From positions 480,001 through 544,000 of the forward strand of contig JAVJQW010000057.1 in NCBI GenBank assembly GCA_040218735.1: a stretch of DNA of 64,000 nucleotides. The letters run 5' to 3'. Each line of letters starts with the position of its first letter. Within the stretch, counting starts at the first letter, position 1. Positions 1 through 64,000 of the stretch are shown here, piece by piece. Below the pieces are notes generated by a model. It was given only the letters and a program-made list of their open reading frames with translations, had not been told where the DNA came from and made no database searches. The stretch comes from Deltaproteobacteria bacterium. Lineage in GTDB: Bacteria > Myxococcota > Kuafuiibacteriia > Kuafuiibacteriales > Kuafuiibacteriaceae. The position numbers and the translations under genes are program-made.

Positions 1-435
1 GGACGCGTTGACGTTGCAGTCGAGCACGATGCGCTTCGGAACGGGCGCACCGACCGTGCGCGCAAGGCGCGCGACGAGCTCGTAGACCACGGGCTCCTCG
101 GTCGGGCTCAGCGCCCGCACGAACGGCGACTCGGGCCGCGCCGCGAGCAGCGGCTTGAGCATGAAGACGACCGCGATCCCGCCGAGCACGATCGGGCTGA
201 TGTAGACGAGGAGCCGCCCGCGCCCGCTCCCCGAGCCGCCCAGGATGTCGACGTTCGCGGTCGCGTGCCAGAACACCAGGTAGGCGACCCCGCCGACCAA
301 CGCGAGGTAGATCAGCGGCAGCACGATCATCGCGACGGCGTTGAGCGCGAGACCGAGCTGGTAGGTCAACGGGAGGCGGACGCGGTCGACGACGGCGTCC
401 TCGGGGAGGAGGAGCTCTCGGGGGGACGCGGACAT
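1..435 (-). CDS. M48-family (HtpX-like) membrane metallopeptidase, N-terminal part (runs off window)
   Basis: Manual translation from ATG at 435: two TM segments then EEPVVYELVARLARTVGAPVPKRIVLDCNVNAS, the typical M48 segment before the NA motif; HExxH would lie outside the window. Confidence 0.7.
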   Translation of the reverse strand, partial: MSASPRELLLPEDAVVDRVRLPLTYQLGLALNAVAMIVLPLIYLALVGGVAYLVFWHATANVDILGGSGSGRGRLLVYISPIVLGGIAVVFMLKPLLAARPESPFVRALSPTEEPVVYELVARLARTVGAPVPKRIVLDCNVNAS

Positions 436-531
436 TCGTCTGCGAAGACTTGCGCCAACGGGTGCGCCGAACAACTCGCCCAGAGATCAGGTCGCACGCG
501 ACGCGTCGCACGGCCGTGGATGGGCTGCCCC

Positions 532-573
532 AAAAACAAAACGGCCGGTCGCCCTTTCGAGGCAACCGGCCGT
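532..573 (-). terminator. Rho-independent terminator downstream of tRNA-Met
   Basis: ACGGCCGGT (541-549) / ACCGGCCGT (565-573) inverted repeat followed on the minus strand by TTTGTTTTT. Confidence 0.8.
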
Positions 574-584
574 AATGATTGGAG

Positions 585-658
<74 letters not shown>

Positions 659-672
659 ACAGGTGAGGCGGG

Positions 673-700
673 AGTCTATCCGGCCGCGCGCTCACGTCAA
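673..700 (-). promoter_or_regulatory. Sigma70-type promoter of tRNA-Met
   Basis: TTGACG-N16-TAGACT on minus strand about 15 nt upstream of the tRNA 5' end. Confidence 0.7.
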
Positions 701-703
701 CAA

Positions 704-1855
704 CTAATTCGGCGCCAATCGATCGATGAGCGCTGCGTCGATGCCGGCGGCCTCGAGGACCTCGCGGGTGTGCGCGCCGAGGGCGGGCGCCTCGGACAAC
801 GGCGCCGCCGCGGGGGCGACGTCGAGGGCCGCCGCGATGCGGATCGGGCTGCGCGAGGTCCCCGCGTTGGTGCGATGACCGCGCGCGACCGCGTGCGCGT
901 CCTCGTCCGCCTCCGCGAGCGTGAGCACCGGCTCCACACACGCTTCGACCTCGCGAAAGATCGCCGTCCACTCGGCCATCGTCTTCGTCTCGATCGTCGC
1001 CTGGATCTTCGCGCGGGCCTCGGCGCCGGAGGGGCCGACGTCCAAGCCGCTCCCGAGCAACGACTCCAAACCCGTCGCCGCGCAGAACGCCGACCAGAAC
1101 TTCGGCTCCAACGCACCGACCGCGAGCCACCGCGCGTCCTTCGTGCGGTAGACGCCGTAACAGGGGCGCGATCCGTCGAGCAGCTCCTGCCCGCGCACCA
1201 CGTCGGTGCCCGCGTGCGTGAGGCCGACCGACGCCGCCGTGAAGGCCGCGCCCGCCTCGACCAGCGACACGTCGACCACGCTGCCCTCCCCCGTCCGCTC
1301 ACGGCGATAGAGCGCCGCCAGGATGCCGGAGACTGCCGTCATCGCGCCGCCGATGTCTGCGACCTGCACCGCTGGCGGCACCACGGCGTCCGCCGTGCCG
1401 CACAGCTCGAGCGCACCGGAGCGCGCGAGGTAACCGAGGTCGTGACCCGCGCGCTGCGCGTCGGGGCCGTTCAAACCGAAGCCCGTGATCGCGCAATAGA
1501 TGAGCCGCGGGTTCTCGCGCATCAGCTCCGCCGGATCCAAGCCGAGCCGCGCCAACACCCCCGGTCGGAAGGTGTCGACCAGGACATCCGACGCGAGCGC
1601 GAGCCGACGCACCACCGCGACCGCCGCCTCGTCCTTCAGGTCGAGGGCGACGCTCCGCTTGCCTGCGTTGAGCTCTCGGAACAGGGCGCCCGTCGGCGGG
1701 TCGCCGACGAGCGGGGGATACCATCGGGCGTAATCTCCGCCCTTCGGGTCCTCGACCTTCACCACCTCCGCCCCCAGCTCAGCGAGCTGGCGCGTGGCGT
1801 ACGGGCCCGGCAGCAGCCGGCCGAGGTCGAGGACTCGAACGCCCGTGAGCGGCAT
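704..1855 (-). CDS. CaiB/BaiF family CoA-transferase / alpha-methylacyl-CoA racemase-like
   Basis: PLTGVRVLDLGRLLPGPYAT..LAELGAEVVKVE, NAGKRSVALDLK, GHDLGY, P.LGAHT C-terminus. Confidence 0.93.
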   Translation of the reverse strand: MPLTGVRVLDLGRLLPGPYATRQLAELGAEVVKVEDPKGGDYARWYPPLVGDPPTGALFRELNAGKRSVALDLKDEAAVAVVRRLALASDVLVDTFRPGVLARLGLDPAELMRENPRLIYCAITGFGLNGPDAQRAGHDLGYLARSGALELCGTADAVVPPAVQVADIGGAMTAVSGILAALYRRERTGEGSVVDVSLVEAGAAFTAASVGLTHAGTDVVRGQELLDGSRPCYGVYRTKDARWLAVGALEPKFWSAFCAATGLESLLGSGLDVGPSGAEARAKIQATIETKTMAEWTAIFREVEACVEPVLTLAEADEDAHAVARGHRTNAGTSRSPIRIAAALDVAPAAAPLSEAPALGAHTREVLEAAGIDAALIDRLAPN

Positions 1856-1859
1856 CGGC

Positions 1860-2192
1860 TCAGCCGAGGATCTGCTGCAGCTTGAGCGCGAGCGACATCT
1901 CGCCCTTGATCTTCAGCTTGCCCTGCATGAACGCCATCTGGCCGTTCAGCTTGCCCGCCACCAGGTCCACGAAGTCCGAAGCCGACATCGTGATCTTCAC
2001 ACCCGGCTCCTCGATCTCGCCCTGCGAGACCCAGTCGGCCTTCTTCGTCAGGTCGACGACGTACTGGCCGCCGCCGTCGCCGGTCAGGTCGAATTGATAG
2101 GAGTTGTTGATCTGCTCGGCGACTTCGGGCTTGGCCTGAAGGCGCTCGGGGATGTGCTTCTCGAAAACGTCCTGGACGGTGATGTCACTCAT
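1860..2192 (-). CDS. SCP2 sterol/lipid-binding domain protein
   Basis: YQFDLTGDGGGQYVVD...DFVDLVAGKLNGQMAFMQGKLKIKGEMSLALKL; start moved to ATG 2192 (MSDITVQ). Confidence 0.92.
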   Translation of the reverse strand: MSDITVQDVFEKHIPERLQAKPEVAEQINNSYQFDLTGDGGGQYVVDLTKKADWVSQGEIEEPGVKITMSASDFVDLVAGKLNGQMAFMQGKLKIKGEMSLALKLQQILG

Positions 2193-2221
2193 GGGCTTCT
2201 CTCGTTCCTTTCGATCGTCGA

Positions 2222-2241
2222 TTGATTGACTGTTCAATCAA
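2222..2241. promoter_or_regulatory. Palindromic operator (TetR-like repressor site candidate)
   Basis: Perfect AT-rich inverted repeat TTGATTGA-CTGT-TCAATCAA between divergent lipid-catabolism genes. Confidence 0.7.
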
Positions 2242-2248
2242 CGCGCGG

Positions 2249-2277
2249 AGCCTGCCCGACGTGCCGCGGAGTGTCAA
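2249..2277 (-). promoter_or_regulatory. Putative sigma70 promoter for SCP2-CoA-transferase operon
   Basis: TTGACA (2277-2272) N17 CAGGCT (2254-2249), just upstream of the palindrome. Confidence 0.5.
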
Positions 2278-2367
2278 TCGAATGCAGCCCCGGAAAGGTT
2301 TTCGGATTTCGGGTGTTTCCAGACTGTCCGATCGGCTACCGTGGTCGACGGCACGACGGAAAACGGC

Positions 2368-3300
2368 ATGAGCACCCCGATCCAGATCTACGAAGTCGGC
2401 CTCCGGGACGGCCTCCAGAACGAGGCCGCGTTCATCCCTACCCAAGACAAGATCCGCCTCGCGACCATGCTCGCCGACGCCGGCGAAAAGCGCATCGAGC
2501 TCACCTCGTTTGTGTCGCCCCGCTGGATCCCCCAACTCGCCGACCACGCCGCCGTCGCCTCCGAGACCCCGCGCCGGCCCGGCGTTCACTACTCGGCCCT
2601 CGTCCCCAACCTCCGCGGCCTCGAAGGCGCCCGCGCCGCCCAGCTCGAGGAGATCGCGATCTTCATGAGCGCTTCCGAGGCGCACTCGAAGAAGAACATC
2701 AACAAGTCGGTCGACGAAGCCCTGGAAGTCCTCGCGGGCGTCGCCGAAGCCGCCCTCGCCGACGGGATGCGCGTCCGCGGCTACCTCTCGACCGTGTTCG
2801 GCTGCCCGTACGAAGGCCACGTCGATCCCGGCCGCGTCCGCGTGCTCGTGCAGCGCCTCCTCGACATGGGCGTCTACGAAGTCAGCCTCGGCGACACCAT
2901 CGGCGTCGGCCACCCCGGCCAGGTCCGCGACCTCGCGAAGATGATCGAAGAAGACGGCGCCCTCGACCGCGTCGCGCTCCACATGCACGACACCCGCGGC
3001 ACCGCGCTCGCCAACGTCCTCGCCGGCCTCGACGCCGGCGTCACGACCTTCGACGCCGCCTTCGGCGGGCTCGGCGGCTGCCCGTACGCCCCCGGCGCGT
3101 CCGGCAACCTCGCGACCGAGGACCTCGTCTACATGCTCGAAGGCATGGGCTACGACACCGGCATCGACATGGACCGTCTCGTCGAAGCGAGCCTGTACAT
3201 CAGCGACCTCGTCGGGCGCAGCCTCCCCTCGCGCATGCTGCAGTCCGAGATCGGACGCCGCGCCAAGGCCACCGAACGCGCCGAACGCAAGCGCGGTTGA
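2368..3300 (+). CDS. Hydroxymethylglutaryl-CoA lyase
   Basis: EVGLRDGLQNE, SFVSPRWIPQLAD, LHMHDTRG, GGLGGCPYAPGASGNLATED. Confidence 0.95.
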   Translation: MSTPIQIYEVGLRDGLQNEAAFIPTQDKIRLATMLADAGEKRIELTSFVSPRWIPQLADHAAVASETPRRPGVHYSALVPNLRGLEGARAAQLEEIAIFMSASEAHSKKNINKSVDEALEVLAGVAEAALADGMRVRGYLSTVFGCPYEGHVDPGRVRVLVQRLLDMGVYEVSLGDTIGVGHPGQVRDLAKMIEEDGALDRVALHMHDTRGTALANVLAGLDAGVTTFDAAFGGLGGCPYAPGASGNLATEDLVYMLEGMGYDTGIDMDRLVEASLYISDLVGRSLPSRMLQSEIGRRAKATERAERKRG

Positions 3301-3315
3301 CGCTCGGTTCGCCCC

Positions 3316-4530
3316 CTACACCAAGGCCCCACGCAACCTAAGGGGTCGCGTCGGATAGCGATCCCCGTCCGGCGCGTACGCACGCTCGCGCGCGATGATC
3401 GGCTGATCCCAACCCGGGTCCGACACGACCGTGTTCCCGCTCGGCCGCGTCGTGACTTCGAGCCACCCCGTCGCCGCCATTCGAAGCTGGCGCAGACGCC
3501 GCTCCGGATCCGATGCCCGCGCGTGCCGGTGCACCCCACCCAGGATCGCGACGACGTCCAACCCCAGCGAAGGCCCGAACGGCGCGAGGAGCGCAGCCAT
3601 CGTCGTCGCATGTTTGTGGCTGGTCGCGGCGCCCTTCACCGCCATTCGGCCCACGTCGGAAGCCATGTAGCGACCCGGCTCGCGGAACGCCGCACCCGTC
3701 GGGCGCTTCACGTCGAGCACGCTGTACACCGCACGCACCGCGTCGTGCTGAATCGCCTCCGTCGACGCCGACGACGCTCGCTTGCCCAGGACTTGATGCC
3801 AACGGCCGCCCGACGCCATGCCCGTGTCGCGGCGAAAGTCGAGGCGCGCCGCGTGGGGAGCAACGGCGAGCGCCGCCTCGCAGACCTTCGCCTTGAGGAG
3901 CGGGTCGTCGAAGTCCGCGCGCATCCAGTGGTGGCGTCCGTCCGCGACCACTTCGGGATCGTTGAGCTCATGAACCGACGCCTTGTCGACCTCGAGCGGC
4001 GCGTCGCGACCATCGACCGCGACGAGGTACGCGTCGTCCTTCGCGCCAACGATCGTGGCTCGGAAGGTCACGCCGACCGGGCCCTTCCGATCGTACGCGT
4101 ACGCGTTGGCGTCGCCCTTCTCGGGGACGACGATGTTCGTCGCGATGCGAACCTGGCGCCCGACGGGGTACCGGGGCGACGCCTGCATCGCGTCGTTCCC
4201 GCGCGGCGCCGCCGTCCACAGCCCCGCCGCCACGAAGTCCTCGGCGCGCGCCGTGGCGTCGAAGCTGGGTAGGCGATCGAAGAGCGCCAACGCGGTCGCC
4301 TTCAGCTCCGGGTCACCGACCCCGATCGCCGCGTCGTAGTACGCCTGCAGCCGGTCCGACTCGACGACACGGACGAAGTCCGCGACCGCGCGACGCGCCT
4401 CGTTCTCGGGCACCTCGACGGGCGCAGCGGTCCGGGGCTCGACGGCCTGGCGAACCGACGTCGTGACTTCGGCGATCTTCGGTAGGAGCGCAGCGGCTCC
4501 GCGGGCGAGACGATTCGTGGTGGGCTGCAT
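3316..4530 (-). CDS. Hypothetical protein (404 aa)
   Basis: Long ORF with typical GC3-rich codon use; no recognised motif. Confidence 0.7.
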   Translation of the reverse strand: MQPTTNRLARGAAALLPKIAEVTTSVRQAVEPRTAAPVEVPENEARRAVADFVRVVESDRLQAYYDAAIGVGDPELKATALALFDRLPSFDATARAEDFVAAGLWTAAPRGNDAMQASPRYPVGRQVRIATNIVVPEKGDANAYAYDRKGPVGVTFRATIVGAKDDAYLVAVDGRDAPLEVDKASVHELNDPEVVADGRHHWMRADFDDPLLKAKVCEAALAVAPHAARLDFRRDTGMASGGRWHQVLGKRASSASTEAIQHDAVRAVYSVLDVKRPTGAAFREPGRYMASDVGRMAVKGAATSHKHATTMAALLAPFGPSLGLDVVAILGGVHRHARASDPERRLRQLRMAATGWLEVTTRPSGNTVVSDPGWDQPIIARERAYAPDGDRYPTRPLRLRGALV

Positions 4531-4583
4531 GGCGGGTAGGTTTTCGGCCTACCCGACGGATCCATCGCTGACGATGGCTGAAA

Positions 4584-5282
4584 TCAGCTGTACTGCGTGC
4601 TCTCGCCGCGCTCGCGCGCCTCGGCGTTCACCTTCTTGGTGAAGTCGTTCACGGCGGCCCACAGCTCGGGCAACAGGTGCTCGCGCATCCCGTGGACGAG
4701 CTGCTCGGCGGGGACGCCCTTGAGGGAGTCGACGAACCCACCGATCTGCCGCTCGACCATCCTAAAGTGAACGAAGCGCCAGGTGCGGAAGTTCTGATCG
4801 AGCTCGTAGAGCGATCGATACAGCACGTGCAGGTCGTAGTGTTTCTCGGGTTCGTCGAGGACCTCGACGATCGACACGCCGCGCCGCTCGATGAGCGCCT
4901 TCACGGACGGCCAGATCATCTCGCCCATCTTCAAGAGCGCGTTGAAGCCCGGTGATTCCTGCCCGCTCCCGCGACCGAGCGTGCGACGGATGTGCACGTA
5001 CTGCTTCGGCGGCATCCGCTCGAGGATCGCGAGCTGCTTCGTCAGGTGCTCTTCGATGATACCGACGCGCGTGAACAGGTCCGCGGCCTCGGCGAGCTCG
5101 TCCGCCTCGACGTGTTTCACCGCCCCGCGGACGTCGTGCAAGGCAACTTGCATCCAGAGCTCCGCCGTCTGGTGCGTGACCTGGAAGATGAGCTCGTCGT
5201 GTGCGGCGAGGTTGTCGACCGGCCGGAGCTGCTCGAACAGCTCGTTCGTTCGAATGTAACGCTCGTACTCGGTATCGCCCAT
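4584..5282 (-). CDS. Tryptophan 2,3-dioxygenase family heme protein
   Basis: YERYIRT..L, HDELIFQVTHQTAELW, GSGQESPGF, WRFVHFRMVERQIG, PELW. Confidence 0.88.
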   Translation of the reverse strand: MGDTEYERYIRTNELFEQLRPVDNLAAHDELIFQVTHQTAELWMQVALHDVRGAVKHVEADELAEAADLFTRVGIIEEHLTKQLAILERMPPKQYVHIRRTLGRGSGQESPGFNALLKMGEMIWPSVKALIERRGVSIVEVLDEPEKHYDLHVLYRSLYELDQNFRTWRFVHFRMVERQIGGFVDSLKGVPAEQLVHGMREHLLPELWAAVNDFTKKVNAEARERGESTQYS

Positions 5283-5285
5283 GAC

Positions 5286-6299
5286 TCAGACCTGCTTGAC
5301 GCCGTTGATGATCGCCCGGACGTCGTTGATGAGCCCGAACGCGGCGTCGTCCAGGCCGGACGTCTTCTGAAGGAGCGTGAAGGAGTGGCCGACGTCGGTG
5401 TCGATGATGACGCCCCCCTGCGGTCCCTTCAGCGAGAACAGCGGGTCGCCGGATTCGAGGGCGATCGGCTCGACGCTCGCGCGCACGTTGCCGTCGCTGC
5501 TGCGCTCGATCTCCGCGACGAGCTTGTAACGCGCGCCGCCCTCGGCGGCTTCGCGGATGCGGTCGTCCTTCATCGTCTCGCACCCGGTGCGCGCGACGTC
5601 GACGACCCGGAGCGCGCCGCCCATCCAGACGTTGGCGAGGAGCGCCGCCTTGCTCGCGGCGTCCCAGCCGTCGAGGTCGAGCACGCTGTCCGCCTCCGCG
5701 ATGCCCTGCGCCTGAGCGCGAGCGAGACCGCGCGAGCGCGTCGATCCGAGCGCCACGGACTCCAGCACCACGGAGGACGTCCCGTTGAGGACGCCGCGGA
5801 CGCGGGTGACGTTCACGTCCTCGAGCGCCTTCACGAACTGGAATATCGGGAGGCCGTCGAGCGTCGTGGCCTCGAAGCGGAACTGCGCCCCGGACTTCGC
5901 GGCGCGGTGGAGGAGGTCGCGGTACCCCAGGACGATCGGCGCCTTGTTGGAGGTGACGACGTGGACGCCGCGATCGAGCGCCGCCCGGTGGAACGCGAGG
6001 GCCGGGTCACCGCTTCGGATGTTCTGGGGGATGCACTCGATGAGGACCTGGGCGTCGGACATCTCGATGAGCTTCTCGACGTCGTCCGGGCCGTCCGCAC
6101 CCAACCCCTGGGTCTCGACGAGGTCCACGGCGGTCTCGGCGTCGATGCCGCGGGGGTCGATCGTGCGGCCGTGGTGGGCGGTGACGATCCCGACGAGCTC
6201 GATGGGCCCGCCCCGGTCGCGGAGTCGCCGCAGGAAGGCGCGGCCGAGCGAGCCGGCGCCGACGAGCAGGGTGCGAAGACGCTTGGGGTCCGAGGTCAC
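5286..6299 (-). CDS. Homoserine dehydrogenase (no ACT domain)
   Basis: GAGSLG Rossmann motif, HVVTSNKAP, FEATTLDGLP, GVLNGTS, GIAEAD..LDLDGWDAASK; start at GTG 6299. Confidence 0.88.
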   Translation of the reverse strand: MTSDPKRLRTLLVGAGSLGRAFLRRLRDRGGPIELVGIVTAHHGRTIDPRGIDAETAVDLVETQGLGADGPDDVEKLIEMSDAQVLIECIPQNIRSGDPALAFHRAALDRGVHVVTSNKAPIVLGYRDLLHRAAKSGAQFRFEATTLDGLPIFQFVKALEDVNVTRVRGVLNGTSSVVLESVALGSTRSRGLARAQAQGIAEADSVLDLDGWDAASKAALLANVWMGGALRVVDVARTGCETMKDDRIREAAEGGARYKLVAEIERSSDGNVRASVEPIALESGDPLFSLKGPQGGVIIDTDVGHSFTLLQKTSGLDDAAFGLINDVRAIINGVKQV

Positions 6300-6454
6300 G
6301 GGGTGGAGTCCTACCACAAGGCGTGGCCGCGGGGAGGCGGGATCCGCAGGGGCGCGTGATTTGGCACGATCGGGTACACCCCGGCGCGAGGCCTGCGGTA
6401 ACTTGACCCGACGCACACGCGTAGCCGACGCACGAACAAGGAGCGAATGAACCG

Positions 6455-7051
6455 ATGAACACCCGCACCGTGACCGCACTCTTCTCCGCAGCCAGCCTCG
6501 TCGCACTCGCGGCGGGCGCGACCGCCTGCAAGGAAGCCGCCGCAAAGACGCAAGGCGTCGGCGACAACCTCCGCGCGTTCGTCATCAAGAATTGCGAAGA
6601 CGGCAAACGTTACTGCCAGGTCTGCGCGTACGGCGGCCGCCCGACGCTCATGACCATCGCAGACCTCGACGACGACGGCGTCGAGAAGGACCTCCAGGAG
6701 ATGGAGAAGCTCCTCGCCGCGAACAAGGACAAAGGACTCACCGCGTTTGCGCTCTTTGGTCACATGAAGACCGGTAAGTTCGTCGCGGTCTCGGACGACG
6801 ACGCGGCGACGAAGAAACTCGCAGAGATGAAGAAGCGCCTCGGCCTCTCGTTCCCGCTCACGATCGTCCCGAGCCAACTCACCGAGAAGGAGCAGAAGAG
6901 CTACATGCCCTTCGACGCGCAGTACGCCGTCGGCAAGAGCCGTACGCTCTTCGCCGCCGCGAGTGACAACGAGGTGTTCTACGCCGACGTCATGACCGGT
7001 GACGCGAAGCAGTACGAGAAGCTCGCCGCGAAGCTGAAGGAGAAGCTCTGA
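6455..7051 (+). CDS. Exported (lipo)protein with CxxC motif, possible thioredoxin-like fold
   Basis: Hydrophobic signal ending ATAC; RYCQVCAYGGRP; RBS AAGGAG upstream. Confidence 0.7.
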   Translation: MNTRTVTALFSAASLVALAAGATACKEAAAKTQGVGDNLRAFVIKNCEDGKRYCQVCAYGGRPTLMTIADLDDDGVEKDLQEMEKLLAANKDKGLTAFALFGHMKTGKFVAVSDDDAATKKLAEMKKRLGLSFPLTIVPSQLTEKEQKSYMPFDAQYAVGKSRTLFAAASDNEVFYADVMTGDAKQYEKLAAKLKEKL

Positions 7052-7560
7052 TCCGCTACGCCCCCCTCCTCCTGCTCCTCGGCTGCAAGGCTCCGGCGGC
7101 GGAACCCACGCCGCGCGCGATCGTCGCGTCCGAGTTCCCCGAGTGGCAGGCGATGCTCACGCAGATGGAGGTCACCAACCTCGACGGCGAGGACCCACGC
7201 CTCGTCGTCGACGCCATCCCGCGCGGGCGCTACGTGATCGTCACGATGTGGGCGACCTACTGCCCGCCGTGCGTCGACGAGCTGTCGATGTTCCAGAAGG
7301 TGCACCGCGACGGGCACGCGATCCTCGGCGTGTCCTTCGACGCCGCCGACGAACGCGACGACGTGAAGGCGCTCCTCGCGAAGAAGGGCGCGACCTTCCC
7401 GCAGGTCATCGTCACCGCCGACGCGATGAAACGCGCGGGCCGGCTCCTCGAAGGCGGCCTCCCGTTTGCCGTGGTCGTCGACGAGACGGGCGCGATCGTC
7501 CGCACGCACACCGGCAAGATGTCCGAGCCCTGGGCACGCGCCGCGCTCGCCGGTGAGTGA
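7048..7560 (+). CDS. TlpA/ResA-like thiol-disulfide oxidoreductase, probable lipoprotein
   Basis: MWATYCPPCVDEL, ILGVSFD, GLPFAVVVD; in-frame signal IRYAPLLLLLGC upstream of ATG 7153 suggests CTG start at 7048. Confidence 0.85.
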   Translation: MIRYAPLLLLLGCKAPAAEPTPRAIVASEFPEWQAMLTQMEVTNLDGEDPRLVVDAIPRGRYVIVTMWATYCPPCVDELSMFQKVHRDGHAILGVSFDAADERDDVKALLAKKGATFPQVIVTADAMKRAGRLLEGGLPFAVVVDETGAIVRTHTGKMSEPWARAALAGE

Positions 7561-7578
7561 TGTGTTAGACCAGGCGCC

Positions 7579-8331
7579 GTGGTCGCCTACGCTCCGCCCG
7601 ACGCGGCGCTCGTCGCCATCGGCGCCGTCCTGCACGCCGAGCCGCTGATCGCCGCGGCCGACCGTGTCGTGCCGATGATCGAGAAGGACCTGGCGCGCCT
7701 CGAGCACTTCGGGATCGACCAAGAGGAGCTCGAGAACCTTCAGCAGCGGCTCCGCGAGCTGAAGAACATGCTGAAGGACAAACGCATCGCGAAGAACGAC
7801 ACGCCGCTGCAGATGGACGGCGTCATGGACGCGCTCGCGCAGGCGCGCGCGTGGATGCGGACGATGCGCGAGATCGCGGCGATCAACCTGACCGGCGACA
7901 CCCCCTCGCTCTACCGAATCTCGAGCCCCGAGCCGGACCTCGCGGAGATCACGCCGCGTGACGTGCTCGAGGAGCTGCGCCGGATCGTGAAGGCGGCGAA
8001 CGAGATGCGCCCGCGCCTGGAGGAGGTCGGGCTCGACGCGCACTTCTTGGGACGGGGGCGCAAGCTCGTCGCGCAGCTCGACACCGCGCTCGGCAAGAAG
8101 GACGTCGACGGCGCCGACCTCGCGGTGATGGTGCGGCGGTTCTACATGCGCAAGGCGCAGGTCTTCCTGATGCTGAAGCGCGGGACCCGCGCGGCGCGGG
8201 TGTGTTTCGCGCTCTTCGAGAAGCGGCGTGCGATGTATCACCTCGACGAGGTCGAGACGCCGAAGGTGGAGCCGGCGCGGCGCGCCGTGCGTCCCAAGAA
8301 ACCTCAGTCCTCGGCGTCGGCGAACAGCTGA
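7579..8331 (+). CDS. Hypothetical alpha-helical protein
   Basis: 250-aa ORF, coding-like codon use, follows the TlpA gene. Confidence 0.7.
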   Translation: MVAYAPPDAALVAIGAVLHAEPLIAAADRVVPMIEKDLARLEHFGIDQEELENLQQRLRELKNMLKDKRIAKNDTPLQMDGVMDALAQARAWMRTMREIAAINLTGDTPSLYRISSPEPDLAEITPRDVLEELRRIVKAANEMRPRLEEVGLDAHFLGRGRKLVAQLDTALGKKDVDGADLAVMVRRFYMRKAQVFLMLKRGTRAARVCFALFEKRRAMYHLDEVETPKVEPARRAVRPKKPQSSASANS

Positions 8332-8516
8332 AGCTGCTTGCTCTCGAACAGGTTCATCTGACCGGGGAGCAGCTCGGCGTGGGCGGCGAGGACCTGGTCG
8401 ACGCCGTCGCGAATGTATGCGGCCACCGGGACGCCCGTCCGCACGGACAGCGCCTTGAGGAGGCGGTCCTGCTCGGCTTCGAGGTAGACCGTCGTGGTGA
8501 CCTTTCGTCGACCCAC
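8304..8516 (-). CDS. Ribbon-helix-helix DNA-binding protein
   Basis: RRKVTTTVYLEAEQDRLLKALSVRTGVPVAAYIRDGVDQVL: beta-strand plus two helices. Confidence 0.8.
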   Translation of the reverse strand: MGRRKVTTTVYLEAEQDRLLKALSVRTGVPVAAYIRDGVDQVLAAHAELLPGQMNLFESKQLQLFADAED

Positions 8517-8627
8517 GGCATCAATCTACCGATCCGCGGTCGAGTTTGCGAAAACGTGACCGATGTTGGACGTGGGGGCCTCGTCTTGACGCCTGTGGGC
8601 GCCAGGGGGATGCTCCCGAGAAGTCCC

Positions 8628-9260
8628 ATGGATAGCCGAATCCTCGTGATGACGACCCTCTCCTTCGCCCTGGTGACCGCCTGCGGCGGCAAGAAGAAGA
8701 GCGGTGACGTGAAGCAACCCACCGCCGCCGCACCCGCGGCCGCTGCAAACGGCCCCAAGAGCCCGCAGCCCGGCGGCACCACCGGCGCGACCGACGACGT
8801 CCGGACCTCGGACCTCGACAACGACGGTCGCCCCGAGGTCACGAAGTACTACAAGACGATCGACGACCCGGAGCGCCCCGGCCAGAAGAAGACGATCCTC
8901 GTCCGTCAGGACATCGACCTGACCTGGGACGGCAAGGTCGATATCTGGCGCTACTTCGACGACAACGGCATGGCCGAAAAGGAAGAGTGGGACACGGACT
9001 ACGACGGCAAGATCGACGAGACCCGCTTCTTCGAGGGCGGCGTCATCGTGCGCTCCGAGCGCGACCGCAACAACGACGGCCGCCCGGACGTCATGCGCTA
9101 CTACAAGGAAGGCAAGCTCGAGCGGAAGGAAACCGACACCAACGGTGATGGTCAGGTCGACCGCTGGGAGTACTTCCAGGGCCGCGTGCTCGACCGCGTC
9201 GGCGTCGACCGCGACCACGACGGCAGCGTCGACTCCTGGGCCAAAGCCGACGGCGCCTGA
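8628..9260 (+). CDS. Lipoprotein with tandem Dx[DN]xDG Ca-binding-type repeats
   Basis: Lipobox LVTAC; DLDNDGRPE, DLTWDGKVD, DTDYDGKID, DRNNDGRPD, DTNGDGQVD, DRDHDGSVD. Confidence 0.85.
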   Translation: MDSRILVMTTLSFALVTACGGKKKSGDVKQPTAAAPAAAANGPKSPQPGGTTGATDDVRTSDLDNDGRPEVTKYYKTIDDPERPGQKKTILVRQDIDLTWDGKVDIWRYFDDNGMAEKEEWDTDYDGKIDETRFFEGGVIVRSERDRNNDGRPDVMRYYKEGKLERKETDTNGDGQVDRWEYFQGRVLDRVGVDRDHDGSVDSWAKADGA

Positions 9261-9262
9261 GT

Positions 9263-10474
9263 TTGTCCTCCCACCGCCTCGGGCGCTGGCGTTTCCTGGA
9301 TCCCAGCCGACCCGAAGAACGCCAACGCCAATCCGAGACCGACGCGCGCATCGACGCGTGGTGGCGCGCGCTCGCCGCGCGTCGGGCGGACCTCGACGCG
9401 CTGTTCCTCGGCGAAGCGGAGTGGGACCTGCCCGAGTTCGTCGCCGAGAACCTCGGCGTCATCGACCACCGCATCATGTGGGAGTTCGGGCCCGCGCGTG
9501 CCGGTGACGGGCACGCGCTCGTGCTCACGCCGGAGTTCGATGTCGCGTTGCAGCCGCTGGTCGAGCGCATCGTCGCGCGCGCCCCGGCGGACATCGGCTT
9601 CGAGCTGCACACCGAGCGTCCGGCCGAACCGATCGACGTCGCGGTGTTGTTCGTGCAGGAGCAGATCGGCATCGACCTCCGCGCGGCGAGTGTCCTGGTC
9701 CGCGACGGCGAGCACCGTCGCTTCGACCTCGACTTCTTCTTCCCGGGCGGCGGATCCAAGGACGACCTCGAGGCGGCCGCGTACATCGCGACGTCCAAGC
9801 TCCTCGGTGAAGCGATCACGGAGCGCTGGGTCGGCGAGGTCACGGCGAAGGGTGGCGGCCGGCTCAAGATGTTCTCGAAGCCGGCGGCGCCGATCGGTTC
9901 GGTGTTGATCGGCGACTTCGCCCGGACCATCGCGACGCGCATCGAAGCGCGACGCGCGGAGCTCCCCAGTGCGCCCTGCGTCGACTACGTGCGCGATGCG
10001 GAGTGGTCCGTGTTCGAGCTGGACGGCCAGGACGCGATGTTCGCGCAGTTCGATCTGTTCACGGCGATCAGCCCGAACGACGCGCTGTTTCGCGCGACGC
10101 ACAGCGGCGACAACTTCTACGACGAGCGCTTCTCACGCTACGGCGAGACGTTCGCCTACCTGAAGATCGACGGGCGCGAAGGGCTCGACGGATCCAAGTA
10201 CGAGGACCGCGGAGAGATCGAAGACGAGCTCACGGAGATGCTCGAAAAACACGGCCTCGGCACCACCGTCGGCGGCGGCACCGGCGCCGTGCACAGCTAC
10301 GTCGAGCTCGCACTCCTCGAGATCGACACCGCCGTCGAGATGATCGCCAAGACCCTCCGCGAAGGCGGCGCCCCTCGGCGCTCGTGGATTCAGTTCCACC
10401 GCGCCGACTGGTCACGCGAATGGGTCGGCGTGTATCCGGACGCGCCGCGGCCGCCGATGCCGGACGACGACTGA
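9263..10474 (+). CDS. Hypothetical protein (403 aa)
   Basis: Long ORF directly after the lipoprotein gene; acidic, coding-like. Confidence 0.7.
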   Translation: MSSHRLGRWRFLDPSRPEERQRQSETDARIDAWWRALAARRADLDALFLGEAEWDLPEFVAENLGVIDHRIMWEFGPARAGDGHALVLTPEFDVALQPLVERIVARAPADIGFELHTERPAEPIDVAVLFVQEQIGIDLRAASVLVRDGEHRRFDLDFFFPGGGSKDDLEAAAYIATSKLLGEAITERWVGEVTAKGGGRLKMFSKPAAPIGSVLIGDFARTIATRIEARRAELPSAPCVDYVRDAEWSVFELDGQDAMFAQFDLFTAISPNDALFRATHSGDNFYDERFSRYGETFAYLKIDGREGLDGSKYEDRGEIEDELTEMLEKHGLGTTVGGGTGAVHSYVELALLEIDTAVEMIAKTLREGGAPRRSWIQFHRADWSREWVGVYPDAPRPPMPDDD

Positions 10475-10496
10475 GACGACGCTAAATCGCGCGGCT

Positions 10497-13142
10497 TCAG
10501 TTGGCCACGCTGTTGCGCGTGCCCGGTGTTCCGCCGGGAGTACGGCTCACGGCCCAGCTCCCCGCGACGTCGTTGTCGGCGTCGGGATCGACGAGCTCGA
10601 GCGACGCCCCGCCGGTGGCGTCGGGCCAAGGTGCGCTCGCCGAGTAGGCGACGCGATCCACGACCCGGCCGTCTGGATCGGACAGCTCGAGTGTCGCGGC
10701 GGAGTCGTCGAGCGGCGTCGGGAACGTGGCTACGGCGAAACGCCCGCCGCCCCGCGCTGCCCGCAGCGCACGATCGTCGCGCGCTACGATCAGATAGGCC
10801 TGCGGCAGGAGCACCGCGCCGGCCGGAAGGACCGCGTTCACACCCGCGAGACGCCACCCCGATAGATCCACGGCCTCCGTTGCGGAGGGGTTGAACAGCT
10901 CGACGAACTCCAGCTGAGAGCCTTCGGTCGGCGCGTAGTGGAGCTCGTTGATGACGATCCGAGGAGACGCGCTCTGCGCCGCCGGGACTTCGCCCGGGAC
11001 TCGATGCGTCGTGAACAGGTGGGCTCGCCTCCGTGGCAAGAAGTCCTCCGTGATCTGTGCGACCGCGGCGGGGTGGTCGAGGAGGAGGCCCCACTGCTTC
11101 CACCGCTCCTTGTCGAGCGCTGCCTCCGGCGCGACCTGCGGGACGTAGGCGTCGATCCACGCGTCGTAGACGCCGTCGGCGAGGAATCGGTCCATCAACG
11201 TCCGAAGCCGTCGGTAGAACATGGCTCTGAAGTCCGGGTCGGCGTGCATCGCGTCGATGATCCGGTTCCAGAACCCATCCCACTTCGTGTGGTCGCGGTC
11301 GCCGAACAAGGGATGACTCGGCGAGACCGAAGGATCCAATCCGGTGATCGCGTCGTCGTCCGCGAGGATCGTGTCGTCGAGGACGTTCGGGTCAGCGTTG
11401 CGTCCGAAGGTGAGGTCCATGTCCCATGGGTGAATGGCCCAGCGTTGCGTCCCGTTCGTGTCCCGGTAGAGGTAGTAGTTCTTCGAGAGGTGGTCGTTGT
11501 TGTGAATGACGACGTTGACCGCCATGTAGTTGATCACCGCGGCGACGTCGACGTTGTCGAGGATGAACGCCTTGCGTCCCGACGGCTCGTTGATCGCCTG
11601 CAGGAAGTCGAAGAGATCCTCGTGCCCCTCGCGCTCTCGCGTGTTCTTCTCGTACAGGGCGGACACTTCCTCGAAGGACAGCGCCGCACCGTCGCTGTTC
11701 GCTTCGTACCAAGCACCTTCGGGATCCAGACCGTGCCGACGCAGGTAGTCGCGATCCATGTCTTCGACGAACGTGAACAAACCGAAGAACTCGCCGTTCT
11801 GTTGCACCCGCACGGGGAACGCGGCGTTGGCGGGGCTGCCCGACTCTCGCCACGTCCGGTAGGCGAGGCTGTCCCGCAGGTAACTCTTGTCGGAGTAGGC
11901 GGACTGCAGGTTGAACTGGTCGACGGGCGCCGGGAGCAACCCGGGCGCGTCCAAGAGGTGCCCGCGCGGGAGCTTCACCTTCCAGTTGTTCTTCGAGAAC
12001 TGGCGCGAGCTGTCGCCCTTGATGCGGACGCGCGCGCCGTCGAACAACACGCCGTCGTAGTAGATGACGGCGGGGTACAGGTCGTCCAAGAACCACCCGT
12101 AGCGAGCGTCGCGATAATCGCTCGCCGCCATGAACCACTGCACGACCGGCAGCGCCGTCGACAGCGACGGATCGCGGACCACCGTTCCGTCCCACGTTCG
12201 TGTGTCCCCCGCGCGCGGCCACGTTCCGACGCCCTCCCCGTACGCGACGACCCGATAGCGCACCAGCGTCGACGCGGGTTGTCCGACGATCTCCGCCGCG
12301 AACACGCCGGGCGCGTCCGACGTCATGGTGACCGTCGTGGTCTCGGCGAAACCGATCTTCACGGCGAGCTCGGCGCGCGTGGCTCCGTCGATCGTGGCGA
12401 CGACGCGGAGCGCCGTGTTGGGCTCGGGGGCGCGCGGCGCTTCGAGGACGACGACGTACGGTGCGGCGGCCTCGGCGTAGACCGAGTTGCGCTCGCCCGG
12501 GGTCGGACCTCCGGCGCGCCATGCGCGCGCCGCGGCGTTGTCGAGCGACGGGTTCACCAGCTCCAACGCCGGCCCCAGACCGTCGGGCGTGATCGGCCAC
12601 GGATCGGTGTCGGCGTAGCTCACCCGGTCGACGCGTCGGCCCGCGCCGTCGATCAGCTCCAGGACTTCGCCGCTGTTGCGGAGCCCGCCGCTCGCGACGA
12701 AGTCCGGCTGGCGTCCGTAGGCGCCGACGTACCCCGCCGAGTCACTCGCGATCACCACGTAGCGGTCGGCTTCGAGGTCGAACGGCGGGAAGCTGAAATC
12801 GAATCCGCGGAGACGCCATCCGCCGACCGCGACGGTCTCGCCGCTCACGTTGTAGAGCTCGACGAACTGGGCGGTCTCGTCGTCGGCGGGCGGGTGATAC
12901 ATGATCTCGTTGATGACCACGGCGCCGACCGGTTCAGGGCCTGCGTCCTGCACACCGGCGTCGCGCGCGCCACCGTCACGCTCGAGAGTCGAGGGCCCGC
13001 CGTCCCGCGCGCCCGCATCGTGGGGGTCGGGGGCGTCCGAGGTGTCGTCCCCGGAGCAAGCCAGGGACGACGACGACGCCACAACCAAGAAGAACCACCA
13101 CCGCGGGACTACGCGCCCACCGCCGATGTACATCCGGATCAT
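10497..13142 (-). CDS. CotH-kinase family lipoprotein with two lamin-tail domains
   Basis: VVINEIMYHP..FVELYN and IVINELHY..FVELFN (LTD); RIKGDSSRQFSKNNWKVK, NNDHLSKNYYLY, HPWDMDLTFG (CotH); lipobox SLAC; start 13142 or 13133. Confidence 0.88.
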   Translation of the reverse strand: MIRMYIGGGRVVPRWWFFLVVASSSSLACSGDDTSDAPDPHDAGARDGGPSTLERDGGARDAGVQDAGPEPVGAVVINEIMYHPPADDETAQFVELYNVSGETVAVGGWRLRGFDFSFPPFDLEADRYVVIASDSAGYVGAYGRQPDFVASGGLRNSGEVLELIDGAGRRVDRVSYADTDPWPITPDGLGPALELVNPSLDNAAARAWRAGGPTPGERNSVYAEAAAPYVVVLEAPRAPEPNTALRVVATIDGATRAELAVKIGFAETTTVTMTSDAPGVFAAEIVGQPASTLVRYRVVAYGEGVGTWPRAGDTRTWDGTVVRDPSLSTALPVVQWFMAASDYRDARYGWFLDDLYPAVIYYDGVLFDGARVRIKGDSSRQFSKNNWKVKLPRGHLLDAPGLLPAPVDQFNLQSAYSDKSYLRDSLAYRTWRESGSPANAAFPVRVQQNGEFFGLFTFVEDMDRDYLRRHGLDPEGAWYEANSDGAALSFEEVSALYEKNTREREGHEDLFDFLQAINEPSGRKAFILDNVDVAAVINYMAVNVVIHNNDHLSKNYYLYRDTNGTQRWAIHPWDMDLTFGRNADPNVLDDTILADDDAITGLDPSVSPSHPLFGDRDHTKWDGFWNRIIDAMHADPDFRAMFYRRLRTLMDRFLADGVYDAWIDAYVPQVAPEAALDKERWKQWGLLLDHPAAVAQITEDFLPRRRAHLFTTHRVPGEVPAAQSASPRIVINELHYAPTEGSQLEFVELFNPSATEAVDLSGWRLAGVNAVLPAGAVLLPQAYLIVARDDRALRAARGGGRFAVATFPTPLDDSAATLELSDPDGRVVDRVAYSASAPWPDATGGASLELVDPDADNDVAGSWAVSRTPGGTPGTRNSVAN

Positions 13143-13179
13143 GCTACGCCACCGCGCGGCGGTTTCAAGCCCTGTTGCG

Positions 13180-13980
13180 CTAGGGGCGCAGCCACTCGGA
13201 CATGAACAGCGAGAAGACGTGCCGCGGGTTCCAGTCGCGACGCGTCTTGCCGTACAGGCCCGGCGCCCGAAGGTCCTCGTCCGTGTACTCCGCGCCGAAC
13301 GCACGCTCCGCGTAGATCGCGACGGCCTCCTCGACCCAGCGTTTGCTCCGGTAGACGGGCATCAGCATCTGGTCGATCGCGTCGCGCTCCTTCTCGGTGC
13401 AGCCCATGAGGTGAACGGCGTGCGTCATCTCGTGCACCATCAGGTGCGGGCGCCGCAGGACGTGCTCCTCGCGTAGGCCGATCATCGCGAAGTCGTCCTT
13501 CGGGTCGTTCCAGAAGATCCCGGCGGCGTTCGGGTTGGTGTGGCGCGGAAAGCCGAAGCGACGAAAGTCGTCTTGCTCGGGGATCAGCTCCAGGTGAATC
13601 GGTTTCGCGAGGAGCATCCGCGCGAGGACCGCGGGGTGGCCGGAGAGGACGCGCAAGACACCTTGCTTCGCGGCGTCGACCGTCGATGCCTGCACGCGGT
13701 TCGCGTGTACGACGAGCTGCTCCTTTTCGTAGCGCGCGAGGAGCTTCGGATCGCTGCGCGGCGGGGTGCCCTTGCGTTCGAAGAGGTCGCCGCCGCGGAT
13801 CAGCGAGAACGCCGAGATCGCGAGCGGCGAAGGCCCGCGGCGCTTCGCGGCCCCGATGCGGTCCTCCCAGCGTTTGGCGGCGACCGCGAGGTCGATCGGC
13901 TCGGCGGCGCGGTCGGCGCCGTCACCGACGAACTCGTCGAGGGAGGTGGAAGGGTTCGTGCGTCGACGCCAGAAGGGCAT
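13180..13980 (-). CDS. Putative zinc metallopeptidase (HExxH, gluzincin-like)
   Basis: MVHEMTHAVH plus downstream WVEEAVA; ATG 13980 overlaps the upstream stop (TGATG). Confidence 0.65.
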   Translation of the reverse strand: MPFWRRRTNPSTSLDEFVGDGADRAAEPIDLAVAAKRWEDRIGAAKRRGPSPLAISAFSLIRGGDLFERKGTPPRSDPKLLARYEKEQLVVHANRVQASTVDAAKQGVLRVLSGHPAVLARMLLAKPIHLELIPEQDDFRRFGFPRHTNPNAAGIFWNDPKDDFAMIGLREEHVLRRPHLMVHEMTHAVHLMGCTEKERDAIDQMLMPVYRSKRWVEEAVAIYAERAFGAEYTDEDLRAPGLYGKTRRDWNPRHVFSLFMSEWLRP

Positions 13981-14435
13981 CAGGTCCGCATGAGGAAGCG
14001 CTTCGCCGTGGGGCGACGCTCGTCCTCGACGCCGATGTGAATGAAGCCCTTCAGCGGATAGAACACCGACTCGTGCACGCCGAGGTCGTCGCCCTTGGCC
14101 TGCTCGGTCACCCACTCGAAGACGGCTTCGAGGTCGACATCGCCCTGCGGCTCGACGTCCGCAGCGCAGCCGGTGAGGTGCAGCGAATCGACGGACGCCG
14201 GGAGCCCCGCGTTGCGGCAGGCCTCGTTCAGCTTCACGTCGCGGAAGCCGGAGAGGACCTTCCACTCACCGGGGAACTTCGTGATGACCTGCTCGATCGC
14301 GCCGGCGAGCCGACGGAGGTTCGCGACGGTGGCTTCGTCCGGCTCGAGCTCGGCGGCGAGCGCCGGGAAGGTCGCGTCGACGAGGAAGTCGCCGAGCGTG
14401 AAGTGCTCGGACAGCTTCTGTGTCCGATCGGTCAT
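13980..14435 (-). CDS. Peptidase M15 family (D-Ala-D-Ala carboxypeptidase-like)
   Basis: LSEHFTLGDF, SGFRDVKLN, SLHLTGCAAD, FIHIG. Confidence 0.88.
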   Translation of the reverse strand: MTDRTQKLSEHFTLGDFLVDATFPALAAELEPDEATVANLRRLAGAIEQVITKFPGEWKVLSGFRDVKLNEACRNAGLPASVDSLHLTGCAADVEPQGDVDLEAVFEWVTEQAKGDDLGVHESVFYPLKGFIHIGVEDERRPTAKRFLMRT

Positions 14436-14437
14436 CG

Positions 14438-14641
14438 TCAGATGTCCTGGTTCATGCGCCCGAGCTGGCCGCGCGTCTTGGCGCGCGAGAAGAGCTGATA
14501 CAGCAGGGTGTGGACGCCGGGATCCTCGAGCGCGTCGTAGTTGATCTCGCCCTTCTTCACCATCTCGGCGCAGGTCTCGAAGAACGAGAACTCCGGATTG
14601 TCGGCGAGCAGGTCGTCCATGGCCTGTTGGATGTCTTCCAT
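14438..14641 (-). CDS. Small acidic hypothetical protein (67 aa)
   Basis: ATG 14641 MEDIQQAMDDLL..., ends 2 nt before the M15 gene. Confidence 0.6.
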   Translation of the reverse strand: MEDIQQAMDDLLADNPEFSFFETCAEMVKKGEINYDALEDPGVHTLLYQLFSRAKTRGQLGRMNQDI

Positions 14642-14696
14642 CGGCGAGACGGAAGCTAACCGAACCGCACGGATTTCCAAACGAAAGAGCGACCGA

Positions 14697-15632
14697 TCAG
14701 GGGTCGTTTGCGACCTCCCCCAGATCCGCCGTCGGACCGACCTCCATGTACGCCGGGTCGCCGTCGAAGCTAAGACCAAGGAATCGCTCGGGATCGACGA
14801 AGTAAGACCGCGTCTTCCCCGCGTCCTTGCCCTTCGAGATGAGACACCTGGTCATCACCGCGAGGTGAAGGTGGGGCCCGGTGACTCGACCCGTCGCACC
14901 GACCGCGCCGAGCAGGTCGCCCTTCTCGACGAAGTCGCCGACCTTCCGATCCCGACGCGACATGTGGAAGTACGCGGAGAACAACCCGCCACCGTGGTCG
15001 AGGATCGTCGTGCCCCCGCTCTTCCAGAGCATGCTCGCGAGCACCACACGCCCCGCGAGCGCCGCGTGGATCGGATCGCCGGTGATGCCCTTGAGGTCGA
15101 GTCCGTAGTGCACGCTCTTGCGCCGCCCGTTGAAGACACGCCGCACGCCGAACGGGCTCGTCGTCACGCCCGCGACCGGGCGGAACACCCCGCCGATCGC
15201 CTTGGGCACACTCGGGTCGCGCTTCCACAGATCACTCATCTGCTGCGCTTCACGCCGCAGGCGCGCCTTCAGCTTCGACGATTGCCGATTCGTGAAGCGC
15301 TTACTCACGCGCAGCTGGCTCTCCTCGAAGATCCGGTGGTCCACCGGGAGGCGCACCGCGAGCGGTTGATCCTCGAGCATCATCTCCAGGCGGTAGCCTC
15401 CGGCCTCGACGTGCGTGGGGATGCCAACGAATCCTCTCAGTAGATTCTTGCTGACGCGATCGAGCGGCGTCACACAACCGAACGCTTCGAGGGAGCCGGA
15501 CTGGATCGTCCGGTCCGTCGTCTCGACGTACACGATCACCAGGTCCCCCAGGCGCGGCTCCGCCGGCGAAAAACGCACCTTGGGCGGCGCGCTCGCGGCG
15601 ATCATCAACGCGGGGAGGACGAGGGCCAGCAC
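14697..15632 (-). CDS. M23 family peptidase, exported
   Basis: Signal peptide; TSPFGVRRVFNG..HYGLD, YFHMS, GATGRVTGPHLH. Confidence 0.92.
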   Translation of the reverse strand: MLALVLPALMIAASAPPKVRFSPAEPRLGDLVIVYVETTDRTIQSGSLEAFGCVTPLDRVSKNLLRGFVGIPTHVEAGGYRLEMMLEDQPLAVRLPVDHRIFEESQLRVSKRFTNRQSSKLKARLRREAQQMSDLWKRDPSVPKAIGGVFRPVAGVTTSPFGVRRVFNGRRKSVHYGLDLKGITGDPIHAALAGRVVLASMLWKSGGTTILDHGGGLFSAYFHMSRRDRKVGDFVEKGDLLGAVGATGRVTGPHLHLAVMTRCLISKGKDAGKTRSYFVDPERFLGLSFDGDPAYMEVGPTADLGEVANDP

Positions 15633-15644
15633 GCCGCGCTCTCG

Positions 15645-16520
15645 TCAGATACGCGCGCTCATGCGGATCGCGGTGAGGATGTCCCGCGTCGCCGTCGACT
15701 TGTTGAGCGTGTAGAAGTGCACGCCGGGCGCCCCGCCCTGCAAGAGGCCCAGACACTGGATCGTCGCGTGCGCTACGCCCAGCTCGTGGACACGCTGCGG
15801 CGAGTCCTTGCGCTTCTCGAGCGCCTCCAGGAGGTCGGGCGGGATGGTCGCGCCGCACATCTTCGTGAAGCGTTTGATCTGGTCGACGTTCTGGATCGGC
15901 ATGATGCCCGGAATGATCGGCACCGTGATGCCCTTCGCGCGCGCGCGGTCCACGAAGTCGAAGTACATGTGGTTGTCGAAGAACAGCTGCGTGATGAGGA
16001 ACTCGGCCCCCGCGTCGACCTTCGTCTTCAGGTTGTGCAGGTCCTGGTACGCGGACGGCGCCTCGGGGTGCGCCTCCGGATAACAGGCGCCCGCAATGCA
16101 GAAGTCGTGCTCCGACTTGATGAACGACGCGAGCTCGTTCGCGTACGCGAAGCCGCCCTTCGTCGCCTCGAACTTGTCCATCCCCTGCGGCGGATCCCCG
16201 CGCAGCGCGATGACGTTCTCGATGCCTCCCGCCTTCAGCTCCTTCAGGACACCGCCGATCTCCTCCTTCGTCGCGCCGACACACGTGAGGTGCGCCATCG
16301 CTTCGATGCCGAGCTCACCCTTGATGCGGCTCGTCAGCTCGACGGTCTTGGCGCGCGTGCTCCCCCCGGCGCCGTAGGTCACCGAGACGTACGCGGGTTT
16401 GAGGTCGCGGAGCTCCTGCAGCGCAGACCACAGGCTCTGCTCACCTTTCTCGGTCTTGGGCGGATAGAACTCGAACGAGAAGATCGGGTGCCCGGCTTGG
16501 AGCATTTCGGCGATGCGCAC
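15645..16520 (-). CDS. metF: 5,10-methylenetetrahydrofolate reductase
   Basis: SFEFYPPKT, VSVTYGAGGS, HLTCVG, ALRGD, YPEAHPE, ITQLFFDN, GVHFYTLN. Confidence 0.96.
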   Translation of the reverse strand: MRIAEMLQAGHPIFSFEFYPPKTEKGEQSLWSALQELRDLKPAYVSVTYGAGGSTRAKTVELTSRIKGELGIEAMAHLTCVGATKEEIGGVLKELKAGGIENVIALRGDPPQGMDKFEATKGGFAYANELASFIKSEHDFCIAGACYPEAHPEAPSAYQDLHNLKTKVDAGAEFLITQLFFDNHMYFDFVDRARAKGITVPIIPGIMPIQNVDQIKRFTKMCGATIPPDLLEALEKRKDSPQRVHELGVAHATIQCLGLLQGGAPGVHFYTLNKSTATRDILTAIRMSARI

Positions 16521-16523
16521 GCA

Positions 16524-17603
16524 TCAACCGTCGACTCCGACGGGATCGGCGTCAACCCCCGTCGCCGGGGTCGCCGCCTCGGATGGGGTGCGTACCCGAC
16601 GCCAGATGAAGCCGTCGAGGATGTAGTGCGTGACCTGAGGGACCGCGAGGAGCGGTAGGAGCACCATCGCCGCGGTTTGGGACAGGTCGACCTTGGGGCC
16701 GAAGAAGATCGGGTGGTCGGAGTGCCAGAACAGCCGATCCCAGGTGAGCTCCTCCGCGAACGCGAGAAACGCGAGCACGCCGTAGAACGGGAGCACGCCG
16801 GCTCCGAGCACGCGCGCCGCGAGGGTCCGCCCGGACTCGCGGCGACCGTAGACCCACACGATCCCGAAGTACGGCACGCCGTGGATCAACACGTTGGTCA
16901 CCGTGAACGCCCAGTCGGAGTTCGTGGCGATGATCCCCACGCCCCAACAGGCGGCGGTCGTCGCGACCACGATGTGTTTGCCGACCCGCAGCGGGACCCC
17001 TTCGCGCAAACGAACGACCTGCCGCGCGACGTACACCACGAACACCCCGACGTAGAGCGGCCACAGCACCCGCACGAGCTTCTCGGACGCAAACGTCGCC
17101 GCGAAGTCACCGGGGACGAACCAGTGAAAGCGCCGGTCGAGGTGCGCGTGCCACCACACGATCGGGAAACACGTCGCGGCGTAGATCGTCGCGCCGTCGA
17201 GCCAGCGATCGACGCGGTGCAAGCGATCGTCCTTGCGGTTGTAGAGCGCGACCCACCCGTACTGCTGACGCACGAAGTGGAACACCGCGAGGTACGCGAG
17301 CCCCGTCCAGAACGCCGCGACGGAGATCGACGACAGCGCGAGTCCGAACGCATACGCGACGATCGGCGCCCCGAGGTAGAGTATCGGGCGCCTGCGCAGC
17401 GCGTCCGTGTCCAGGTACGTGCGGTACAGCGTCGCCCAGACGTGCGCGACGTCCACGAGCAACACACACACGATCCACATCGGGAACGGCGTGTCGCCGT
17501 CGGGCGCGATCCACCGACCGAGCGGCACCAGCGCCAGCGCGACGAGCGCGGGCGCGAGGAACATCGACAGGTCGAACCGGCGAGAGACGAGCCACGGGCT
17601 CAT
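16524..17603 (-). CDS. Polytopic membrane protein with conserved-looking His motifs
   Basis: Multiple TM segments; DVAHVWAT, FHFVRQQYG, IHGVPYF, THYILDGFIW. Confidence 0.8.
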   Translation of the reverse strand: MSPWLVSRRFDLSMFLAPALVALALVPLGRWIAPDGDTPFPMWIVCVLLVDVAHVWATLYRTYLDTDALRRRPILYLGAPIVAYAFGLALSSISVAAFWTGLAYLAVFHFVRQQYGWVALYNRKDDRLHRVDRWLDGATIYAATCFPIVWWHAHLDRRFHWFVPGDFAATFASEKLVRVLWPLYVGVFVVYVARQVVRLREGVPLRVGKHIVVATTAACWGVGIIATNSDWAFTVTNVLIHGVPYFGIVWVYGRRESGRTLAARVLGAGVLPFYGVLAFLAFAEELTWDRLFWHSDHPIFFGPKVDLSQTAAMVLLPLLAVPQVTHYILDGFIWRRVRTPSEAATPATGVDADPVGVDG

Positions 17604-19216
17604 CGTGCGCCCCTGAGCGCGGCGAGCACTTCGCGCGCCGCGCGGTCACCGTGAGCGAACGCCTCCTCGAACAACGCCACGCCCGACAGATCGGTATGGG
17701 CGAAGTGCACCGGTCCGACGGGGCGCGCGGCAGCGCGGCGCGCGGAGTCGGTGCGGGTGCCGGGCGTGGGGCGGACCATCCCGTGTCCCCACCGACGAAC
17801 GTCGATGCGCTCTACGGACTTCTCGAAGTCTTCGTGGGTGCGAGCGAGCTCGCGGACGACGGCGTCGGTCGCCTCCGACCACGACATCTCGAGGAGGGAG
17901 CGGCGCGCGGTCTTGGGATCGCCGAGGAGGGGGGTGTAGTGCGTCCAGACGGTGGGCCCGCGCGACGCACCGTCCTGGTGGGTCGCGACGACGTACCCGA
18001 GTGAACGGCTGTCGAAGATCGTGTTGTCCCAGGCCGTCTCGAACCCCGGCGACCAAGGGCGGCGCGTCAGGTGCACGTTGGCGACGAGCCACGGCGCGTA
18101 CGACGGGTGGTACGCGGGGACCTCGTAGCCCTGGATCAGGTAGCGGCGCAGGAAGGACGGGAGCGCGAAGATCACCTGCTCGGCGATCCACGTCGTGGAG
18201 CGGCGGAGCGCGAGGTCCCAGGTGCGGACGCGGACGCGGCGACCGTCACCTTCTGGCGCGACGGACGCGATCACCGTGAAGGGGCGGAACCGCGACTGCC
18301 CGATGCGCGCGACGATCCCGTCGGCGATGCGTGCGTTGCCGTTGGACCAGGAGAGGAACGGCGCGCTGTCGCCGCCTCCCTGCTTCGTGCGCGCGGCGAA
18401 GTAGTGCAGGCCGTACCAAGCGCTCGTCGTCTCGGGCACGGTGCCGTAGTCGTCGCGGCACGCGTAGTCGGCGAGGTGGCGGACGAAGGGGGCGTCGAAG
18501 CCTTCGCGGTCGAGCCACGCCGCAAAGGTCATCGCGTCGAGATCTTCGAAGCCGACGCCCTCGTCGACGGGGAGCGTGAACGCACGGCGGCCGTCGGTTC
18601 GGTGATCGACGAACGCGGCGACCTTCGCCTCGAAGCGTTCGAGCTGCTCGCGGTCCGCGGTCGTCGCCGCGTGCATCGGGAGGTGACCGCGGTGCCACGC
18701 GCCTTCGAAGTACACGCGCTCCTCCGGGTCGGCGACGAGGAGGTGCTCGGGGTACTGCGGGTGGCCGGCGTCGTCGTAGCCAGCGACGAAGCCGAGGTCG
18801 TCGCAGAGCTCGACGAGCGGTGCGTTCGTCTTGGGAGGCGCGGGGAGGTAGTGCGCGCCCCACGGGTACGACGTGACGTTCGAACGATCGCCGCGCGCGG
18901 TGCCGCCGGGCGCCGACTCGAGGTCGAGCACGAAGAACCGATCGAAGCCGGAGCGGTGCAGGCGCCACGCGGCGGAGAGCCCCGCGATGCCGCCGCCGAG
19001 GACGAGCACCGGGACTTCGACCGGCTCGGCGTCGGCGTCGGGAGGGAGCTGTCCGTCGCGGATTCGGTGCGCGGCGGCGAACGCCCCTTCGTGGAACTCA
19101 CCGCCGAAGGACGGCTCGGTGGTGCGCCGGCACCCCGCGAGCGCGCCGGCCGCGGTGGTGCCGAAGAGCCAGGTGAGGAGCTCGCGGCGCGTGGACGTCA
19201 GTGCCACCTCGACCAC
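17600..19216 (-). CDS. FAD-dependent amine-oxidase-like oxidoreductase with Tat-like N-terminus
   Basis: TRRELL leader; VLGGGIAGLSAAW, PWGAHYLP, RWGHGM, DLSGVALFEEA. Confidence 0.88.
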   Translation of the reverse strand: MVEVALTSTRRELLTWLFGTTAAGALAGCRRTTEPSFGGEFHEGAFAAAHRIRDGQLPPDADAEPVEVPVLVLGGGIAGLSAAWRLHRSGFDRFFVLDLESAPGGTARGDRSNVTSYPWGAHYLPAPPKTNAPLVELCDDLGFVAGYDDAGHPQYPEHLLVADPEERVYFEGAWHRGHLPMHAATTADREQLERFEAKVAAFVDHRTDGRRAFTLPVDEGVGFEDLDAMTFAAWLDREGFDAPFVRHLADYACRDDYGTVPETTSAWYGLHYFAARTKQGGGDSAPFLSWSNGNARIADGIVARIGQSRFRPFTVIASVAPEGDGRRVRVRTWDLALRRSTTWIAEQVIFALPSFLRRYLIQGYEVPAYHPSYAPWLVANVHLTRRPWSPGFETAWDNTIFDSRSLGYVVATHQDGASRGPTVWTHYTPLLGDPKTARRSLLEMSWSEATDAVVRELARTHEDFEKSVERIDVRRWGHGMVRPTPGTRTDSARRAAARPVGPVHFAHTDLSGVALFEEAFAHGDRAAREVLAALRGAR

Positions 19217-20757
19217 TCCTCGTCGTAATACGCGACGAGCACCTGGTTGTTGAGTCGATTCACGTCCGTCGGGACGCGCGACATGTCCGCCGAGAAGACA
19301 AACAGCGACGCGAGGGTCTCGGGGTTCAGGAAGCGCAACTCACGTTGCGGCAACTGTCTCGGGACGTCGAACGGCTTGGGCGACGCGAGGACGTAGCCCC
19401 ACTCCCCGAACGAGGGGACCGCCGCGTGGTAGCCGCGCACGAAGAAGCCGACGTCCTCCATCGTCGTCGCGACGCACCAGAAGGACTTGCGCGCGTACAT
19501 CGGCGAGGTCGCCTGGACCACGGCGACGGCGTCCGGTGTCAACTTGCGTTGCAGGAGCCGGTAGAAGCGCGTGGTGTAGAGCTTGCCGAGCGAGAAGCTG
19601 TTCGGATCCGGGAAGTCGACGATGACGACGTCGTACGGGGCCTCGTCGGTGTCACGCAGCCAGATCATCGCGTCCTGGTTGACGACCTGCACGCGCGGGT
19701 CGTCGAGCGCGTGTTGGTTCTGCTCGGCGAGCAACGAGAGGTCCCGCGCGATGTCCGTCATCACCGGGTCGAGGTCGACGAGTGTCGCGACCTCGACGCC
19801 GGGGTAGCCGACGATCTCGCGCATCGCGAGCCCGTCGCCGCCGCCGAGGACGAGCACGCGCGCGGGCGCCCGACCGGTGCGCTCCGTGAACACCGAGAAG
19901 GCGGGGTGCACGAGCGCCTCGTGGTAGCGGAACTCGTCGGAGCTCGTGAGCTGCAGGTTGCCGTTGATGTAGAGCTGAAAGCTCGTGCGCCCCTGCGTCA
20001 TGACCACGCGCTGGTAGGGCGTGGTCTTCGCGTAGACGATCGGGTCCGCGTACAGCGCGTCCTCCGCGAGGTCGGTGATGTCGGAGGAGAACACCATCCC
20101 GATCACGAGGAACACGAGGCACGCGTACGCCTCGGCGCGCAGCAGCCAGACGATCCGCCGCTGCCGCAGCGCGTCCGCCAGCAGGTGCGTGCACCACACC
20201 GCGACGATCGCGTTGAGACACCCGACCGCGAACGCCCCGCGCACCAGCCCGAGCTTCGGCACCAAGAAGATCGGGAACGCGAGCGACGCGACCAACGCGC
20301 CGAGGTAGTCCGCCGTGAGCACCCGCGCGACGAGGTCCTTGAGGTCGTAGCGGTCCTTCAGGATCCGCATCAGCAGCGGGATCTCCAGCCCGACCAGCGC
20401 CCCGATGACGAGCACCAGCCCGTACAGGACCACGTGGAAGAACGACACCCGCGAGAAGGCGAGGAACAGCACCGCCGCCGACACCCCGCCGACGATCGCC
20501 ACCGCGATCTCGATCTCGATGAAACGCGCGACGACGTCCCGCGTGACGAACCCGGAGAGCCACGCGCCCACCCCCATCGCGAAGAGGTAGACGCCGATGA
20601 TGGTGGAGAACTGCGTGACGGAGTCGCCGAGGACGTAGCTGGCGAGGGTCCCGGCGATCAGCTCGTAGATCAGCCCGCACGTGCCGATCGCGAACACCGC
20701 GATCAGCACGGCCGGCGCGCTCACGGCGGGGCGCGCGGAGCGGGCCTCGGCGGTCAC
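19198..20757 (-). CDS. speE: Membrane-anchored polyamine aminopropyltransferase (spermidine synthase)
   Basis: N-terminal TM domain (CGLIYEL, GLEIPL); TPYQ, DEFRYHEALVHP, VLVLGGGDGLA, VDFPDP, VPSFGEWG. Confidence 0.93.
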   Translation of the reverse strand: MTAEARSARPAVSAPAVLIAVFAIGTCGLIYELIAGTLASYVLGDSVTQFSTIIGVYLFAMGVGAWLSGFVTRDVVARFIEIEIAVAIVGGVSAAVLFLAFSRVSFFHVVLYGLVLVIGALVGLEIPLLMRILKDRYDLKDLVARVLTADYLGALVASLAFPIFLVPKLGLVRGAFAVGCLNAIVAVWCTHLLADALRQRRIVWLLRAEAYACLVFLVIGMVFSSDITDLAEDALYADPIVYAKTTPYQRVVMTQGRTSFQLYINGNLQLTSSDEFRYHEALVHPAFSVFTERTGRAPARVLVLGGGDGLAMREIVGYPGVEVATLVDLDPVMTDIARDLSLLAEQNQHALDDPRVQVVNQDAMIWLRDTDEAPYDVVIVDFPDPNSFSLGKLYTTRFYRLLQRKLTPDAVAVVQATSPMYARKSFWCVATTMEDVGFFVRGYHAAVPSFGEWGYVLASPKPFDVPRQLPQRELRFLNPETLASLFVFSADMSRVPTDVNRLNNQVLVAYYDEEWSRWH

Positions 20758-20972
20758 GCCCCGATGGCGGAGGCGATGATGATCGACAGCCCGATCACGA
20801 CCGAGCCGAGGAGGATGCCGACCGCCACGTTGTCATCCTCGGCGAGCTCCTTGCGGAGCGAGAACGGCGCGACACGCTCCATCACCAGGAACGCGATCGC
20901 GAAGATCGCGACGCCGATGAGTGAATAGACGACGGAGGCCACCATGTGGCCCTGCTGAGTCTCCCAGAACAT
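20754..20972 (-). CDS. DUF350-family small membrane protein
   Basis: Two TM helices flanking PFSLRKELAEDDNVAVG; position upstream of speE. Confidence 0.85.
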   Translation of the reverse strand: MFWETQQGHMVASVVYSLIGVAIFAIAFLVMERVAPFSLRKELAEDDNVAVGILLGSVVIGLSIIIASAIGA

Positions 20973-20975
20973 CTG

Positions 20976-21188
20976 TCATTTCCCTCCCCGATACCCGGAG
21001 CCGAAGAAGAACACGCCGCCGCCTCCGCGGCGACCACTACTCGACGACGAACGTCCGCTCGAGAGCGAGGGACGCGAATCGGTACCGCTGAACACGTAAC
21101 CGCCCGTCTCGACGACGAGGTACCCCAAGAGCACCGTCGCGCCGACGACGAGATAGAACTTCGAGAACAATCCACCCAAGAAAGCCAT
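20976..21188 (-). CDS. Small membrane protein with Gly/Ser-rich tail ending GYRGGK
   Basis: ATG 21188, one TM, sits between DUF4178 and DUF350 genes. Confidence 0.75.
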   Translation of the reverse strand: MAFLGGLFSKFYLVVGATVLLGYLVVETGGYVFSGTDSRPSLSSGRSSSSSGRRGGGGVFFFGSGYRGGK

Positions 21189-21190
21189 GG

Positions 21191-23134
21191 CTACACCCCC
21201 GTGTGGTCGCTCTCCATCCAGCGACGTTTCTCGAACCCGAAGTAACGAATGCCCTGCAGCAGCGGGAACAGCCACAGGATGAAGAACACGATCATGGCGT
21301 GTGAGCCGATGAAGACGTCGGAGCGCACCGCGAGCGTGAGCGCCGTGGGCTCGCCGCGACCGGTCACCCACTCCGGCTTCACCTCGGCGACGTACGTGCC
21401 GCCCGGGACGCCGCCCACGTAGACCGTTCGCGCATGCCGACCGGACGCGTAGGTTTGGCCGCCGACGTACCCCGAGTAACTCGCGACGTGCACGCCGAAC
21501 GGGATGCGTTTGTTCGACGTCTGCTCGATCAACGTGCCTTCACTGAACACGAAGCCGTTCTTCACGTCCGACGCCATCGTGATCTCGAGCGCGCTCTTGC
21601 CGCTGACCTCGAAGGCCTTGCTCCGCAGCAGCTCGCCCTTTACGCGCCGCGGCTTCTCGTTGCCGCCGCGCGTCTTGGTCGGGAGCTTCCACTGCTCCTG
21701 CAGGACGACCTGGTTGTCGGAGGTCATCGACATCAGCATCGCCAGCAGCAGCAACAGCCCCGAGAAGACGAGGCCGAAGCGGAACGAAGCCTTCAGCGAA
21801 GGCGCCGCGGGGTTCGGTTGGTTCGGCGCGATGCCGGCGGCGCGCGCGAGCGGGCGCTTCAACCCGAACGCCTCCTCGACGACCTTCTTGTCGAGGTACT
21901 CACCAGCGGACCACGTCACCTCTTCGGGCGTGCGCTCCTCCGACAGGATGTGCGGCGGCGCGACGTAGTCACTCGTGCCGACGCGATCCCCGACCTGCAC
22001 CTTCCAGTAGAACTCGCCGCGCAGCGCATCGACGACGGCGGTCGACGAAGAGAAGTGGCGGTACGTGCGATCGTCGAAGCGCGCCTGACGCCCGCGCTCC
22101 TGCACCGCCCCCGCCGACACCGGGCGCACGAAGGTCCAGTGACCGTCGTTGTCGATCAACCAGTAGTAACCGCCGCGCCGGTCCTCGCGGAGCAGGTACT
22201 CCTGCCACGCGTACTTGATCCCGTCGTACGTGACGCTGCGTTCGAGCAGCCCGTAGATCGTGTAGCGCCCGTGCGAGAACTTGCCGGTGCTCCCCAGCGG
22301 GATCTGCGGATCCTGCCCGTGCTGGCGCGCGGCCGACATCAGGTACAGCTCGCTGCCCTTCGAACAGTCGAGGAGCGAGTCACACGAGCCGCACGTCACG
22401 CGCTGGGCTTCGTCGGGCGCGCGCAGCTCGACGGCAGCGCCACAGTTCGGGCAGTTCATCCCGACGCCGGCGGCGGCCTCGGTGGGCTGGTAGTCGCGAA
22501 GGACGCTCTTGTCGAAGACGTCGTCGTACTTCAGCTCGGCGCCGAGGAAGATCGACTCCGCCTCACGCGGCGCGGTGCCGTAGTCGATCGTTCCGAAGGT
22601 CCCGTTGGGCCCTTCGACGTCGCAGTAGAAGAACTGGGCGCCCGGCTCGACCGCGAACGGGAGCTCGCCCTCCGCCGACACGAACTTCGCGCGGCGACGC
22701 TCGACGACGGTCAGCTCGTGTTTGCCGAACTTGAAGTGACTGCCGACGCGCGCCGCGGGGTAGCTCGGCAAGCCGGCTTGCGCCCCGCCGAACGTGAGGT
22801 AGACCTTCCCCTGAGCTTCGGCGAGCCAGCCCCAACGGCCGTCGTCGAAGGCGGCGTACCACTCGTTCCAGGGACCTGCCCCATAGTTCAGCTGAACGCG
22901 CCCGACGAGTGTGAAGCCCTTGCTGTGGTAGCGCCCGGAGGTCCCGAGCGCGAGCGGGGAGCCGATATCCGCCAGCGGGGCGACCTGCCCGAGGATCTCG
23001 AGCTCGGTGATGTCGTCGCCCACGCGAGCGACGGCGCTCGAGCAGTAGCTACAGACGGACAGGAGCGATGCTCCCGCCCGGAACTCGACCTGCCCACCGC
23101 AGTTGGGACAGTTGACGACGCGGGCGGCCTTCAC
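21191..23134 (-). CDS. DUF4178 domain protein with zinc ribbons
   Basis: Two CPNCG..CxxC ribbons each followed by a WxEW/WxEY DUF4178-like unit; C-terminal TMs and RRWMESD. Confidence 0.88.
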   Translation of the reverse strand: MKAARVVNCPNCGGQVEFRAGASLLSVCSYCSSAVARVGDDITELEILGQVAPLADIGSPLALGTSGRYHSKGFTLVGRVQLNYGAGPWNEWYAAFDDGRWGWLAEAQGKVYLTFGGAQAGLPSYPAARVGSHFKFGKHELTVVERRRAKFVSAEGELPFAVEPGAQFFYCDVEGPNGTFGTIDYGTAPREAESIFLGAELKYDDVFDKSVLRDYQPTEAAAGVGMNCPNCGAAVELRAPDEAQRVTCGSCDSLLDCSKGSELYLMSAARQHGQDPQIPLGSTGKFSHGRYTIYGLLERSVTYDGIKYAWQEYLLREDRRGGYYWLIDNDGHWTFVRPVSAGAVQERGRQARFDDRTYRHFSSSTAVVDALRGEFYWKVQVGDRVGTSDYVAPPHILSEERTPEEVTWSAGEYLDKKVVEEAFGLKRPLARAAGIAPNQPNPAAPSLKASFRFGLVFSGLLLLLAMLMSMTSDNQVVLQEQWKLPTKTRGGNEKPRRVKGELLRSKAFEVSGKSALEITMASDVKNGFVFSEGTLIEQTSNKRIPFGVHVASYSGYVGGQTYASGRHARTVYVGGVPGGTYVAEVKPEWVTGRGEPTALTLAVRSDVFIGSHAMIVFFILWLFPLLQGIRYFGFEKRRWMESDHTGV

Positions 23135-23194
23135 GCCGGTTTCGGGTTACCACCCGCCTGCTTTCGCGGCAACCGATGTATCCTCTCGGCAGCG

Positions 23195-25672
23195 ATGGGG
23201 GAGCCGGTCTTCGCCGGGGCGAGTCGAGTCGAACGCGTCACGGTGTTCTCCGAACATGCGCACGTCACGCGGATCGTCGAGATCGACGTTCCGGCGGGAG
23301 AGACGACGTACGCGCTCGACGATCTCCCGACGTCGGTCGATCCCGCGACGCTGCGGGTCACGACGTCCGGCGGAGAGATCGTACGCGTCGAGCTGGGGCT
23401 CCTCCCCGATACACACCCCGAGGGCGCCGACTCCACCGCCGATCTCGACGTCGCGATCGAGCGGCTGACCGCGCGCCTCTACGATCTCACCGGGCGCGCC
23501 GAAGGGCTCGCCGCCGAGCTCGAGCTGATCGACGCCGTCGTCCCCGACAAAGCGCGCGCGCCTCAGGGCGCGCTCGCGCCGGAGCGGTTCCTGGAGGGGC
23601 TCGATGCGCTCGTCGAGCGCCGCCGCGAGACGCTCTACCAGCTCCGTATGGCCGACTACGAGCGGCAGCTCACGGCGGACGAGCTCGACCAGCGCAAGAG
23701 TCAGCGCCGCGACCGCGACAACCCTTCGGCCACGCTCCGCGAGCGCACGCGAACGATGGTCACGGTGCGAAGCGATGAAGCCGTCACGGCTACGCTCGAG
23801 CTGACCTACGCGATGGGGTGGGCGACGTGGCGTCCGTTCTACGATCTCCGTCTCACACGCGGGCTCCCGACCATCGAGGTCACGCGCTACGCGGAGATCT
23901 GGCAGGAGACCGGGGAGGACTGGACCGACACCGCCGTCCGTACGTCGACGGCCGTCCTCGAAGAGGGCCTCGCGATTCAGCGCGTGCGTCCGTGGGTCCT
24001 CGAACATCCGACGCCGTCGTCCGGGAAGAACAGACCCCTCCCGAGGAACGCTTCGGTCTTGGAGCCCGCGCTCCTACCGCCACCGATGCCGCAGTCGAGC
24101 CCCGGTTCGAACCCCGGACGGAGTCGGTCGTCGCCGGACTTCCTCGACCACGAAGCGGCGACCGGCGACCTCTCGATCTCCGCGGAGACGCTCGCGCAGT
24201 CGCCGTTCGCTCAGCCGTTGCTCGGGCCCGGCTCGGATCCGACGAGCCACCCGCGCCACGGGAGCAACCCGCGCCCGGACTCGGGGCCCCGCGCACGGCA
24301 GTTCCGTGAGGAGGGGATCTTCTCCGAGATCACCGCGGTGTCCGCACAGGCGGAGACGGGGCCGACGGCGACGCAGCTCGTCGAAGCGCAGCGCACGGGC
24401 CGCCCGTCGCCGCGCGAGGGGACGACGAACATCGGCGTGGTGCAGACACCTTCGCCGGATCATCCGGACTGGGACCGCTTCGAGGCGGAGGCTCCGCCGC
24501 GCGAGAGCAGCGGGGGATTCGACTTCGAGCTGACGGCGAACGAGCGCGCGTCCTTGCCTTCGGGCCACGAGCAGCACCGTCTGTTGTTGGGGCGCGCGAA
24601 CCTTCCGTGTGAAGTGCGGTACCTGCTCCGGCCCGCGATCACCGGGCACGCGTTTGCGCGGCTGACGATCACCAACTCGTCGCGGGTGCCCCTCCTCCCC
24701 GGGAACGCGGCGGTGTTCGACAACGATCGTTACTCCGGCGCGGTGACGCTCGACGCGGCGCCGCCGAAGGCGCGGGTGTCGCTCGACCTCGGCGCGCAGC
24801 CACGCGTGGTCGCGCGCCGAAAGAGCCGAACGTCGATGCGGACGGAAGGGCTCATCACGCGCGAGGACGAGAACGCGAACGAAGTGCTGCTCGACACCGA
24901 CTTCCGCCTCTTCTACTGGCTGCTCAACGGCCATGTCGTCGGCGCGCCCGAGCAGCCTCCGCCGCCCGACCCGGCCGCCGTGAAGATGGTCCGTGCCTTC
25001 GTCCAGGCCGGTGCCGATCTTCGCTACAGTCGTGCGGGTCTGATCTCTGGCGATCTCGCGCGCCAGTCGGGGAGCGAAGCCGTCCAGCGAACGCTCGCCG
25101 AGTGCGACGCGTACGTGACGCGGCACTACAAGAGCAGCAGCCGAGACAAGCAGTGGAAATACGTGAAGAGACCACCGAACGTGAAGTCGGTGCTCACCAA
25201 GGAGCTCGCTGGCGATGCACTCGCCAAGAAGACGGTCGCGCTGGTCATGGTGTCGGCGACGGCGACGCTGAAGAGCAAGAGGAACGCCTACCGACCGGAG
25301 AACGCGGCGGACGCCAATCCGAATACCGCTTGGGTGGAGGGCAGCCCTTGGCACGGGCGATGCGAGGGTATCGACCTTCGCGTCGACCAGGCCGCCAAGG
25401 CGGCGAAGCTCATGATCCTGAATGGCTACACGAAGTCCGAGAAGACGTGGAAAGAGAACTCGCGCATCAAGCGCGCGAAGGTCTTCGTGAACGGCGATGT
25501 CGTGGCGTCGGTCGAACTGTTGGACACCCTGGAGCCGCAGACCTTCGCGCTCGGTCGTGATCTCTCGGCCAAGGACGTCATCAAATTTCGGATCGTCGAG
25601 GTCTTCCCGGGGAGCAAGTACAAGGACACGGCGATCAGCGAGCTGCGCCTCGTCGCGAGCGAAGCGGGGTAG
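23195..25672 (+). CDS. DUF4140/DUF4139 (MuiA-like) protein, apparently truncated and fused to an ankyrin-like fragment and a discoidin-like glycan-binding domain
   Basis: SRVERVTVFSEHAHVTR, WRPFYDLRL, WQETGEDW, PLLPGNAAVF; C-terminus YRPENAAD..TAWVEG..ILNGYTKSEKTWKENSRIK..GSKYKDTAISE; ATG 23195. Confidence 0.8.
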   Translation: MGEPVFAGASRVERVTVFSEHAHVTRIVEIDVPAGETTYALDDLPTSVDPATLRVTTSGGEIVRVELGLLPDTHPEGADSTADLDVAIERLTARLYDLTGRAEGLAAELELIDAVVPDKARAPQGALAPERFLEGLDALVERRRETLYQLRMADYERQLTADELDQRKSQRRDRDNPSATLRERTRTMVTVRSDEAVTATLELTYAMGWATWRPFYDLRLTRGLPTIEVTRYAEIWQETGEDWTDTAVRTSTAVLEEGLAIQRVRPWVLEHPTPSSGKNRPLPRNASVLEPALLPPPMPQSSPGSNPGRSRSSPDFLDHEAATGDLSISAETLAQSPFAQPLLGPGSDPTSHPRHGSNPRPDSGPRARQFREEGIFSEITAVSAQAETGPTATQLVEAQRTGRPSPREGTTNIGVVQTPSPDHPDWDRFEAEAPPRESSGGFDFELTANERASLPSGHEQHRLLLGRANLPCEVRYLLRPAITGHAFARLTITNSSRVPLLPGNAAVFDNDRYSGAVTLDAAPPKARVSLDLGAQPRVVARRKSRTSMRTEGLITREDENANEVLLDTDFRLFYWLLNGHVVGAPEQPPPPDPAAVKMVRAFVQAGADLRYSRAGLISGDLARQSGSEAVQRTLAECDAYVTRHYKSSSRDKQWKYVKRPPNVKSVLTKELAGDALAKKTVALVMVSATATLKSKRNAYRPENAADANPNTAWVEGSPWHGRCEGIDLRVDQAAKAAKLMILNGYTKSEKTWKENSRIKRAKVFVNGDVVASVELLDTLEPQTFALGRDLSAKDVIKFRIVEVFPGSKYKDTAISELRLVASEAG

Positions 25673-25739
25673 AATTCGTCCCTGTTCGGGCGGCGGGAGC
25701 ACGAACACCTGCGGACGGTACCGCCCGTGTCGAGCCACG

Positions 25740-25889
25740 CCGCGTCGACATCGGCCGTGACGCCGGTCCGACGGCGCCGAGCGTACTCGCGTTGTTGACC
25801 AGGACGTCGATCGCGCCGAACGCGTCGGCGGCCTCGGCGGCGATCCGGGCGGGGGCCCTCGCGCGCGTTCGGCGGCGCGGCGTGCTCAT
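25740..25889 (-). pseudogene. Short-chain dehydrogenase/reductase remnant
   Basis: IAAEAADAFGAIDVLVNNASTLG (SDR NNAG-type motif) with no TGxxxGxG or YxxxK in frame. Confidence 0.55.
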
Positions 25890-25936
25890 GCATTGGAATC
25901 TGGTTGTCGAACGAGCACGGCGTTTCCTGTGTGCCG

Positions 25937-25965
25937 GTAAGGTTCGCGCACCCTCGAAACGAATA
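25937..25965 (+). promoter_or_regulatory. Putative ECF promoter GTAAG-N18-CGAATA
   Basis: Same two boxes and spacing as upstream of the FG-GAP gene (34896-34924). Confidence 0.6.
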
Positions 25966-26026
25966 CCGATACGAGGCCTCGGTCGTTCCGGGCCGCTCGT
26001 ACAACTCATTTTCAGGGGAGAGATCG

Positions 26027-26506
26027 ATGTCGAATTCAACGAAGCGCGGCGGGCTGTGGTCCGTCGCTGTCCTGGGGTTCATCGCGGCGTGTGGATCGGT
26101 CGACGAGCGGCCGGCGTCGGAGGAGGCGCCCCAGACCGCGACGACGGAGCAGGGCATCCTCGGCTCCAACCTCTGCAAGGACGTCGACCTCATCTTCACC
26201 AACTCGCGCGAGCGGGCGAGCGGCAACGTCGCCATTCGCGTCCGTCGCGTGAAGTTCTCCGAGAACGCGAACGGCCCGTGGCGCTCCGAGGACTTCAGTA
26301 ACCGGGTCGTCGGTTACGGCGACACGGTGACGGTCGACAACCAAGACCTCGAGAACTCGTACAACGATGATCTCGAGCACTGGCGCATCTACTACAACGT
26401 CCTGCAGCCCAACGGGACTTGGGGCTCCGAGGTGTATCAGCAGGTCACGCACTTCGGCGACTCCACCTGCCGGAACTACCGAGGTTACTCGCTCGTCGTG
26501 AACTAA
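26027..26506 (+). CDS. Secreted lipoprotein of unknown function
   Basis: RBS GGGGAG, ATG 26027, lipobox IAAC, beta-rich domain with two further Cys. Confidence 0.8.
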   Translation: MSNSTKRGGLWSVAVLGFIAACGSVDERPASEEAPQTATTEQGILGSNLCKDVDLIFTNSRERASGNVAIRVRRVKFSENANGPWRSEDFSNRVVGYGDTVTVDNQDLENSYNDDLEHWRIYYNVLQPNGTWGSEVYQQVTHFGDSTCRNYRGYSLVVN

Positions 26507-26510
26507 CGAC

Positions 26511-27227
26511 TCAGGGTCGCAGCCGAAGCGTGAAGGAACGCGCTTGCCAGCCGTCGCCGGTCTCCTCGCCCAGCACCGCTTGCGGCCTGGGCGCGGCGCC
26601 GGGGCGGGAGACGACGGCGACGAGGCGGACCTCGCCCGTTTGGCCGCGGGCGAGCACACCGGCTTCGCCGACCCACCGAGCCGTGCCCCGCGGCGACACC
26701 TCCGCAACGACCGAGGACGAGACCGGCGCGCCGTCGACGACGACGAACAGCGACGCCCCGACCGGGCCGGACACCTCGACCATCGGTCGCATGACGATCG
26801 CGATCTCGGTGGGGCCGTCGAGGATCGTGGGAGTCGCCGCGCCGCGCCAGTCCTCGGCGGTCGGCTCATACTCCACCCGGTAGGCCGGCAGCGCGTCGCC
26901 GTCGGGAGGGACCATGAGGAGCAGCACGGCGGCCGCCGCGGCGACGGCGGCGACACCGATCGGCCACGTTCGCGCGCGGCGCAGCGGGCTCGCGGCGTCC
27001 AGCGCGACGCCGACGAGTTTGTCCTCGAAGTCCTTCGAGAGGGGCTCGCACATCTCGAGCGCCGTCCGCAGCGCCGAGTCGTGCACGGCATCTTCGCGCA
27101 GCCGCGCCTCCTCGTCCGCGCTCAGCGTTCCGTGGGCGAGGCGCTCGATCCGTGGATCGAGGTCCGCGTCGAGCGCGCTCATCGCCTGCCCGATCGCGCG
27201 GAGGCCGTCGTCGACGCGGTCAGACAC
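26511..27227 (-). CDS. Putative membrane anti-sigma factor (copy 1)
   Basis: RIERLAHGTLSADEEARL anti-sigma-like N-terminus, single TM, extracytoplasmic domain; overlaps sigma gene stop. Confidence 0.75.
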   Translation of the reverse strand: MSDRVDDGLRAIGQAMSALDADLDPRIERLAHGTLSADEEARLREDAVHDSALRTALEMCEPLSKDFEDKLVGVALDAASPLRRARTWPIGVAAVAAAAAVLLLMVPPDGDALPAYRVEYEPTAEDWRGAATPTILDGPTEIAIVMRPMVEVSGPVGASLFVVVDGAPVSSSVVAEVSPRGTARWVGEAGVLARGQTGEVRLVAVVSRPGAAPRPQAVLGEETGDGWQARSFTLRLRP

Positions 27228-27876
27228 GGCCAGGTCCTTCGGCTGCGAGCTCCGCCTCGAGCTCGCGGACCAGCTTCAGGAGTCGATTGCGCCAGGAGTA
27301 CAGGGCGGTCGGTGTCGTCCCCTCCTCCTCGGCGACGAGCTGAATCGGCTGCTCGTCGATGTACAGGCGTTGGAAGTACACACGGCCCCGCGGGCTGAGG
27401 CGTTCTTTCAGGCGCTCGGCGATGAGGGCGAGCAGCTCGCGCGACGCCACGTAGTCCTCGTGGCTGGCCGCCGTGCCGCGCATCTCGTCTAGGCGCTCGT
27501 CGAGCGTCGGGTCCTCGGTCCAGGGGTTGCGCTTGCCGGTCCGCATGATCATGCCGACCTCGCGATCGGCGAGGAGGCCGACGAAGCTCGTGAACGACAG
27601 GCCGCGGCGCTCGTCCCACGCGCGGAGCGCCTTCCCCCGCCGCGAGAACAGCGCGGCAAAGACCTCCTGCACCATGTCTTCGACATCATGGCGCAGGTTG
27701 CGACCGCGTGCCTGCGCCGCGTGGCGCATCAGCGCTCGCGAGACCCGAACCTGAATGGTCGGGGCGATCCGGGCGACGACGGTGCGCATCGCGTCGGCGT
27801 CGCCGTCCAACGCCGATACGAGCCGCGCGCGCAGCTCCTGTGGACCGAGCCGGTCGAGGTCGATACCCGGGGTCAC
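27220..27876 (-). CDS. ECF RNA polymerase sigma factor (copy 1)
   Basis: ALDGDADAM, DVEDMVQEVFAALF, WDERRGLSFTSFV (region 2), region-4 HTH ALYSWRNRL; GTG 27876 with GAGGA RBS. Confidence 0.85.
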   Translation of the reverse strand: MTPGIDLDRLGPQELRARLVSALDGDADAMRTVVARIAPTIQVRVSRALMRHAAQARGRNLRHDVEDMVQEVFAALFSRRGKALRAWDERRGLSFTSFVGLLADREVGMIMRTGKRNPWTEDPTLDERLDEMRGTAASHEDYVASRELLALIAERLKERLSPRGRVYFQRLYIDEQPIQLVAEEEGTTPTALYSWRNRLLKLVRELEAELAAEGPGRV

Positions 27877-27979
27877 GACGTCGTTCCTCGAGACTCCGTA
27901 ACGTATCAACAACCGCCCGTCGCGGCGTCCCCTGTGCAATCCCTCCCGAGCTTTCAGTTCTGTTCGCCAGACGATCAGC

Positions 27980-30733
27980 TCATCGCACGACGACGCGGAA
28001 GCTGGCCCAGTCGACCTCGGGACGGTCGACGGACAGCCGGCTCTGCGCCTCGGCGAGCAGCGTGGGGCCATCCCAGACGCCGCGGCGCCGCTGCGCGGCG
28101 TACAGGGCCGTCACGACCACCCGAGCGTCGACGTCGCGCACCGGGCGGACGGACGCGATCACCCAGCGCGCACCCGCCATCAGGAAGGCCTGCGCCAGGC
28201 CGAGGCCGGACACATCCTTGGCCGCGGAAGTCGCCGCCGTCTCGCAGCCCGATAACACCACGTGGTCCGGCACCGACGACAGCGCGAGGATCTCGGCGAC
28301 GCCGAGCAGCTCGACGGACGGGTCGCCGAGATGGCTCTCCCAGCCGTCGAGCCCGGCGTAGTGGGCATGCCCCGCGTAGTGCAGCAGCCGAGCGCGGGGC
28401 GATCGCGTCGCCGCTGCGACGGCGCTGCGCGTGGCTTCCGCACCCGAGAGTCGCCGGACGGACCAACCGCCGTCACTCAACGTGCGCTCGACGTGGGCTG
28501 CCTCCTTCGTCGACGTCCGCAGCTTGACGAACGGATCGATGACGATCGCCTCGGCGCCGCGCGGTGTGTCGGAGGACGTTGGCGACTCGACGTCGGCCGG
28601 GTAGGCGACCGGGCGGGAGGCGACCAAAGGCCGCCCGCGCCACGGCAGCGCGTGGAAGTCGACGCGGTTCAGGACGCCGTTCGGGAGCACGTGAACCCTC
28701 GCGTGCCCGTCGAGCACCGCGTCGAAGGGATCGAGGAGCTGGTGAGCCAGCGCGTCCGCCGTCGAACGTTCGACGTCGATCGGTCCGAGGTGACGCGCGA
28801 TCGATCCGGCCGCGGTCGACGCGAACCCCACCCACCCCTGCTCGACGCGGTGGTAGGTCAGCAGGACCACCCCGCGCGGCGGCGGCTCGAGATCTCGATC
28901 GGCGGGCAAGGAGGCGCCGAGCGCGGTGAGCGCATCGTCGATCTGCACGCGCGTCGCCGCCGACCGCCCCTCGCGGCGTTGGATGCGGCGCCGGATGTCG
29001 TCGACCGGGAGGTCCCAACCGCGATCGTCGGGTCCGTCGTCGACGTGGATGCGACGGTGCTCGGACAGCGCTTCGTACCAGAGTTGACGCGCCTCTTCGG
29101 GCGCGCCGTCGAGGCGCGCCCTCGCGTTCAGCCCGAGCAGCACACGCCTTCGACTGCGTCGCGCCGTGTCCGCGGCGGCCGCGATCTCGTCCTTCTGGAT
29201 CAGCAGCTCGATCAACCGCTGGCTGCCGTCCGCGTGCCGGCCGACGAACCCCTCTCGACCACCACCGAGCGGTGCGCGCAGGCTGAGGCGATCGAGGACA
29301 CGCTCGCCTTCGCGATAGACCGCGATGGCTTCCTCGATGCGACCCTGTCCTTCGAGGGCACGGCCTCGCCCGACGAGACCGCGGAGGCGGGTCGTCGCAT
29401 CGCCGTACCATCGGCCCAGCAGCTCGAGCCGCGCGTACGCGTGCTCGGCCTGTTCATGGTTCGCCTGGGCGAGGGAAAGATCCGCCTGCAAGATCGATTG
29501 CAGCTTTCGTAGCGGAATCGCGGGCTCGGCGAAGGCCGCGCGCGAACGAACGAGGAGATCGCTCGCCGCCTCCAGATCTCCCGCGAGCAGCTCGACGTAT
29601 CCGAGCCGCGCGAGGGCGTTCGAACGATGCCGTGGGTTGTCGCAGCGCTCCTCGTACAGCTCGAGGGCCGCGCGCAACGACGCACGTGCCGGCTCGAGCG
29701 TTTGGGTATCGGACAGCCCGGTGGCCAGCCGGCCCAGGATCACCAGCGCCAGCGCACGCCGGCACGTCGGCTGCGTCGGGGTCTCCTCGGCGAGGCGCGC
29801 GTACAGATCCGCTGCCTCTTCGAACCGCCCGAGGTCGATGAAGGTCTCGACCTGGAGTTCCGCGGCCGCTCGCCAGACCGCTTCGTCACCCATGCGTTCG
29901 GCGTGTTCGAGTGCACGCGCGCCGTAGCGCAGCGCGCGCCGATAGTCGCTGACGCCGACGGCGGCGTAGGCCCGATAGTAGGCGGCGTCCTCGGCGGCCG
30001 CCGGATAGACGGACGCGCGCGCGTCGACCTCCGCGAGCGTCATACAAACGCGTGCGTAGTCGCCGCGGTTCCTCAGGATGTACGCCAGAGCGAAGCGGTC
30101 GTGCATCTCGCCCGATACGGATCCCGCGGCCCGGTGTTGGTCGATGCTCCGGGTCAGCCGAACGACCGCCTCGGCGTGGTCACCGCGATCACGTGCCATT
30201 CGTCCGAGGAGCGCATGGGCCTGCGCACGAACGCCTTCGTCAGGATCCTCGGTGAGCGGCAGGAGGATCGCGGCGGCCGCGGCCCGCTCGCCATCGCTCC
30301 TCAGTCTTCGCGCGGCTTCGAGCGCGGGATGGACCTCGTGCCGCTCGAGCCGGAGCGTCCAGCGTTCGGACGAGCCCTGCGGTCCGATGGCCAACGTCGC
30401 CGGGAGGTCCGACGGAGCAACGGGGAGGGACAGCCGAAGGCCACCGGCGGCGGGCGTCGTGTGAAGATCGCGCGGGCGCCCGTCCAGGCTGACGGGCGGA
30501 GCCACCGCGCCGCCGAGCCAGATGGTGAGCGTCGCACCTGCGGTCAGGAGGCAGCGACCCTCGACCGTGACTTGGTCGCAGCCCTTGAACAACACGCCCG
30601 GCCCGCCGGTCGACGACGCCACGACGCCCGCCGTCACGTCGGTCGCGCCCGTCAGCCGCTCGTGAGCGAGCCACCCACCGACGAGGCAGAACGCGGCGGC
30701 GACGAGACCCCTCAGAGGCCCTCTGGGAAGCAC
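27980..30733 (-). CDS. Exported TPR-CHAT (caspase/separase-like) protease
   Basis: N-terminal hydrophobic segment, TPR-like helices, VLPNGVLNRVDFHALP, LLHYAGHA, VVLSGCET, GLAQAFLMAGARWVIAS, DWASF. Confidence 0.9.
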   Translation of the reverse strand: MLPRGPLRGLVAAAFCLVGGWLAHERLTGATDVTAGVVASSTGGPGVLFKGCDQVTVEGRCLLTAGATLTIWLGGAVAPPVSLDGRPRDLHTTPAAGGLRLSLPVAPSDLPATLAIGPQGSSERWTLRLERHEVHPALEAARRLRSDGERAAAAAILLPLTEDPDEGVRAQAHALLGRMARDRGDHAEAVVRLTRSIDQHRAAGSVSGEMHDRFALAYILRNRGDYARVCMTLAEVDARASVYPAAAEDAAYYRAYAAVGVSDYRRALRYGARALEHAERMGDEAVWRAAAELQVETFIDLGRFEEAADLYARLAEETPTQPTCRRALALVILGRLATGLSDTQTLEPARASLRAALELYEERCDNPRHRSNALARLGYVELLAGDLEAASDLLVRSRAAFAEPAIPLRKLQSILQADLSLAQANHEQAEHAYARLELLGRWYGDATTRLRGLVGRGRALEGQGRIEEAIAVYREGERVLDRLSLRAPLGGGREGFVGRHADGSQRLIELLIQKDEIAAAADTARRSRRRVLLGLNARARLDGAPEEARQLWYEALSEHRRIHVDDGPDDRGWDLPVDDIRRRIQRREGRSAATRVQIDDALTALGASLPADRDLEPPPRGVVLLTYHRVEQGWVGFASTAAGSIARHLGPIDVERSTADALAHQLLDPFDAVLDGHARVHVLPNGVLNRVDFHALPWRGRPLVASRPVAYPADVESPTSSDTPRGAEAIVIDPFVKLRTSTKEAAHVERTLSDGGWSVRRLSGAEATRSAVAAATRSPRARLLHYAGHAHYAGLDGWESHLGDPSVELLGVAEILALSSVPDHVVLSGCETAATSAAKDVSGLGLAQAFLMAGARWVIASVRPVRDVDARVVVTALYAAQRRRGVWDGPTLLAEAQSRLSVDRPEVDWASFRVVVR

Positions 30734-31386
30734 TGTTGGTCGTCCGCCTCCATCGAGTACCCCTCACAGATCGGATTCGCCGACGCGTGGTTGTACGTCT
30801 GAGCGAGACAAGCGCAGACGTAGGTCACAATGCAATGGGGGCAGGACCCATAACCATCGAAGAGCTGATTGGCGTGTTCGATGTCGCAGCGGAGGAAGCG
30901 ATCTCCGGCGACCACCTTCGCTTTGAATGCGTTCGACTCGAGGATGTGTTCGACGGCTTGCCATCCCTCTTCGCCCAGCGTCGTGAAGAACAAGGCGTGC
31001 TCGGCGACGGCTTCGGGATCCGCGAAATCGTGGAACGTCTGCAAGGGCTGTCCTTCGTCGCCGAGGAGGGTGAGTTCCTCGAGCTCGACGGGCTCACCGA
31101 TATCCGAAAAATCCTTCACCATGACGAGGATGTCGAATTCGTCATAGTAGATCGTACAGGAGCCCTCCCCTTCCACCGGAGTTTCACCTTCGTCCCCGTC
31201 GTTCCAATCCTCGAGGCCAAAAGGAGGATTGGACACCGCGTCGTGGTCTTCGTAGTCGTCGGACGGGTCCGACGCCTCGGCACTACTCGCCGACGTGACC
31301 TCCGCCGTCTTTGCTGGCGCGCCGCCGTCGCAAGAGACCACACCCACCACCGTGCACATCGCTACGATTCGTTCGATTCGATTCAT
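30712..31386 (-). CDS. Secreted acidic lipoprotein-like protein with Cys-rich C-terminus
   Basis: RBS AAGGAG, signal ending VVSC, C-terminal CPHCIVTYVCAC...C...C; many A/T-ending codons. Confidence 0.75.
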   Translation of the reverse strand: MNRIERIVAMCTVVGVVSCDGGAPAKTAEVTSASSAEASDPSDDYEDHDAVSNPPFGLEDWNDGDEGETPVEGEGSCTIYYDEFDILVMVKDFSDIGEPVELEELTLLGDEGQPLQTFHDFADPEAVAEHALFFTTLGEEGWQAVEHILESNAFKAKVVAGDRFLRCDIEHANQLFDGYGSCPHCIVTYVCACLAQTYNHASANPICEGYSMEADDQQCFPEGL

Positions 31387-31507
31387 CTCTCTACTCCTTC
31401 TGAGATCGTGTCACGTCCTCGGTCCGCATTGATAACTATGATGGGAGGACGACACTTCTTGCGCGGCGCCGATCAGGAAAACTCGCCGGGTCGCGACGCT
31501 CGTCAGG

Positions 31508-32260
31508 TCATCGATCGTCGACGACGACGACGACGCGCGCGGCTTCCCAACCGTCCCCGGTCGCACGAGGTGTGCGGGCCGTCAGCCACGCGGCCAGCGC
31601 CTCTTCTCGCGGCGCCTCGCCGGGTCGATGCACGACGAGCACGAGCACCGCTTCGTCGGTTTCGACTTCGACCAGCCGTCCGACCGAACCGACGAATCTC
31701 GCGGCGCCCGTCGGCGAGACCTCGAGTCGACCTTCGACGGGATGTAGCCGACCGTCACGCACCGCATACACACGCGCCTCGACGGTACTCGACACGCGCG
31801 TCGCCGGCCGCAGGACGACTTCGAGTGGCGCATCGGGCGCAAGCCTTCCTGCAGACCGTGCAATCGCGTCCCCGCGGTAGGTGTCATCGCCCACGTGGAC
31901 CTCGACCTCGTACGCGGGCAGCGGCGACGTTCGGAGGACGAAGGGCAGGACGGCCGCCGCGGTCGCCAGGACCGCGACCGCGAGCCACGGTCCGCGAATC
32001 ACGGGCGCCCGTATCGGCGAGGGCGCATCGGCGAGGGCGTCCCGCGCGATGTCGTCCAACCGGTCGACGTCCGCGGTGGAGAGCGGCTGGTAGGCGACGA
32101 GGCGACGAGCGAGCTCCGGATCGCGCTCCGCCTCGCGCTCGAGCTCGAGACGCTCGGCCGCCGAGGACGTCCCATCGGCGAGCGCCTCGAGCCGGGGGTC
32201 GACGTCGTCCTCGGCATCCATCGACGAGGCGATACGGTCAAGGAGGCGATCGTCAGCCAA
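31508..32260 (-). CDS. Putative membrane anti-sigma factor (copy 2)
   Basis: Paralogue of 26511-27227 (DPRLEALADGT, LPAY, EVSPTGAARFVG, TGDGW). Confidence 0.75.
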   Translation of the reverse strand: MADDRLLDRIASSMDAEDDVDPRLEALADGTSSAAERLELEREAERDPELARRLVAYQPLSTADVDRLDDIARDALADAPSPIRAPVIRGPWLAVAVLATAAAVLPFVLRTSPLPAYEVEVHVGDDTYRGDAIARSAGRLAPDAPLEVVLRPATRVSSTVEARVYAVRDGRLHPVEGRLEVSPTGAARFVGSVGRLVEVETDEAVLVLVVHRPGEAPREEALAAWLTARTPRATGDGWEAARVVVVVDDR

Positions 32261-32876
32261 CGCGTTCCTCCTCGTGATCGAGCTCCACCGCGACGTCGGC
32301 GACCATTCGCCGCAACCTCGAACGCCACACGTAGATGGCCCCCGGCGTGGTACGGGCGCGTTCCGCGATGCGGTCGACCGGCTGCTGCTCGATGTACAGC
32401 CATCGGAAGTACTGCATGCCGAGCGGGCTGAGTCGTTCGCGCAAGCGTTCGGCGAGGACCGCGATCAGGTTCCGTGACTCGAGCCGTGCTTCGACCGCGC
32501 GCAGGTCGGGGACGTCCGCGAACACTTCGTCGTCGGCGAGCGTCGGATCCTCGGTCCACGGGTTGCGCTTCGCGGACCGGAGCAACGACAGGGCTTCCCT
32601 CTCGGCGACGAGACCCACGAAGTTCTCGAACGACAGACCTCGGGCGGGGTCCCAGCTCCTCAGGACGCGAGCGTCGGACGCAAAACACGATGCGAAGACG
32701 TCCTGGACGACGTCCTCCACGACCTGCCGCAGGTCGCGCGCCTGCGCCGCCGGACGCTTCCGCGCGACGATGCCCGCGACGCGCCTGTGGACGATCGGCG
32801 CCATCGACTCGACGAGACGGCGTCGCATCCCGGCGTCGCCGGCCAGCGCGTCCGCGACCGTCTCGCGGTCCGTCAT
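32253..32876 (-). CDS. ECF RNA polymerase sigma factor (copy 2)
   Basis: ALAGDAG, VEDVVQDVF, WDPARGLSFENFVGL, KRNPWTEDPTL identical to copy 1, AIYVWRSRL; start could be further upstream. Confidence 0.85.
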   Translation of the reverse strand: MTDRETVADALAGDAGMRRRLVESMAPIVHRRVAGIVARKRPAAQARDLRQVVEDVVQDVFASCFASDARVLRSWDPARGLSFENFVGLVAEREALSLLRSAKRNPWTEDPTLADDEVFADVPDLRAVEARLESRNLIAVLAERLRERLSPLGMQYFRWLYIEQQPVDRIAERARTTPGAIYVWRSRLRRMVADVAVELDHEEERVG

Positions 32877-33008
32877 GCGTCGGGCGGCGTCCGGACGGCG
32901 GCGCGCCTGCGCTCGCACCGGCCGAGACACCGGACGCACCATTGTCGAATCGACCACTCCGAGCTCCTCGGACCGCGCCCCCACGGGGGACATCGGCGCT
33001 TGATTCGA

Positions 33009-33040
33009 ACTTCTACGCGACCCCCTCCGGATCTTACAGA
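33009..33040 (-). promoter_or_regulatory. Putative autoregulatory ECF promoter upstream of sigma copy 2
   Basis: TCTGTAAGATCC (12 bp identical to 34916-34927), then GAA at the same offset as in the other two sites. Confidence 0.6.
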
Positions 33041-33077
33041 GCGCGTGTCGAATGGGACGAATCCCACCGTCGCGGCC

Positions 33078-34796
33078 TCAACAGGGGCCCAAGACCTCGA
33101 TCTTCACGTCGTCGATGCGGAAGTGCGTGCTGTCGCCCGCCGCGACGAACTTGAGCACGCGGAAGTCGCCACCGGTCTGCCAGAAGGCCGCGCCCGTCGC
33201 GACCGGAACGCCGTCGACGGTGAAGTCATAGGTTTCGGCGCTCATATCGAGGACGACCTCGAAATCCTGCCAGACGCCCGCCGCGTAGTTCGGTCCCAGG
33301 TTGGTCGAAGTGCCCGTGTGGTAAATGAGCTGCCCGCCGACGGAATAGGTGATGAGGAAGAAATTCTTGTACGTGTTCGATTGACTCGAGACGTTGAACC
33401 CGAACTTGTCGGTCTGCTCCGCAACCGAACGCCACGTCACGCGAATCTTCGCCGTCCCGAGGGAGGAACAGCTGGCGGCGAAGGCGTCGATACGCGGCCA
33501 CGATCCCGGGGCCGAAGCGCGATTGAATCGTACGTTCTGCGTAACGTTTCCGCCGTAGCTGGTGTCGACGAGGATGGACTGCGTTGGATCCGACGGGTGC
33601 GTCGCGAACACCCCCAGCGAGTCGCCGACGGGTGCCCCGGCCGGACTCGCGAGCGGGGCCATTCCCACGGTGTCGGCTTCGAAGTCGCTGTTGAAGACCA
33701 CCGTTGCGCTCGCGCTCGGCTGCAGCAGTACACTGACGTCATCGTCGAGGAAGTTGGCGACGGCGATGTCCGTAGCGAGGTCGCCATCGAAGTCGCCCTG
33801 GGCGATCGAGTCCGGAGCGTCACCGACGGCGATTCTCGGCGAAGCGTTGAAGGTCGCGCCCGTACCGATGAAGATCGACAGGTCGTCATCGAAGTTGTTG
33901 GCCACGACGATGTCGGCAAATCCGTCGTTGTTGATGTCAGCCGCGACCGCGACGTTCGGGTTGTTGCCGACCGGAAACTTGGTTGGGGCCTGGAAGGTTC
34001 CGTTGCCGTTGCCCAGGTGGACGCCGACCTCCGAGTTCGCGTTGTCGAGCGACAGTAGGTCGAGCAGACCATCACCATCGAAGTCGGAGAGGTCGATGGA
34101 CCGGTCACCACTGTCGGCCGCTGTGACCGGGGCAGCAAACGTGAGGGGGCCGGTGGCCAGACTGACGGTGATGTCGAAGCGCTCCCGCCACAGCAGGTCG
34201 GTCAGGCCGTCCTGGTCGACGTCTGCGGCGACGAGCACGCGAACGCCATCGATGGTGTTGAACACCGTTGGCGCTCCAAGGGCCCCGGTGCCCAGGTTCG
34301 GGTGGATCTCGATCGCGCCGCTGAGGAGGTTGAGTCCGACCGCGACGTCGAGCGTGCCGTCCTGGTCGAAGTCGGCCAATGCAATCGACGTCGGCATCAT
34401 CGTCACGGCGGTCACCGTGGGGGCACCGAACGCCCCTGCGCCGTTGTTGAGCATGACGCCGAACTGCCTGCCGAAGTTGCTGGCGACGACGGCATCGAGA
34501 TCCCCGTCCCCGTCCATGTCGCCGAGCGCGATGGCGGTTGGGTCGTTGAAGACCGCGAAGTGAACGGCGGGCGCCATGTTGCCACTTCCATCCGAGAGCA
34601 GGACGCTCAAGTCGTTCGTGGCTCGGTTCACGGTGACGAGGTCGATGTCGCCGTCGCCGTCCAGGTCACCGGCCTGCACTTGGTTCGGAGCGCCGCCGAC
34701 GGGGAAGTCGACGGGCGGATTCAGCTGGGCCCGAACGGGTTTGGTGGGAATGAGGATGGCCAACGGTAGGGCGGCCATGAGGATGTAATTTCGCAT
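33078..34796 (-). CDS. Secreted FG-GAP/VCBS repeat (beta-propeller) protein with C-terminal beta-sandwich domain
   Basis: Signal peptide ending VRA; repeated GDLDGDGDID, ADFDQDGTLD, DFDGDGLLD, DINNDGFAD; C-terminus IDDVKIE. Confidence 0.9.
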   Translation of the reverse strand: MRNYILMAALPLAILIPTKPVRAQLNPPVDFPVGGAPNQVQAGDLDGDGDIDLVTVNRATNDLSVLLSDGSGNMAPAVHFAVFNDPTAIALGDMDGDGDLDAVVASNFGRQFGVMLNNGAGAFGAPTVTAVTMMPTSIALADFDQDGTLDVAVGLNLLSGAIEIHPNLGTGALGAPTVFNTIDGVRVLVAADVDQDGLTDLLWRERFDITVSLATGPLTFAAPVTAADSGDRSIDLSDFDGDGLLDLLSLDNANSEVGVHLGNGNGTFQAPTKFPVGNNPNVAVAADINNDGFADIVVANNFDDDLSIFIGTGATFNASPRIAVGDAPDSIAQGDFDGDLATDIAVANFLDDDVSVLLQPSASATVVFNSDFEADTVGMAPLASPAGAPVGDSLGVFATHPSDPTQSILVDTSYGGNVTQNVRFNRASAPGSWPRIDAFAASCSSLGTAKIRVTWRSVAEQTDKFGFNVSSQSNTYKNFFLITYSVGGQLIYHTGTSTNLGPNYAAGVWQDFEVVLDMSAETYDFTVDGVPVATGAAFWQTGGDFRVLKFVAAGDSTHFRIDDVKIEVLGPC

Positions 34797-34895
34797 CTTA
34801 TCCCTTCAGAAGGTCGACAGGAGAGTCCACGGAGCTGCACGGCGGTTCGTCGTCCAGGACGAGCCTGGACGTTTCGAGTGGCCGGTCGACTTGGA

Positions 34896-34927
34896 TATTC
34901 GCGCTGGGCCCTTGTGGATCTTACAGA
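34896..34927 (-). promoter_or_regulatory. Putative ECF promoter TGTAAG-N18-CGAATA
   Basis: TCTGTAAGATCC..CGAATA about 100 nt upstream of the FG-GAP gene. Confidence 0.6.
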
Positions 34928-35134
34928 CGCCCGTGGTCCGCTTCTCGATAGCAGCACGATGCGAACCGTGCGGCCCCTCACCCCGCGGCCTTCGAGCTGA
35001 GCGGCAACCGGTGGGTCGGCATGGATCCCGACCGAGGGCGTGCCGTGCCCTCTGGGGATCACTCAGCGAGCGGCAACTCGAGTTGGCGGTTCAGGGAGCC
35101 AGAGGCGGTCGAGCAACGTAGCGCGCGTCGTCGT

Positions 35135-35803
35135 TCAGCGATCGTCGTCGAAGCGCGCGAAGAACGCGTTGCCCAGCGGTCGGTGCATGCGCTCGCGGCC
35201 CTGCGCGCCGCGTTCGTTTTTCTCGGCGACGGGGTTCGCGGGGCGGTCCTGCGGCTCCAGCTTCGCGCGCGCCGGGCGCACGACGCCGGTCGGGGCGTCG
35301 ACCACCGCGAAGCGCCCGTCTCCCAACCAGGACGCCCAGCTCTCGAGCCGGTCGTTGAGTTGGTGACCGATGACGACGAACGTCGTGCCTGCGTCGCGCC
35401 ACTTCGAGAGCAGAGCGCGCGCCTTGGCCTGGTAGAGATCGACCGGCTGCACCGGCGCGGCCGTGCTGCCCGCCTCGTCGATCACGACGAAGCGTGGTGC
35501 CGTCTCGCCGAAGCGTTCGAGGAGCTGAGAGTAGCTGCTCCACGTCGCGGAGCGATCGGCCTGGGCGACCGGCGCGTTGGTGTTGAGGATCGCCGCCGAG
35601 GTGTGTGCGGTCGAGGCGCCGCTCGGGTCCAAGACACGGAGCGCGGCCATCGCCGCTTGTGTCTTACCGGAGTAGCTCGGGCCCACGATCGCCGCCGCGG
35701 CCCCGTCCGTGAGCGCCTCGGCCAAGGCCTCGCCGGTCGCCTGGGCTCGTGGGTCGAGCTGGGCGCTGACCTTCTTCGACGGCAGCGGAGCGACCATCCA
35801 CAT
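35135..35803 (-). CDS. Small P-loop NTPase
   Basis: Walker A GPSYSGKT, Walker B FVVIDEA. Confidence 0.7.
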   Translation of the reverse strand: MWMVAPLPSKKVSAQLDPRAQATGEALAEALTDGAAAAIVGPSYSGKTQAAMAALRVLDPSGASTAHTSAAILNTNAPVAQADRSATWSSYSQLLERFGETAPRFVVIDEAGSTAAPVQPVDLYQAKARALLSKWRDAGTTFVVIGHQLNDRLESWASWLGDGRFAVVDAPTGVVRPARAKLEPQDRPANPVAEKNERGAQGRERMHRPLGNAFFARFDDDR

Positions 35804-35895
35804 TCAGGGTACCGAACTGTCGCCACCTCCCGAACCAAAAAGCCGTCCGGCCGTACGATTGCCGGGGCAACGACGCGCGCGGTACCCCCGACCTG

Positions 35896-37245
35896 ATGAA
35901 GATCCCGCCGCCCCCCGACATCGAGAAGGGCCTCCGCGTCCTCGGCGAAGTCTACGAGGAGATCGACCGCCAGATCGGCGCCGAAGAGGGCACGCGGGAC
36001 GACAAGGTCTCCGACCACGAGGTCGCCAAGTTCCTCGCCCAGCGCGGCGGCGCGAGCGACGCCGCGGGCGCGGCGCTCGCGACCTTCTCCGCGTACATGC
36101 GGCACGTCGCCGCCTCGTCCGACGTCCCGGTCGACGACATCAAACGCACGCTCGGCGACGTGCAACGCTTCGTGGATCGCGACCGCGACGCCGACCTCGA
36201 CGTCGCCGACATGAAACCCACCTGGCGCGCGCTCACCTTGTTCGCCGCGGAGGTGAAGTCCAAGGGGCTGTCCGCCGAGGCCATCGTCTCGGACCGCTCC
36301 GGCCGACCGATCGGCGACGTCGTAGCGCTCGCAAAGGGCCTCTCCCAGATGAGTCAGGTGTTCGCTGCGATCGGCGACGTGCACGGTCAGGGCGAAATCA
36401 CCGTCGACGCGATCAAGGCCTACCTCGCCGCCGGGCCTGACGTCGTCGCCACGAGCAAGTCCGCCGTCCGCCGCGTCACGCGGCTCCTCGAACATCGCAC
36501 CGGCGGCACCTCGTTCAAGCAGGCCGACGTCGACGCGGTGATGAACGACGCGCTCTCCGCCTACAAGAAGAACGCGAACGGCCCGGACGATCGCAAACGT
36601 CTCGCCCGCACCTGGCAGTCACTCGCCGCCTTCGCGGACGAAAACGCCGTGCGCAACAAGACGCCGGAGACGATCGTCGGTACGGCCGCCACACCCGCGG
36701 CACCCGCCACACCGGCGGCCGGCGGGCCGCGCGCGGCCGACGTCGCTGCGTTCACCGCGCTGTCCACGGACACCAAGGCGGAGATCCTCGAGGACTACGG
36801 CAACCTCTTCGACTACTACGTCGCGTCCGGCGAAGTCGCGCCCGACACCCTCGACGGCCCGCGTCTCGCCTTCGCGAAGGCGATGGAGCGCGAGCTGATC
36901 TCGATCGTCGGAGACTTCGAAGAGGACAGCGGCGTGTACGGGACGATCGGCTCCCCGCGCGTGCGCGTCGAAGTCATCGAGCTCCCGAGCGGCGAAGTCG
37001 TGGGCGGACGCATCTGGATGCACCAGGACGGCTTCAACTCCGAGTCGGGCCCGACGGACGCCAACGGCGATCGCTACTATCACTTCGACACCGCCAACGA
37101 AGCCGAGGCTGCCGGCGCGGATCCGCACGAGGACATCAACTGGCAGGTGCACGGCCTCTTCGAAGTCGCGCCGGGCGGCGGCGCCGTGCAGCTCGGTGGC
37201 TCGTACGAACACGTCAGCGACTACTGGGAGTGGTCCGGGCACTAA
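35896..37245 (+). CDS. Hypothetical protein (helical repeats, PATPA linker, acidic C-terminal domain)
   Basis: Repeated TW(R/Q)xLxxFAxE units; DRDRDADLD motif; strong coding bias. Confidence 0.75.
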   Translation: MKIPPPPDIEKGLRVLGEVYEEIDRQIGAEEGTRDDKVSDHEVAKFLAQRGGASDAAGAALATFSAYMRHVAASSDVPVDDIKRTLGDVQRFVDRDRDADLDVADMKPTWRALTLFAAEVKSKGLSAEAIVSDRSGRPIGDVVALAKGLSQMSQVFAAIGDVHGQGEITVDAIKAYLAAGPDVVATSKSAVRRVTRLLEHRTGGTSFKQADVDAVMNDALSAYKKNANGPDDRKRLARTWQSLAAFADENAVRNKTPETIVGTAATPAAPATPAAGGPRAADVAAFTALSTDTKAEILEDYGNLFDYYVASGEVAPDTLDGPRLAFAKAMERELISIVGDFEEDSGVYGTIGSPRVRVEVIELPSGEVVGGRIWMHQDGFNSESGPTDANGDRYYHFDTANEAEAAGADPHEDINWQVHGLFEVAPGGGAVQLGGSYEHVSDYWEWSGH

Positions 37246-37325
37246 GCGCCTCCAGCTCCGATCAGATCGTGAGCGCCGCCACCGCTTTGCGCTCGGTGCC
37301 ACACCTTTGCTTTGTTCCTCGCTCG

Positions 37326-38126
37326 ATGCCCCGCCCCTACGCGCTCCCGCTCCTCCTCTTCCTCTGCGCCTGCCCCGAGTCCGAACCGGTCGACACCACC
37401 ACCCGCGACGGCGGCCCGAACGTCACCACCGACGCCGGCACCCGCGACGGCGGCGACCTCACGAACGAGACGCCCGGTGACCGCATCGCGCGCCTCGTCT
37501 GCGAGCGCGAGGTGGAGTGCTGCCCGGGCAACAGCTCGAACTGCGACATCCTCGGCTCCGTCCTCGACGCCCGCTTCACCGGCCCCGGCATCGAGCTCGA
37601 CCCGACCGGCTACGACGCCTGCGTCGCCAAGATCCAAAACGCCACCTGCGACGAAGTGGTCGATTTCGGCGGACGCCTCCCGTTCGCGCGGTTCTGCGAC
37701 GCCGACGCGACGACGCGCCCCACGCTCGACAACGGCGCCGCGTGCGGCGGCCTGTTCGCGGACCTGGCCTGCCGCTCCGGGCGCTGCGGCCCCGACGACA
37801 CCTGCATCGATCTCGCGGGCGACGGCGAAGACTGCGGACCGGGCGAATGCGCCGCAGGGCTGAAATGCAGCCTGGGAACGTGCCGCATCCCCACCGCCGC
37901 CGACGAGGTCTGCGAACAAAACTCCGTCTGCGTCGACGGCTACGAATGCTTCCGCATGAACCCGAACGAAGACGCGCGGTGCCACGCGATCACCACGATC
38001 GCGGTCGGCGAGACATGCGGCCGGGGCCTCGAATGTACGCTCGGCCCCGACGAATGCCGCTGCCCACGCGGCCAAACCGGCTGCGGCAGGGGCGTCTGCG
38101 GCTCGCGTTCGTACTGCCTCCCCTGA
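37326..38126 (+). CDS. Cysteine-rich lipoprotein
   Basis: Lipobox LCAC, RDGG/DAG linker, many Cys in repeated GxxC patterns. Confidence 0.8.
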   Translation: MPRPYALPLLLFLCACPESEPVDTTTRDGGPNVTTDAGTRDGGDLTNETPGDRIARLVCEREVECCPGNSSNCDILGSVLDARFTGPGIELDPTGYDACVAKIQNATCDEVVDFGGRLPFARFCDADATTRPTLDNGAACGGLFADLACRSGRCGPDDTCIDLAGDGEDCGPGECAAGLKCSLGTCRIPTAADEVCEQNSVCVDGYECFRMNPNEDARCHAITTIAVGETCGRGLECTLGPDECRCPRGQTGCGRGVCGSRSYCLP

Positions 38127-38184
38127 CCCGCTCCACACGAACGACCGACCCCGCGCCACGTCACCATTTGGTAGACGCGCAACG

Positions 38185-39318
38185 ATGCGTTCGTTCGCTC
38201 CCGCACTCGCGGCGCTCCTCATCGCCTGCTCCGGCGCCGAACCGATCGACGACGTGACGCGCGACGGCGGCGTCGACACCACCGACCCACGCGACGCCGG
38301 TACACACGACGCCGGCTCGGCGACCGACTCCGGCGCTACGCGCGACGCCGGCTCGACCACCGACGGCGGCAACCCCGACGCCGGCACGGATCGCGACGGC
38401 GGTGCGGAGCGCGACGGCGGACTCCAAGAACGCGACGGCGGCGACACACCGACGCCCGTCGCACCGCCGACCCTCCCCGGGCCGTACACCTCAACCGCGT
38501 TGAACGGTACGGCACCGACGACCAGCACGAACGACATCGACATGAGCTGCCTCGTTCCGTCGCAGGGTCCGAGCGCCGGCCCCTACCCTGTCGTGCTCGT
38601 GCTCCACGGGTTCCGCATCGACGCGAACCTCTACGACAGCTACGTCGAGCGGCTCGCGTCCCACGGCTTCGTCGCGTGCACGGCGGACTTTGCGGCGAGT
38701 GTCATCCCGAACCACGTCGAGAGCGCACAGGACATCCTCGAAGGCCTCGACTGGGTCCTCGCGCAGACGACGGACGCCGACCCCGACCGCGTCGCGCTGG
38801 TCGGTCACTCCCTCGGTGGAAAACTCGCCGTCTACGGCGCGTCGATGGATCCGACGATCGACGCCATCGTCGGCCTCGACCCGGTCGACGGCGCGATGCT
38901 GTGCAACGCCACGCGCTGCCCCGACGCGACCGACATGCTCCCGGTGTCGATCCCCACCGCGTTCCTCGGACAGACACTCGACCGGATGCCCGGCCTCGGC
39001 GGCCAAGCCTGCACGCCGACCGCGGACAGCTACACGACGTTCTACACGCCGGCGACGAGCCCGTCCCTGGAGGTCACGATGAACGGCGCGAGCCACATGA
39101 GCTTCGTCGACGATCTCGAGGCGTGTGGATTTGTCTGCTCGGTCTGCCAGGAGGCGACGATGGCCCAAGCCGACGCGCTCGCGATCGCACGCGCGTATAC
39201 GACCGCGTTCTTGTTGCGCCACGTCGTCGGCGACGCCGGCTACGACAGCTGGCTCACGGGCGCCGACGCCAATGTGAACTGGATCGCGGGCGGCGCGATC
39301 ACCGTGCAGTCCAAGTGA
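38185..39318 (+). CDS. Chlorophyllase/cutinase-like alpha/beta hydrolase lipoprotein
   Basis: Lipobox LIAC; YPVVLVLHGF, LASHGF, GHSLGG nucleophile, GLDPVD, GASHMSF. Confidence 0.87.
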   Translation: MRSFAPALAALLIACSGAEPIDDVTRDGGVDTTDPRDAGTHDAGSATDSGATRDAGSTTDGGNPDAGTDRDGGAERDGGLQERDGGDTPTPVAPPTLPGPYTSTALNGTAPTTSTNDIDMSCLVPSQGPSAGPYPVVLVLHGFRIDANLYDSYVERLASHGFVACTADFAASVIPNHVESAQDILEGLDWVLAQTTDADPDRVALVGHSLGGKLAVYGASMDPTIDAIVGLDPVDGAMLCNATRCPDATDMLPVSIPTAFLGQTLDRMPGLGGQACTPTADSYTTFYTPATSPSLEVTMNGASHMSFVDDLEACGFVCSVCQEATMAQADALAIARAYTTAFLLRHVVGDAGYDSWLTGADANVNWIAGGAITVQSK

Positions 39319-39319
39319 C

Positions 39320-40231
39320 TCAGCCGAAGTGCGCTGCGAGGATGCGCGCGCTCATCAGCGTGTCGCGGTAGGGCACCTGGCCCGCGTCGTTGCCCGCGGC
39401 GCCTGCGACGACCATCAGCGGCAGCAAGTGTTCCTCGCGCGGGTGCGCCTCGCGTGCGCCGGGCGCCGTCGCCCACTTCGCGAGCCGGGCTTCGCGATCC
39501 GACTTCGGGAGCGCGACCGTCTCGGCGAGCCAGTCGTCGAACGGCTTCGACATCGCGCCCCCGTTGTTGCTCTTGAACGCGCGCATGTTGTGGAAGCTCA
39601 TGCCGCTCCCTACGATGTAGACGCCCTCCTCGCGCAGCGGCGCGAGCGCCCGTCCGAGCGCGAGGTGCGCCTCGGGGTCGAGGCCCTTCACGAGCGACAG
39701 CTGCACGGTGGGGATGTCGGCCTTCGGGTAGGCGACCATCATCGGTACGAACGTGCCGTGGTCGAAGCCACGCTCCGGCGCGGACGCGACCTTCACGCCG
39801 GCCCCGTCCAGCAGCTCCGCGACACGCGCCGCGACGTCCGGCGCACCCGGTGCCGGCCACTGAACCTTGTAGGTGTGCTCCGGGAAGCCGTAGTAGTCGT
39901 AGAGCATCGGCGGGCGCGCCGCGGTCAGGACCGTCGCTACGTCCTCTTCCCAGTGCGCGGAGATCACCAACGCGGCGCGCGGCTTCTCGGCCGGGACGTT
40001 CGGGAGGCCCTGCAGGTACTTCGTCAGGCGCGCGAGCGAGTCCGGCTCGCCCCATGGTTGGTCCATGATGTTCCACGGGCCGCCGCCGTGCGGCAGATAG
40101 ACCGCCGGCATCTTCTTCGTCTTGGTCGCACTCATCGTCGTTCCTTCCCACCACACCGCGGTCGCCGCGGTTCCGGCCGCGACGAGCGCGGTCCTCCGCG
40201 TCACCTTGTTGTCCTGCTTCGGGTCGCTCAT
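39320..40231 (-). CDS. DODA/LigB-type class III extradiol dioxygenase
   Basis: LPHGGGPW, ISAHWE, YDYYGFP, RGFDHGTFVP, GSGMSFHN, AHPREEHLLPL. Confidence 0.92.
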   Translation of the reverse strand: MSDPKQDNKVTRRTALVAAGTAATAVWWEGTTMSATKTKKMPAVYLPHGGGPWNIMDQPWGEPDSLARLTKYLQGLPNVPAEKPRAALVISAHWEEDVATVLTAARPPMLYDYYGFPEHTYKVQWPAPGAPDVAARVAELLDGAGVKVASAPERGFDHGTFVPMMVAYPKADIPTVQLSLVKGLDPEAHLALGRALAPLREEGVYIVGSGMSFHNMRAFKSNNGGAMSKPFDDWLAETVALPKSDREARLAKWATAPGAREAHPREEHLLPLMVVAGAAGNDAGQVPYRDTLMSARILAAHFG

Positions 40232-41202
40232 CCGGATCCCTTCGTCGTGTACTCGAGCGTTCGGTAGGACGCCTCGAAGTCCATCCGGGCGAGGGCGCCT
40301 TCGAGGCGTCGCCGCGCCTCACGTTGGGTGAAGTAGTGCCGTTCGACCCAGTGGTCGAGCAAGAAGGGCTCGGGCCCGAGCGCCGCGAGTATCTTTCGGA
40401 CCTCGGTCAACGACGGGCGATCGTCTTCGTCCTTCGCGAGGCACGCGTTCGTGATTCGTGTCAGCTCCGGATCGAGGCCGGCGCGCCGTTCGGCGAGGTC
40501 GGGGGTGGCGTCCGAGCGGATCGCCATCAGCGTCGCGAGACCCGTGTCGCCGATGAAGGGGGGGCGCCCCGCCAACATGCGATGAAGCCCGTAGCCCACC
40601 GAGTAGACGAACGTCTTCGCCGTCGGTTTCCTTCCGTCGATCGACTCCGGTGCGAGGTAGCTGTAGTCGTGCTCGAGCAGCCCGGCGGCGGCGCCGTGTG
40701 AGTAGTGCCGCCAGTCGGGGTAAGCGTGGAACGCGAGCGTGAGCTCACCGCGCGCGGTGAGGCCCCAGTCCTCGGTGGGTTTGTAGGTGATGTCGCTGCG
40801 CGGGGTCGACGCGACCTCCTCGAGCACCGTGACGAGCGCGTGGTGAAAGGTCACCGCGAGCGCGGGGTCGATGGCGCCGCGCACCTCGAGCTCGTGCCGC
40901 GTGGCGTCCTCCCAACTCACGAGGCGGTCGTCGGTGTGAACGAATCCGATGATGTTCCCGTCGGCCTCGAGGGTCTCGACGAGCGCGGAGACGGCGCCGC
41001 CCCCGACGGCGCCGAGGACCTCCGCGTGCCCACTTATTCCGCGAAGGACGTCGTCCAGCGTTTCGAACGAACGCCAGATGCCGACGCGGCGCACGCGGCC
41101 TTCGTGCCGGGCGACGCCCTCCGTGACCGAAAACCAGTAGCGCGAATCCGGTTGCGCCGTCGCGATGCTCCTGCCGACGCGCTCGAACAGCTTCAGCTTC
41201 AT
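40228..41202 (-). CDS. Ser/Thr kinase-fold protein, likely pseudokinase
   Basis: C-lobe motifs YLAPE, VYSVG..L..MLAGRPPF, CLAKDEDDRPS present; no VAIK, HRD or DFG. Confidence 0.7.
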   Translation of the reverse strand: MKLKLFERVGRSIATAQPDSRYWFSVTEGVARHEGRVRRVGIWRSFETLDDVLRGISGHAEVLGAVGGGAVSALVETLEADGNIIGFVHTDDRLVSWEDATRHELEVRGAIDPALAVTFHHALVTVLEEVASTPRSDITYKPTEDWGLTARGELTLAFHAYPDWRHYSHGAAAGLLEHDYSYLAPESIDGRKPTAKTFVYSVGYGLHRMLAGRPPFIGDTGLATLMAIRSDATPDLAERRAGLDPELTRITNACLAKDEDDRPSLTEVRKILAALGPEPFLLDHWVERHYFTQREARRRLEGALARMDFEASYRTLEYTTKGSG

Positions 41203-41840
41203 CGCGCCTCCACGGCGACGTAGCCGGTGGGGTGCCGAAGCACCGCGGTGTGCGGCGCGATGCGAACGTCGATGCTCACGCGCGTTTGTGTCTCGGGCGC
41301 GCGCGCCGCGTGCACGTGGAGCGGCGTGAAGAGGAGCACCTCCCCGGCGGAGGTTTCGTACGGGACCAGCGCGTCGTCGTCGTCTGCGAGGCCCCACGCG
41401 TCGGCGGGCGGACGGAACCCCGGTTGCACGCGGAGCGCGGCGGAGCCGCGTGCGTCCGTCAGCGCGATCCACACGTTGCGCTCGTCGAGCGGGTGGCCGA
41501 TCCCGTGATCGGTGTGCGGCGGCACCGGGGATCGTGTGTCGCCGGGGATCAGGATGCGGAAGTGCGACGTGCTCTGCACGACGACTTCGGACCAAACGAG
41601 CGCGGGTATCGCGGCGCGGAGCACTTCGAACAACGCGTCTCGATGTGAACGGCAGCGACTCGCGACGGTGAGGTGATGCGCCAGCTCGGCGGCGCGCTTC
41701 CCGTCGATGTGCTCGTGGAGTCGATCGAGCTCGTCGTCGATCCCCGCGGCCCGCAGCGTGTCACGCGCCCAGGCGATCAGACCCGAGACGTCGACGCGCC
41801 GCCGCTCGACGTCCCACGGTGGCAGTGGCCCCAGGCTCAC
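41199..41840 (-). CDS. 2OG-Fe(II) oxygenase (PhyH-like fold)
   Basis: VPPHTD, NVWIALTD, GEVLLF..LHVH, TRVSIDVR; start GTG 41840 or TTG 41891. Confidence 0.75.
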   Translation of the reverse strand: MSLGPLPPWDVERRRVDVSGLIAWARDTLRAAGIDDELDRLHEHIDGKRAAELAHHLTVASRCRSHRDALFEVLRAAIPALVWSEVVVQSTSHFRILIPGDTRSPVPPHTDHGIGHPLDERNVWIALTDARGSAALRVQPGFRPPADAWGLADDDDALVPYETSAGEVLLFTPLHVHAARAPETQTRVSIDVRIAPHTAVLRHPTGYVAVEAR

Positions 41841-41881
41841 GGAGGTGCATTGTGGCCCGAGGTGCCGACCCGGTGCGAGGG

Positions 41882-42820
41882 TCAGCTCCAACCCTTCATC
41901 CACGGCTGCGCCACGTACCGATCCCAACCGTCCGGCAGCACCGTCACCACCGGTCCGTCCACCTCTCCGCGCGCTGCGATGCGGAGCGCGGCGACGACGT
42001 TCGTGCCCGCGCTGCCGCCGACGAGGAGGCCCTCCTCGCGGACGAGCCGCTGGACCATCGCGAAGCTCTCTTCGTCCGAGACCCGCTCGGCGGCATCGAT
42101 CACTTCGCGAATCAAATTCGTCGGTGGCAGGCTGCCGCCGATGCCTTCGACCGCGTAGGCGCCATCGGGCCCTACGACCCCGGTTTCGACCCAATCCGCG
42201 AGACCCGAGCCCACCGGGTCAGCGAGCACCACCTTGGCGCCGACCCCATCGAATTTCAGACGGCGGCCCACGCCGCTGATCGTTCCGCCCGTCCCCGCGC
42301 CGGCGACGAAGGCGCCGATGTGGCCGCCGGTGGCGTCGAGGATCTCCTGCGCGGTGGTCGTCTCGTGCACGGCGACGTTCGCAGGGTTGTCGAACTGCGC
42401 GGTAAGGAACCAGCCCTCCTCGTCCGCCATGCGCTGCGCGACGTTGCGGAAGTTGTCGGGGCTGTCGAGCGGCGCGTTCGGCGTGACGACCACGCGCGCG
42501 CCGAGCATCTGCAGCGCGACGCGTTTGTCGACGGACATCTTCTCGGGCATCACACACACGAGCCCGTAGCCGCGCGCCGCGGCGACCAACGCCAGTCCGA
42601 CGCCGGTGTTCCCGGCCGTAGCCTCCACCAGCGTCGCCCCGGGCTTCAGCGCACCTCGGCGCTCCGCGTCCTCGACGATCGCCTTCGCGATGCGGTCCTT
42701 GATCGAGCCGCCGGGGTTCAGATGCTCGCACTTCGCGAGGACCGGAACCGGCAGACCACGCCCGAGGTGAGCGAGCTCGACGAGGGGCGTCTCTCCGATC
42801 GCATCCAAGATCCGCGACAC
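41882..42820 (-). CDS. PLP-dependent cysteine synthase / cystathionine beta-synthase family
   Basis: IGETPLV, KCEHLNPGGSIKDR, EATAGNTG, QFDNPAN, GAGTGGT, EEGLLVGGSAG. Confidence 0.93.
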   Translation of the reverse strand: MSRILDAIGETPLVELAHLGRGLPVPVLAKCEHLNPGGSIKDRIAKAIVEDAERRGALKPGATLVEATAGNTGVGLALVAAARGYGLVCVMPEKMSVDKRVALQMLGARVVVTPNAPLDSPDNFRNVAQRMADEEGWFLTAQFDNPANVAVHETTTAQEILDATGGHIGAFVAGAGTGGTISGVGRRLKFDGVGAKVVLADPVGSGLADWVETGVVGPDGAYAVEGIGGSLPPTNLIREVIDAAERVSDEESFAMVQRLVREEGLLVGGSAGTNVVAALRIAARGEVDGPVVTVLPDGWDRYVAQPWMKGWS

Positions 42821-42867
42821 GGTCGGGAGCCTCGCGAACCGGCGCACCTTCCGCAAGCGCGACGCGC

Positions 42868-44292
42868 TCAGGAAAACCGCGCCGCGATCTCTTGGACCCT
42901 CTGACCGAGCTCCCACTTCAACACGTCGGCCGAAGCGTTCATCGCGTAAGCGTGGTGCGCGTCCCAGCTCGGGTTTCGCATCCCCTCGGCCGCGAACGGG
43001 ACTCGCCAGCGTAGCTGCCGCGTCGCGAAGGTCGCGTAGAAGCGCGCGAGGGTGTCTCGGTCGGTCGCCGCGAGGCGATCGACCTGGGCTTCGATCTTCG
43101 CGATCAGCTCGTCGCGCGCTGCTTCGGGCGTGACGGAGCGCGCCCAGCTCGCGTGGGCTTCGTGGCTCGTCGTCGCGCGTCCCCCCGTCATCCCGCCGAG
43201 CTTCGCGATCAAGACGGACTCGTCCGCGTAGTAGGCGTCGCGCGGGACGACCTTGCGCTCCGCCCACGCGCGCCCCTTCCACGCCGGTCCATCGTCGAAC
43301 GGGACGGCGGGCACCGTGTCCGGTGCGTCGAAGAGCTGCACGCCGAGTGAGGCGCCCGCGCGGTTCCCGGACAGGTCGCCGGTGACGAACCCATCGCCGA
43401 GGCCGCCGAACACGTGGAGCGTCGCTTCGATGCGCGCGGTGGGATCTTCGAGGTCCGAGTGGTCACCGAGGCGATCGAGATCGACCGAGGCCGGCGTCCC
43501 CTTCAGCTCGTACGCGCTCCCGACACGCACCGCCTGGTCCCACGCGCTCTGGTGGAGCGCGGAGTCGAAGTCGGGGCGCGGGATGAACGCCCAGACCTCG
43601 TCGTAGGCGGGCGGTCCGCCGAGGGTGCCGGGGAGCAGAGAGCTCGGGTAGCCCTTCACGCGATCGTACGCCTCGTCGACCTTCTTCGCGTCGTCGTTCG
43701 GATCCATCGCGTCGGCGACGGCGTCCATCGAGTCCGCGAGCTTGCCGTCGCCGTAGTTACGATCGAACAGCCACACGTACGCGAACATGCACTGCGCCGC
43801 GACGTGCCACGCACGGTCCATCGCGAAGCTCCCCTCGCGGTCGTCGGGGATGAAGCCGGGGAAGGCCATGCGGTTCTCACCGGCGACACCAAGGGCGTGG
43901 GCGGCGACGGCGACGACGGCCACGAGGTTCACACGCCGCGCGTGCGCGACCGGATCGTTGCCCGGCGTCGTCACCTGCTGCGCGGCGAGCGTTCGGGCCA
44001 GCGCGTACAGATCTGCGACGCGCTTCGGCGCGCGCGGTCCGCTCATCGCACTGCTGAGCTGACGAAATACGTTGCGTACGGGCGGCTGGTGCTCGATCTG
44101 CTGGGCGGCGAACGTCGCAAACGCGTGGTTGCCCTCGGCCGGGTCCAGGACCATCGGGAACAACACCCCCGCCGACGGCGGAAACGCGGGCACCGCCACG
44201 GGATCGGCGGGCGCCGCAGAAGGCGTCGGAGGCGTCGAAACGGCCGGTGGAGCCGCGATCGTGGCGATCCGGCCGGCGCCGGGGATGTTCAC
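42868..44292 (-). CDS. Hypothetical protein with Pro/Ala-rich N-terminus
   Basis: Long ORF, coding bias begins near GTG 44292 (alternative GTG 44313). Confidence 0.7.
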   Translation of the reverse strand: MNIPGAGRIATIAAPPAVSTPPTPSAAPADPVAVPAFPPSAGVLFPMVLDPAEGNHAFATFAAQQIEHQPPVRNVFRQLSSAMSGPRAPKRVADLYALARTLAAQQVTTPGNDPVAHARRVNLVAVVAVAAHALGVAGENRMAFPGFIPDDREGSFAMDRAWHVAAQCMFAYVWLFDRNYGDGKLADSMDAVADAMDPNDDAKKVDEAYDRVKGYPSSLLPGTLGGPPAYDEVWAFIPRPDFDSALHQSAWDQAVRVGSAYELKGTPASVDLDRLGDHSDLEDPTARIEATLHVFGGLGDGFVTGDLSGNRAGASLGVQLFDAPDTVPAVPFDDGPAWKGRAWAERKVVPRDAYYADESVLIAKLGGMTGGRATTSHEAHASWARSVTPEAARDELIAKIEAQVDRLAATDRDTLARFYATFATRQLRWRVPFAAEGMRNPSWDAHHAYAMNASADVLKWELGQRVQEIAARFS

Positions 44293-44403
44293 ACCGTCGA
44301 CGGACCCGACCACGGGTGAGTTTTCGGTCGAACGGGTGCGTTCGTTGCGCCGATCCGGGCGCGGGTGGACAGCGACGACGGTCGGCCAGGATACTGAAAT
44401 TCG

Positions 44404-44766
44404 TTGGGTTCCTGGATCGCCGACCGTACCGCGCAGCGCGCGGCGGAGGACTTCCTCGCGCGCCACGCCACGCTGCACGACCTGCTCGTCGCGGGCGGTG
44501 AAGTGCTCGAGGTCGTAGTCCAGGACGAGTACACCCACGACGTGGTCGCCCGGGTCGCGAACACCATCGCGGTCTTCGACAGCACCTGACTGGGGGGTCT
44601 GCGGCAGGTCCTTGCCGCCACGCGAGTCCCGAGCGCCGATGAGCTGCTCGACCACCGACTCCGCACGGGGTGGCGGCCGACGCCGACCGCGCTCAACGAC
44701 GGACCGAAGATCCTCGGACACGCATCGACGCGCTGCGCACCGAACGGTGACTGCACCCGCGCGTAA
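44404..44766 (+). CDS. Candidate selenoprotein (120 aa, Sec at TGA 44587-44589), family unknown
   Basis: TTG start; ...QDEYTHDVV...VFDST-TGA-LGGLRQV...DELLDHRLRTGWRPTPTALNDGPKILGH...TAA 44764-44766; SECIS-like hairpin 11 nt after TGA. Confidence 0.65.
44601..44618 (+). promoter_or_regulatory. Bacterial SECIS-like hairpin
   Basis: GCGGCAG-GTCC-TTGCCGC 7-bp stem, G-leading apical loop 18 nt after UGA. Confidence 0.6.
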
Positions 44767-44793
44767 GGCGACGACGCAGCGAACGAAGGCGCA

Positions 44794-46155
44794 TCACGGC
44801 GCGTCGCCGGGGAAGGGGTTCGACCAGCGCGCGTCACCGGCAATCGTCTCGTCGGTGAGCGTGTGCAGGAACGCGACGAGGGCAGCGACACCGTTCGGTC
44901 CCAGGTTCAATCGCACCGGTTGGCCCCCTTGCGGCGTGCGGAGGATGGGGTCGAGGTTCGGGTGCGCTTGGACCTCGCGGTCGTAGAAACGCACGACCCG
45001 CTCCAGCGTCGCGAAGCGACCGTCGTGCATGTACGGCGCGGACTGGGCGACGTTGCGGAGCGACGGTGACTTGAACTTGCCATCGTCCTGCGGCCGCCCG
45101 GTCACGTCGCCAAAGCCGTTGTCGTTCGGATCGACGAGGCCGTTGTTCTTCGGCGCGACCATGAAGAACGCGGCGACGTTGTCCCCGGTGGGCGCGCCGG
45201 GCGGCGCGTTCGGCGGAGGCGGGGACACCGGGTTCTGCAGGAGGTGACACGTGGCGCACAACCCAGGCGGCAAGCCCTGTTGCTGACCGAAGAAGATGCG
45301 CTTGCCGAGGTTCTCCTGCGCCGTGAAGTTGGGGAAGTCGTCGCGGATGTCCGAGACCTGTCCGAGGCCCGCGTCCCACTTCGAACGGTAGGAGACGATC
45401 GAGCGGACGAACTGGGCGAGCGCGAGCGAGATGCGCTCGGAGGTCACCGTCGCGTCGCCGAACGCGTCGGTGAACAGCGGACCGTAGTAGTCGACGGCCG
45501 ACAGACGCGTGACCAACGCCTCCAACGTCATACCCATCTCGACCGCGTCCTGAATCGGCATCAGGACCTGCTCCTCCAGCGTGGCGGCGCGCTCGTCCCA
45601 GAACATCGAACCGCGGTGGTAGTAGCGAAGGTTGAGGAGCGGCATCGAGTTGCGGCCCGTCGCGCCCCCCTCGAAGCCCTCGGAGAGCGCTGCGGTGTCG
45701 GAGAACGCCGTCGACTGCGGGTGGCACGAAGCACATGCCTTGGTGCCGTTCGCGCTGAGGCGTTTGTCGTAGAAGAGGACGCGACCGAGCGTCGCACCCG
45801 CGTCGGTGATCGGGTTGTCACCCGGCGTGTTGTCGAAGCCACGCATGCGCCCCGTGGTGAAGTGCGGCGGCAGGTCGTGCCGGTAGTCGAGGAGCGTGGC
45901 CGGCAGCTGCGGCGCCGGGAGCGCGGCGGTCGGGTCCGTCGGGTCCGTGGGATCGGTCGGGTCCGTCGGATCGGTGGGGTCCGTCGGGTCGGTGGGGTCC
46001 GCCGGATCCGCAGGGTCGGTCGGGTCCGTCGGATCCATCGGCGTCGTCCGATCCGTGCGCCCGGTCGGGTAGTAGGGCGTCCGTTCGGCGTCGTCCGTCT
46101 CGGGGACACCGCAGGCGGTCAGGGCGAGGGCAAGCAGGAGTCGGTTCGTCTTCAT
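44794..46155 (-). CDS. Di-heme cytochrome c peroxidase (MauG/CcpA family) lipoprotein
   Basis: Lipobox LTAC; LGRVLFYDKRLS, CASCH, FWDERA, CATCH, FKSPSLRNVA..APYMHDG. Confidence 0.93.
   Translation of the reverse strand: MKTNRLLLALALTACGVPETDDAERTPYYPTGRTDRTTPMDPTDPTDPADPADPTDPTDPTDPTDPTDPTDPTDPTAALPAPQLPATLLDYRHDLPPHFTTGRMRGFDNTPGDNPITDAGATLGRVLFYDKRLSANGTKACASCHPQSTAFSDTAALSEGFEGGATGRNSMPLLNLRYYHRGSMFWDERAATLEEQVLMPIQDAVEMGMTLEALVTRLSAVDYYGPLFTDAFGDATVTSERISLALAQFVRSIVSYRSKWDAGLGQVSDIRDDFPNFTAQENLGKRIFFGQQQGLPPGLCATCHLLQNPVSPPPPNAPPGAPTGDNVAAFFMVAPKNNGLVDPNDNGFGDVTGRPQDDGKFKSPSLRNVAQSAPYMHDGRFATLERVVRFYDREVQAHPNLDPILRTPQGGQPVRLNLGPNGVAALVAFLHTLTDETIAGDARWSNPFPGDAP
45928..46036 (-). repeat. 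9-bp coding tandem repeat (Asp-Pro-Thr/Ala)n linker
   Basis: DPTDPTDPADPADPTDPT... about 12 units in the peroxidase N-terminus. Confidence 0.9.
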
Positions 46156-46281
46156 CGTGTGCGTGGTTCTCCGTTCGTTCGGCCAAACCCGAAGGGGGTT
46201 GGAGCCGAACACCCATCCACGCGACGTCTGTCTCGAAAGTCCGCAGTCCGTGTATCGATGGGACGCAGATCACGACGATGA

Positions 46282-47580
46282 TCACGACTCGACTCGAGCT
46301 TCGATCGCCGCGAGGAGCGCGTCGACCTCGGCGGCCGAGAGGGTCTCCTTCTCATCGAGCCGACCCGCCATGGCGGGGAAGGTTCGCGTCGCGTTCCACG
46401 AGCGCTCGATCGTCCCGTCCGAGATCAAGACCACCCGTTCGCCGTCGAACGGCGCGATGTCCGCGGGGACCCCTTCGTTCCAGATCCAGCTGTCGGTGTC
46501 GTCCTGCCCCGCGACCCCGCCCCCGCGGAGGCCCATCCACTGCACGAGCTGCCACCGGCTCGTCACGGTGCGCTTCGCGTCAGATCCGTCGCCCGCCGCC
46601 GCGACCGCGCCGGGTGAAGGCGGCTCGCCGGGGAAGCGGGATCCGGCAAGCGCGCCGAGTAGCAACGTGTGGAGTTGGAAGTTGTCTGCGATGCCCGTCA
46701 TCACGAAGCGCACCCCGACGCGCGACGGGACGTGCACGACGACGAGCGACTCCACGTCGAGCACCTGCACCATCTTCCCGAGGAACCCGTACTGCTCGTC
46801 GTAGCGACGAAGGAGCTCACGCAAACGAACGCGCTCCGAGAAGTGCGCCCGCACCTCGGCGGACTGCGCGAAACACGCGACCGCGGCCTGCTCCATCGCG
46901 ACGAAGGACTCCGGGAGCTCGCGTTCGTCGTCGGGGCCGTCGATCGTCTCGAGCATCGTCGCGAGCGCTTCGAACACCGCCGGCGGAAAACGACGGGCGT
47001 CCGCCCCCTGCTCGACGAGCGCGCCGGCGCCGAGCGCGAGCAGCGAGACGCGGTGCGGAGGGTACGCGCGAATCGGCGCATCGAGCCGGTGGAGGATCTG
47101 CTCGCGGTCCTCCCGCTTGTTGCAGAGCGCCTGCACGATGTTGGGGTCCAGCTCGTCGCCGCGGAGCCCCTCGTCGAGCGCCGCGAAGAGCTCGTCGACG
47201 CTCGCGCCGGCGTACTGCCCGCCGCCGGAGAACACGCCGAGATCCGCGAGCACGTACTCGATGACCTCGGGGCCCATGATCGGCCACGCCATCAACCCGT
47301 GCACCAGCGTCATCACCCGCGGTGACCCACCGACGAGCTCGTACGCGAAGTACGCCAACCCGCACCCCGCGCCGAGGAACACCCACGCCACGAGGACGGA
47401 CTTCGTGTCGAGAACGAACACGCCGCCGACGAGCGCGGCGTAGCTCCCGAGGATCCCGAGGTTGCGGAGGCGACGTACTGGGGCGTCGAACATCGAGAAC
47501 ACCGTCGTGAAGAAGAACGGGAACCCCAACAGGAGCAGCGCGGCGTCGAGGTCGACGAGTTCCTTCAACGCTTCCGGCAT
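46282..47580 (-). CDS. Hypothetical protein: N-terminal TM bundle plus soluble domain
   Basis: ATG 47580; 3-4 hydrophobic segments then GIADNFQLHTLL..WIWNEGVPADI domain. Confidence 0.7.
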   Translation of the reverse strand: MPEALKELVDLDAALLLLGFPFFFTTVFSMFDAPVRRLRNLGILGSYAALVGGVFVLDTKSVLVAWVFLGAGCGLAYFAYELVGGSPRVMTLVHGLMAWPIMGPEVIEYVLADLGVFSGGGQYAGASVDELFAALDEGLRGDELDPNIVQALCNKREDREQILHRLDAPIRAYPPHRVSLLALGAGALVEQGADARRFPPAVFEALATMLETIDGPDDERELPESFVAMEQAAVACFAQSAEVRAHFSERVRLRELLRRYDEQYGFLGKMVQVLDVESLVVVHVPSRVGVRFVMTGIADNFQLHTLLLGALAGSRFPGEPPSPGAVAAAGDGSDAKRTVTSRWQLVQWMGLRGGGVAGQDDTDSWIWNEGVPADIAPFDGERVVLISDGTIERSWNATRTFPAMAGRLDEKETLSAAEVDALLAAIEARVES

Positions 47581-47614
47581 CGCGCAGCGTGATAACGCGC
47601 CGGACCGCCTCGCG

Positions 47615-49258
47615 CTACGGGCAGTAGCGATCCGGCCAGCCCTGCACGCAGGCGCTCCCGTCCGGGCACATTCGACTCGGTGGGCACGCCGCGAAGCAGT
47701 ACCCCGCCGCGCCCCACCCCGCCGTCGTCGGGTGCGTGCAGACCTGGTCCATCGGGCACGTCGGACCGTCGACGCCGACCGGCGCGATGACACACGGGTT
47801 CATGCAGCGCGGCGAAGCGACATCCGCGGGACACGCACCCTCCGCGCACGGATCCGGCGCGCCCGGCGTGCAGCGGTCGAACAGCGTGAGCGTGGACGTC
47901 GTCGTGAGCGAACACGCGAACGCACCTTCGATGCGGCCGAGCTGCGGCGAGTCGAAGGTCTCGGCGCCCGATGCACACAACGCCGGATCGAGCGCGGGCA
48001 CACACACGCCGCCCGAGATCCGCGCGGCGCACGCGAGCTGCCGCGGCTCCCCCTCCAGCGGGACCCGCGACGCACACTGCCCCGCCGGCACCTGGCGCGC
48101 GGCGACGTTCTGGAGCGTCGGGCTGCACGGCAACGTGCAGAAGTTCGCGTCACATACCCCGCCGAGGTTCAGGCAGGTGTTGTCGGCCGAACACGACGGC
48201 ACGGTGCAGACACCACCGAACGCGAGGTCCTCGAGGCAGGTTGCGCCGTCCGGACAGTGAGCGTCGACTTCACATCTACCGAGCAACGGTCGCGCCGCAT
48301 AGCCGAGCTCCAGCGGATCCAGCCGCGCCGGTGCGGTCGCGATCCGCGAGAGCAGATCGTGCGACAGGCTCGACACCCACGACGCACACGCAGCGGCGTC
48401 CGTCACGAGGCCACGATCCACGATCACCGCGCACGCTGCGGCGGCGAGCGGTGCGTTCGGCGTCGGCGCGTAACACGGGCCCGGCAGGATCGGCTTGGTG
48501 CGATCGACCTCCGGGACGACCGTGTCACGCCACCGAAACGCGATACCGCACAGGTCTCGGCTCGCCTCCACCGCCTCGAGGCAGGCCTGGGACGCGACGA
48601 CGCCCGCGCGCCCTTCCCCGTCGACACCGCTGGTGAACATCTCGACGCACGCCGAGCGCTGCCCGACGGTCGGCGGGATCTCGCCGCGACGATCGCAGAA
48701 CGCACGCTCGCAGATCTGCTCCGCGAGCGTCGGCATCACGCCCGCATCGACCCCCGAGTCCACGCCGACGCCGCCGTCGCGCTGCGGGACCGTGATCCCG
48801 TTCGTCGCGCCACACGCCGCGACCGAAGCGCACGCGCCCTCGCGATCGATCCAGTCGATGCCGCAACACACGCCGCCGGGGCAGTCGCTGTCGGCGCCGC
48901 ACGCGATCGTCTCGTCGTAGGTCGTGGCGGGCGGCGTGGGTTCACTCGCGCAGGTGTCGGCGGCGAGGCACGTGAGGGTTCGGTCGCAGCAGACCAGGTC
49001 GGGCGCGCAGCCCTCTGCGGTCGACGAGCGCCCGCACGGTGCGCCCTCCGGGAAGAACGGCGTGTACGTCCCGCCGCCGGCGGTGCAGATCTCCCGACTC
49101 AGACAGACCGGCGCACCGACCTCCGTCAGCTCGGTGCCGAGGCCGCCCTGACAACACACCAGCGGGAGCAGGCAGTCCGCGGGCCCGTCGCAGCGCACGG
49201 TGGGGTCCTTCAGGCTGCACGCGGGTAGGAGCACCGCGAAGAGCAACAGACGCTTCAC
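47615..49258 (-). CDS. Cysteine-rich lipoprotein
   Basis: GTG 49258, lipobox LPAC, many CxxDxDC/CC motifs. Confidence 0.8.
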   Translation of the reverse strand: MKRLLLFAVLLPACSLKDPTVRCDGPADCLLPLVCCQGGLGTELTEVGAPVCLSREICTAGGGTYTPFFPEGAPCGRSSTAEGCAPDLVCCDRTLTCLAADTCASEPTPPATTYDETIACGADSDCPGGVCCGIDWIDREGACASVAACGATNGITVPQRDGGVGVDSGVDAGVMPTLAEQICERAFCDRRGEIPPTVGQRSACVEMFTSGVDGEGRAGVVASQACLEAVEASRDLCGIAFRWRDTVVPEVDRTKPILPGPCYAPTPNAPLAAAACAVIVDRGLVTDAAACASWVSSLSHDLLSRIATAPARLDPLELGYAARPLLGRCEVDAHCPDGATCLEDLAFGGVCTVPSCSADNTCLNLGGVCDANFCTLPCSPTLQNVAARQVPAGQCASRVPLEGEPRQLACAARISGGVCVPALDPALCASGAETFDSPQLGRIEGAFACSLTTTSTLTLFDRCTPGAPDPCAEGACPADVASPRCMNPCVIAPVGVDGPTCPMDQVCTHPTTAGWGAAGYCFAACPPSRMCPDGSACVQGWPDRYCP

Positions 49259-50277
49259 AGCAGCACCTCGATCCCGAAGATCGGTCCCCACACGAGGTAG
49301 TCCGGCAGCAGGAAGAGCATCTCGTTCTCGTCGAGCTTGGAACCGCCGAACGCTCCGCCGATCGGGGAGATGAAGTCGGCGCGGAACCCAGCGTACGGTT
49401 TGATCGCAAGCCAGCCTGCGACATCGATGACACTCACGACGGTGATCGAAACCTCGGCCTCCACCAACAACGCGAAGAGGCTCCCCCAGTCACCGTAGTC
49501 GACGTGCGCGAAGCCGGTCAGCGGGATCGCCGACAGCTCGTACTCGAAGTCGATCAGCTCCGGCTCGCGAATCTCCCGGTCGACACGAATACCGAGCCCC
49601 GCCGCGTTCACTCGCGCGGTCTGGAGACCCGGCGGATCCACACCGATGATCTCGATGGCCTGCGGCTTGGAGAAACGGGTGTAGCGCAGGAAGAACATCC
49701 CCGCGGAGAGCTGGCCGGACAGGAAGTTCGTGTTCCACTCCTCGTCCTTCGAACCCACCCAGACCTGGTTGTCGCGGAAACCGAACTGCGTGCCGTCGAC
49801 GCTGCCGCGGAAGTTTCCCACGCGGAGCTGTAGACCGACCTCCGTCCCCACGAGCTCTTCGAGCGCGCGACTCTTCAGCTCACCGATCAACTCACGCAGC
49901 ACGGTGCGCGCGATGCGGTTTTCGACGAGCTCGTCGATGGCGTCGGTGCCCGGTGAGAGCAACTCATCGGTCAGCGCAGAGAACGCGAAGTCATAGTCAC
50001 CGACGGTGAGTTTCAGGCCGACCTCGCTGATGATCCCGGAGCCTCGACCCACCGCCGAATCCGGCGGACCGACGACGTCCGACTGCGCCATGAACGAGAA
50101 CAGGCCGCGGCTCAGGTAGCCGATCCACAACCCGGTACGGACCTCCGCGGCGTTCTCGGCGCCGAAGAGGCGCCCGATCATCCGAGGCTCATCCTGGGGC
50201 TCGTCGGCGAACGCGACGCCCGTGCCCATGACCGCGACGAAACCCGCCGCTACGAATACCGACCGCAATCCACCCAC
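49255..50277 (-). CDS. Exported protein, possible outer-membrane beta-barrel
   Basis: Signal ending AFA; alternating hydrophobic strands; C-terminus WGPIFGIEVLL. Confidence 0.65.
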   Translation of the reverse strand: MGGLRSVFVAAGFVAVMGTGVAFADEPQDEPRMIGRLFGAENAAEVRTGLWIGYLSRGLFSFMAQSDVVGPPDSAVGRGSGIISEVGLKLTVGDYDFAFSALTDELLSPGTDAIDELVENRIARTVLRELIGELKSRALEELVGTEVGLQLRVGNFRGSVDGTQFGFRDNQVWVGSKDEEWNTNFLSGQLSAGMFFLRYTRFSKPQAIEIIGVDPPGLQTARVNAAGLGIRVDREIREPELIDFEYELSAIPLTGFAHVDYGDWGSLFALLVEAEVSITVVSVIDVAGWLAIKPYAGFRADFISPIGGAFGGSKLDENEMLFLLPDYLVWGPIFGIEVLL

Positions 50278-50330
50278 TTGTCCGACGATCTCATCGGTCG
50301 TTCAAGTGGCGGCTTGAGGCTTCGAGACGG

Positions 50331-51458
50331 TCAACGGCTGCAGAACATGTAGTGATAACAGTCGGCCATCATGCCGTCCGTCCAGGCGCCCCCGTGGTAG
50401 CGAACCCGGTACGCGACGGGCGTCGGCGGATCGTCGAAGGCCCGCGGCGGCGCGTTGGGGACGGTCGCACCGCAGCCCGCGAGCGGCGGTGTGCTCGCCG
50501 CGTAGTCGGCGTGCGGGAGGACGAGGTGGAACGAGTCACAGGCGTTGTGGTGGTTCCACTGGTAGTTCATCACCGCCTCCACCGCGGCCGCACCGTCGAA
50601 GACAAACGGCTCCTGCTCGTCGACCGACAGCGCCGGGTTCGTGTCGGTCACCGTGAGGTGCTCGATCCGATAACCCTCGGTCTCACCGCCGCCGAGGAAG
50701 GAGCAGTAACGCGCTTCGAAGTGTGCGGTGTCGAAGTCGAACGTCGCCTCGTTCGGCCACTCACCGAAGGGGCACTCGAGGTCGGCGAAGACGTTGCCCT
50801 CGACGAGTGTCCCGACGAGCACGCCCACCGACGTGTACTCGATCTGCGCGCCGGACAGGTTCGCGCTGGTCATCCCGACGAAGTCCGCGTGCCCGTGGAC
50901 GATCACGCCGCTCTCCTGCTCGACCCGAATCCGCAGCGAGGACGAGTCCCCCGCGAGCGCGTCCGCGAGGCCCTCGACCGGAAAACGATCCACGGGGACG
51001 CGGTACTCGATCGCCGGGCCCTCCGGCAGATCGATGAGGTCCATCGACGGCGCGGTCGCTTCGGCGTCGCGGACGTAATACTGCGCCGTCGACCAGCGCA
51101 GGAAGAGCATCGCGGCGAGGACCGGCCCGCTCGAGGTCTGACAGACGTCGAAGCGCGCGCCGTAGGTGACGTTGTCACCCGCCTCCGGCTCGAGGAACGC
51201 CGGGCCATTGGGGAGCTCGAGGGCGCTCGCCGGGGGGAGCGTCGCGGGCGCGACGAGGGAGTAGGAGGTCAGCGGCGCCCCCGGCGGACACAGGTCACTG
51301 ACGACACCCCCGTCCAGGTGGCCGCCGTCCGGGGTCCCGCCGTCGCGCTGCGCTGCGCCCGCGTCACGAAGCGGGGTGCCGCCGTCGCGGGGAGGATCGT
51401 CGCGGCGTGTCTCGCCGCAGGCGACGAGGAGACAGAGCAGGAGGAGGCGTGCGCGCAT
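50331..51458 (-). CDS. Hypothetical lipoprotein
   Basis: ATG 51458, lipobox LVAC, RDGG/RDAG linker. Confidence 0.75.
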   Translation of the reverse strand: MRARLLLLCLLVACGETRRDDPPRDGGTPLRDAGAAQRDGGTPDGGHLDGGVVSDLCPPGAPLTSYSLVAPATLPPASALELPNGPAFLEPEAGDNVTYGARFDVCQTSSGPVLAAMLFLRWSTAQYYVRDAEATAPSMDLIDLPEGPAIEYRVPVDRFPVEGLADALAGDSSSLRIRVEQESGVIVHGHADFVGMTSANLSGAQIEYTSVGVLVGTLVEGNVFADLECPFGEWPNEATFDFDTAHFEARYCSFLGGGETEGYRIEHLTVTDTNPALSVDEQEPFVFDGAAAVEAVMNYQWNHHNACDSFHLVLPHADYAASTPPLAGCGATVPNAPPRAFDDPPTPVAYRVRYHGGAWTDGMMADCYHYMFCSR

Positions 51459-51533
51459 GGTGGTCGGTGAACGCAACAGTGGGACCAACGGGCGGCGCTC
51501 GCAATCGACCGGCGTTGCGTCGAAAATCTGATT

Positions 51534-51917
51534 GTGTCGACCCGCCTCCGCGTCGCGCTCGCCCTCCCCGTCACGATCGGCGTCGGGCTCGCCGCTCGGT
51601 TCCTCTTGCCGGGCGCCATCGCCAACTTCCTCGGCGTCGCGCTGTGGTCGGGCCTGGTCTACCTCCTCGTCGTCTTCGTTCGTCCCACGATTCGACCCGT
51701 GACCGCGGGGATCGTCACCGGTTCGATCAGCCTCGCCGTCGAGCTGTTCCAGCTCACCGAGATCCCCCTCGCGCTCGCGAAGGTCAGCGTCCTGTTTCGG
51801 CTCGCGCTCGGGACGCACTTCGCGCTGGACGATCTGCCCGGGTACGCCGTCGGGACGATCGCGGCGGCGCTCGTGCACTTCGGACTTCAGAGGAAGACGC
51901 AGCCCTCGCCGCGGTAG
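51534..51917 (+). CDS. DUF2809-like small membrane protein
   Basis: LGVALW..LVY, VELFQL, LGTHFALDDL..YAVG. Confidence 0.75.
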   Translation: MSTRLRVALALPVTIGVGLAARFLLPGAIANFLGVALWSGLVYLLVVFVRPTIRPVTAGIVTGSISLAVELFQLTEIPLALAKVSVLFRLALGTHFALDDLPGYAVGTIAAALVHFGLQRKTQPSPR

Positions 51918-53101
51918 GTCGGCGCGCGTTTCACGATTCGATCTCCGCGAACGAAGACGTACTGCGCGAAGTGCTCCGCGAGCTCACCCGCCTTCGCGTG
52001 GCGAAAGAAGATTGGATCGCCGAGCGCCACGGTCATCCCCGCCGGCAGACGCAGCGGCGTCTGCACCTCCCCCGCGCCCTCGAGATCGAACAGCTCGAGC
52101 CCCGCCGGTAGGTAGGGTCGCGGCAACCGATCGCGCCCCGCCTCGCCGGACGCGACGTACCCACCGCCGTGACAGGTCACCACGCCCGGCGCCGGGCGTC
52201 GCACCGCCTGCACCGCGAAGAACACCGCGGGCACCAGATCCAACGCGCGGTAGTAGTCGAACAGGTGACTGTCGAGGAAGCCGGAGCCCGCGGTGACCTC
52301 CGTCAGCGCGTCCTCGGCGCTCGCCCAGTGCACACTCCCCGACCCACCACCGTTGAACATCGCGAGCTCGAACCCGTCCGCGCGGAGCACCTCGGCGATG
52401 CGCGCGCGCAGCCGCTCGACGGGGCCGCGGCTCAGCTTCTTGATCCCGCGCTTCGGGAGGTTGAGCAGGCGGCCGAAGGGGCTGTCGTCCGTCATGCCCG
52501 CGATCTGCGCCTCGTAGCCCATCACGCCGTACAGCCGCACGCCCGCCGTGTCGCGGATGCGCCGCGCGAGCGCGAGCACCGCGTCGACGTCGGCGATCGG
52601 GCTGCGTCGCACGCCGAGGTGCACCTGGTCGCCGAGCCACCGCAGCGACATGTCGACGTCGATCACCACGGGGATCTCGACGCCGCGCTCCGCGCCCGCC
52701 GGACCGAGCACGGCGAGGTGCTCCGCGTCGTCGACCGCGATCGAGACGGTGTTCGTCGCGGCGAGCGAGGCTAGAGTCTCGGCGTCACGCAGCGACGCGG
52801 ACGGGTACGCGACGAAGACGTCGTCGAACCCGGACGCCACGAGGTGCTTGGCCTCGTCGACCTTGAAGCTCATGACGCCGCGGAACACGGCCGCGTCGAG
52901 CGCCATGATGTGTCGCAACAGCTCCACGCACCGCACGGACTTCGAGGCGATCCGCAGCGTCTTGTTCGCGGCGCGCACCGGTCCGAGGAGCCGTTCGACG
53001 TTGGCGTCGACGGCGTCGAGGTCGACGACCGCGACGGGCAACGATTCACCCGCCACGGCCCCCGTGAGTCGTTCGTAGTCCTCCTCGGGGCTCAGAGACA
53101 C
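51887..53101 (-). CDS. Fold-type III PLP enzyme (alanine racemase / D-serine dehydratase-like)
   Basis: LRIASKSVRC, GVRRSP, MGYEAQIAG, NGGGSGS, TEVTAGSG, GAGEVQTP, FRHAKAGE; GTG 53101. Confidence 0.85.
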   Translation of the reverse strand: MSLSPEEDYERLTGAVAGESLPVAVVDLDAVDANVERLLGPVRAANKTLRIASKSVRCVELLRHIMALDAAVFRGVMSFKVDEAKHLVASGFDDVFVAYPSASLRDAETLASLAATNTVSIAVDDAEHLAVLGPAGAERGVEIPVVIDVDMSLRWLGDQVHLGVRRSPIADVDAVLALARRIRDTAGVRLYGVMGYEAQIAGMTDDSPFGRLLNLPKRGIKKLSRGPVERLRARIAEVLRADGFELAMFNGGGSGSVHWASAEDALTEVTAGSGFLDSHLFDYYRALDLVPAVFFAVQAVRRPAPGVVTCHGGGYVASGEAGRDRLPRPYLPAGLELFDLEGAGEVQTPLRLPAGMTVALGDPIFFRHAKAGELAEHFAQYVFVRGDRIVKRAPTYRGEGCVFL

Positions 53102-56043
53102 TGCGCAGCGTAGCTGATATCGACCGTCGTGCCAGGCTCCGGCGTCGCAAACGGCGTGAACACCACCGCGTTCGTCCCGCCGTCGTAGGCCCAGTTCACG
53201 ATGCCGCCGTCGTTCGGCGGGAAGCTCACGCCGTCGATGAACACCTCGATCGTCGGCACCACCGGCTGCCCGCTGAGGAAGAACTGATTCCTCAGACCGA
53301 ACGCCGTGCGCGACAGATCCTCGAGCGCCCGCGCCCAGTCCGCCGTGCAGATCGACTGGAACACCCCGCCGGTGCGGCGCGCCATGTCGATGTAACGCGG
53401 GCCCGCCCACGCCTGGCCGCCGGGGCCGCTACAGCCACCCGGGTCGTCGCCGACGATCGCCGAGAACGCGAACTTGTTGCGGTTCTGGAAGCCTTTGATG
53501 CTCGCGAAGAACTGGTAGTAGAAGTCGGTCGTGTTCGTGGAGAGGTCCGGCTGGTCCGACACCACGATGATCGACAGGAACGCCTGCGGACGCAGGAAGT
53601 TGCTGTGCTGACTCGCGTACGTCGGGTTCGACAGCGCGAAGTACGCCGCGTCGAAGCCCTTCTCGGGGCCTGGCCCGACGGCGCCCACCGCGACGTTCGC
53701 CTGGAACGCGGCGGCGGCGTTCGGCGTCTGCCGCGTGATCACCCGCTCCATCGGCGTGCCGCCCACCGGCTGGAACAGACCGAACCCACCGATCGCCTCG
53801 TCCAACGTGACCGCGGCGATGTGGTAGTCGACGGCCTCGGCGTCCGCGTACGTGATGAACGACGCGAAGTTGGTGGACAGCGAAGCCTGCTCACCGCCCA
53901 TCGAGCACGAGTTGTCGACGAGGAACAGGATGTCCGCCTGCGGGTTGCCGAGCTGCGTGAAGGCGTCGGTCTGAACCGCATCGACCTCACCGCGACCGGC
54001 CAACGCGATCACGTGCCGCAGCATCGTCCCGGAGATCGTGTGCGGGATCTCGATCGCGTCCGCGTAGGCGCGCTCCGCCGTGGGGCGGAACTCGACGAGC
54101 AGCGACGTCCCCTGCCCCGGCTGCAGCGTCATGCCCGCGGCCGGCAGCGAGTTGCCGTCGCGCACCACCGTGTACGGCGACGACGCCGACGGCTCCACGG
54201 TCGCGCCGATCGTCACCGGCACGGCGCCCACGTTGTACAGCTCCACCGGCTGCCGGCGGCTCGCACAGTTCACGCCGACGTCGCCGAAGTCGATCGAGTC
54301 CGGGAACACCAACAGGTCCGAGCTCCCCGCGTCCCCGGCGAGTGAGAAGCTCACCGGTGCGTCGCTCGCCGAGAAGTCGAGCCGCACCGAGCCGCTGTGG
54401 GTGCCCGCGGCCATCGGGCTGTACGCGACGCGAATCAGCTCGGCGCCGCCGCCCGGGACGACGCGCGCCGGCTCGGACTCCACCGCGAACGACGGATCGC
54501 TGCCCGGCTCCAGGGCGGCGCCGTAGATCAAGCAGTCCGCGCCACCGGTGTTCTCGAACACCGCCGCGCGGGTCTTCGTGCGACCGATCTCCGTGATGCC
54601 GAACGTCATCGTCGTCGGCGAGATGCGATACGAACACGGCGGGACGTTGCGGCCTTCGCCGTCGAGATCGACGGTGACCTCGGGCTGCCCGACGTCGTTG
54701 GAACGAATCACGAGCTCGGCGCGCGACGTACCCTCGGCGGTCGGCGCGTAGGTCACCGTGATGACCGCGCCGTCGCCGGGCGGAATCGCCGGCGGCAAGG
54801 CGCCCGGCGTGAAGAGCGCGGCGTCGTCACCGAGCATCGCCAGCTCCGAGATCTCGAGGTCGTGGAAGCCGGTGTTCGTGACGAGCAGCGAACGCGTGTA
54901 CGGCACGAGCGTCGCCACCAACCCGAAGTCGAGCGACTCCGGCGTCACGGTGATCGTCGGTCCGCCGCCGCGGCCTTCGAGCGGGACCACCACCGTACGC
55001 GACGCTGGCACCGGGCCGTCGGTCTCGACGGTCAGCGCTCCGGAGTGGTCGCCGAGCGACGACGGACAGAACTGAAGATCGATGTCCACCGACGACGACG
55101 CCTGGAGCGTCCGCGGCGAAGGATCGCGCGCGACGACGAACGCCGGGCTCGCCCCGTTCGCGAACCCCACCTGCGTGATGTTCGCGGGCAGCGCGCCGGT
55201 GTTCTCACACGTAACCGTCTGCGTCGCGCAGACCTCGGGGTTCACATCGCCGAAGTCGACTGGGCTCGGCGTGCAGACGATCGCCTGCTCCGTGCCTTCG
55301 CCGCGCAGACCGACGTCGAGCGTTCGACACGCGTCGCAGGTCTTGAGCTCGATCGTGGCGTCCTCGCGCAGCCCGGAGATCTGCGGCGTGAACTCGACCT
55401 GCAAGAGCTTCGACTCACCCGCGGCGAGCGCGAGGCGGCCGGAGGTGCGCGCGCTGGTGTCGTCGGTGGTGACGCAATAGACGTCGCGCGCGCCGCGGCT
55501 GCACAGGTCGACGCCGGTCCCGCGATCGAACTGCACCTCGAGCGGCTCCTCCGAGGTGTTCGTCACCTCGAGCTCGAGGGTGTGGGTCTGGTCGATGAGC
55601 ACGAGCCCGAAGTCGAGCTGCTCCGGATCCACGATGAGCTGCGAGTCGACCGCGTTGGCCTCGACGATCAGGTCGCGCGCGGGGACGTCGTCGACCGGCG
55701 TCACCGTGAACACACCCCCGGCGACGCCGAGCGCCGTCGGCTCGAACGTGATGGACAGCTCCACCGCGGCGCCCGGCGCGACGCGGTCGTCGGCGAGCTC
55801 GAACGTGAAGTCCGCCGCGAGGTCGGCGCTCGGCGCGATGCGATCGACGGTCAGGACGCCGGCGCCCGGGTTTCGAATCTCGGCGACGAGTGTCTTCTTC
55901 TCACCGACGACGACGTCACCGAACTCCAACACCGAAGGGACGACCTCCAGCTCGGGGAGGTTCTCGGTGACTTGGGTGTCGTCGCACGCGACGAACACGA
56001 CAGCGACGGTGACCAGGGCGCGTAGGCCCGAATTCCTCTTCAT
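53092..56043 (-). CDS. Large lipoprotein with tandem choice-of-anchor D (ASH/Ig-like) domains and C-terminal vWA domain
   Basis: Lipobox FVAC; about six P..LDFG.V..N.G repeats; DILFLVDNSCSM MIDAS motif. Confidence 0.87.
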   Translation of the reverse strand: MKRNSGLRALVTVAVVFVACDDTQVTENLPELEVVPSVLEFGDVVVGEKKTLVAEIRNPGAGVLTVDRIAPSADLAADFTFELADDRVAPGAAVELSITFEPTALGVAGGVFTVTPVDDVPARDLIVEANAVDSQLIVDPEQLDFGLVLIDQTHTLELEVTNTSEEPLEVQFDRGTGVDLCSRGARDVYCVTTDDTSARTSGRLALAAGESKLLQVEFTPQISGLREDATIELKTCDACRTLDVGLRGEGTEQAIVCTPSPVDFGDVNPEVCATQTVTCENTGALPANITQVGFANGASPAFVVARDPSPRTLQASSSVDIDLQFCPSSLGDHSGALTVETDGPVPASRTVVVPLEGRGGGPTITVTPESLDFGLVATLVPYTRSLLVTNTGFHDLEISELAMLGDDAALFTPGALPPAIPPGDGAVITVTYAPTAEGTSRAELVIRSNDVGQPEVTVDLDGEGRNVPPCSYRISPTTMTFGITEIGRTKTRAAVFENTGGADCLIYGAALEPGSDPSFAVESEPARVVPGGGAELIRVAYSPMAAGTHSGSVRLDFSASDAPVSFSLAGDAGSSDLLVFPDSIDFGDVGVNCASRRQPVELYNVGAVPVTIGATVEPSASSPYTVVRDGNSLPAAGMTLQPGQGTSLLVEFRPTAERAYADAIEIPHTISGTMLRHVIALAGRGEVDAVQTDAFTQLGNPQADILFLVDNSCSMGGEQASLSTNFASFITYADAEAVDYHIAAVTLDEAIGGFGLFQPVGGTPMERVITRQTPNAAAAFQANVAVGAVGPGPEKGFDAAYFALSNPTYASQHSNFLRPQAFLSIIVVSDQPDLSTNTTDFYYQFFASIKGFQNRNKFAFSAIVGDDPGGCSGPGGQAWAGPRYIDMARRTGGVFQSICTADWARALEDLSRTAFGLRNQFFLSGQPVVPTIEVFIDGVSFPPNDGGIVNWAYDGGTNAVVFTPFATPEPGTTVDISYAAQCL

Positions 56044-56157
56044 CTCGAACGACTCCTTGTCGCGTGCGGCGCGTTTCGGATCGACGGGGATTGTATTCGA
56101 TACTCGGGTCGGGCGCCCGCGGGCGCGCCGGATGCGTCGCGCAGAAGGTGCGACACG

Positions 56158-56931
56158 TCAGGGCGTGTGGAGGTGATTCAACGGGCCGGGCCCTCGACCC
56201 ACGTCGAGCGCCGATGCGCGGGCGATCGCGTCGCTGACGAAGGCCTTCGCCGCGACCACCGCTTCACGAAGCGCCAAGCCCCGCGCGAGGTGAGCGGCGA
56301 TCGCGGAGGAGAGCGTGCACCCGCTCCCGTGGGTGTCTTCGGTCGCGATTCGCTGGCCTTCGATTCGGTGCAGCGCGGCGCCGTCCCAGAGGACGTCGAC
56401 GCTCGAGTCCCCTTCGAGGTGTCCGCCCTTCACGAGCGCGGCCCGGGCACCGAGCTGCTGCGCGGCGACTTCCATCGCGGCGACGTCGGCCGGCGGCTCG
56501 TTCCCGAGCAGCGCACCGACCTCGAAGAGGTTGGGGGTGATGACGGTCGCGCGCGCCGCGAGGCGGCGCATCGCGGACAGCGCGTCGTCGTCGACCAGGC
56601 GCGCTCCGCTCGTCGCGATCAACACGGGGTCGAGCACCACCGGGACGTCCGGGAGCGCGTCGCTCACCGCGTCGATGATCTCGGCGGTCGGCAGCATCCC
56701 GATCTTGATGGCGTCGATTCGAATGTCGTCCAACACGGCCGCGAGCTGCGCCCGCACCACGTCGACCGGCAGCACGTGCACGTGGGTCACCGCGACGGTG
56801 TTCTGCGCCGTCACCGCGGTGATGACCGAGGCGCCGAACACGCCGAGCGCGGTGAACGTCTTGAGGTCGGCCTGGATCCCTGCGCCGCCCCCGGAGTCGG
56901 AGCCTGCGATCGTCAGCGTGTTGTGAACCAT
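56158..56931 (-). CDS. thiD: Hydroxymethylpyrimidine/phosphomethylpyrimidine kinase
   Basis: [60 protein letters not shown]. Confidence 0.96.
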
Positions 56932-56983
56932 GGAGGGGAGCGTGAGGTGGGGGGCGACGGACGCCGCCCCCCGGCTTCAAAGG

Positions 56984-57322
56984 CTAGTAACGATCGCGGT
57001 CGCGACCGCGGCCACCGCCGCCGCCGCCGTAGCCGCCGCGACCACCGCCGCCGCCGCCACCGCCGCCGCCACGGCGATCCTGCGCCTCGTTCACGCGCAG
57101 CGAACGGCCGCCGAGCGGCTGGCCGTCGAGCGCCTCGATCGCGGACTGCGCGTCCGCATCGGAAGCCATCGTCACGAAGCCGAAGCCTCGCGGGCGTCCT
57201 GTCTCGCGATCCATGATGATCGCGACCTCCTTCACATCACGGCCGTCGGCCCCAAAGTGATCCCGAAGCTCCTCTTCGGTCGTGTTGTAGTTCAGGTTGC
57301 CCACGTAGAGCTTGTTTCCCAT
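56984..57322 (-). CDS. RRM (RNP-1) RNA-binding protein with Gly-rich tail
   Basis: KLYVGNL (RNP2), RGFGFVTM (RNP1), LRVNEA, GGG tail. Confidence 0.95.
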   Translation of the reverse strand: MGNKLYVGNLNYNTTEEELRDHFGADGRDVKEVAIIMDRETGRPRGFGFVTMASDADAQSAIEALDGQPLGGRSLRVNEAQDRRGGGGGGGGGGRGGYGGGGGGRGRDRDRY

Positions 57323-57505
57323 CTCTTCGAATCCTCAATACCGGACGGCGATTTCAGTCGCACCGATGCGACCGTTCGCTTCACCGTCCATCTTCTCTTT
57401 TTCGTTCAGGCTCCCGCGCGCCGCCGGTCGTCTGGAAATCTCTCTCTCATCGGTCTCGGACTGCAGGGCTGGCGCCCCTTTGCGCGATCGTGAACCCAGG
57501 GAAAT

Positions 57506-58474
57506 CTACACCCGGGGTGGCAGGGACCTGTCAAGCGCGGACGTCTCGCGGCGACGCTCCGAGGCGAACCAGTCCTTCGTCCGAACCCGGTCGGACCAGG
57601 GCGTCCCGGGGAGCCGCCCGTCGGCCTGGAACTCCGTCAGCCGGGCGTCCTTCTCGACGAACCGATCGAAGACCCAGGTCGAAAGCTCCGCCTCGTCCGA
57701 CGGCATCGCGTCGATCGGGTAGCGCTCCACGTGCACGTCGATGCGGCGCACCTTCGCGGCGAAGCAATCGGGGAGATCAGGCGTGAAATCCGGGTACGCG
57801 ATCGTGATGTCGTAGACGGCATCCAGGTGATCGCGCAGGCCGGTCATCGTCGCGACGAAGCCCTTCGTCCGGGGCACCAACGTGTGCGCCGGGACGTGGT
57901 GTCCGCGCTCCCCGGCGAACGCCTGGGCCTGCGCGAGCTTGCTGGGGGTGAGCCGTGTGCCCTCCAGGAATGAGACGAGGAACAGCGGGATGTCGTCGCG
58001 GCGGTACTTCGCGAACAGGCGCTCGATGTTCGAACGGTCCTTCATCCAGTCGCGCTTCACGTAGACGCAGTCGAGGAACTTCATCCCCCACCCCACGCCC
58101 GGTACCCACTTCACGACGTCCTTCACGAAGAACTTCATGTCGCCGAGGCGACCGCACCGCCACGCGAAGCAGAGCAGCACCATCACGTCGGTCATCGTCT
58201 GGTGGTTGGGGATGAGCAGCGCGTTCTCGCGCTTGGGGATGGGGGCGCCCGTGAAGCGGATCTCGATGCCGTTCATCTGCTCCGCCATCAGGACCCACAT
58301 CCCCCAGATGGATCGTGCGCACCACCGATTGATCGCGCGGCAGAGCCGTCGCGAGAACGGATAGACGAGCGCGCTCGCCATCTGAATCGGGTTGAGGATG
58401 AAGATCAGGTAGGCAAACGAGAGCGCACCGGCCGACAGACCGAGGAACCGCCTGATCGGACCCGGCCCTTCCAC
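57506..58474 (-). CDS. Lysophospholipid acyltransferase (PlsC superfamily, YihG/AGPAT-like)
   Basis: NHQTMTD, KWVPGVGWG, FLEGTR, PRTKGF, VYDITIAY. Confidence 0.9.
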   Translation of the reverse strand: MEGPGPIRRFLGLSAGALSFAYLIFILNPIQMASALVYPFSRRLCRAINRWCARSIWGMWVLMAEQMNGIEIRFTGAPIPKRENALLIPNHQTMTDVMVLLCFAWRCGRLGDMKFFVKDVVKWVPGVGWGMKFLDCVYVKRDWMKDRSNIERLFAKYRRDDIPLFLVSFLEGTRLTPSKLAQAQAFAGERGHHVPAHTLVPRTKGFVATMTGLRDHLDAVYDITIAYPDFTPDLPDCFAAKVRRIDVHVERYPIDAMPSDEAELSTWVFDRFVEKDARLTEFQADGRLPGTPWSDRVRTKDWFASERRRETSALDRSLPPRV

Positions 58475-58517
58475 CGGTCCGTCCTAACAGAACGGGCGCG
58501 CGTGTGGAAACGGCGGA

Positions 58518-59315
58518 TCAGACGACGGTGCCGGGTGGCAGCTCGCGTTGGGGCGCGGCGTCGGCGCCTTCGACGTCGCCGAGGCCGACGAGGTCCACCG
58601 AGTCCAGCTCGATGGTGATGGAGATCTGCTCGTCCTCGAAAGACTCGAGCGCGGCGAGCTCGGAGTCGTCGACGGAGACCAGCACCGACAGTCCAACGAA
58701 GTCGACCGCCGCGTGTTGCTGTCGCACCCGTCCGGGGAGCGAGAGGGTCCGCGCGGTCGTCGGGTGCACGAGCGTCACCCACACATCCCGGCCGAGCCCG
58801 ATCCGAACGTCGGTCCGAATCATCAGCTCGTCCTGGTTGCGGATGAACGCGCAGACGGCCTCGACGGACGTCGAAGAGTCGAGGAGGACACGAAGCTCCG
58901 CGGGGCCCGCGTCGAGGATCTTGGGCTCGGGCGGCGGCGCTCGCTTCGGCGTCTCGATCGGCTTCTCGGTCACGGCGAACGGCGTCCGGCCGGATCTCAG
59001 ATCGACGATGAACCGATCCCACTCGTGGCGGGTGGCGGGATCCAGCCCGAACAGCTGAATGCCCACGGCGTGATCTCCGCCGTCGCGCTCGACGATGTGC
59101 ACCGCCATCGCGGTCAGGCGGAGCGGCTCCTGGAGGTTCGGGAGCTCGACCTCGAGGCGCAGGAGCTTGCGGGCCGTCGGCGGGCTGCGTGTCGACACGA
59201 GGAGCCCGTCGAAGCTGACGTTGCGGACCAGCGCAGGCGTAGCACGACGCCCCTCGAGCACGATGATCGGTAACTCGACGGCGTAGCGATGATGTCGACG
59301 ATGCTCGGCGCTCAT
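58518..59315 (-). CDS. PilZ domain protein
   Basis: RRHHR (RxxxR) and NVSFDG (NxSxxG); possible second degenerate PilZ-like domain; ATG 59315. Confidence 0.82.
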   Translation of the reverse strand: MSAEHRRHHRYAVELPIIVLEGRRATPALVRNVSFDGLLVSTRSPPTARKLLRLEVELPNLQEPLRLTAMAVHIVERDGGDHAVGIQLFGLDPATRHEWDRFIVDLRSGRTPFAVTEKPIETPKRAPPPEPKILDAGPAELRVLLDSSTSVEAVCAFIRNQDELMIRTDVRIGLGRDVWVTLVHPTTARTLSLPGRVRQQHAAVDFVGLSVLVSVDDSELAALESFEDEQISITIELDSVDLVGLGDVEGADAAPQRELPPGTVV

Positions 59316-59482
59316 AGCCCAACCCTGCTCATCGGGCGATGCACACCTCTCCTGGAGCCACGGGTGCCCGGGTCGTGACGGGTGATCCGGATCGAGACAA
59401 TCCCGGCCCTGCGATCCCCTTCGAACCGGCGATCGCGCCACGCAGAACCCTTTGCTTTCCCTCGGGCGCCGGTCGGGGTTGA

Positions 59483-61201
59483 ATGTATGCGGCGGTGTCG
59501 GTCGACCAGGAAATGCGAGCCCTGTCGCGCGACGTCGCGTCGGCCCTGGGCGCGTTCACGCGGGTTGCGCGTACTCGGCCACTCTACAGCGTCCGCAACA
59601 AGGTCGTGGACGGCCTGATGAAGATCCTCGTGGAGGCCTTCGACGGACTCTTCCGCATGGTTCCCGAGGTGTCGCTCGTCGTGCGACCCGACGCGTTCCT
59701 CTTCAACGACGACCGTGTACTGGAAGAAGACGACGTCGATGCGTCCATCCCGTTCCTCTTCTACCGTGACGGAGTCCGCCGGATCGACTTCATGCGCGGC
59801 CTCGAAGAACGCGAGCTGGAGGTCCTGCTCGACGCCACCGCAAAGGGCTTCACGTACCGCGGCATGGAGGACGACCTCGTGTCGTTCCTCTGGCACCAAG
59901 ACCTCCGCCACATCCGCTACCTGACCGTCGACGTCGCGGTCGTCGACGCGCCGACCGCGGACATCGACCTCGACGCGCAGATCGACGCCCTCCTCTACGC
60001 GATCTACGGCGACACCGACGACGACGTCGGTCCACGCTCCATCCACCTCGACAGCTCCGACATCTCTGCCAAGTCGATCGCGGACGGGCTGGGGTCCGTC
60101 GACGAGATGGCGCCCGGCTTTCACCCCAGACGCACGTTTGTCTCGGCCCCGGCGTACGGGAAGAGCTACGTCGAAGAGCTCGAGACCCACGACCCCGAAG
60201 CGCTCCGGATCGAAGCCACCCGCGCAGGCCTCGAAGCGTTCTCCGCGGACATCGACAGCCAGGACGCCGTGCTCGCCGGCATCGCCCTGTTGCGCCTCTT
60301 CGACGGCGCAGTGGTGAGCCAAGATCTCGAGGGGATGCGCCAGATCATCGAAGGCGTCCGCGCGGCCGAGCCCGCCCCGCGCGCGCAGACCTGGCTGACG
60401 GAGGCGCTCTCCGAAGCGCGCGTCCGCTCGATCATCACGACCGTGCAGTCCCGTCCCGAGACCGAGGACGACGTGCGCAAGCTCTTCGAGCGCGCCGGAG
60501 AGGCGGTCGTCCCCAGCGTCATCGCGGCGCTCCCGTTGCTCCCCGATCCGCAGGTCCGCCGACGCTTCTCGGACCTCGTCATCGCGTTGGGCATCAAGGA
60601 CCGCGACCACGTCCACCAGCTCCTCCAGAACGACCAGGCCTTCGTCGCACGCGAGGCGCTCTACTTGCTCTCCCACGTCGGCCACCTCGACGACATGCAC
60701 GCGGTGCGGCAGGTGCAGGTCCACCCCAAACCGCAGGTTCGGCTCGCGTTGCTCGACATGATCAACCGGATGCCGCTCGACGTCGCGGAGGCGGTGGCGA
60801 TCGATCTCCTCGACGACAAAGAAGCGCGCGTGCGCGTCGCGGCCGCGGAGGCGCTCGTCGAGCTGGGTAGCAACCGCGCGCAGCTCGCGGTCGCCAACAT
60901 CGTCCAACGGACCGACTTCGCGAGCGAGCCGCAGTCCGTGAAGGCCGCGTTCCTCCGCGCGTACGTTCGACTACAGCGCGCCGGCTCGATGTACGTCATC
61001 TCCCAGATGATCGACGCCGCCGACCGGCGCCTCGTTACGAAGGGGACGGAAGATCTCGCGCTCGCCGCCGTCCAGGCGCTCGCCGCGAACCCGAACCAGC
61101 AGACCGTCGATCGCCTCAAGGACGCGTGCCTCTCCAAGAACAAGGGCGTTCGGGAGATGGCCAAGGGCTACCTCAAGCAGATGAAGTCGGAGCGGAGCTG
61201 A
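59483..61201 (+). CDS. HEAT-repeat protein
   Basis: FLFYRDGVRRIDF N-domain; HEAT-like units DPQVRR, KPQVRL, DKEARVRVAAAEAL. Confidence 0.82.
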   Translation: MYAAVSVDQEMRALSRDVASALGAFTRVARTRPLYSVRNKVVDGLMKILVEAFDGLFRMVPEVSLVVRPDAFLFNDDRVLEEDDVDASIPFLFYRDGVRRIDFMRGLEERELEVLLDATAKGFTYRGMEDDLVSFLWHQDLRHIRYLTVDVAVVDAPTADIDLDAQIDALLYAIYGDTDDDVGPRSIHLDSSDISAKSIADGLGSVDEMAPGFHPRRTFVSAPAYGKSYVEELETHDPEALRIEATRAGLEAFSADIDSQDAVLAGIALLRLFDGAVVSQDLEGMRQIIEGVRAAEPAPRAQTWLTEALSEARVRSIITTVQSRPETEDDVRKLFERAGEAVVPSVIAALPLLPDPQVRRRFSDLVIALGIKDRDHVHQLLQNDQAFVAREALYLLSHVGHLDDMHAVRQVQVHPKPQVRLALLDMINRMPLDVAEAVAIDLLDDKEARVRVAAAEALVELGSNRAQLAVANIVQRTDFASEPQSVKAAFLRAYVRLQRAGSMYVISQMIDAADRRLVTKGTEDLALAAVQALAANPNQQTVDRLKDACLSKNKGVREMAKGYLKQMKSERS

Positions 61202-62688
61202 TGCAGCTGTCGGACGGCCCTGCGGTCCCGACCGTCAGCGACAAGGTCGCGGAGAGCTCACGCTCGTTCCTGCTCGGGCTCTTCATGAGCCTGCGCACCT
61301 CACAGATCCACGACACGTCGAACAAGGCGTTCGAGAAAGCGCTGCTCGCGGTGCACGAGACCGCGACGACACTCTTCAAGGCGACCGGTGGGTTCCGGAT
61401 TCAGTTCGTCGACGAGTCGGTGTTCGTGAACGGCGCGCGCATCCGCCTCGAGCGCTCGGCGTTCACGTCGGTGCGCGCGCTGAAGGCCTACCTCGAGGAG
61501 CAGGACATCGGCGGCATCTCGATGACCGGGCCGCCGAGCTACGACGCGATCAAGCGCCTCGTCCTCGGCCTCGCTTCGCGCGACCACGAAGAACGCATCA
61601 CGGCGCTCGGCGACGCCGACCTGGAGCTGCTCGGGCTGCAGGCGATGGCCGACGAGGTCGACCACGAGGTGCGCGTCGACCGCCGCATCCTCGCGGTGCA
61701 GTCGTACGGCAAGCTCGTCCTCGCGATGCGCGAGCAGCTCGAGCACGCGGAGCGCGGGAGCACCGACCTCCCGAAGTGCCGCATCCGCGCGGTGCGCGTC
61801 ATCCAGGACATCGTGGAGCTGGTGAACGAACGCGCCGACTTCATCCTGCGCCTCGCGACCAACCAGCGCGGGACGGAGCTCGAGGAGCTTCACGGCGTGA
61901 ACGTCGCGCTGCTGTCGATCGCGATGGGCGCCGCGCTCGGACTCCCCCGCCGCGAGCTGGTCGACCTCGGCATCACCGCGATGTTCCATCACATCGCCGT
62001 GCGGCGGCACCGCTACGACGGGCGCCTCCGCCTCGGTCGCGACGTCACGCTCGGCTCGATCGGCCACTTGATGTTCCAGTCCGGCGGGAGCGACGCGGCG
62101 TATCACCGCACCGTCATGCTCGCGCAACATCGGCAACGCGACCGCGACCTCACCGGCGTACGCAAGACGCGGCCGATCCTCGGCGCGCGCATCCTCGGCG
62201 TCGCCACGGTGTACGACCAGCTGCTCGGCGGCTTCGGTACGCGCGACGAGGTCCCCGCCCACCCGCTCGAAGTCCTTCGTGTGCTCTACCTGGACGAGAC
62301 GGGGCGCTTCGATCCGAACCTCGTCGACCTGATGATCAACCTCATGCGCGCGTACCCGGTCGGCTGCGAGGTGGTGCTCTCCGACGGCCAGCACGCGGTG
62401 GTCGAGTCGCACCTCGGCAGCTCACGGTGGGACCGCCCGGTCGTCAAAGTCGTCGGCACACACGACGTCGTCGACCTCATGCGCAAGAGCGACGAGCGCT
62501 TCGAACGCAACATCCGCGGCACGCCGCTCTACTGCGGCAAGATCGCCCGCGGGACGAAGCCCGACGCACCGTCGGGGTACGACGACGCGCTGCCGGAGCC
62601 GGAGAAGATCGCGACACCACAACCCGCGGCGGCGACGCGCGCGTCGCTCGACCAGATGCTCCAGGACTTCCTGGTCGATCCCGACTGA
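61201..62688 (+). CDS. Degenerate HD-GYP-like protein
   Basis: HGVNVALLS..LG, MFHHIA (HD changed to HH), ARILGVATVYD, FDPNLV, YPVG; no GYP; TGATG coupling to HEAT gene. Confidence 0.8.
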   Translation: MQLSDGPAVPTVSDKVAESSRSFLLGLFMSLRTSQIHDTSNKAFEKALLAVHETATTLFKATGGFRIQFVDESVFVNGARIRLERSAFTSVRALKAYLEEQDIGGISMTGPPSYDAIKRLVLGLASRDHEERITALGDADLELLGLQAMADEVDHEVRVDRRILAVQSYGKLVLAMREQLEHAERGSTDLPKCRIRAVRVIQDIVELVNERADFILRLATNQRGTELEELHGVNVALLSIAMGAALGLPRRELVDLGITAMFHHIAVRRHRYDGRLRLGRDVTLGSIGHLMFQSGGSDAAYHRTVMLAQHRQRDRDLTGVRKTRPILGARILGVATVYDQLLGGFGTRDEVPAHPLEVLRVLYLDETGRFDPNLVDLMINLMRAYPVGCEVVLSDGQHAVVESHLGSSRWDRPVVKVVGTHDVVDLMRKSDERFERNIRGTPLYCGKIARGTKPDAPSGYDDALPEPEKIATPQPAAATRASLDQMLQDFLVDPD

Positions 62689-62775
62689 GCTCGCGGCTAC
62701 GCCATAACGCAGCGCCGCTCCGCGGCCCTGCTTGGCACAGCCGTCGGACCGACCGCCTTCGCGCTCGGCCTCCGG

Positions 62776-64000
<1,225 letters not shown>

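Follow-up and report, generated by a model that had tools for sequence, protein, structure and literature searches.

A candidate selenoprotein family, apparently uncatalogued, with a conserved in-frame UGA in Myxococcota, Acidobacteriota, Gemmatimonadota and Planctomycetota

In Escherichia coli fdhF, which encodes formate dehydrogenase H, an in-frame UGA is followed after 11 nt by a stem-loop with a G-U-containing apical loop at +19 to +22, and its decoding depends on selA, selB, selC and selD. Replacement of selenocysteine (Sec) by Cys among homologues is a further trait of bacterial selenoprotein genes. Small prokaryotic families that comparative genomics has predicted, such as the hypothetical proteins DG, DW and DF and the families GOS_B and GOS_C (PMC13188914, Table 1), combine a Cys/TGA pair and homologues that contain the TGA with a SECIS-like hairpin and have no domain of known function. 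The thioredoxin-fold redox selenoproteins (SelW-like, Prx-like, Grx and DsbA-like) are small and have a single Cys-replaceable Sec and a plausible thiol/selenol redox role. The gene described here resembles each of these systems in the traits named. UGA recoding through a SECIS element inside the ORF is a well-known kind of system; the family to which this gene belongs is apparently new.

The gene lies in a 64,000-nt stretch of DNA (the window) from an 11.6-Mb, 69% G+C genome of the Myxococcota, where it occupies positions 44404–44766 of the plus strand as one 120-codon ORF with an in-frame TGA at 44587–44589. A sequence-only reading of the window had drawn attention to a 61-codon ORF that starts at TTG 44404 and closes with VFDST-TGA, to a frame that stays open for 58 more codons up to a TAA at 44764–44766, the predicted true stop, and to the lack of an in-frame ATG, GTG or TTG restart between the two. 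All three points were confirmed in the sequence, and no ORF is listed in this frame after 44589. The N-terminal half (residues 1–61, 44404–44586) carries an invariant QDE[YF]THD motif and ends in FDST. The TGA is codon 62 and is taken to be read as Sec, given the conservation of its column and the Cys found there in sense-codon homologues. The C-terminal half (residues 63–120, 44590–44763) begins with an invariant LG right after the Sec and continues with ELL..R...GW.P, ILGHA and two Cys in the tail. In the frame of the gene, GC content stays at 0.85–0.90 for codon position 3 and at 0.35–0.55 for position 2 between about 44420 and about 44660, a span that includes the TGA.

We infer that translation starts at the TTG at 44404–44406, which is the only ATG, GTG or TTG codon from the upstream in-frame stop (44395–44397) to codon 36; in the same-genus orthologue, the start is an ATG a few codons further upstream. 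The promoter-like element TGGACA-N18-GATACT that had been proposed ahead of the TTG is present at 44366–44395 on the plus strand. It is the sole sigma-70-like match in 44150–44900, agreeing at 9 of 12 positions, and exceeds the expectation from shuffled sequence (0.0 matches, 50 shuffles). Its –10 hexamer ends 8 nt ahead of the TTG, so that the leader would be very short or absent. Standing 8 nt past the hexamer and without a visible ribosome-binding site (no clear Shine-Dalgarno sequence), the TTG is an odd start. A minus-strand ORF at 42868–44721 overlaps the gene; its own coding signal, as judged by codon-position GC, fades near 44200, so the two would be divergent neighbours rather than truly overlapping genes. 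On the other side, a convergent di-haem peroxidase gene (44794–46212, minus strand) ends 27 nt from the TAA, and the read-through ORF fills the gap up to it, as had been claimed.

The SECIS-like hairpin occupies 44601–44618 on the plus strand, with the stem GCGGCAG at 44601–44607, the loop GTCC at 44608–44611 and the returning stem TTGCCGC at 44612–44618, giving a 7-bp stem (including one G-U pair) and a 4-nt loop, GUCC, 18 nt after the UGA. It begins exactly 11 nt after the TGA, as does the stem-loop of fdhF on E. coli K-12 DNA, and the heptamer GCAGGTC lies one nucleotide earlier than in fdhF (+15 to +21 here, +16 to +22 there); the sequence-only reading was correct on all of these points. 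The two systems differ in several respects: the encoded protein is unrelated to formate dehydrogenase, the loop G-U is one base nearer the UGA, the 7-bp stem is uninterrupted, whereas that of fdhF has a bulged U, and other clades of the present family use a hairpin whose loop, CGUGU, lies 23 nt behind the UGA. The rules given for bacterial SECIS elements in PMC13188914 (legend of its Fig. 2) comprise a loop of 3–9 nt, an upper stem of 4–16 bp, a G in the first two loop positions, a UGA-to-loop distance of 16–37 nt and a minimum free energy of –7.5 kcal/mol or below. The hairpin of the gene falls within these values as set out there (7 bp, loop GUCC with G first, spacing 18, –10.1 kcal/mol). 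Taken alone, it is ordinary for DNA of 69% G+C: an equal or better rule-compliant hairpin follows 50 of the 1202 TGA triplets in the window, and the fold energy of 44587–44630 has a z of –0.18, with 85 of 200 shuffles folding at least as well. A search of 44350–44800 against Rfam, at E-values up to 10, returned only a chance miRNA match.

If the TGA were a real stop, the 61-residue ORF would be the whole gene and the DNA downstream would be untranslated or a separate gene; in a variant of this reading, the locus would be a pseudogene or contain a sequencing error. Current annotation is in line with a stop, as public databases hold the N-terminal half alone for relatives. The fragments from Myxococcus, Corallococcus and Pyxidicoccus are recorded in NCBI and UniRef as 'hypothetical protein' of 70–78 residues (typically 72), other relatives are annotated as proteins of 66–90 residues, and some gene callers give the back half as an ORF of its own (matches starting at profile positions 65–78). 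Comparison across genomes points the other way. In the class of the host (20 species genomes, one family), the gene was found in 8 of 20, the host included; every copy has a single TGA, always at this column and in the context FD[ST]T-TGA-LG, and protein identity is 48–75%. With a profile built from these sequences, 93 of the 401 genomes sampled from the phylum had a match, which contains a TGA in 84 of the 93. The nine stop-free matches consist of three short pieces that end short of the column and six weak ones (E-values of 1e-6 to 5e-4) that look like a distant paralogue; the one of the six that was inspected has Cys at the column.

When bacteria at large were scanned with one genome for each species, 419 relatives came up. 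Of these, the top 80 belong to Myxococcota (Kofleriaceae, Polyangiaceae, Haliangiales, Myxococcus including M. xanthus, and Paraliomyxa) and Acidobacteriota (Pyrinomonadaceae, Blastocatellia and Thermoanaerobaculia), together with one Isosphaeraceae MAG and one Gemmatimonadaceae MAG. When the 77 loci that could be parsed from these 80 are added to the 30 loci of the genome searches (8 from the class and 22 from the phylum), TGA stands at the column in 107 of 107 parsed genome loci, 97 of which are unique over 72 nt. A metagenome scan seeded with Trp forms yielded 80 loci of more than 429 relatives, and the 79 that were parsed have TGA in 77 cases and TGG in 2. TAA or TAG, which the sequence-only reading had listed among the outcomes that would speak against recoding, was not seen at the column in any parsed genome or metagenome locus. 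With over 180 sequences, assembled independently and drawn from several phyla, sharing this stop at one and the same column, neither an error nor a recent pseudogene can account for it, and a column that is never TAA or TAG argues against a stop in general.

The sequence beyond the TGA was compared in the same way. The Leu and Gly codons right after it encode residues that are invariant save for one Met, with varying third bases (63-column ungapped alignment, 97 sequences); such conservation with synonymous variation runs counter to termination at the TGA. Over the 45 codons past the TGA, the mean pairwise differences at codon positions 1, 2 and 3 are 0.263, 0.211 and 0.538, respectively, and these codons are free of stops in 99 of 99 unique sequences. 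A true stop follows 50–73 codons past the TGA in 76 of 77 loci, the remaining one running off its contig, and the alternative two frames over the same span are open in only 34 and 38 of the 77. Judging from this substitution pattern, the half after the TGA is under purifying selection in the same frame. An unconserved downstream part, which would have counted against recoding, is therefore not the case here, given the third-position bias and the open frame in all 99 sequences. A real stop is difficult to reconcile with a back half that is selected in frame and never contains a stop in 45 codons, or with the lack of an in-frame start codon after the TGA at the host locus, and we consider this reading, in any of its variants, improbable in the extreme.

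An exhaustive protein profile search gave 673 proteins at E-values of 0.001 or below. Most of the 150 listed among these are half proteins, with matches that end at profile position 62–63 or begin at 62–78, as expected for a gene that was cut at its TGA; only about two dozen of the 150 span both halves. With further sense-codon homologues added by a word-based search with the M. xanthus orthologue, 44 were aligned, and the column holds Cys in 27, Trp in 5, Ser in 4, Arg in 2 and Pro, Gly and Ala in one each, the other 3 being visibly disrupted. The Cys forms can be very close to the Sec forms in their flanks, and with the TGA counts above they complete the pattern of TGA or Cys between conserved flanks that had been proposed as support for recoding. 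They are rare: the ten clusters that were looked up have 1–6 members, all unnamed or 'hypothetical protein', so that the Sec form is the common state in the family and the Cys forms are rare singletons. A quick tree of 131 sequences left 70 of 128 inner branches unresolved, and the residue counts were taken from the alignment instead.

Homologues with Trp, Arg or Gly at the column had been named in advance as evidence against Sec. Such homologues exist, but as a minority (Trp 5, Arg 2 and Gly 1 of 44) next to the Cys majority. Trp, Ser, Arg and Gly each have at least one codon that is one base from TGA. Two Trp forms were read at the DNA level; both are TGG, the hairpin sequence still follows, and close relatives of these contigs have TGA. 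We read the Trp, Arg, Gly and Ser forms as probable secondary losses of Sec and not as a refutation. Together with the single Pro and Ala forms, they suggest that neither Sec nor Cys is needed for the fold to persist.

The same Trp forms bear on an alternative in which the UGA is subject to programmed read-through without Sec, a near-cognate tRNA such as tRNA-Trp decoding it at a low level to give the 61-residue product and a minor extended one. The presence of Trp in 5 of the 44 sense-codon homologues fits this idea, as do the genuine TGG forms in the two metagenome loci with their retained hairpin sequence. A UGA followed by C is a weak termination context, and in the family nearly every sequence has a C there; this C is, however, simply the first base of the invariant Leu codon. 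Against decoding by a Trp tRNA, Cys and not Trp is the majority residue in the sense-codon forms, and the position of the hairpin fits the SECIS rules. The distribution of the selenocysteine machinery, described next, weighs further against it, and we regard read-through of this kind as very unlikely, if slightly less so than a real stop.

The sequence-only reading had recommended a check for selA, selB, selC and selD in the genome, and all were found. Their scores exceed the curated cut-offs throughout: 493 bits for selA, 341 bits for selB, 326 bits for selD, which has its own in-frame TGA in the usual N-terminal context, and 70.4 bits against a threshold of 47 for the one tRNA-Sec, to which ARAGORN assigns the anticodon TCA. 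The genes on which fdhF depends are thus all present in the host. Among the 401 sampled genomes of the phylum, 296 have selA; this tally counts one unpublished genome that is selA-positive but lacks the gene, and on which nothing else here depends. Every one of the 84 genomes with the TGA form has selA, and the form is missing from all 105 genomes that lack selA (tables compared by eye), a co-occurrence to be taken as a pattern and not as a P-value, the genomes being related. Within the host's own family, all 8 selA-negative genomes are without the gene. Decoding by an ordinary tRNA would not require selA, and the pattern speaks against the read-through alternative.

Hairpins were then compared over the family, with the other TGA triplets in the same loci as controls. 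Of the 94 unique family sequences, 76 have a rule-compliant hairpin with a perfect stem and an energy of –6.6 kcal/mol or below, whereas the share among the control triplets is 14.2% (1218 of 8559); with the limit at –7.5 kcal/mol, again for perfect stems only, the figures are 36 of 94 against 10.4% of controls. As positive controls, the same script recovered the loop GGUC of E. coli fdhF at +19 to +22 and, for the host selD, a hairpin of 7 bp with the loop CGGGU and a spacing of 16. The family contains two alternative SECIS-like hairpins in different clades. Type A has the form xACGGC-GGUC/AGUU-GCCGUx with a spacing of 17–18 and includes the variant of the gene, shifted by one base, and type B has the form GGUCUC-CGUGU-GGGACC with a spacing of 23. 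The stems vary with their pairing kept while the encoded residues change, as in GCGGCAG/TTGCCGC, GACGGC/GCCGTC, GAGGGC/GCCCTC, GGTGGC/GCCACC and CAACGC/GCGTTG, and in type B G-C pairs are replaced by A-U pairs (GGUCUC/GGGACC to GAUCUC/GGGAUC). When structure A was imposed on 97 sequences, 64.8% of cells were paired versus 57.0% in shuffles (none of 500 reached the observed value), but controls with the partners slid by 3 columns did about equally well, at 56.4% and 59.3%. Structure B on the same 97 sequences gave 82.0% versus 80.2%, with a covariation score not above that of shuffles. The weak covariation for any single structure results from the use of different hairpins in different clades. 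The conserved hairpin that the sequence-only reading had asked for was therefore found in part: rule-compliant hairpins are frequent behind the TGA, but they are of two clade-specific types and their formal covariation is weak. We take the hairpin evidence as supportive, not decisive.

Considering the conservation of the TGA, the selection downstream of it, the Cys majority among sense-codon forms, the machinery and its co-occurrence with the gene, the proposal that the UGA is recoded as Sec is well supported. The stretch 44404–44766 of the plus strand is very probably a single gene whose product has about 120 residues, and in which the UGA at codon 62 is decoded as selenocysteine by way of SelB and a SECIS element. 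In the proposed mechanism, the in-ORF hairpin at 44601–44618 would present its G-U-containing apical loop 18 nt after the UGA, it would recruit SelB carrying Sec-tRNA(Sec), and translation would continue past the UGA to the TAA at 44764. SelB binding and selenium incorporation are steps that we infer from sequence comparison. On the same comparisons, the gene is the founding member of a predicted, mostly Sec-containing family across Myxococcota, Acidobacteriota, Gemmatimonadota and Planctomycetota.

To obtain a view of the protein, an AlphaFold2 model was built from a 9-row alignment. The mean pLDDT is 82.8, with values of 89–95 for residues 1–90; residues 91–100 average 59 and the tail lies at 50–60. 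The model contains helices at 8–20 and 24–29, strands at 33–39, 45–51, 54–60 and 65–72 and a helix at 78–87, so that residues 1–99 are modelled as a compact alpha/beta domain with a four-stranded antiparallel sheet. The strands at 54–60 and 65–72 would place Sec62 in the turn between the third and fourth strands. Residues that are nearly invariant in a wide alignment comprise the two Asp of QDE..HD, the Gly after Sec, a Pro, an Arg, the GW pair and a further Gly. Most members end in ..GHAAC, and the clade of the gene itself has its two Cys in a longer tail. By eye, no signal peptide was seen.

The likeness to the thioredoxin-fold selenoproteins does not extend to the motif. CxxU and UxxC are both absent from the protein, the three residues on either side of the Sec include no Cys, and its predicted order of elements, helix-helix, four-stranded antiparallel sheet and helix with Sec in a beta turn, found no match above noise: Foldseek against the PDB returned nothing at an E-value of 0.001 or below, and VIA-align against 48,161 chains gave a best Z of 4.8, within the noise range. 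A distant relation is possible. A PDB sequence-profile search gave nothing better than an E-value of 0.48, and a search of the ESM Atlas with a natural Cys homologue gave no usable match.

Tentatively, we suggest that the product could act in redox chemistry through its selenol, with Sec62 as the reactive nucleophile and a Cys of the tail resolving it as a selenenylsulfide, a possible rather than a probable role. The chief alternative candidate is a protein that binds a metal or metalloid through Sec, His and Cys. Several observations go against the idea of a redox pair, namely the missing CxxU/UxxC motif, the absence of the tail Cys from several homologues, the lack of a conserved redox partner and the low pLDDT of the tail.

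The genomic context was examined by clustering the ORFs within 3.5 kb in 78 loci. Neither a neighbour shared across clades nor a conserved redox partner was found among these 78. A PD40 protein, an SNase-like protein, a lamin-tail protein and a cytochrome c-rhodanese are neighbours in one syntenic group of about 15–20 loci, mostly from Kofleriaceae and Haliangiales, and a group mainly from Acidobacteriota has DUF4112 (10 loci) and HEAT-cyclophilin (7 loci, one of them a Polyangia MAG) as neighbours. The redox and sulfur genes that had been reported near the host gene do adjoin it, as the peroxidase and a PLP enzyme, but this context recurs only in the same-genus relative. A conserved redox/sulfur operon was considered and dropped, since the neighbours are clade-specific.

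In RNA-seq data from a Myxococcus culture, 387 reads with at least 90% likeness map to the M. xanthus-type orthologue, with even coverage before and after the TGA. The depth on that locus is about 22–31 plus 40–49 from 5010 to 5290, and no variant was called at the TGA (5184–5186). These reads show transcription and the presence of the TGA in cultured strains only, and they show nothing on decoding.

To place the family among described ones, the protein of the gene was searched against Pfam and NCBIfam (June 2026), and no family was found at E-values up to 1. Eight Cys/Trp homologues gave only three sub-threshold chance matches to Pfam, in two of the eight (E-values of 0.045–0.16; 12.5–14.1 bits against cut-offs of 23.8–27), and neither these eight nor the M. 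xanthus orthologue matched anything in NCBIfam. In contrast to their shared traits, the DG, DW, DF, GOS_B and GOS_C families of PMC13188914 have NCBIfam/Pfam models without a significant match to the protein or to its Cys/Trp homologues, FD[ST]T-U-LG is not among their listed motifs, and the Sec form is common in the present family. No motif like FD[ST]T-U-LG is listed for any of the 119 families and subfamilies in Table 1 of that paper, a few of which are defined only in CDD or PANTHER, the others having models in the databases searched. The statement of the sequence-only reading that the motif matches no recognised selenoprotein family is borne out by these comparisons. The texts of PMC1794560, PMC12013277 (deep-Sep), PMC13188914 and PMC13326102 (BSepDB) do not mention Myxococc*. 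The literature on selenoproteins in Myxococcus and myxobacteria and on bacterial SECIS elements yielded no description of the family, which supplementary tables or BSepDB might list. The family is genuine, widespread and apparently uncatalogued. We think it rather likely that its members are hitherto undescribed selenoproteins with their own fold, in which Sec is the normal state and Cys the rare exception, and in which Sec sits in a beta turn by an invariant acidic/His motif instead of in a CxxU motif; such proteins may perform selenium chemistry not yet among that of the known selenoenzymes.

Gene finders split this gene in two wherever it occurs, and once the family is recognised, several hundred annotations can be put right. 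If the UGA is decoded as predicted, the soil phyla Myxococcota, Acidobacteriota, Gemmatimonadota and Planctomycetota gain a selenoprotein. The family is also a compact natural case for the study of SECIS evolution, as two different hairpins that overlap in position would serve the same UGA in different clades. The dominance of Sec over Cys suggests a real advantage of selenium in the role of the protein, while its fold and motif hint at no known chemistry. The orthologue in the genetically tractable Myxococcus xanthus makes the family directly testable.

The genome that carries the selenoprotein gene (window 44404–44766, plus strand) has a selD that is itself a selenoprotein gene. It lies outside the window (C18:152317–153240, minus strand) and contains a single in-frame TGA with the N-terminal context SGG-U-AAK, followed by a 7-bp hairpin whose CGGGU loop lies at a spacing of 16 nt.

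The selenoprotein gene is flanked by a convergent gene for a di-haem cytochrome c peroxidase (44794–46212, minus strand; CCP_MauG, E = 6.9e-50) and by a divergent upstream gene (42868 to about 44200, minus strand), whose product of ~440 residues gave no Pfam match. The open reading frame of the latter runs on to 44721, antisense to the selenoprotein gene, and this extension is spurious. Within the class, homologues of the divergent gene adjoin the selenoprotein gene in a same-genus relative and in members of two further genera, making it the sole neighbour that is kept beyond the genus. The peroxidase has a long Asp-Pro-Thr repeat linker close to its N-terminus. Just upstream of the Myxococcus xanthus AM003 orthologue, RNA-library contigs and reads from other Myxococcus strains have 131 nt of other sequence in place of 161 nt of AM003 (L117, the orthologue locus, 4736–4898); the putative promoter region here differs between strains.

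Examination of metagenome contigs revealed two genuine versions of the selenoprotein gene (L135 and L136) in which the codon at the Sec column is TGG (Trp), and both retain the type A hairpin sequence 3′ of this codon. In L137 and L138, which are closely related to them, this column reads TGA. Distant relatives of the family that contain no stop were found in six genomes of the phylum sample, at locus L032 (G003:C22:164621–164806) and in G068, G152, G228, G262 and G297, matching profile positions 32–88 with E-values of 1e-6 to 5e-4. In the only one of them that was read (G003), Cys occupies the Sec column and the acidic/His motif takes the form QGEFHHD. These stop-free sequences are possibly an older, Cys-type paralogue family.

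Within the coding sequence, the same 23 nt (family alignment columns 27–49, window 44601–44623) host two overlapping and mutually exclusive hairpins, which serve different clades. The loop of the first is GGUC or AGUU, 17–18 nt from the UGA; that of the second is CGUGU, at a spacing of 23 nt. The pair resembles a naturally occurring example of SECIS turnover constrained by the encoded protein.
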